A DNA stretch of 17,618 nt from an uncultured Deinococcales bacterium (GTDB lineage: Bacteria > Deinococcota > Deinococci > Deinococcales > JAAFIG01). The notes under the pieces are model-generated. The model was not told where the DNA came from, searched no databases, and saw nothing but the letters and a program-made list of their open reading frames with translations. Positions 1-17,618 of the stretch are shown piece after piece; the stretch's first letter is position 1, and each line of letters begins with the position of its first letter. The stretch lies in NCBI GenBank assembly GCA_964244895.1, contig CAXTKV010000091.1, positions 1,823 to 19,440 on the forward strand, read 5' to 3'. Made by a program: the position numbers and the translations under genes.

Positions 1-11
1 AACTGATTTTC

Positions 12-39
12 GTAGGGGCGCAATAAATTGCGCCCCTAC
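12..39. repeat. GTAG-type REP-like palindrome
   Basis: GTAGGGGCGCAAT-AA-ATTGCGCCCCTAC, perfect 13-bp inverted repeat starting with the GTAG tetranucleotide typical of RAYT-associated REPs. Confidence 0.75.
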
Positions 40-137
40 CAGTTGGTAAGGTTTTTTCGCGCGTCGACCTTTACGAATACCGCTGCAAAGCAGGGGAGGA
101 CTTTAGCCGTGCGGGAACGCTTCTCAGGCTGCGACCG

Positions 138-143
138 TAGACT
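138..143 (+). promoter_or_regulatory. -10 box (TAGACT) for a probably leaderless kinase transcript
   Basis: TAGACT 8 nt before ATG 152, no Shine-Dalgarno. Confidence 0.5.
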
Positions 144-151
144 GAACCTGA

Positions 152-1738
152 ATGAACGCGTGCCCGTATTGCGGCCAGTCGGTCGCGCCAAGCGATTCGA
201 CCTGTTCCGCCTGCGGTTCGCCGCTCGGTGGGTTCGTGCTGCCGGAAAACGCGCTCCTGGCGGAAGGCAAGATTCGGCTGGAAGGCGTGCTGGGGCAGGG
301 CGGCTTCGGCATCACGTACTCGGCGGCGTCGGTCGCGTTGGGCATCCCGGTGGCGGTCAAGGAGTTCTTCCCGGAGGGTTCCACGCGGCGCGGCGCGCAA
401 CTCGTGCCGCCCACAACGCTGTTGGGGCAGGGTTTCATCGAAACCAAAGACCGCTTTCTCGAGGAGGCGCGGTTGCTGGCGCGGTTTCAGCATCCGGGCG
501 TGGTGCGGGTCTACGACGCGTTTAGTGAAAACAACACGGCTTACCTGGTGATGGAACGGCTCGAGGGCGAGACGCTGGGCGCGCGGTTGTCGCGGGTCAG
601 GACGCTGCCCTCGCGCGAGATCGAATCGTTGGCGCTCGAGTTGCTGGACGCGCTTTCGGCGGTTCACGGCGCGGGTCTGTTGCACCGCGACCTCAAGCCG
701 GACAACGTTTTCTTAAGGCCAGACGGTCGGGCGGTGCTGATCGATTTCGGTTCGGCGCGCGGCTTCAGCGGTTCAAAAACCGTGCAGCACACGCGCATGG
801 TCACGCCGGGGTACGCCGCACCGGAGCAGTACGCGTCGAGCGCCAGGTTCGGACCGTACACGGATTTGTACGGTCTGGCCGCGACCCTGTTTCACGCCGC
901 GACCGGGCAGATGCCGCCCAGCGCGACGGATCGGTTCATCGGGACACCCTTGCCTGCGTTGCCAGCCAGCCTGAGCGCGGGTTTGCGCGCCGCCATCGAG
1001 CGCGGTTTGACGCTGAACGTATCGGAACGCCCGCAGGCGGTCGCGGATTTTATCGGGTTGATCGGCGGGGCAAACTCGGGCCAGCGCGTTTCGGTGATCG
1101 AACCGCTGCTCGAGGAACAACGGCGCTGGTACAGGCAGCTTTCCTGGATCGCCATTCAGCGCGGGTACAAGGAAGGCTGGGTCGGGCACCGCTACAGCGA
1201 CAAGTTCGGCGAATGGCCGACCGAAGCCATGAAATGGCAACCGCCGGAACCCGCGATGGCGGACGTGCTGGCGTTCACGAAAACGGCTTCGCCACCGCGT
1301 GCAGCCCCGTTGCCCAGCCCCGCCTCGAGGGCGTGGACGAACCAACCCAGCGCGAACCAATCCGCTGCTTCGGCGGAACGCGTGATTTACCGCGCCGGGA
1401 ACGTGATCCTGACGACGCGTTACCTGACCATCGGCGCGGACACGGTGCCGTTGTTGCAGTTTTCTCGGGTGGATCTGGAGCGCTCGTTCTCGCAATCGTC
1501 GCAACTGGGTTCTTACGGTTGCCTGGGGTGCCTGGGCGTGCTGCTGTTGATGGTCTTTCCACCCGCCGGGGTGTTTTTGATCGTGGTCAGCCTTGTTTCG
1601 GCCTTCGTCTCGAGGGTCGCGCGCAGCGAGGTCTTTCACGTTTCCCTGCGCGGCCCTCAGGGTCGGGTGCGGGTCATGAGCACCAACGACAAGAGAGAGG
1701 CCGAAGCCCTCTTGGAGGAACTGGTGAAGCTCGTGTGA
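152..1738 (+). CDS. Hanks-type Ser/Thr protein kinase with N-terminal zinc ribbon and C-terminal DUF6232-like/TM region
   Basis: CPYCG...CSACG; GQGGFG, VAVKE, HRDLKPDN, DFG, TPGYAAPEQ, DLYG kinase motifs; hydrophobic hairpin near the C-terminus. Confidence 0.95.
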   Translation: MNACPYCGQSVAPSDSTCSACGSPLGGFVLPENALLAEGKIRLEGVLGQGGFGITYSAASVALGIPVAVKEFFPEGSTRRGAQLVPPTTLLGQGFIETKDRFLEEARLLARFQHPGVVRVYDAFSENNTAYLVMERLEGETLGARLSRVRTLPSREIESLALELLDALSAVHGAGLLHRDLKPDNVFLRPDGRAVLIDFGSARGFSGSKTVQHTRMVTPGYAAPEQYASSARFGPYTDLYGLAATLFHAATGQMPPSATDRFIGTPLPALPASLSAGLRAAIERGLTLNVSERPQAVADFIGLIGGANSGQRVSVIEPLLEEQRRWYRQLSWIAIQRGYKEGWVGHRYSDKFGEWPTEAMKWQPPEPAMADVLAFTKTASPPRAAPLPSPASRAWTNQPSANQSAASAERVIYRAGNVILTTRYLTIGADTVPLLQFSRVDLERSFSQSSQLGSYGCLGCLGVLLLMVFPPAGVFLIVVSLVSAFVSRVARSEVFHVSLRGPQGRVRVMSTNDKREAEALLEELVKLV

Positions 1739-1744
1739 GGCGGC

Positions 1745-1784
1745 ACCGTCCAGGACGCCGTCCCTGGCTTGCGTGCTGGACGGT
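1745..1784. repeat. ACCGTCC-family REP-like inverted repeat
   Basis: ACCGTCCAGGACG ... CGTGCTGGACGGT directly after the kinase stop. Confidence 0.75.
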
Positions 1785-1934
1785 CTTTTCAGCACTTGAT
1801 GCCCGATTTACCGAAGCGCTGTGGAATGGCACGCATCGCCGTGCGAAATGGCACGCATCGCTCGAGGCCCGCACGTACCGCAGCTCGAGACCGCATAAGC
1901 TCAAACACGCGCGCATCGCGCAGACGGAGGGAAC

Positions 1935-2654
1935 ATGCTCTGGTGGGTTCTGATGGTTTTCGGAGTGACCGTGCTGGTGCTGCAATGGATGATTTTTCGT
2001 CGGCAGTTCGCGTTCATCCTGGCCGGGTTGCTGTTGATCGTCGGCGGTGGTCTGGGCGTGGCGGGCGTGTGGCAGCGCGGCACGAATCCGCTCGAGCAGG
2101 CGGTCGGAGCCATCCGCCGCCAGGTTCCCGGCGTGATCCCACCGAGCGCCCCGGCGGACGCGCCCGTCGGCCCGTTGCCGACCCCGCCAGCCCCTGATCC
2201 CGGCTCGAGCGCGACCAGCCCGAGTCCCGCCAGCCCGAGTCCCGCCAGCCACGAGCCCGCCACGCCACCCGCGAGCGTCGCGCCGGAGCCGCCGACCAAC
2301 ACCAATCCGAGCGAACTCCCGCCGCCCCAACCGCAGACGCCACCCGCGTCACCCAGCCCCGCGCCGACCAGCCCGACGCCCGCCAGCCCACCGCCGAGCG
2401 CGACTGAACCGCCCGCCACGACCCCGCTGCCGGAACGCTACGCCCTCGAGATCAACGCGAACGCCACCGATGCGAGCGTCAAACTCGCGCGAGCGGACGG
2501 CACAGAGATCGGCTCGAAAGGCGCGCCCGCAAAATTCGAGAATCTCGAGGCGGGAACGTACACCGTCACCGTCGAATCGCCGGGAACGAAAGGGTTCAAG
2601 GGTTCGATCAGCCTGCCGCAATCGCGCAGCCTGACGGTTTACCTCGAGAAGTAA
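1935..2654 (+). CDS. Membrane-anchored Pro/Ser/Thr-rich protein with C-terminal PEGA/carboxypeptidase-regulatory-like beta domain
   Basis: GGAGGG RBS, two N-terminal hydrophobic segments, long Pro-rich linker, C-terminal NLEAGTYTVTVESPG motif. Confidence 0.8.
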   Translation: MLWWVLMVFGVTVLVLQWMIFRRQFAFILAGLLLIVGGGLGVAGVWQRGTNPLEQAVGAIRRQVPGVIPPSAPADAPVGPLPTPPAPDPGSSATSPSPASPSPASHEPATPPASVAPEPPTNTNPSELPPPQPQTPPASPSPAPTSPTPASPPPSATEPPATTPLPERYALEINANATDASVKLARADGTEIGSKGAPAKFENLEAGTYTVTVESPGTKGFKGSISLPQSRSLTVYLEK

Positions 2655-2815
2655 GTCTCAGGGAAAGCATTCGTGATGCGGACGAATCCAACGTCCGCGC
2701 CACGTTTCGTTGATGCTCGAGCAGCAACATTGGTGAACCTACGCGCCCCGAGGGAACGGGCAGGTTCATGAACGGGATTGAGCGTCCAGTGCGCGAATTC
2801 TCGAGATTAAAAAAC

Positions 2816-2830
2816 ACCGTCTGGGACGGT
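2816..2830. repeat. ACCGTCC-family short palindrome between convergent genes
   Basis: ACCGTC-TGG-GACGGT. Confidence 0.55.
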
Positions 2831-2831
2831 T

Positions 2832-3353
2832 TTATTTAACCTCGACCAGTTCCACGTCGAACACCAGCGCGGCGTTCGGCGGGATCACGCCGCCCGCACC
2901 CTGAGCGCCGTAGCCCAGGCTCGAGGGGATGATCAATCGGCGTTTGCCGCCGACTTTCATGCCCGCCACGCCCTGATCCCAGCCTTTGATGACCGCGCCC
3001 GCACCGAGCGGGAAGTCGAAGGGTTGGTTGCGGTCGCAGGACGCATCAAATTTCTTGCCGTCCACCAACCGCCCGATGTAGTTGACCACGACCGTCTTGC
3101 CAGTGATGGCTTCCGCACCCGTGCCGACCAGCATGTCTTCCATCTTGAGTTCCGTCACGCTGGCGTCGGTCAATCCGGTCGCGGGCGCGGGCTGATCCTG
3201 GCACAGGGGTTTGGTGCTGGCGCTCGGTGCGGCGGGCGGTGTCGTGCTCGAGTTGGTACTCGAGCTGGTGCTGGCGTTCGGGTCTTTGCACGCGATCAGC
3301 GATCCCAGGGCGACGAGCGAGATCACGGTCAACAGCATTCTGGAAATATTCAC
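2832..3353 (-). CDS. FKBP-type peptidyl-prolyl cis-trans isomerase, lipoprotein
   Basis: VVNYIGRL.DGKKFDAS, VIKGWDQGVAGMKVGGKRRLIIPSSLGYG, IPPNAALVFDVELV; lipobox LIAC; TAGAAT 6 nt before the GTG start. Confidence 0.95.
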   Translation of the reverse strand: MNISRMLLTVISLVALGSLIACKDPNASTSSSTNSSTTPPAAPSASTKPLCQDQPAPATGLTDASVTELKMEDMLVGTGAEAITGKTVVVNYIGRLVDGKKFDASCDRNQPFDFPLGAGAVIKGWDQGVAGMKVGGKRRLIIPSSLGYGAQGAGGVIPPNAALVFDVELVEVK

Positions 3354-3444
3354 GGCTCGATTCTACCCAATGCGCCGTACCAGACGACCCGACCAGATCA
3401 GGACAGCGCACAGGACGACCTTACGCTCGAGGGGCGGATGGAAT

Positions 3445-3470
3445 TGAACCTTCTGTCGAACACTGACGTA
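3445..3470 (+). promoter_or_regulatory. Candidate ECF-sigma promoter TGAACC-N16-CGTA
   Basis: Same motif with identical 16-nt spacing also at 4131-4156 upstream of the paralog. Confidence 0.6.
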
Positions 3471-3505
3471 CCTCCCCTCGAGTTCAGACTCACCGGAGGT
3501 TCCAC

Positions 3506-4078
3506 ATGAAAAAAACCGTCGCCGCATTGATGTCCGCCGTCCTCGCCACCAGCATCGCGCTCGCCGCACCCGTCTTCAAGTTTAGCACCGACCCGAAAGC
3601 CAACCTGATGATGATGGGTCAGACCATCGAACTGAGCGCGTACCCGAAAGCCAAATTGCTTTCCAAGACCGTCACGAATTCCAGCGCGACCCTGGTCTAC
3701 GCGGGTTCTGACGCGGCGGGCGCGTACGCTTTCTACGACAAGGCGCTCAAGTCCGAAGGCTGGAAGGACGCGCCCGCCATGAAGTCCGGCGACGCGATGA
3801 AGTCGGGCGACACGATGAAGTCCGGCGATGCCACCAAGACGGACGACACCATGAAGACCGCCGACGCGACCAAAACCGACAGCACCATGAAATCCGCTGA
3901 CACCATGACCAAAACGGGCGATGCCATGAAGTCCGGCGACACCATGATGAAGGGCGTCGAAGGCATGAAGATGAAGGACGGCAGCTACCAGGGCCACTAC
4001 ACCCTGAAGAACTACACGCTCGGCCTGAGCACGTCCGTCAAGGACAGCAAGGTCTACGTCAACTTCGGCGTCAAGTAA
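3506..4078 (+). CDS. Secreted Met-rich repeat protein (paralog 1, MKSGD(A/T) hexad repeats)
   Basis: GGAGG RBS, signal peptide ending ALA-A, internal mostly 18-bp repeats about 3776-3952, homologous to the 4192..4779 protein. Confidence 0.88.
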   Translation: MKKTVAALMSAVLATSIALAAPVFKFSTDPKANLMMMGQTIELSAYPKAKLLSKTVTNSSATLVYAGSDAAGAYAFYDKALKSEGWKDAPAMKSGDAMKSGDTMKSGDATKTDDTMKTADATKTDSTMKSADTMTKTGDAMKSGDTMMKGVEGMKMKDGSYQGHYTLKNYTLGLSTSVKDSKVYVNFGVK

Positions 4079-4130
4079 ACCAGTCGAGAGAAATGGGCCG
4101 GACGCGTTCTCGTGACTCGAGAACACCGAT

Positions 4131-4156
4131 TGAACCTTTTGCCTTTGGTCTGCGTA
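4131..4156 (+). promoter_or_regulatory. Candidate ECF-sigma promoter TGAACC-N16-CGTA
   Basis: Duplicate of the motif at 3445-3470 with a largely different spacer sequence. Confidence 0.6.
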
Positions 4157-4191
4157 GATCGTCTCGAGTGAACAACTCAACAGGAGGCCGT

Positions 4192-4779
4192 ATGAACAAG
4201 ACCATGAAAATCGCCTTGATGTCCGCCGCCATAGCCACTGCTGGAATTGCGTTGGCCGCACCGGAATTCTTGTTCGTCAAGGATTTGAAATCCAACGGCA
4301 TGATGATGACGATGGGCAAGAAAGAAGTCATCGAACTGGCCGCGTACCCGGCGCTGAAGCTGGCGGCGCGCAACGTTTCGGCCACGCAAGCGACCTTTAT
4401 TTTCAACATCGGCGAGGCCAAAGACCCGCTGCACGGCGCGTTCGATTTCTACGGTAAGGCGCTCGAGAAAGAAGGCTGGAAGGCCGCTGGCGACGCGATG
4501 ATGAAAGATGGCGACACCATGGCCAAAACCGGTGACGCCATGACGAAACCGGGTGACACGATGACAAAGCCCGGCGATACGATGACCAAAACTGGCGACA
4601 CCATGACCAAAACCGGCGATACCATGACCAAAACTGGCGATACCATGACCAAAACTGGTGACGCGATGGGCGCGATGATGAAGCCCCTGAGCGAGAAGTA
4701 CGCGCTCAAGGATCACAGCATCACGCTGAGCGCCAAGCAGACCAAAACGACCGTCGAAGTCGATCTGGTTCTGAAGTAA
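4192..4779 (+). CDS. Secreted Met-rich repeat protein (paralog 2, GDTMTKT heptad repeats)
   Basis: AGGAGG RBS before ATG 4192 (ORF track start 4093 is too early); signal peptide; nine heptads. Confidence 0.88.
   Translation: MNKTMKIALMSAAIATAGIALAAPEFLFVKDLKSNGMMMTMGKKEVIELAAYPALKLAARNVSATQATFIFNIGEAKDPLHGAFDFYGKALEKEGWKAAGDAMMKDGDTMAKTGDAMTKPGDTMTKPGDTMTKTGDTMTKTGDTMTKTGDTMTKTGDAMGAMMKPLSEKYALKDHSITLSAKQTKTTVEVDLVLK
4489..4677 (+). repeat. Coding 21-bp tandem repeat x9 (GD[T/A]MxKx)
   Basis: GDAMMKD GDTMAKT GDAMTKP GDTMTKP GDTMTKT x4 GDAMGAM. Confidence 0.9.
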
Positions 4780-4794
4780 AGCCATCGGCCAAAG

Positions 4795-4828
4795 ACCTCT
4801 CGCCCGAATATACCGGGCGAGAGGTTTT
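4795..4828 (+). terminator. Intrinsic terminator
   Basis: ACCTCTCGCCCG / CGGGCGAGAGGT 12-bp stem, 7-nt loop, followed by TTT, just after stop 4779. Confidence 0.75.
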
Positions 4829-4881
4829 CGTGTTTCTCGAGGGTGGTCAGATCGCACATCACCCGTGCAGGCTGGGCTTTC

Positions 4882-4906
4882 GTGGGGGCGGGCCTGTGAC
4901 CCGCCC
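4882..4906. repeat. GTAG/GTGG-type REP-like palindrome
   Basis: GTGGGGGCGGG-CCTGTGA-CCCGCCC. Confidence 0.55.
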
Positions 4907-4941
4907 TGCCCGAGACTCGCCCAAAATCCGTCCTGATATGG

Positions 4942-4989
4942 GAACACCGTCCAGGACGCGTTCTTGGAACTATGTCCTGGACGGTGTTC
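4942..4989. repeat. ACCGTCC-family REP-like inverted repeat
   Basis: GAACACCGTCCAGGAC / GTCCTGGACGGTGTTC perfect 16-bp arms. Confidence 0.8.
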
Positions 4990-4999
4990 TCGAGCAAAT

Positions 5000-6181
5000 T
5001 CAGGTGCGCAGCATCCGCGCGATCTCGTCCAGGCGTTCGGCGGCGGCGTCCAGCGTGGCTTGCGTCTTGCAGAACGCGAAGCGGAAAAACGGCGGCGCGA
5101 GCTGTTCGGTTTGGGGCGTGTAGAACACATTCCCGGGCATGGCGGCGAGTTTGGCTTCGGTGAGCATCCATGTCGAGAAGGCCATCGCGTCGTCGGTCAG
5201 GCCGGACGCGTCCGCGACGACGTAGTACGAACCCTCGGAAATCCAGGGTTGGAATCCAGCCCCGGAAAGCGCAGCGCACAAGAAGTCGCGCTTGCGGCGG
5301 AAATCCTGGCGCAAGTTTGTTTCGTAACCCATCGATCCCATCCGCTCGAGTGCGATGGCCACGGCTTCCTGGACGGGCGTGGTGGCGCAGAACGGAACCC
5401 ACTGGTGACCGCGCCGGATGGCGGCGGTCACGTCCGGGCTGGCCACCGTCCAGCCGATGCGCCAGCCGGTCGCGCCGAAGATCTTGCCCGCCGATCCGAT
5501 GGTGATCGTGCGTTCGCGCATGCCGGGCAGGGACGCGAAAGACGTGTGCGGAAGCTCGAAGAACAAGCGGTCGTAGACCTCATCGGCGATCACGTACAGG
5601 TCGAACTCGAGCGCAATTCTCGCGATACCTTGGAGTTCCGCGCGGGAAAAGACCTTGCCGGTCGGGTTGTGCGGCGTGTTCAGGATCAGCAATTTGGTGC
5701 GCGCTGAACAGGCTGCCCGCAATTTCTCGAGATCGAGCGTCCAGCCCAACGGCCCGGCTTCCAGCCTGACGTAAACGGGCACGGATTCCGCGAGTTCAAT
5801 TTGCGGCGTGTACGTGTCAAATTTGGGCAGCATCACGATGGTCTCGTCGCCGGGATCGAGGATCGCCTGCATGGTGGCGTGCAGCGCCTGGGTCGCGCCG
5901 ACCGTGATCGTGATTTGGCTGTCTGGGTCGGGTGCGAATCCAAGTTGGGGCGCGAGCAACCCAGAGACGGCGCGTTGCAACCTCGGCCAGCCTTTGGGCG
6001 GCGCGTACTGGTGCCAATTCGAGGCGAAAGCTTCGCGCGCGGCATCCAGCACGAAATCGGCGGGCGGAAAATCCGGGAAGCCCTGACCCAGATTGACCGC
6101 CCCGACTTTTTGCGCCAGTTGGGTCATCTCGCCGAAGGCGCTCGGGCCGTAAGTCTCGACGCGGGAAGCAGTCGGTTTCAT
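5000..6181 (-). CDS. PLP-dependent aminotransferase class I/II (YbdL/methionine or kynurenine aminotransferase-like)
   Basis: VNLGQGFPDF, NTPHNPTGK, DEVYD, SAGKIFGATGWRIGW (PLP lysine), RFAFCK. Confidence 0.93.
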   Translation of the reverse strand: MKPTASRVETYGPSAFGEMTQLAQKVGAVNLGQGFPDFPPADFVLDAAREAFASNWHQYAPPKGWPRLQRAVSGLLAPQLGFAPDPDSQITITVGATQALHATMQAILDPGDETIVMLPKFDTYTPQIELAESVPVYVRLEAGPLGWTLDLEKLRAACSARTKLLILNTPHNPTGKVFSRAELQGIARIALEFDLYVIADEVYDRLFFELPHTSFASLPGMRERTITIGSAGKIFGATGWRIGWTVASPDVTAAIRRGHQWVPFCATTPVQEAVAIALERMGSMGYETNLRQDFRRKRDFLCAALSGAGFQPWISEGSYYVVADASGLTDDAMAFSTWMLTEAKLAAMPGNVFYTPQTEQLAPPFFRFAFCKTQATLDAAAERLDEIARMLRT

Positions 6182-6280
6182 GACGCGTTGAGCATACCGT
6201 CAGCGCCGAACCCACCGCTCGAGACCTCGCCCACAGCCAGACCTCTTGCGAACGTCAGTCTCGAGCACGTCTTCACGCGA

Positions 6281-6342
6281 GGGCAACCATCAAGGTTGCC
6301 CCTACAGGACAGGTTTTGTAGGGGTATGGCTTGTCCCTACCC
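6281..6342. repeat. Inverted pair of GTAG-type REPs (REPIN-like)
   Basis: GGGCAACC-ATCAA-GGTTGCCCCTAC (6281-6305) facing GTAGGGGTATGGCTTGTCCCTACCC (6318-6342). Confidence 0.65.
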
Positions 6343-6439
6343 TTCCCTCGGGACGTGTTCGATCAGGTTTGCAGGAGGTTTATTTTGCTGTCATGCTGGG
6401 GAGGCGCAACGAAGCATATTTGGTCGCTCGATCTCGCGT

Positions 6440-7690
6440 TTACCGCGCCCGGAGCGGCACGCGCACGGTTCCATCCGGCAGTTTCAGCACGGCTTCCCAG
6501 TGGCCGCTCATCCAGAAGGGGCAATACGTGCTGAACGACCCCGGCGCGCTGGACGCGATCTTGAACGGGATGGGCTGCATGGCGTGATCGAGCATGTTCA
6601 TCTGGCCGCTCAGGTCAAAATTGATCGGCGCGGGTTTGCCGGAGGCGTCCTCGACGCGCACCTCCAGATTCGTGCCGCCGTCGGTGGGTTTGAACACGCC
6701 GTTCACGATCCAGTTTGTGGTGCGTTCGGAAAAAGTGACCTCGCTGCGCAGGGTCACGCCAGGTTCGGGTGGGGGTTGCGTCACCAGGTAACCGCTGGCC
6801 AGCAGCACACCGACCAGCAGGGCGCTCTCGACCCGCATGACGCGACGGAATTTTTCCAGGTTGGGCGCGGTGCGTTGGCGGGTCAACAGCGGCAGCGTGC
6901 GGAACCGGTTGTCCCAGGCGATGCTCAACACCAGCGCCACGATGACCAGCTTGACCAACAACGATTGCCCGTAGCTCGAGCCGGTCAGGGCGCGCAGGGC
7001 GTAGACGTGAACGATGCTGGCGTACACGCCCGTGGCGGTCATGGCGATCACGGCCATCAAGCCGATGGCGGAGACGCGTTTGAGCGCCTCGATGTTCGGT
7101 TCCAGGTACTTCCAGCCCGAAGTCGGCGAGAACGCCAGAAACCCGACCGCGCCGACCCAGGCGACCATGGCGGACAGGTGGATCAGATCGGAAAAGAACG
7201 TGAAGCTGGCCCAGCCGTCCACCCCGGCGTGGCTGGTCAGGCTGAGCGTGGCCAGCACCGCCACGCTCAGCACGCCGTGCAGCACGCGATCCGTGATGCC
7301 TTCGCCGGGTTCGGCTCGAGACGCGATACCCAGTTTGCTCGAGCCGCCCGTATTTTTCGTGATCCCCAATCCCAGCCCGAAGACCGCCAGCGACAGAATG
7401 ACTCGCGCGATCGTGGCCGTACCGTGCCTGGAACCCGTGGTGTACGACCAGAAGGTCGGGAAGTCTAGCCCGGCGTAGACGCGGTTGGCGGTGAACGCGA
7501 CATCGGTGATGCTCGAGCCGATCACGACGACCGCACCCGCCAGAAGCGCCAGCTTCAACCAGCGCTCCAGCGCGTCCGGCACGGCGCTCGTCCAGACGTG
7601 GCGCGCGAATACGCCCGCGCCCAACAGCAGCACGCACCCGGCGAACAGACCGAAGCGGATCAGTGCAGGAATCACTTCAGGTGAGAGCAA
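6440..7690 (-). CDS. copD: CopD-family copper uptake membrane protein fused to a C-terminal YtkA-like domain
   Basis: SLTSHAG, DLIHLSAMVAWVGAV, YGQSLLVKL, RVESALL motifs; C-terminal MNMLDHAM...MSGHW; GGAGG 5 nt before TTG at 7690. Confidence 0.88.
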   Translation of the reverse strand: MLSPEVIPALIRFGLFAGCVLLLGAGVFARHVWTSAVPDALERWLKLALLAGAVVVIGSSITDVAFTANRVYAGLDFPTFWSYTTGSRHGTATIARVILSLAVFGLGLGITKNTGGSSKLGIASRAEPGEGITDRVLHGVLSVAVLATLSLTSHAGVDGWASFTFFSDLIHLSAMVAWVGAVGFLAFSPTSGWKYLEPNIEALKRVSAIGLMAVIAMTATGVYASIVHVYALRALTGSSYGQSLLVKLVIVALVLSIAWDNRFRTLPLLTRQRTAPNLEKFRRVMRVESALLVGVLLASGYLVTQPPPEPGVTLRSEVTFSERTTNWIVNGVFKPTDGGTNLEVRVEDASGKPAPINFDLSGQMNMLDHAMQPIPFKIASSAPGSFSTYCPFWMSGHWEAVLKLPDGTVRVPLRAR

Positions 7691-7717
7691 ATGCGCCTCC
7701 GGGTCTCGAGAATACCG

Positions 7718-7834
7718 TTCTTGCTCACAAGACAGCACCTAACGGGCTGTTCGCGCTTCTTGCTCACAAGACAGCACCTAACGGGCTGTTCGCGCTTCTT
7801 GCTCACGGGATAGCACCTAACGGGCTGTTCGCGC
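7718..7834. repeat. 39-bp tandem repeat x3 inserted in an ACCGTCC-family REP
   Basis: TTCTTGCTCACAAGACAGCACCTAACGGGCTGTTCGCGC at 7718, 7757 and a variant at 7796; flanked by GAGAATACCG and TCCCAGACGC. Confidence 0.92.
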
Positions 7835-7888
7835 TCCCAGACGCCCAGCAGCAAACCCTGTGCTGGACGGTGGTTCAGTGATATCAAC

Positions 7889-8368
7889 TTATTTCATACC
7901 GTCGAGGTGAAAGTGAATGAAGCCCTTTTCCACGTGCGTGTCCACGCTGGTGACTTGAAATGCCACGACGTACACGCCGGGCTGTCTCATGCCCGGTTTG
8001 AGCGCCAGCGTGACGGTCTTGGTCTGGGCGGGCGTGCCGGGCGCGTATCCGGCATCCACGCGATCCTTGCCATCCGTCTTGGCGCTGATGGCTTTGTTCG
8101 CGATTTGCTCGGCCACGTCATCCATCGATGAAGCGCTCATGGCCTTGCCGTTTTTCATCATCGATTCCATCGGGGCGTAGACGACCTTGAAGACGGAAAG
8201 TTTCGTCTCGAGCGGCTCGTCGAAGGTCAGGCTGACGGTTTTCGGCATGACCGCGACGTGCGCGTGGTCCTTGGGCGCGCTGGCCTTGACGTTCGAGTGC
8301 GCCAGCACGATGCCCGCGGTGCCTGCGGCGGCGAGTACAGCGGCGATCGCGAGCGGTTTGATGTTCAT
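7889..8368 (-). CDS. copC: CopC-family periplasmic copper-binding protein (Met/His-enriched)
   Basis: Signal peptide VLA-H, S.P.D, LTFDEP, PGVYVV...SVDTH; AAGGAG RBS. Confidence 0.9.
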   Translation of the reverse strand: MNIKPLAIAAVLAAAGTAGIVLAHSNVKASAPKDHAHVAVMPKTVSLTFDEPLETKLSVFKVVYAPMESMMKNGKAMSASSMDDVAEQIANKAISAKTDGKDRVDAGYAPGTPAQTKTVTLALKPGMRQPGVYVVAFQVTSVDTHVEKGFIHFHLDGMK

Positions 8369-8394
8369 GTATCTCCTTGCGCAGCCGTTTCACC

Positions 8395-8477
8395 CGAGGG
8401 ACGAGGAATCACGCGAACTCGAGGAACGAGAAATTCTGCGTATTCGAGGGACGAGGAATCCTGCGTATTCGAGGAAC
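8395..8477. repeat. 25-bp tandem repeat, about 3.3 copies
   Basis: CGAGG(G/A)ACGAG(G/A)AAT...GCG.A.T at 8395, 8420, 8445, partial at 8470. Confidence 0.8.
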
Positions 8478-8519
8478 ACCGTCCAGCACGAGGTTTGCGA
8501 TTTGCGTGCTGGACGGTGT
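8476..8519. repeat. ACCGTCC-family REP-like inverted repeat (uninterrupted reference copy)
   Basis: ACACCGTCCAGCACG / CGTGCTGGACGGTGT perfect 15-bp arms, 14-nt loop. Confidence 0.85.
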
Positions 8520-8524
8520 GGATC

Positions 8525-9007
8525 TTACTTCTTCTCGAGCGCGAAGCGCATGAAGCCGCTGGTCGTGTGCGTGTCCACGCTGGTGAGCTTCCACATTACG
8601 ACGTACACGCCGGGCCTGATCGTGCCAGGTTTGACGTTGAGCGTCACGGTTTTTGATTCCGCCATCGTGCTGGGCGCGTACCCGGCATCCACGCGATCCA
8701 CGGTGTCCGTCTTGAGCGCCAGCATCGTGTTGGCGAACTTCTCGACGATATTGTCCGCCGCTTCGTCGGGCAGTTCCTTGCCGTTTTTCATGATGGCTTT
8801 CTCGTCCATCCAGTAGATCTTGAAGCTCGAGACTTTCGTTTCGACGGCCTCGCCGAAGGTCAGTTGCACAGTTTTCGGCAGGGCGCTCAGCGTGCTGCCA
8901 TCCTTTGGGATGCTGGATTTGATGTTCGCGTGCGCCAACGCGATCCCGGCGGTGACGGCTGCGATGACGGTCAGGCCGGCCAGTGCGATTCGGTTTTTCA
9001 TGGTCAC
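8525..9007 (-). CDS. copC: CopC-family copper-binding protein
   Basis: ALA-HANIKSSIPKDG, LTFGEAV, PGVYVVMWKLTSVDTH; start may be ATG 9001 given the AGGAG spacing. Confidence 0.9.
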   Translation of the reverse strand: MTMKNRIALAGLTVIAAVTAGIALAHANIKSSIPKDGSTLSALPKTVQLTFGEAVETKVSSFKIYWMDEKAIMKNGKELPDEAADNIVEKFANTMLALKTDTVDRVDAGYAPSTMAESKTVTLNVKPGTIRPGVYVVMWKLTSVDTHTTSGFMRFALEKK

Positions 9008-9033
9008 TCCTGTTGTCTGAAGGGGAATGCAGT

Positions 9034-9480
9034 TCAGTTGGGTTTATAGCGGAACACCAGCCAATCATCGGTGGTGTGCGTGTCCACGCTCAGCGCGCGC
9101 CACATCACGACGTACCAGCCGGGTTGCAACCTCGGTTTGAGCTTGACCTGAAGGCGCGCGGCGCTCGGAACGTCCGTGGCCAGGCCGTCGTCAGCGCGGG
9201 CGGATTCGTCCCCTTTTTTGTCCAGTACTTCGTCCATCAGCGCCTCCGCGTCCTTGCGAGCGGCGTTCGCGTCTGTCGGGTTGGTTTGGAGCCTGTAGAC
9301 CTTGAAGACTGAAAACTTAACCTCGAGCGGTTCAGAAAATTCCAGTGTGACGGTTTTCGTCAAGCTCGCGATGGTCTGCCCGTCAGCGGGTACGGATTGC
9401 ATCAGGTTGGAATGCGCCAGCGCGACCCCGGCGATGGCGAAGCTCGCCAGGATCGCACCGAGCGCTCGGGGCTGGATCAC
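9034..9480 (-). CDS. copC: CopC-family copper-binding protein
   Basis: GTG 9480 overlaps the ycnI stop (GTGA); ALA-HSNLMQSVPADG, LEFSEP, PGWYVVMWRALSVDTH. Confidence 0.9.
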   Translation of the reverse strand: MIQPRALGAILASFAIAGVALAHSNLMQSVPADGQTIASLTKTVTLEFSEPLEVKFSVFKVYRLQTNPTDANAARKDAEALMDEVLDKKGDESARADDGLATDVPSAARLQVKLKPRLQPGWYVVMWRALSVDTHTTDDWLVFRYKPN

Positions 9481-9938
9481 TTGATCTCGACGCGCGACGC
9501 GGGCGTTTTGCCTTTCGGGTCTTCGTCCGCCCACTTGACGACCGTGCCATCGGCGTAAGTCTGGTCAACCTTGAACAGCAGCGTGCCGGGCTGGTCGGGG
9601 TTCTTGGCGCTGAACATGAAGCGCGCGAATTCCTCGGGCTGAAGGGTACCCTTCCAGGTGACGGTCGTGATCAATCCATTGGCGTCTTTTTCTGTGCTGT
9701 GCGTCCAGCCCGGCAACTGTCCAAAGGTGGACACGGTCAGTCCGGCGGGCACGTACAGTTTGACTTCGGTGGTGGCCATCGGTTTCTCAACCGGGACTTG
9801 CAGGCGGTAGGTCTCGTACGCGCCAGCCTTCGATTCCGAAAGGCCGACATCGGTTCTGACGGTCGCGTGCGCCAGGGCAATGGTGGCGACGGCGGCCACG
9901 AGCGCGGCGCTGGCCGCGATGATGGTGTTTTTGAACAT
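9477..9938 (-). CDS. ycnI: YcnI-family (DUF1775) copper-binding protein, no C-terminal TM anchor
   Basis: ALA-HATV, LQVPVEK, PGW, VTWKG, FKVDQTYADGTVVKW; GGAGG RBS. Confidence 0.9.
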   Translation of the reverse strand: MFKNTIIAASAALVAAVATIALAHATVRTDVGLSESKAGAYETYRLQVPVEKPMATTEVKLYVPAGLTVSTFGQLPGWTHSTEKDANGLITTVTWKGTLQPEEFARFMFSAKNPDQPGTLLFKVDQTYADGTVVKWADEDPKGKTPASRVEIK

Positions 9939-10060
9939 GGTGTCCTCCGGGTGATGACTCGAGCATCCGCGCCCGGACGGTCAGTTTGAAGGCCGTCCTG
10001 CGCGAGCGATTGTAGAGATGGTGCCGACTCGAGAGACGGCGCGAGAACCCAGGCTCGGGT

Positions 10061-10501
10061 TCAGGCGTCCGTCAAACCCGGCGGTGGCGCTCGAGATTGA
10101 ACGCTGCCGCGATGCCAGCATTGAACGTGTAGCGCGGCGCGATCCGTTAAGCGCGCGACCATCCCGGCGCCCGAGGCTCTGGTTGAAACCGGGTCGGGTG
10201 AGCCGCTGACCAGCGCGGGCGCACCGCACAACGGGCAATCGCGGTGATCGTGCCCGACGTGATCACCCTGAGCGTGCGAAACGCTCTTCGGTGCTCGAGT
10301 CTGAACCCGCGCGTGATCGCGGTGGTGATCCGAGGAATCAATCAGCTCGAGGGCTGGTAAGACCGCGACCTCGAGCGTGACCGGGTCGCGCAACGCGAAG
10401 GCGCTGCTGGCCAGGACGATCAGCCAGGCGGCCAACCACGATCCCGCACGCCCGATACTTTTTTGGGCGGCGCGAATCTGGCGTGGCTTGAGCGCGATCA
10501 T
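10061..10501 (-). CDS. DUF2946-like leader protein (CruR/CutF-type) with CxxC and C-terminal RAPP motif
   Basis: Hydrophobic signal-like segment, His-rich stretch, DCPLC, ends QSRAPPPGLTDA; directly upstream of ycnI-copC-copD; TAGACT 8 nt before ATG. Confidence 0.8.
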   Translation of the reverse strand: MIALKPRQIRAAQKSIGRAGSWLAAWLIVLASSAFALRDPVTLEVAVLPALELIDSSDHHRDHARVQTRAPKSVSHAQGDHVGHDHRDCPLCGAPALVSGSPDPVSTRASGAGMVARLTDRAALHVQCWHRGSVQSRAPPPGLTDA

Positions 10502-10560
10502 GCTTCACGAGTCTATCGGGGAAACGGTGTGGAACCGTTAGGATTTTCACCTGTTTACGA

Positions 10561-10619
10561 ACACCGTCCCGGACGCGGTTTTCTGGTGTCAAGAGAACAC
10601 CGTCCTGGACGGTGTTCTC
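10561..10619. repeat. ACCGTCC-family REP-like elements
   Basis: ACACCGTCCCGGACG then GAGAACACCGTCC-T-GGACGGTGTTCTC (10593-10619, 13-bp arms). Confidence 0.8.
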
Positions 10620-10656
10620 GAGAATCAGGATGATCGACTCGCTCGAGACGCCACCC

Positions 10657-12213
10657 TCAAAGCAACAAACTGCCGCGCGCCTGCATCGGTTGCGAGAAAA
10701 TCAGGAGCGTCAAAGCCACGAACACCACGATCAGAATCAACTGCGGCGCGATGGCCACCACGTTCACCTTCAATCTCACGGTGCGCCGGTACGCGGCCCA
10801 GACGCCCGCCGCCAGACCCAGGTAAGACAGCGCGACCTGATAGATGAACGCCTGATCGACCCTGGAAACCGTCGGTGGGGGCGGTTGCGGCAGGTTGATG
10901 CCCAGCCTGAAGAGCGCGTTGACCGCGTTCGGCCAGAGCGTCGCGTAACCCGTCAAGAAGTGGTACAGGTAATGCCCTGCCCAGGCCGCCAGCGCGAGCG
11001 GCAGCATCACCGCCGCCCAGTCGCGCAACCTCGAGAAGCCCTGCCCGCCGAGCGAGCCGGACAGCCTGGCCGCCAAGAGCGACAAACCCACGCCGCCGCC
11101 GATGCCGACGGTCTGAATGATCAACAGCAGGATCGTCTGGTCGCGCGTGCCCAGCAGCCTGGAAAGCCATTCGGCCAGATTGAAAAAAGCGGGGATCATG
11201 GCGAACGCGTTGACCAGTCCCGCCCAGGCCAGCACGGTCACGAAGAGCGACCAGTCGGATTTCGGGCGCAGGGCTTCGGCCTCGCGGGTCGGGATGCGGA
11301 ACTCGAGCGCCACGTTGTCGTAAGGGCAGGCCCGAACGCAGTTCAGGCACAGCGTGCAATCGGTGTTGGACTGGATGGCGGGCACGAACAAGTCCGTCTC
11401 GCAGCCGGGGAAGGTGCCGTAACTGCGGGATTTGATGCTTTCCAGGCTCGAGTCGATGGTCGAGACGGCGCTCGGGGCTTGCAAGCTCGAGGCGCCCGCC
11501 GAAACCATCGGCAATTCCAGCATGACGTGATCGGCGCGGTGACCGAACAGTGGGGCTCTGGACGTGGGCGTTTCCACGCGACCGTTCAGGCAGTATTTGC
11601 CCTCGCAGGAGTTGCAAACGTTCTGGTCAACAGCCGTGATCTGCGTCGGGCTCGCGCCGGACAGCGCGAAATTGAAATTCCCCAATGGACAGACGTACTT
11701 GCAAAACGTCCCGACCGGAAAGATGGCATCCGTCAGCAAGGCCACCGTGAAGTACCCGATGATCAACCAGGCCGTCAGCCACGGGCTGGCCCACAGGCTG
11801 AAATGCTCGTAGCTGAACAAGAACACCAGCGTCAGTCCCAGCACCAGGTACTTGTTGCGCAGGACTTTCGGCCATTCGGGTTTGAAATTCAGTTTCTCGA
11901 GCGCACCCTTGATGAGCTTCGATGGCCCTCTGGTCAGCATCAACGGGCAGGCCGCGCAGAACAAATTCCCGAAGACCGCGATGGCGATGCCGACCAGCCC
12001 ACGGTAATGCACCCAGACGCTGACCGTGGCCACGTTCACCGGCGCGACCTGACGGCCCGTCATGCCGTCGTAGACGGCCAACATGGCGATCAACAACAGC
12101 GGCACTTGCAGCGCGAACCGGGCGTAGCGCCAGCGCAGGAACGCGCCCAGGAGCGGCGCGCGCAGCACGTCGAGGCGGCGGCGCGGCGCGTGCGTGGGCA
12201 GGGCGACGCTCAC
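10657..12213 (-). CDS. Membrane polyferredoxin / 4Fe-4S binding protein (NapH/NosR/CcoG-like superfamily)
   Basis: FCAACP and FCKYVCP (CxxxCP-type), CNSCEGKYC, CTLCLNCVRACP, many TM helices; start GTG 12213 (GAGGG RBS) or ATG 12246. Confidence 0.88.
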   Translation of the reverse strand: MSVALPTHAPRRRLDVLRAPLLGAFLRWRYARFALQVPLLLIAMLAVYDGMTGRQVAPVNVATVSVWVHYRGLVGIAIAVFGNLFCAACPLMLTRGPSKLIKGALEKLNFKPEWPKVLRNKYLVLGLTLVFLFSYEHFSLWASPWLTAWLIIGYFTVALLTDAIFPVGTFCKYVCPLGNFNFALSGASPTQITAVDQNVCNSCEGKYCLNGRVETPTSRAPLFGHRADHVMLELPMVSAGASSLQAPSAVSTIDSSLESIKSRSYGTFPGCETDLFVPAIQSNTDCTLCLNCVRACPYDNVALEFRIPTREAEALRPKSDWSLFVTVLAWAGLVNAFAMIPAFFNLAEWLSRLLGTRDQTILLLIIQTVGIGGGVGLSLLAARLSGSLGGQGFSRLRDWAAVMLPLALAAWAGHYLYHFLTGYATLWPNAVNALFRLGINLPQPPPPTVSRVDQAFIYQVALSYLGLAAGVWAAYRRTVRLKVNVVAIAPQLILIVVFVALTLLIFSQPMQARGSLLL

Positions 12214-12266
12214 GCTCGAGCCCTCGGAAGACCGTTCAGGACACATTTCGCTCGAGATAGAAAAAC

Positions 12267-12281
12267 ACCGTCCTGGACGGT
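12267..12281. repeat. ACCGTCC-family short palindrome
   Basis: ACCGTCC-T-GGACGGT. Confidence 0.65.
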
Positions 12282-12316
12282 CTTCAAAGGACTCCGACCT
12301 CGAGCGAACCCGTCAA

Positions 12317-12688
12317 TCACGGTTGCACCCCGAAGCGGTACTCACCCGACATCTTCTCGCCGTTTTTCTCGGCGGTCACGATCAGCACGTAATCTCCAGC
12401 CATCTGAAATTCCAGGTCTTGCGCCTGGTAGACGCCCTGTCCGATCTCCTGAGCGATGCGAAGCGTGGGCACCATCCCGGCGTGCGTCATGGTGTTCTGA
12501 ACGCTAACTTTCGCACCTGTCAACGGGTTGCCGGCCTGCACGACCTTGAAAATAAACGAGGTCGGGCCAGCCCCGGACGGCGCGATCTTGGTTTCGGGCA
12601 GGATCACCAGCTTGTTCGGGTCGGGCGGCGCGCACGCGACCACGACGGCGGCGAGCAAGGAAAGGAACAGGATTCTGAGCTTTGGCAT
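12317..12688 (-). CDS. YtkA/FixH-like lipoprotein
   Basis: Lipobox VVAC; PLTGAKV, MTHAGM, GVY...FQMAGDYVLIV. Confidence 0.85.
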   Translation of the reverse strand: MPKLRILFLSLLAAVVVACAPPDPNKLVILPETKIAPSGAGPTSFIFKVVQAGNPLTGAKVSVQNTMTHAGMVPTLRIAQEIGQGVYQAQDLEFQMAGDYVLIVTAEKNGEKMSGEYRFGVQP

Positions 12689-12758
12689 GGGTGTCTTTCC
12701 GGTGGGCAGCTTTTGGATTGAGGTACGCTCGCGCGCACCCGAGCGTTCAGATCGGCGT

Positions 12759-13268
12759 TCAGGCCGTGGCGGAGGGTTCGGTCGAATCGGGTTTGGGTCG
12801 CCGGATCAGCACCCAGGCCAGCACCGCCAGCGCCACCAGGATCGGGAAGGCCAGCAGCGCCAGCAGGAGCGGTGTGGTCGGGGCTCCGGCGCTGGAAGGA
12901 GGCAGGATCAGCCGGACGGAGGATTTGAGCGGCCAGTTGACGGTCGCCTTGGCCTCGAGCGATTCGCGCGGGAAGGTCGAATCGCGCACGATCAGCGTCC
13001 ACTCGCCCGCCGGGGCTTTCGGTAGGGGCGCTGTGTACTCGCCGTCCGCCGTTTCCATCAACGGCCCCTGGAAGGCGTCACCCTTCTGGTTCATCAGCAC
13101 GTAGGCCATGCGCGCGCCGTTGATCGGGTAGCCTTCGACGCTGCCTGCCAGCAAGGCCAGCCTGCCGGATTGCTCGAGCACGTCGAGGTTCACAGAGGTC
13201 AGGTGCGCGCTCGCGGTGGATGCCGCAGCGAAGGCGAGTACGGTCAGGAGTGCGCGGATACTACGCAT
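12759..13268 (-). CDS. Secreted Ig/YtkA-like protein with N-terminal His and C-terminal TM anchor
   Basis: ATG 13268; signal peptide ASA-HLTS; DGEY...AGEWTLIV; C-terminal hydrophobic helix followed by RRPK. Confidence 0.78.
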   Translation of the reverse strand: MRSIRALLTVLAFAAASTASAHLTSVNLDVLEQSGRLALLAGSVEGYPINGARMAYVLMNQKGDAFQGPLMETADGEYTAPLPKAPAGEWTLIVRDSTFPRESLEAKATVNWPLKSSVRLILPPSSAGAPTTPLLLALLAFPILVALAVLAWVLIRRPKPDSTEPSATA

Positions 13269-13452
13269 CCTCTGGAGGCTACACCAGCTGCATGAACCGA
13301 AACTGGAAAATACTTCGGTTTTCGATGAGTCAATGCGGTTCATCTGCCCTCTGAGGACGAGCATTCTTGAAGCTCAAAACCCGTGAGCCCTCGAGACCAA
13401 CCACGAAGGTGAGTTCGCGCTCGAGATATCCCGATGGCACCCGAGAACACCG

Positions 13453-13530
13453 TTCTTGCTCATGGGACAGCACCTCACGGGCTATTCGCGCTTCTTGCTC
13501 ATGGGACAGCACCTCACGGGCTATTCGCGC
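13453..13530. repeat. 39-bp tandem repeat x2 inserted in an ACCGTCC-family REP
   Basis: TTCTTGCTCATGGGACAGCACCTCACGGGCTATTCGCGC at 13453 and 13492, between ACACCG and TCCAGCACGC. Confidence 0.92.
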
Positions 13531-13577
13531 TCCAGCACGCATGCTTGAAAACGCGTGCTGGACGGTGTCGCCCGAAT

Positions 13578-14081
13578 TCAGGCAGGTTGGGCGCGTCTCG
13601 ACAGCCTTCCCAGCACCGCGCCCGTCAGCGCCAGCGCCAATGCCAGAATCACGGCCCAGACCGCGTACCCGACGGGTTGAACGTAGGATGGGACGGTGTT
13701 CTCGAACTGGTTGCCCAGCACGATCGGGGCGCTGGTTTCGGTCTTTTCCAGGCTGAAGGCTTCGCGGCTGATGTACCCGGCCTGCCCAGGGCCGACGCGG
13801 GCGTAGTAGCGCCAGACGCCTTCGGTCATCGGGGCGGTCGCGCGGTATAGGCCGGGGCTGGTGGCTTTGATCGGCAGGCTCAGGCGCTGGTTGAAGCCGA
13901 GCTTCCAGGCCCAGACCAGCAGCGTGTCGGTGGTGGGTTCATTGAGGCGGAACTCGAGTTGCGCGGTCTGGTCGGTCAGCATTTTGGTGGTCAGCGTGCC
14001 CTGGATCGCGCCAGCGGCGGCGTTGTTAAGCGAGCCAGAGAATCCGATGATGGCCAGTACGACCGCGATGATCCGTTTCAC
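13578..14081 (-). CDS. Secreted Ig-like protein with C-terminal TM anchor
   Basis: GTG 14081 overlaps the upstream TGA (GTGA coupling); MKRIIAVVLAIIG signal peptide; PGLY...EGVW; C-terminal TM. Confidence 0.8.
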   Translation of the reverse strand: MKRIIAVVLAIIGFSGSLNNAAAGAIQGTLTTKMLTDQTAQLEFRLNEPTTDTLLVWAWKLGFNQRLSLPIKATSPGLYRATAPMTEGVWRYYARVGPGQAGYISREAFSLEKTETSAPIVLGNQFENTVPSYVQPVGYAVWAVILALALALTGAVLGRLSRRAQPA

Positions 14082-15145
14082 GCGTTCACCCGCCCGTTCG
14101 GACTGACGCTCTGGCTCGAGGTCGCAGGTTCGATCTGCGCCGCCACCCGAGCCGCCAGCGCGCCCAGGAGCGCCGCCAGCGCCAGTCCCGCCGGAGCGCC
14201 GATGGTGAGCGCGTCCGCCGTCCAGGGCATCACGCCGTACAGGTTGACGGCGAAATAGTTGATGACCAAGGTGATCGCTCCGGCGACCAGCCCGACCAGC
14301 CAGCCGGGCAGCTTGCGCGCGACCATCGCGTCGATCGCCAACGCGCTCAGGATCAGCACGGGCACGGCGGGTTTGGTCTGTCCGGCCAGGTCGATGCTGC
14401 TGGTGTACGCCAGCCCGCCGAGCAGCCCCAGGCGCACCAGCGTGAAGATCAGCGCCGCCACGGTCGCGCTCCAGAGCCTGGGGCGCAAATAAGAAATCAG
14501 CGCCAGCGGAAAGACCGTCAATCCGGCCAGCAGCATCGGGTGGAAGTAAATCTCGAACTGCGTGACGTTGAACTCGTATTCGGCCAGCAGCAGCACCAGC
14601 GATCCGAGCAGCATCGCGGCGAAGAACACGGTGAACCTCGAGAAGAGCGTTTTGCGCGCGGCGGTATCCGCGATCTCGCGCTCCAGGTGGCTCGAGATCA
14701 GGCCCGCGAACGAGAACAGCCCGAATCCGGTCAGCCCGACCAGGTGCATTGGGCCCCACAGGGTCGCGTCCACGCCGAAGAACCGGTGCCAGAGTTCGTC
14801 GGCGGGCGCGAAGAACAGGATCATCGCGGCGGCCACCACGCCGACCAGCAAGCCCGGATGGAGCGATCGTCCGGCGATCCGCAGGTGCAGGTTGCTCTGG
14901 CGTTGGTCGCGGATCAGCCCGTACAGGCTGACCATCAGCACGATCAGCATGGCGCCGTAGATGAAGTTGTGCGGCATGGTGAAGAAGGTATCTCGGCCCT
15001 TGTCGATGTGCCAGGCGATGTCCCAGTTGACGCCGACCAGGCTGGACAGCGCCCCGAGCGCCATGGCGGGCAGCACACCGAGGTTCAAAAGGTCGCGCGT
15101 GTTGGTGTCGGGTTTCGAGGCGGGAAAGTGCGGGCTGGCCTGCAT
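14078..15145 (-). CDS. Polytopic membrane protein with two PmoC/AmoC-like DxxWH...H motifs
   Basis: AGGAGG RBS before ATG 15145; WDIAWHIDKGRDTFFTMPH and ADELWHRFFGVDATLWGPMH; about ten hydrophobic segments. Confidence 0.85.
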   Translation of the reverse strand: MQASPHFPASKPDTNTRDLLNLGVLPAMALGALSSLVGVNWDIAWHIDKGRDTFFTMPHNFIYGAMLIVLMVSLYGLIRDQRQSNLHLRIAGRSLHPGLLVGVVAAAMILFFAPADELWHRFFGVDATLWGPMHLVGLTGFGLFSFAGLISSHLEREIADTAARKTLFSRFTVFFAAMLLGSLVLLLAEYEFNVTQFEIYFHPMLLAGLTVFPLALISYLRPRLWSATVAALIFTLVRLGLLGGLAYTSSIDLAGQTKPAVPVLILSALAIDAMVARKLPGWLVGLVAGAITLVINYFAVNLYGVMPWTADALTIGAPAGLALAALLGALAARVAAQIEPATSSQSVSPNGRVNA

Positions 15146-15232
15146 AGGAACCTCCTGGGTTCTGGACGAGCGGTCAGTGTGGGTTCGAGTGTTCGGGCTG
15201 AAACGTTCCCGGATCTGGTTCGCCCCTCGAGT

Positions 15233-15265
15233 ATGCGAGTGTTTGCTCACGTTTGCAACTCGCAT
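15233..15265. promoter_or_regulatory. Candidate TetR operator 1
   Basis: ATGCGAGTGTTTGCTCACGTTT with GAG-N6-CTC core; flanking ATGCGAGT/ACTCGCAT inverted repeat. Confidence 0.5.
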
Positions 15266-15332
15266 TTTGTGGTTCCGACACATTCCAGGAACTTGCGTTC
15301 TGGACAGCATTTAGGTAGGCTCTGAGACACGA

Positions 15333-15354
15333 ATGCGAGCAAACACTCAGGTTT
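15333..15354. promoter_or_regulatory. Candidate TetR operator 2 overlapping the tetR start
   Basis: ATGCGAGCAAACACTCAGGTTT; its core GAGCAAACACTC is the exact reverse complement of operator 1 core GAGTGTTTGCTC. Confidence 0.5.
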
Positions 15355-15959
15355 CAAGAACCGAACCGCGCCGAGAACCCCGCCAGATCCGCAGCCAACG
15401 CCGGGTCGAAAAAATCCTCGATGCCGCCCTGCAAATCTTCGCGGAATCCGGCTTCGAGGCCGCCACCACCAACGCCATCGCGGAACGCGCCGAGGTCAGC
15501 ATCGGATCGGTCTACCAGTTCTTTCCAAACAAGGCGGCGCTGCTGATTCAACTCAACCTGCGCTGCCTGGACGACCTGCGCGTCACGCTCAAGGACGTGT
15601 TCGTGCCGGAACTCGAGCAATTGCCCCGGCAAGTCATGATCGAAGTCGTGATCGACGCGCTCGGCGGGTTCCAGCAGCGCAACTGCAACGCGTTGCGCGT
15701 GCTGAACACCGCCCGCGTACCCGAACTGATCAGCTCCGCCGATACCGTCGCCACCGAAGCCTGCCGTCACGTCGAACGCCTGCTGGAAGTGACCTACCCC
15801 GACCTCGAGCCCGAACGCCGCGCGACCATCGCCAGCGTGTGCTTCACCGCCACGGACGCGCTTTTTTACCTCTCCTCCATCGGTGATGCCGCCGCGCAAA
15901 ACCGCGTGCTGAACGAGATCAAGATTCTGCTGAAAGCCTACATCGGCACGCTCGAGTAG
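15333..15959 (+). CDS. TetR/AcrR family transcriptional regulator
   Basis: PRQIRSQRRVEKILDAALQIFAESGFEAATTNAIAERAEVSIGSVYQFFPNKAAL helix-turn-helix. Confidence 0.95.
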   Translation: MRANTQVSRTEPRREPRQIRSQRRVEKILDAALQIFAESGFEAATTNAIAERAEVSIGSVYQFFPNKAALLIQLNLRCLDDLRVTLKDVFVPELEQLPRQVMIEVVIDALGGFQQRNCNALRVLNTARVPELISSADTVATEACRHVERLLEVTYPDLEPERRATIASVCFTATDALFYLSSIGDAAAQNRVLNEIKILLKAYIGTLE

Positions 15960-16017
15960 CACCGTCCTGGACGCGTATTTCTGTGATCAGAAAAGACCGT
16001 CCAGCACGGTCTTCTCG
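15960..16017. repeat. ACCGTCC-family REP-like elements
   Basis: CACCGTCCTGGACGCG and AAGACCGTCCAGCACGGTCTT right after the tetR stop. Confidence 0.7.
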
Positions 16018-16143
16018 AATCTCGAGCCATTGATTACTTCTGACACTTTGCCATCGCGAAGCTCGAGAACACCGACTGGCTCGGGCGAATCTCGAGTCCA
16101 GGGCGTACCCGAGATCAATCTCGAGGCATCGTTCCCGCGCGAA

Positions 16144-16167
16144 GGCGAACAGACCGTTCGCCCCTAC
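16144..16167. repeat. GTAG-type REP-like palindrome (minus orientation)
   Basis: GGCGAAC-AGACC-GTTCGCCCCTAC. Confidence 0.65.
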
Positions 16168-16232
16168 GAACACCTGTGACCGACGCAAACCCACAGGACA
16201 CGCGCCACGGACAATTCGACTAGGCTCGAGCC

Positions 16233-17306
16233 ATGAAACACCTCAGATTCGCCGCGACGCTGATCGCCGTCTGCCTCGGTTCTCGAGCCCTGGCGCACGT
16301 CAAATGGTTCTACCGCGGTGAACGCCCGCCGCTGGATTGGGCCTCGTTCTTTCAACCGTTGCCGCTCGCGTTCGCGCTCGGAACGGTGATCGCCGTGATC
16401 GGATTGTGGTTCCTGCAACGCGCGCGCAGCGGTCGCGGTTTCCTGCCGACGCTCGAATTTTTTGGCGCGACCCCGGAGAGGCGCATGGGATTGTACGGCT
16501 TCGCCCCCGCCATTTTGGGGATTCACCTGGCGGTTCCGTTGTTCGTTTCCGGCGTGACCGGGCATCTGTTTTCGCCGGACAACGCCCTGCCGACGGGCTG
16601 GAATTACCTGATCGGGCTGGCGCAGGCGGGCATCGCGCTGTCCTTTTTTTACGGCGGCCTGACCCGGATTGCCGCGCTGTTGCTGGCCTGGTTGTGGTTG
16701 CTGGGTGCGGTACTGCTGGGGCTCGAGCCGATGATGGACAACGCGCTGGTGCTGGGCTTCGCCGCCTTCTTTTTTCTGGCCGGTCGCGGCCCGATCAGCG
16801 TGGATCGCCTGATCCTGCCGCGTTTTGAACCGCCCGCCAACCTGATGCGGCACGCCGTGAACGCCCTGCGGGTCGGCGTGGGCGTCAGCCTGGTCGCGGC
16901 GGCCTTCAGCGAGAAGCTGGCCAACCCCGCGCTGGCGCAAGCCTTTCTGGGACAGTACGCGCTCAACTTCACGTCGGCCCTGGGGATTCCGTTGCAGAAC
17001 AACGTCTTCATCCTGGCGGCGGGCACGGTCGAATTGCTGGTCGGGTTGTGCCTGATCTTCGATGTCTTCACGCGCGAGATCATCCTGGTGGCCTGGGTGC
17101 CGATCAACCTGACGCTGACAATTTTTGACTGGACGGAACTGGTCGGGCACCTGCCGATCTACGGCGCGATGGCGGTGCTGCTGGTCTGGGAGAACACGCC
17201 AGAAAACCTGAGCTTGTGGATTCGCGGCCTGCGCGAAGGGCCGCTGGCGATCCCAAAGCCGGAAGCTCCAGGCTCAGGAAGACCGTCCAGCACGCTTAAA
17301 GCCTGA
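16233..17306 (+). CDS. DoxX-like polytopic membrane protein with signal peptide and N-terminal HVKWF
   Basis: ALA-HVKWF, GRGPISVD, SEKLANP, GTVELLVG, ELVGHLPIYG; TAGGCT 6 nt before ATG. Confidence 0.85.
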   Translation: MKHLRFAATLIAVCLGSRALAHVKWFYRGERPPLDWASFFQPLPLAFALGTVIAVIGLWFLQRARSGRGFLPTLEFFGATPERRMGLYGFAPAILGIHLAVPLFVSGVTGHLFSPDNALPTGWNYLIGLAQAGIALSFFYGGLTRIAALLLAWLWLLGAVLLGLEPMMDNALVLGFAAFFFLAGRGPISVDRLILPRFEPPANLMRHAVNALRVGVGVSLVAAAFSEKLANPALAQAFLGQYALNFTSALGIPLQNNVFILAAGTVELLVGLCLIFDVFTREIILVAWVPINLTLTIFDWTELVGHLPIYGAMAVLLVWENTPENLSLWIRGLREGPLAIPKPEAPGSGRPSSTLKA

Positions 17307-17332
17307 TGTTAAAAATGCGTCCAGGACGGTCT
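17280..17332. repeat. ACCGTCC-family REP overlapping the DoxX 3' end
   Basis: AGACCGTCCAGCACGC ... GCGTCCAGGACGGTCT. Confidence 0.7.
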
Positions 17333-17461
17333 CCCCAAAATCTCAGGCGGGTTTCCGGTCATCCAGCACGCGATTCTCGAGGGCCACACGAACCCCGAGG
17401 AACGCAGGAAAGTGACTGGACGCACATAGACCCCGTGAGACCCAGTAGAATCCGCGAAGCC

Positions 17462-17618
17462 ATGTCCACCAAACCAAAAACCGCGCTCGACCGTTTCAGA
17501 TCGTGGCTGCTCGAGGGCCAACGCCAGCCGGACGCCGAAGTCGAAGGCCCCTACGAGGACGAGCACGCCGTCAAAACCCAGCATCACACGCACCCGTGGT
17601 GGCAGGTGATGTGCTTAA
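17462..17618 (+). CDS. 5' fragment of an APC-type amino acid transporter (runs off the window; not in the ORF track)
   Basis: MSTKPKTALDRFRSWLLEG...HHTHPWWQVMCL; WWxVMCL(TGVDY) is recalled as the conserved N-terminus of this transporter family; TAGAAT 10 nt upstream. Confidence 0.7.
   Translation, partial: MSTKPKTALDRFRSWLLEGQRQPDAEVEGPYEDEHAVKTQHHTHPWWQVMCL

What the first reader, a model, noticed from the sequence alone, without database searches (positions are those of the whole stretch)
7708..13568. A 39-bp unit inserted in tandem at the same base of a REP palindrome at two separate loci
Seen: at 13453-13530 two identical 39-bp units split a REP arm as ACACCG^TCCAGCACGC. Deleting them restores a perfect 16-bp arm pairing with GCGTGCTGGACGGTGT (13553-13568), matching the intact REP at 8476-8519. 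At 7718-7834 three units split ATACCG^TCCCAGACGC at the same position and in the same orientation, with the partner arm at about 7860-7872. Units differ at 5 of 39 positions between loci but are near-identical within a locus. They have no terminal inverted repeat, at most a 1-nt (T) target duplication, and an internal CT(C/A)ACGGG-like direct repeat. Inference: this is a tiny site-specific element that parasitises the REP family and is added in variable copy number. Possible routes are RNA-templated addition by a reverse transcriptase, or an IS110/HUH-type recombinase acting in trans. I do not recognise it as a described element.
Basis: partly seen in the sequence, partly recalled or inferred. 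Interest (0 to 1): 0.85.

Follow-up and report, generated by a model that had tools for sequence, protein, structure and literature searches.

The report
Tiny nesting DNA hairpin jumpers
The 39-base unit is one copy of a family of tiny gene-less DNA hairpins that sit cleanly inserted in repeats, transposon genes and each other across many Deinococcus-group bacteria; they likely move as a folded single DNA strand by an enzyme not yet found, and in relatives an RNA-guided jumping gene sits in their loop with a guide that matches it.

Summary
Confirmed, and larger than flagged. The unit belongs to a family of 36-41-nt elements: 113 copies at 76 loci in this genome, 62 of them in a REP context. 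The family is in 18 of 18 other genomes of this uncultured Deinococcales family and patchily elsewhere in the phylum. A related strain lacks the 117-nt insert at 7718-7834 to the base.

Units usually insert without duplicating the target, go into REPs, transposase genes and each other (nested three deep), and keep a hairpin through compensatory changes. GNNA/GNA loops on the minus strand point to folded single-stranded DNA.

In relatives, an IS110 bridge-RNA element sits in the hairpin loop, with a guide matching the loop variant (8 of 9 complete copies). Its donor guide fits only itself and near-complete carriers lack it, so it is a second-tier parasite, not the mover. Reverse transcriptase and one RAYT class do not track with the element. 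Best guess: single-strand cut-and-join by an unidentified HUH-type or host enzyme.

Closest known: cyanobacterial small dispersed repeats (recalled, paper not held). This scan noted the same or a like family before on other DNA (e1-8735074; IS110 link e1-9986373, e1-8433273).

The parts
7712..7717 (+). Foot of the 5' arm of a (degenerate) REP, left of insertion site 1
   Evidence: empty site in a related strain
7718..7756 (-). Type A unit 1 (39 nt). The hairpin is inferred to fold on the minus strand (GTTA loop). The IS110 target site lies between 7739 and 7740
   Evidence: its loop variant matches the guide of IS110 copy L088
7757..7795 (-). Type A unit 2, identical to unit 1
7796..7834 (-). 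Type A unit 3, 3 differences from units 1-2
7835..7874 (.). Remainder of the REP 5' arm, spacer and degenerate partner arm
8476..8519 (.). Intact (empty) REP of the same family; about 2170 empty arms in the genome
13447..13452 (+). Foot of the REP 5' arm, left of insertion site 2
13453..13491 (-). Type A unit (39 nt), GTGA loop on the minus strand; loop site for nested insertion between 13474 and 13475
13492..13530 (-). Second, identical type A unit
13531..13568 (.). Remainder of the REP 5' arm, spacer and perfect partner arm (13553-13568)

Best explanation
The 39-mer is a member of a family of 36-41-nt non-coding hairpin elements that are inserted precisely into REPs, transposase genes and one another, and that likely move as a folded single DNA strand cut and rejoined by an enzyme acting in trans (most likely HUH/Y1-type or a host single-strand enzyme; not identified).

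Shown: dispersal, exact empty and filled sites, nesting, mixed tandem arrays, a covarying stem and constant ends.

Inferred: the minus strand folds into a rod capped by a GNNA/GNA loop with a bulged T; it is excised as a single-stranded circle and joined into a target that loosely resembles its own end-to-end junction (plus strand C-S-Y^T-Y-C). Insertion regenerates a target at both junctions and adds one in the loop, which would build tandem and nested arrays.

Second tier: shown by sequence, an IS110 sits in the loop with a matching target guide and units sit in its donor guide and gene. That it homes there by RNA pairing is inferred from the IS621 model.
For: Mobility: exact empty ortholog of site 1; empty homologue of an IS3 site; 4 empty versus 10 filled copies of one site in the IS110 non-coding end; removing inner units rebuilds intact host units, up to three levels.

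Successive insertion: tandem arrays of mixed subtypes.

Structure: Watson-Crick pairing at stem pairs 2-5 is 0.76 against 0.39 (maximum 0.44) in 1000 shuffles over 219 distinct units.

Strand and DNA: with loop bases unconstrained, 183 of 192 distinct units (50 of 55 in the own genome) read GNNA or GNA on the minus strand. All 16 GNNA variants occur, and GNYA outnumbers GNRA 107 to 64. Such loops are far more stable in DNA than RNA (PMC13037366, passages). Type A keeps a TC/TC double mismatch in 68 of 70, which reads GA/GA on the minus strand. A-C pairs outnumber G-T pairs 24 to 9 on the plus strand.

Chemistry: single-strand cleavage next to a hairpin, strand transfer and single-stranded circles are HUH traits (PMC8266576, PMC3333891, passages).
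Against: No enzyme was found. No gene family recurs next to units in 40 neighbourhoods from 6 carrier genomes. IS200/IS605 transposase ends show no unit-like core in 38 loci, and the family is not found in the own genome or G199. The one RAYT class tested does not track with carriers.

Strand conflict: known RAYT cleavage is at C|T, which here lies on the plus strand, opposite to the strand the loop evidence favours. Predicted folding energies are equal on average for the two strands, and the window's locus-2 unit alone folds no better than shuffles.

No guide-like pairing between unit and target was detected. No circle or intermediate was observed. Related units are not independent, so the counts overstate support.
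Confidence: 0.55

Rival explanations
1. The IS110 recombinase moves the unit in trans, as ISPpu9 moves MITEPpu9, or the unit is a footprint left when a composite (unit halves plus IS110) loses its IS110.
For: All 20 distinct IS110 left ends follow CACC and all 21 right ends are followed by a unit-like right half. The unit's own junction contains a CT like the IS110 core. MITEPpu9 circles and tandem copies are a precedent (PMC12288879, sections 15 and 18).
Against: The donor guide matches the IS110's own junction, not the unit's. The IS110 also sits in a non-unit site that matches its guide (L041). Near-complete carriers G120 and G164 hold only about 30%-identical IS110s with other flanks; G210, G097 and G302 hold about 50% homologues with other flanks; none was found in G006 or the own genome. 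Targets are too varied for one guide. A 39-bp double-stranded circle is implausible (general knowledge).
Confidence: 0.12
2. The unit moves through an RNA copy that a reverse transcriptase writes into DNA, with tandem copies from template jumping.
For: Identical tandem copies: 9 of 18 within-locus pairs are identical, against 21 of 2328 between loci. Covariation fits any single-stranded nucleic acid. Some left junctions carry one extra base.
Against: RT domain in 0 of 1 own genome, 5 of 18 family genomes and 1 of 5 other carriers. Loops are GNNA/GNA rather than GNRA. No longer host RNA or Rfam match was found. MAG incompleteness weakens the absence.
Confidence: 0.1
3. A housekeeping single-strand enzyme (for example a type IA topoisomerase or a repair ligase acting on folded DNA) does the cutting and joining; no autonomous partner exists.
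For: Patchy presence across four families with no shared neighbouring gene. G199 carries nested units with no Y1, IS110 or RT hit. The target consensus is loose.
Against: Constant ends and loop-proximal bases suggest a dedicated reader. Subtypes differ sharply in target choice in one genome. No host enzyme was tested.
Confidence: 0.2
4. The unit is an immobile spacer carried along as part of an amplifying REP, with tandem copies from slippage.
For: 62 of 76 loci are in a REP context, and slippage may explain some identical pairs.
Against: Exact empty ortholog, insertions inside coding genes, nesting, and different REP classes in other genera.
Confidence: 0.03

Closest known systems
Small dispersed repeats (SDRs) of Nostocaceae (Elhai et al. 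2008, Genome Res 18:1484; paper not held; seen only as a reference and one sentence in PMC2884548; details recalled; lead from scan note e1-8735074)
   Same: Very small gene-less repeats thought to be mobile. Recalled: hairpins with compensatory changes, found inside other repeats and nested in themselves, mechanism unknown.
   Different: 36-41 nt rather than about 20-27 nt, a different phylum and no sequence comparison made. Here there is an exact empty ortholog, strand-specific DNA-hairpin signatures and an IS110 aimed at the loop.
IS621-type IS110 bridge recombinases (PMC11208160, abstract and passages)
   Same: The partner element has both Pfam domains, a long left non-coding end with two internal loops, a CT core and a target guide that matches its flanks.
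   Different: Its target is the loop of a mobile 37-40-nt hairpin rather than a REP, and its donor guide is interrupted by a unit in 10 of 14 distinct copies. It is not found in the window's genome.
MITEPpu9/ssr9 with ISPpu9 (PMC12288879, abstract and sections 15 and 18 part 1)
   Same: Non-autonomous element associated with an IS110 and REPs, with some tandem copies.
   Different: MITEPpu9 shares the ends of its IS and carries a small-RNA gene. The unit shares no ends with the IS110 and is its target.
REP/REPIN with RAYT, and IS200/IS605 single-strand transposition (PMC8266576, PMC3333891, PMC6006769, PMC3116915; passages)
   Same: Imperfect hairpin with a bulge, strand asymmetry, no target duplication, CT at the junctions, and a proposed single-stranded circle.
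   Different: No GTAG foot, a single hairpin as the mobile unit, no flanked transposase gene, and a distribution that does not follow the RAYT class tested.

Membership tests
SDR-like very small mobile repeats | Under 100 nt, dispersed, no coding capacity | tested here: met
   36-42 nt, 113 copies at 76 loci
SDR-like very small mobile repeats | Hairpin kept by compensatory changes (feature recalled) | tested here: met
   0.76 versus 0.39 in shuffles
SDR-like very small mobile repeats | Nested in itself and inserted in other repeats (feature recalled) | tested here: met
SDR-like very small mobile repeats | Sequence relationship to SDR1-8 | not testable with these tools
   Paper and sequences not held
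IS110-derived MITE | Ends shared with an autonomous IS110 and matching its donor guide | tested here: not met
   IS ends and donor guide differ from the unit's ends
Classical TIR MITE | Terminal inverted repeats and target duplication | tested here: not met
   Inverted repeat is sub-terminal and free to vary; 0 (sometimes 1) extra base at the junction
RAYT-associated REP/REPIN | GTAG/GGAG tetranucleotide at the hairpin foot | tested here: not met
   Neither strand has it
RAYT-associated REP/REPIN | Copies flank a RAYT gene and co-occur with it | tested here: not met
   RAYT-like genes carry GTAG-type REPs. The class was found in 1 of 112 f3 genomes (a non-carrier) and in 20 of 62 f5 genomes, which lack the unit. 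Only one class was tested.
IS200/IS605 non-autonomous derivative | Hairpin shared with the ends of a TnpA-bearing element | tested here: not met
   38 TnpA loci: one inserted unit and one chance match
HUH-type single-strand transposition (works like) | Strand-specific hairpin, no target duplication | tested here: met
HUH-type single-strand transposition (works like) | Single-stranded circle and 5'-phosphotyrosine intermediate; lagging-strand bias | not testable with these tools
   Contig-skew comparison uninformative
IS110 bridge recombinase (partner element) | DEDD and Transposase_20 domains | tested here: met
   PF01548 and PF02371 above cut-off
IS110 bridge recombinase (partner element) | Target loop whose guides match the flanks around a CT core | tested here: met
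   Right guide matches in 8 of 8 complete copies across five variants; a ninth copy differs at two bases
IS110 bridge recombinase (partner element) | Bridge RNA expressed and recombination shown | not testable with these tools
   No RNA run or bench assay available

The most novel reading that the evidence does not exclude
A self-targeting 36-41-nt single-stranded DNA parasite with no autonomous partner, moved by a host enzyme, and locked in a three-tier arms race. It colonises REPs and itself. An IS110 re-programmes its RNA guide to follow the unit's freely varying loop. The unit in turn knocks out the IS110 by landing in its donor guide and gene. This would be a new, minimal transposition route and a natural record of guide-target chasing.
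Probability: 0.3. Interest if true: 0.88.

Novelty: new variant of a known kind. Interest (0 to 1): 0.7.

Why it matters
How repeats under 50 nt move is an open question (recalled for the cyanobacterial SDRs). This family makes it testable: fixed ends, hundreds of natural variants that define the structure, an inferred active strand, known target sites, and near-complete carrier genomes in the family inferred to hold cultured Deinococcus. An enzyme that joins a 39-nt hairpin into DNA without a scar would be of interest as a tool. The IS110 gives natural guide-target pairs and shows layered parasitism among mobile elements. In practice, these inserts break or extend genes and break assemblies.

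Tried and rejected
Own-genome searches for PF01797, PF02371 and PF00078 were blank. The first missed a RAYT-like gene that a protein query later found, so such blanks are weak.

PF04986 rang in no control, so says nothing.

Searches for a long element with the unit's ends: none in the own genome. Two IS110s of other subfamilies have unrelated ends.

Pattern scans of metagenome and viral contigs were mostly chance. 17 matches in 164 loci passed an end filter, and I judged two to be real units. The best viral match lies inside a phage gene.

A neighbourhood search for a shared mobiliser in 40 regions of 6 genomes found only ordinary genes and transposases that the units had entered.

A position-by-position test for unit-target pairing gave a best z of 3.5 against a permutation 95th percentile of 3.4, on non-independent pairs; not accepted.

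Folding energy did not separate the strands on average, though the minus strand was better in 132 and the plus strand in 76 of 213. Orientation against contig skew was uninformative.

Rfam gave no match. No RNA holder was listed. Locus 2 was not bridged in the three runs.

The parsers are imperfect: one search had false positives (4 in its control) and boundary slips, so counts come from one search, which also misplaces some ends.

Literature: eight searches found no description of this family. Subscription journals are not covered. No supplements were read; those of PMC11208160 may list this IS110 and its targets.
Full report
1. Observation. The sequence shows two identical 39-mers at 13453-13530 and three near-identical ones at 7718-7834, each array placed after the ACCG foot of a REP arm in the same orientation. 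Removing the first array gives a perfect 16-nt arm; the other REP is degenerate, and the outer flanks of the two loci are unrelated. A contig of a related strain in run X2 (56 differences over 718 nt on the left) maps to 7000-7717 and continues at 7835 with adjacent record positions, so the 117-nt insert is absent to the base. This does not tell insertion from precise loss. Locus 2 was not bridged.

2. It is a family. A mismatch scan found 90 matches within 13 mismatches in the 5.1-Mb, 91%-complete genome. A parser with no stem requirement found 113 units against 1 in the reversed genome. They form 76 loci, 62 in a REP context, among about 2170 empty REP arms. Sister subtypes of 37-40 nt share the ends (TCTTG near the left, CGC at the right) and the centre GCACC-loop-GGGC. 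They insert into the loop of other units, up to three deep, and removing inner units rebuilds intact hosts. Tandem arrays may be identical (9 of 18 within-locus pairs) or mixed, so at least some grow by repeated insertion. Units also interrupt IS5-, ISL3- and IS3-type transposase genes and an XdhC gene; Pfam confirmed 5 of the 7 frames submitted. An empty homologue of one IS3 site is in L088.

3. Distribution. The pattern is in 18 of 18 other genomes of the window's family, whose relatives are titled Deinococcales MAGs. In a 301-genome phylum sample it matched 9 of 112, 5 of 103, 2 of 14 and 0 of 62 genomes of the four other families; some of these are single hits that may be chance. The listed matches in the 112-genome family are real units with other stems. 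In other genera the hosts are other repeat classes. Across 129 distinct outer sites the target consensus is weak, roughly C-S-Y^T-Y-C, and resembles the unit's own junction. At a C^A site nothing is duplicated; some subtypes show one extra base at the left junction.

4. Anatomy. Stem arms vary widely yet stay complementary: 0.76 Watson-Crick at pairs 2-5 against 0.39 in shuffles (kin are not independent). With loop bases left free, 183 of 192 distinct units read GNNA or GNA on the minus strand, all 16 four-base variants occur, and GNYA exceeds GNRA. Many relatives' loci had been fetched with a pattern that fixed those bases, but the unbiased own genome gives 50 of 55. PMC13037366 (passages) reports such mini-hairpins as very stable in DNA and much less so in RNA; its examples have slightly different stems. 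Type A keeps a double mismatch that reads GA/GA on the minus strand (68 of 70; that tandem GA pairs are stable is recalled). A-C pairs exceed G-T pairs on the plus strand, 24 to 9. Against this, mean predicted energies are equal for both strands, and the locus-2 unit folds weakly. I infer a folded minus-strand DNA.

5. The IS110. A PF01548 search found IS110 genes in 9 of 18 relatives. The dominant element (L088:6-1169, 320 aa, both Pfam domains) starts after CACC in 20 of 20 distinct left ends and is followed by a unit-like right half in 21 of 21 right ends. Its 185-nt left end has two internal loops laid out as described for IS621 (PMC11208160, passages; folds). The right target guide is the reverse complement of the actual flank in 8 of 8 complete copies over five loop variants. 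By my arithmetic, random assignment would give this once in 3360, ignoring kinship. A ninth complete copy, in another family, differs at two bases. One variant matches the loop of the window's locus-1 units, and one right end lies in a type A unit (L119). The donor loop fits the IS110's own junction. The element also sits in a non-unit site that fits its guide (L041), so its unit of movement excludes the hairpin halves. It was not found in the own genome or G006. Carriers G120 and G164 hold only distant IS110s, and G210, G097 and G302 hold homologues with other flanks. It therefore exploits the units and is not needed for them. Units in turn interrupt its donor guide in 10 of 14 distinct copies and its gene in 4 of 8 examined.

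6. The missing mover. RT: 5 of 18 relatives, 1 of 5 other carriers, none in the own genome. RAYT-like genes: present in the own genome and 8 of 9 sampled relatives, but tied to GTAG-type REPs, not found in the carriers of the 112-genome family or in genus g14, and common in a family without units (G265, unpublished, is one row of these tallies). IS200/IS605 TnpA: in 4 of 5 other carriers, but its ends are unlike the unit. No shared neighbour gene was found. The features still fit HUH chemistry best: a strand-specific bulged hairpin, no duplication, cutting outside the stem, and a size that only a single strand could circularise (PMC8266576 and PMC3333891, passages). One tension remains: RAYTs cut C|T, which is on the plus strand here. 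I give 0.55 to single-strand transfer by an unidentified HUH-type or similar enzyme, 0.2 to a purely housekeeping enzyme, 0.12 to IS110, 0.1 to RT and 0.03 to immobility. That the element is mobile at all I put at about 0.95.

7. Comparison and novelty. It works like the cyanobacterial SDRs (recalled; paper not held; one sentence and the reference seen in PMC2884548). It fails membership of IS110-derived MITEs (MITEPpu9 shares its IS ends; PMC12288879, abstract and two sections), TIR MITEs, RAYT REPs and IS200/IS605 derivatives. Eight library searches found no description of this family. This scan noted it before. Note e1-8735074 covers another piece of this genome; it gave me the SDR lead, mentioned strand-specific covariation before I tested it, and reached the same single-strand reading. 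Notes e1-9986373 and e1-8433273 report an IS110 in such a hairpin in other genomes. I had reached the family and the IS110 link before reading them; they are unchecked notes, not support.

8. Verdict. Real, mobile and unexplained in mechanism: a new variant of a known but little-studied kind, with an RNA-guided element layered on top. Interest 0.7.

Noticed in passing
L083-L087, L090, L093, L432 (left non-coding end of the IS110): 10 of 14 distinct IS110 copies carry a unit at the same base of the predicted left donor guide. Seven of these are one subtype whose loop-proximal bases differ from the IS110 target, and some interrupted copies have intact genes at different sites. Unexplained: either still mobile, helped in trans, or a recurrent hot spot.
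   Followed up: partly
own genome, all loci: Subtypes choose different targets: type A follows the REP foot 39 times and a loop once; other types follow the REP foot 0 times and a loop 19 times. No guide pairing was found.
   Followed up: partly
G000 C5, C130, C276, C306: The units inside transposase genes of the own genome appear all in the sense orientation (my reading); relatives show both orientations.
   Followed up: no
G000:C131 (L520:56-1234, minus strand): A unit sits in frame and antisense in an XdhC-family gene, adding 13 codons without a stop.
   Followed up: partly
window 6440-13364: Likely copper-handling cluster: CopD and CopC-domain genes and a YtkA-like protein. The listed CopD start falls inside the insert; the real start is probably near 7675 (inference).
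   Followed up: partly
window 8395-8477: A 25-nt tandem repeat (3.3 copies) next to the intact REP; the related strain in run X2 has one copy fewer.
   Followed up: no
window 3506-4078 and 4093-4779: Two paralogous exported-looking proteins with Met/Lys/Thr/Gly/Asp-rich tandem repeats.
   Followed up: no
G000:C12:40646-41185: A RAYT-like gene missed by PF01797, with a GTAG-type REP before it and another inside it.
   Followed up: partly
L291 (viral contig): Phage region with a reverse transcriptase and a small neighbouring gene beside a tail-like gene, resembling a diversity-generating retroelement (label recalled).
   Followed up: no
L100, L101, L112 (deltaproteobacterial MAG): A related IS110 sits repeatedly in its own host's palindromic repeat.
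   Followed up: no

What the first reader, a model, noticed from the sequence alone, without database searches (positions are those of the whole stretch)
14078..15145. Stand-alone membrane protein with two PmoC/AmoC-like copper-site motifs heading a copper cluster
Seen: D42-x-x-W-H46-x12-H59 (DIAWHIDKGRDTFFTMPH, 15022-14969) and D116-x-x-W-H120-x13-H134 (DELWHRFFGVDATLWGPMH, 14800-14744). Established: the CuC site of particulate methane monooxygenase PmoC is D-x3-H-x12-H (DGTWHQTIVRDTDFTPSH). Motif 1 also aligns at W, RDT and FT. No pmoA/pmoB-like gene is in the window. Inference: an internally duplicated PmoC-like metal-site protein acting without the canonical CuMMO subunits, as a new copper enzyme, sensor or transporter.
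Basis: partly seen in the sequence, partly recalled or inferred. Interest (0 to 1): 0.82.

Follow-up and report, generated by a model that had tools for sequence, protein, structure and literature searches.

The report
Fused cousin of methane monooxygenase core
This unnamed, widespread membrane protein joins distant copies of two subunits (C and A) of the copper enzymes that oxidise methane and ammonia into one chain and keeps both sets of their metal-binding residues, so it is likely a simpler relative that oxidises some other, still unidentified fat-soluble molecule.

Summary
The motifs are real: D42/H46/H59 and D116/H120/H134 are kept in 458 of 461 aligned relatives. They match PmoC's two sites, CuC and CuD (Asp for Asn), 74 residues apart as in 18 of 42 real C subunits. 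A family profile ranks AmoC first among PDB sequences. The protein is not stand-alone: its C-terminal half is PmoA-like. Its model's twelve best matches among Foldseek's 855 top chains are PmoA/AmoA (Z 12.9-14.4), with profile support through relatives (E 2e-4); an ECF S-component nearly ties (Z 13.4). The internal duplication is confirmed and clearer than in PmoC. The next gene, a membrane-anchored beta-rich partner without CuB histidines, follows 16 of 17 close orthologues and is often fused. The cop-cluster position is not conserved (3 of 21 Deinococcota loci). Best reading: a single-chain C-A relative of copper membrane monooxygenases (0.9), likely an oxygenase of a lipophilic substrate (0.5); copper uptake or Zn/Fe chemistry remain. 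No metal or activity data. This scan found the family before on other DNA; eight literature searches found no description.

The parts
14078..15145 (-). 355-aa, ten-helix membrane protein: PmoC-like core fused to a PmoA-like domain
   Evidence: (pLDDT 91)
14672..15088 (-). PmoC/AmoC-like four-helix core (aa ~20-158), made of two duplicated helical hairpins
   Evidence: (7yzy_C Z 8.3, 150 aligned)
14969..15022 (-). CuC-type ligand set D42-x3-H46-x12-H59, with R51/D52 matching the invariant RD of PmoC
14744..14800 (-). CuD-type ligand set D116-x3-H120-x13-H134 (Asp where PmoC has Asn)
14111..14674 (-). PmoA/AmoA-like six-helix domain (aa 158-345) with the ECF S-component fold; lacks about 36 residues of PmoA's loop before its last helix
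14570..14581 (-). E189-x-[DE]-[FY] motif after helix 5, aligned with the DWDF of PmoA; E189 in 215 of 216 (89 of 112 in the most diverse set)
13578..14081 (-). Partner: signal peptide, beta-rich domain (weak YtkA/FixH matches in relatives), one C-terminal helix; overlaps the stop codon by 4 bases; fused to the main protein in many relatives; no conserved CuB-type histidines
15333..15959 (+). Divergent TetR-family regulator (TetR_C_15), also divergent to the orthologue in L122; likely regulator
12759..13268 (-). Second anchored beta-rich protein with His right after the signal peptide; relatives of it follow paralogues of the family in L113, L129, L130
10657..12688 (-). YtkA-like lipoprotein and NapH-like 4Fe-4S membrane protein; linked to family genes in L129, L130 and here, unlinked in 5 of 5 family-level relatives tested
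6440..10501 (-). DUF2946, YcnI (DUF1775), three CopC and CopD: copper-uptake cluster; adjacency not conserved

Best explanation
The protein is a single-chain fusion of a PmoC-like four-helix core and a PmoA-like domain that likely binds copper at its two conserved Asp/His/His sites on the outer face of the membrane and likely works as a quinol-fed oxygenase on a fat-soluble substrate larger than methane, with the next gene's product predicted to cap it from outside. Shown: both homologies, the conserved ligands, the partner linkage. Inferred: all three motifs face the same, outer side (positive-inside counts); helices 1-5 rebuild the five-helix substrate channel that AMO forms from the last four helices of C and the first of A; Cu is loaded at CuC and/or CuD; O2 is activated with electrons from the quinol pool, as proposed for AMO; the partner replaces subunit B as a structural cap without a CuB site. 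The substrate is not identified; a lipid or other hydrophobic small molecule is the best guess. Odds: fused C-A homologue 0.9, metal bound at the sites 0.9, metal is copper 0.65, oxygenase or oxidase 0.5.
For: C core: family profile ranks three AmoC chains first among 177,635 PDB sequences (E 5.2e-4, 0.0087, 0.012); an HMM of 36 real PmoC/AmoC hits 108 proteins at E<=0.1 in a pool of 1,827, all 108 family members; profile-profile probability 76 and 95.5 for a subgroup; PmoC chains align over aa 6-163 with 17-18% identity, the highest among four-helix matches. A domain: Foldseek ranks PmoA/AmoA at 11 of its first 15 ranks (identities of the chains confirmed); VIA Z 12.9-14.4, rmsd 3.8-4.7 over 171-177 of 188 residues; a PmoA HMM hits 11 proteins at E<=0.1 in a pool of 2,010, all family, best 1.7e-5, reversed control best 0.75; subgroup profile E 2.1e-4, score 34.5 against a block-shuffle maximum of 20.3, cross pairs null. 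Domain order C then A follows xmoCAB (PMC6215863). CuC/CuD is the proposed active-site pocket (PMC11725843; PMC13058606), and the channel is built from four C helices and the first A helix (bioRxiv 10.64898/2026.08.31.748207). For a small-molecule substrate: MerR in 28 and TetR in 19 of 76 distant loci, mostly divergent and adjacent; a short-chain dehydrogenase is fused in 4 of 493 members; a flavin monooxygenase lies next downstream in L008 and L014.
Against: No metal, activity or expression data. The window's protein hits no AmoC/AMO model itself; only 7 of 104 relatives touch PF04896 (best 3.7e-4), fewer than the 11 that touch YibE/F (best 7.4e-8, not followed up). No Foldseek match reaches E<=0.001. 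In the wide structure search S-components outrank the PmoA representative (5edl Z 13.4 against 3chx_B 8.4), so shape alone does not separate PmoA from S-components. Whole-family C-half profiles match PmoA only at the edge of the shuffles (E 0.03-0.08), and the stronger subgroup was picked after seeing its score. The second hairpin alone matches PmoC's CuC half (18.4) better than its CuD half (10.7, not significant). Asp for Asn makes both sites harder, which would also suit Zn or Fe. No CuB. The N-domain fold is generic (cytochrome b561 Z 11.2). Nearby dehydrogenases (16 of 76) are not clearly above background (40 of 301 tiles).
Confidence: 0.5

Rival explanations
1. Copper uptake, delivery or sensing protein: the two sites hold Cu transiently, and the S-component-fold half moves or signals it; no catalysis.
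For: C-half has the ECF S-component fold. Here it lies upstream of CopC x3, CopD and YcnI. CsoR/CopZ/CopA lie next to orthologues in L120 and L127, CtaA/CtaB near L117 and L126. A cupredoxin-like lipoprotein is adjacent in 11 of 76 distant loci. Copper genes occur in 3 of 21 Deinococcota loci against 6 of 301 own-genome tiles.
Against: 18 of 21 Deinococcota loci and 62 of 76 distant loci show none of the copper probes (the probes may miss distant homologues). The best structural matches are PmoA, which shares the fold without being known as a transporter. Keeping both triads plus R51, D126, W130 and P132 fits a pocket. Regulators are mostly TetR/MerR, and dehydrogenase fusions point to metabolism.
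Confidence: 0.22
2. Non-copper dimetal enzyme on the same scaffold: two symmetric Asp/His/His triads bind Zn or Fe and hydrolyse or oxidise a membrane lipid.
For: Asp at the CuD position in 460 of 461 aligned members where the fetched PmoC set has Asn; clear two-fold symmetry; no CuB; most loci lack copper genes; neighbours include hydrolases and FabH-like genes.
Against: The nearest characterised relatives use Cu at these positions; several independent copper-gene links exist.
Confidence: 0.18
3. Stand-alone PmoC-like protein whose C-half is an unrelated membrane anchor; the PmoA likeness is convergence on a common six-helix shape.
For: Weak whole-family sequence signal to PmoA; S-components tie in Z; Atlas gave no named match for the C-half.
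Against: Of all PDB chains, the half that follows a PmoC-like core matches best the natural partner of PmoC, in operon order, with the acidic motif in register.
Confidence: 0.1

Closest known systems
PmoC/AmoC/HmoC, subunit C of copper membrane monooxygenases (PF04896, TIGR03078; 9cl6_C, 9pxf_G, 9leg_C, 7yzy_C)
   Same: Four-helix core, CuC triad D-x3-H-x12-H with W, RD and P, second triad x3/x13, 74 residues apart (71 in AmoC of PMC12801151; 71, 72 or 74 in 42 fetched sequences)
   Different: Asp for the CuD Asn; bacterial PmoC's N-terminal part is missing (archaeal AmoC is also N-terminally truncated, PMC9038741 section 6); below Pfam cut-off; visible internal symmetry; fused to an A-like domain
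PmoA/AmoA, subunit A of copper membrane monooxygenases (7s4h_B, 6cxh_B, 9leg_A)
   Same: Fold over 171-177 of 188 residues (Z up to 14.4); acidic motif after the first helix; follows C
   Different: 10-12% identity; about 36 residues deleted; covalently joined to C
Divergent CuMMO of Ca. Angelarchaeales (PMC9038741) and archaeal AMO
   Same: Truncated C, order C then A then B, short B with one domain; function unproven in Angelarchaeales
   Different: Those are separate genes with all three CuB histidines; here C and A are fused and the partner has no CuB ligands or detectable PmoB homology
ECF transporter S-components (5edl, PanT, FolT, BioY, ThiT)
   Same: Six-helix fold of the C-half (Z 8.8-13.4)
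   Different: Fused behind a metal-site domain; invariant acidic motif as in PmoA; no ECF ATPase or T-component among the neighbours scanned

Membership tests
CuMMO subunit C (PmoC/AmoC) | CuC ligands Asp-x3-His-x12-His | tested here: met
   D42/H46/H59 against D134/H138/H151 in AmoC
CuMMO subunit C (PmoC/AmoC) | CuD histidine pair at x3/x13, 71-74 residues after CuC | tested here: met
   H120/H134, 74 residues; collinear in whole-domain alignments
CuMMO subunit C (PmoC/AmoC) | Asn as the third CuD ligand | tested here: not met
   Asp in 460 of 461
CuMMO subunit C (PmoC/AmoC) | Score over the PF04896 / TIGR03078 cut-off | tested here: not met
   No hit for this protein; relatives weak only
CuMMO subunit C (PmoC/AmoC) | PmoC four-helix fold | tested here: inconclusive
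   7yzy_C Z 8.3, rmsd 4.2, 150 aligned, tied with generic bundles; N-domain not folded alone
CuMMO subunit A (PmoA/AmoA) | PmoA fold | tested here: met
   Z 12.9-14.4 over 171-177 of 188 residues; fold shared with S-components
CuMMO subunit A (PmoA/AmoA) | Sequence homology including the DWDF motif | tested here: inconclusive
   Significant through a subgroup picked afterwards; borderline for the whole family
CuMMO enzyme (xmoCAB) | Subunit B with three CuB histidines | tested here: not met
   Partner has no conserved His; profile score 14.6 against a shuffle mean of 15.5; no PmoB hit in the genome
CuMMO enzyme (xmoCAB) | Three separate genes xmoC, xmoA, xmoB | tested here: not met
   C and A in one ORF; partner separate or fused
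CuMMO enzyme (xmoCAB) | Trimer of protomers | not tested
   No complex prediction was obtained
CuMMO enzyme (xmoCAB) | Copper bound; O2-dependent hydroxylation of NH3, CH4 or short alkanes | not testable with these tools
   Needs ICP-MS/EPR and assays
ECF S-component | Six-helix S fold | tested here: met
ECF S-component | Works with an ECF module (ATPases plus T component) | tested here: inconclusive
   None among about 100 hand-picked neighbours; shared modules can be encoded elsewhere

The most novel reading that the evidence does not exclude
The family is a fourth, far larger branch of the copper membrane monooxygenase superfamily: a one- or two-gene enzyme that carries only the CuC/CuD pocket and no CuB. 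Its still-symmetric hairpin pair, joined to an S-component-fold domain, preserves the state from which methane and ammonia monooxygenases arose, and it performs C-H or N-H oxidation in thousands of heterotrophic bacteria and archaea not known to have this chemistry.
Probability: 0.35. Interest if true: 0.93.

Novelty: new variant of a known kind. Interest (0 to 1): 0.8.

Why it matters
Which copper site oxidises methane and ammonia, and whether subunit B is needed, has long been debated, and pMMO/AMO lose activity when isolated (PMC11725843, passages). A natural single-chain C-A protein without CuB, found in heterotrophs that include named laboratory genera such as Nocardia and Saccharopolyspora, would let the CuC/CuD pocket be tested alone. 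It also suggests where CuMMOs came from: a duplicated metal hairpin plus a vitamin-transporter fold. With up to about 3,000 clusters at 50% identity and no name, it may mark overlooked membrane oxidation chemistry in soils and seas.

Tried and rejected
Single-sequence searches of Pfam, NCBIfam and PDB gave nothing useful, nor did the first, narrow profile against PDB sequences. Foldseek of the whole model against PDB and viral libraries: no match at E<=0.001; PmoC and PmoA were not among the 50 rows of the wide search with the whole model. Partner as a PmoB homologue: the profile alignment falls on PmoB's first domain and helix, but the score is below the shuffle mean, and no PDB match is better than E 0.15; not claimed. 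A complex prediction of the protein with its partner was not available, so binding rests on gene overlap and fusion only. The longer 410-aa start (15310) was rejected: homologues are mostly 320-365 aa and a ribosome site precedes 15145. A conserved cop-cluster link was rejected. A subterminal alkane pathway (dehydrogenase, flavin monooxygenase, esterase) was considered: FMO 3, hydrolase 5, SDR 16 of 76 loci, too thin to claim. A search for the Angelarchaeales CuMMO as an intermediate in 401 Thermoplasmatota genomes found only another member of this family. Atlas gave only unnamed clusters. The promoter scan found no site. Literature: eight searches showed no description of this family or of a C-A fusion; subscription papers and all supplements were not seen.

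Full report
Observation. The ORF at 14078-15145 (-) encodes 355 aa, with a ribosome site before the ATG. Both motifs stand at the stated coordinates. The six ligands are present in 120 of 120 close sequences and in 458 of 461 aligned members that cover both motifs. In the own genome, both patterns at 65-85 residues occur in 4 of 46,006 six-frame ORFs, two of them family members. No canonical pmoA, pmoB or pmoC was found in this 91%-complete genome. It holds three members of the new family, on contigs C91, C94 and C71.

Family. The protein has no useful Pfam, NCBIfam or PDB sequence match. A profile finds 3,086 clusters at 50% identity with E<=0.001; that profile also spans the fused partner part, so the figure is an upper bound. 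Of 600 genome stretches that matched in a partial scan, 581 encode a relative, with about 2,400 estimated in all; the 80 kept are mostly Actinomycetota, with Deinococcota, Chloroflexota, Rokuibacteriota and one Thermoplasmata. In the own phylum 37 of 301 genomes have a match, 9 of 9 in the own family (the tally includes the unpublished G252, on which no other claim rests). Atlas clusters include Nitrososphaerota and Bathyarchaeota (a lead only). Every name seen was 'hypothetical' or 'uncharacterized'.

The N-half is PmoC-like, with both sites. In AmoC, CuC is D134/H138/H151 and CuD is N205/H209/H223 (PMC12801151, passages): spacings x3/x12 and x3/x13, 71 residues apart. Here they are x3/x12 and x3/x13, 74 apart. 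From 121 pmo/amo loci I extracted 42 C subunits; the distance is 71 in 21, 74 in 18 and 72 in 3 (the x12 and x13 spacings were part of my selection pattern, the distance was not fixed by it). Profile against profile gives probability 76, score 38.7 against a shuffle maximum of 19.2, and 38.1 against 28.8 with block shuffles. An HMM of 36 real C subunits hits 108 proteins at E<=0.1 in a pool of 1,827, and all 108 belong to the 376 family members. A profile of 18 diverse members ranks three AmoC chains first among PDB sequences. The only PF04896 match in 401 Thermoplasmatota genomes is another member. PmoC chains align with residues 6-163 of the model (Z 8.0-8.3, 17-18% identity), though tied with generic bundles.

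The duplication is real. The two hairpins of the family match each other (probability 96, E 1.6e-9, score 43.0 against 24.5), while the halves of PmoC do not (13.8, within shuffles). The first hairpin matches PmoC's CuC half strongly (36.6). The second alone matches the CuC half (18.4) better than the CuD half (10.7). So its identity with CuD rests on register and spacing in whole-domain alignments. I infer that the family kept a symmetric state that PmoC has lost; an independent duplication is not excluded.

The C-half is PmoA-like. The model has ten helices (pLDDT 91). The wide structure search split it into a four-helix bundle and a domain resembling ECF S-components. Folded alone (aa 158-345, pLDDT 94.5), that domain gave pMMO/AMO chains at ranks 1, 2, 5-8, 10-13 and 15 of 350,542 (probability up to 1.00, TM 0.44-0.58, best E 0.097), all PmoA/AmoA. 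Realigned, the first twelve of 855 chains are PmoA/AmoA, Z 12.9-14.4, ahead of S-components at 10.5 or less. Against this: in the wide search 5edl scored 13.4 and the PmoA representative 8.4, so PmoA and the best S-component are within about one unit. Sequence tips the balance: a PmoA HMM hits 11 proteins at E<=0.1 among 2,010, all among the 493 family members, best P0308 at 1.7e-5; reversed sequences reach 0.75. For 18 sequences around P0308 (31% identical to this protein, E 3e-30; picked after seeing the scores) the C-half matches PmoA over 172 columns (E 2.1e-4, 34.5 against 20.3), the N-half matches PmoC (probability 95.5), and cross pairs are null. Whole-family profiles stay borderline (E 0.03-0.08). 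E189 aligns with the first Asp of PmoA's DWDF motif.

Partner and neighbours. The next gene overlaps the stop codon and encodes a signal peptide, a beta-rich domain and one end helix. It follows 16 of 17 close orthologues, the miss ending at a contig edge, and is fused in 195 of 376 members of the pool. It has no conserved histidines and no significant PmoB match. More distant paralogues are followed by different anchored proteins. Copper probes hit 3 of 21 Deinococcota loci, this window included, against 6 of 301 own-genome tiles, and 14 of 76 distant loci, 11 of them through one cupredoxin-like lipoprotein. The probes came from these loci, kin are not independent, and distant homologues may be missed. 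The NapH-like gene is unlinked to any family gene in 5 of 5 relatives tested. MerR occurs in 28 and TetR in 19 of the 76 loci; a short-chain dehydrogenase is fused in 4 of 493 members.

Mechanism. Lysine/arginine counts put the loops after helices 2, 6 and 8 inside (the loop after helix 4 is balanced), so both triads and E189 would face outward (inferred). In AMO the substrate channel is a five-helix bundle of the last four C helices and the first A helix, and quinol is the proposed reductant (bioRxiv 10.64898/2026.08.31.748207, passages). These are helices 1-5 here. CuC/CuD is the proposed active-site pocket (PMC11725843, passages), and in the hydrocarbon monooxygenase loss of CuC ligands abolished activity while a CuB change did not (PMC13058606, passages). 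I therefore favour a copper oxygenase that lacks CuB and acts on a hydrophobic substrate (0.5). Rivals: copper uptake or sensing (0.22), a Zn/Fe enzyme (0.18), a PmoC-like protein with an unrelated anchor (0.1). Nothing here measures metal or activity, and ligand distances could not be read from the model.

Known or new. It works like a CuMMO core but fails membership of the enzyme family: no CuB subunit, no separate genes, Asp for Asn, below cut-offs. CuMMOs are defined by xmoCAB, with singleton xmoC known (PMC6215863, passages). The divergent Angelarchaeales enzyme keeps separate genes and CuB (PMC9038741, passages and section 6). The S-component fold survey does not mention monooxygenases in its main text (PMC11109136, term counts and passages). 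Eight searches of the open library showed no description of this family; subscription papers and supplements were not seen. This scan noted the family in other genomes, four times as a C-A fusion; my reading was noted earlier, and those notes are not independent support. Verdict: new variant of a known kind, interest 0.8.

Noticed in passing
window 8476-8519, 10563-10579, 12267-12281, 13531-13562: REP-like intergenic palindromes; the 12-base core occurs 964 times on 248 contigs of the genome.
   Followed up: partly
window 13453-13530 and 7718-7834: A 39-base unit in two and three tandem copies beside the palindromes; 16 copies on 10 contigs.
   Followed up: partly
window 7889-9938: Three tandem CopC paralogues, longer than the 92-position Pfam model (a central insertion), plus YcnI, ahead of CopD.
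   Followed up: no
window 3506-4078 and 4093-4779: Two secreted paralogues with Met/Lys/Asp/Thr-rich repeats and no Pfam match; possible Cu or Ag binders.
   Followed up: no
window 10657-12246: NapH-like 4Fe-4S membrane protein of 529 aa with YtkA-like neighbours; may be a CcoG/FixG-type copper reductase for a cbb3 oxidase (recalled family; the oxidase comes from an unchecked scan note), or an electron donor.
   Followed up: partly
PDB chains: PmoA/AmoA and ECF S-components match the same model domain, which implies that PmoA has the S-component fold; two searches found no paper saying so.
   Followed up: partly
L016:9802-11435, L055:5999-7701 and nine more loci: A cupredoxin-like lipoprotein and an unnamed membrane protein of about 420 aa form a pair beside the family gene in 11 of 76 distant loci.
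   Followed up: partly
L252:88-3237: A fused 560-aa archaeal member lies directly after two FabH-like genes (family judged by eye).
   Followed up: no
window 16233-17306: DoxX-like membrane protein downstream of the TetR gene, with His right after the signal peptide.
   Followed up: no
window 152-1738: Ser/Thr kinase with an N-terminal zinc ribbon and a C-terminal DUF6232-like membrane part.
   Followed up: no
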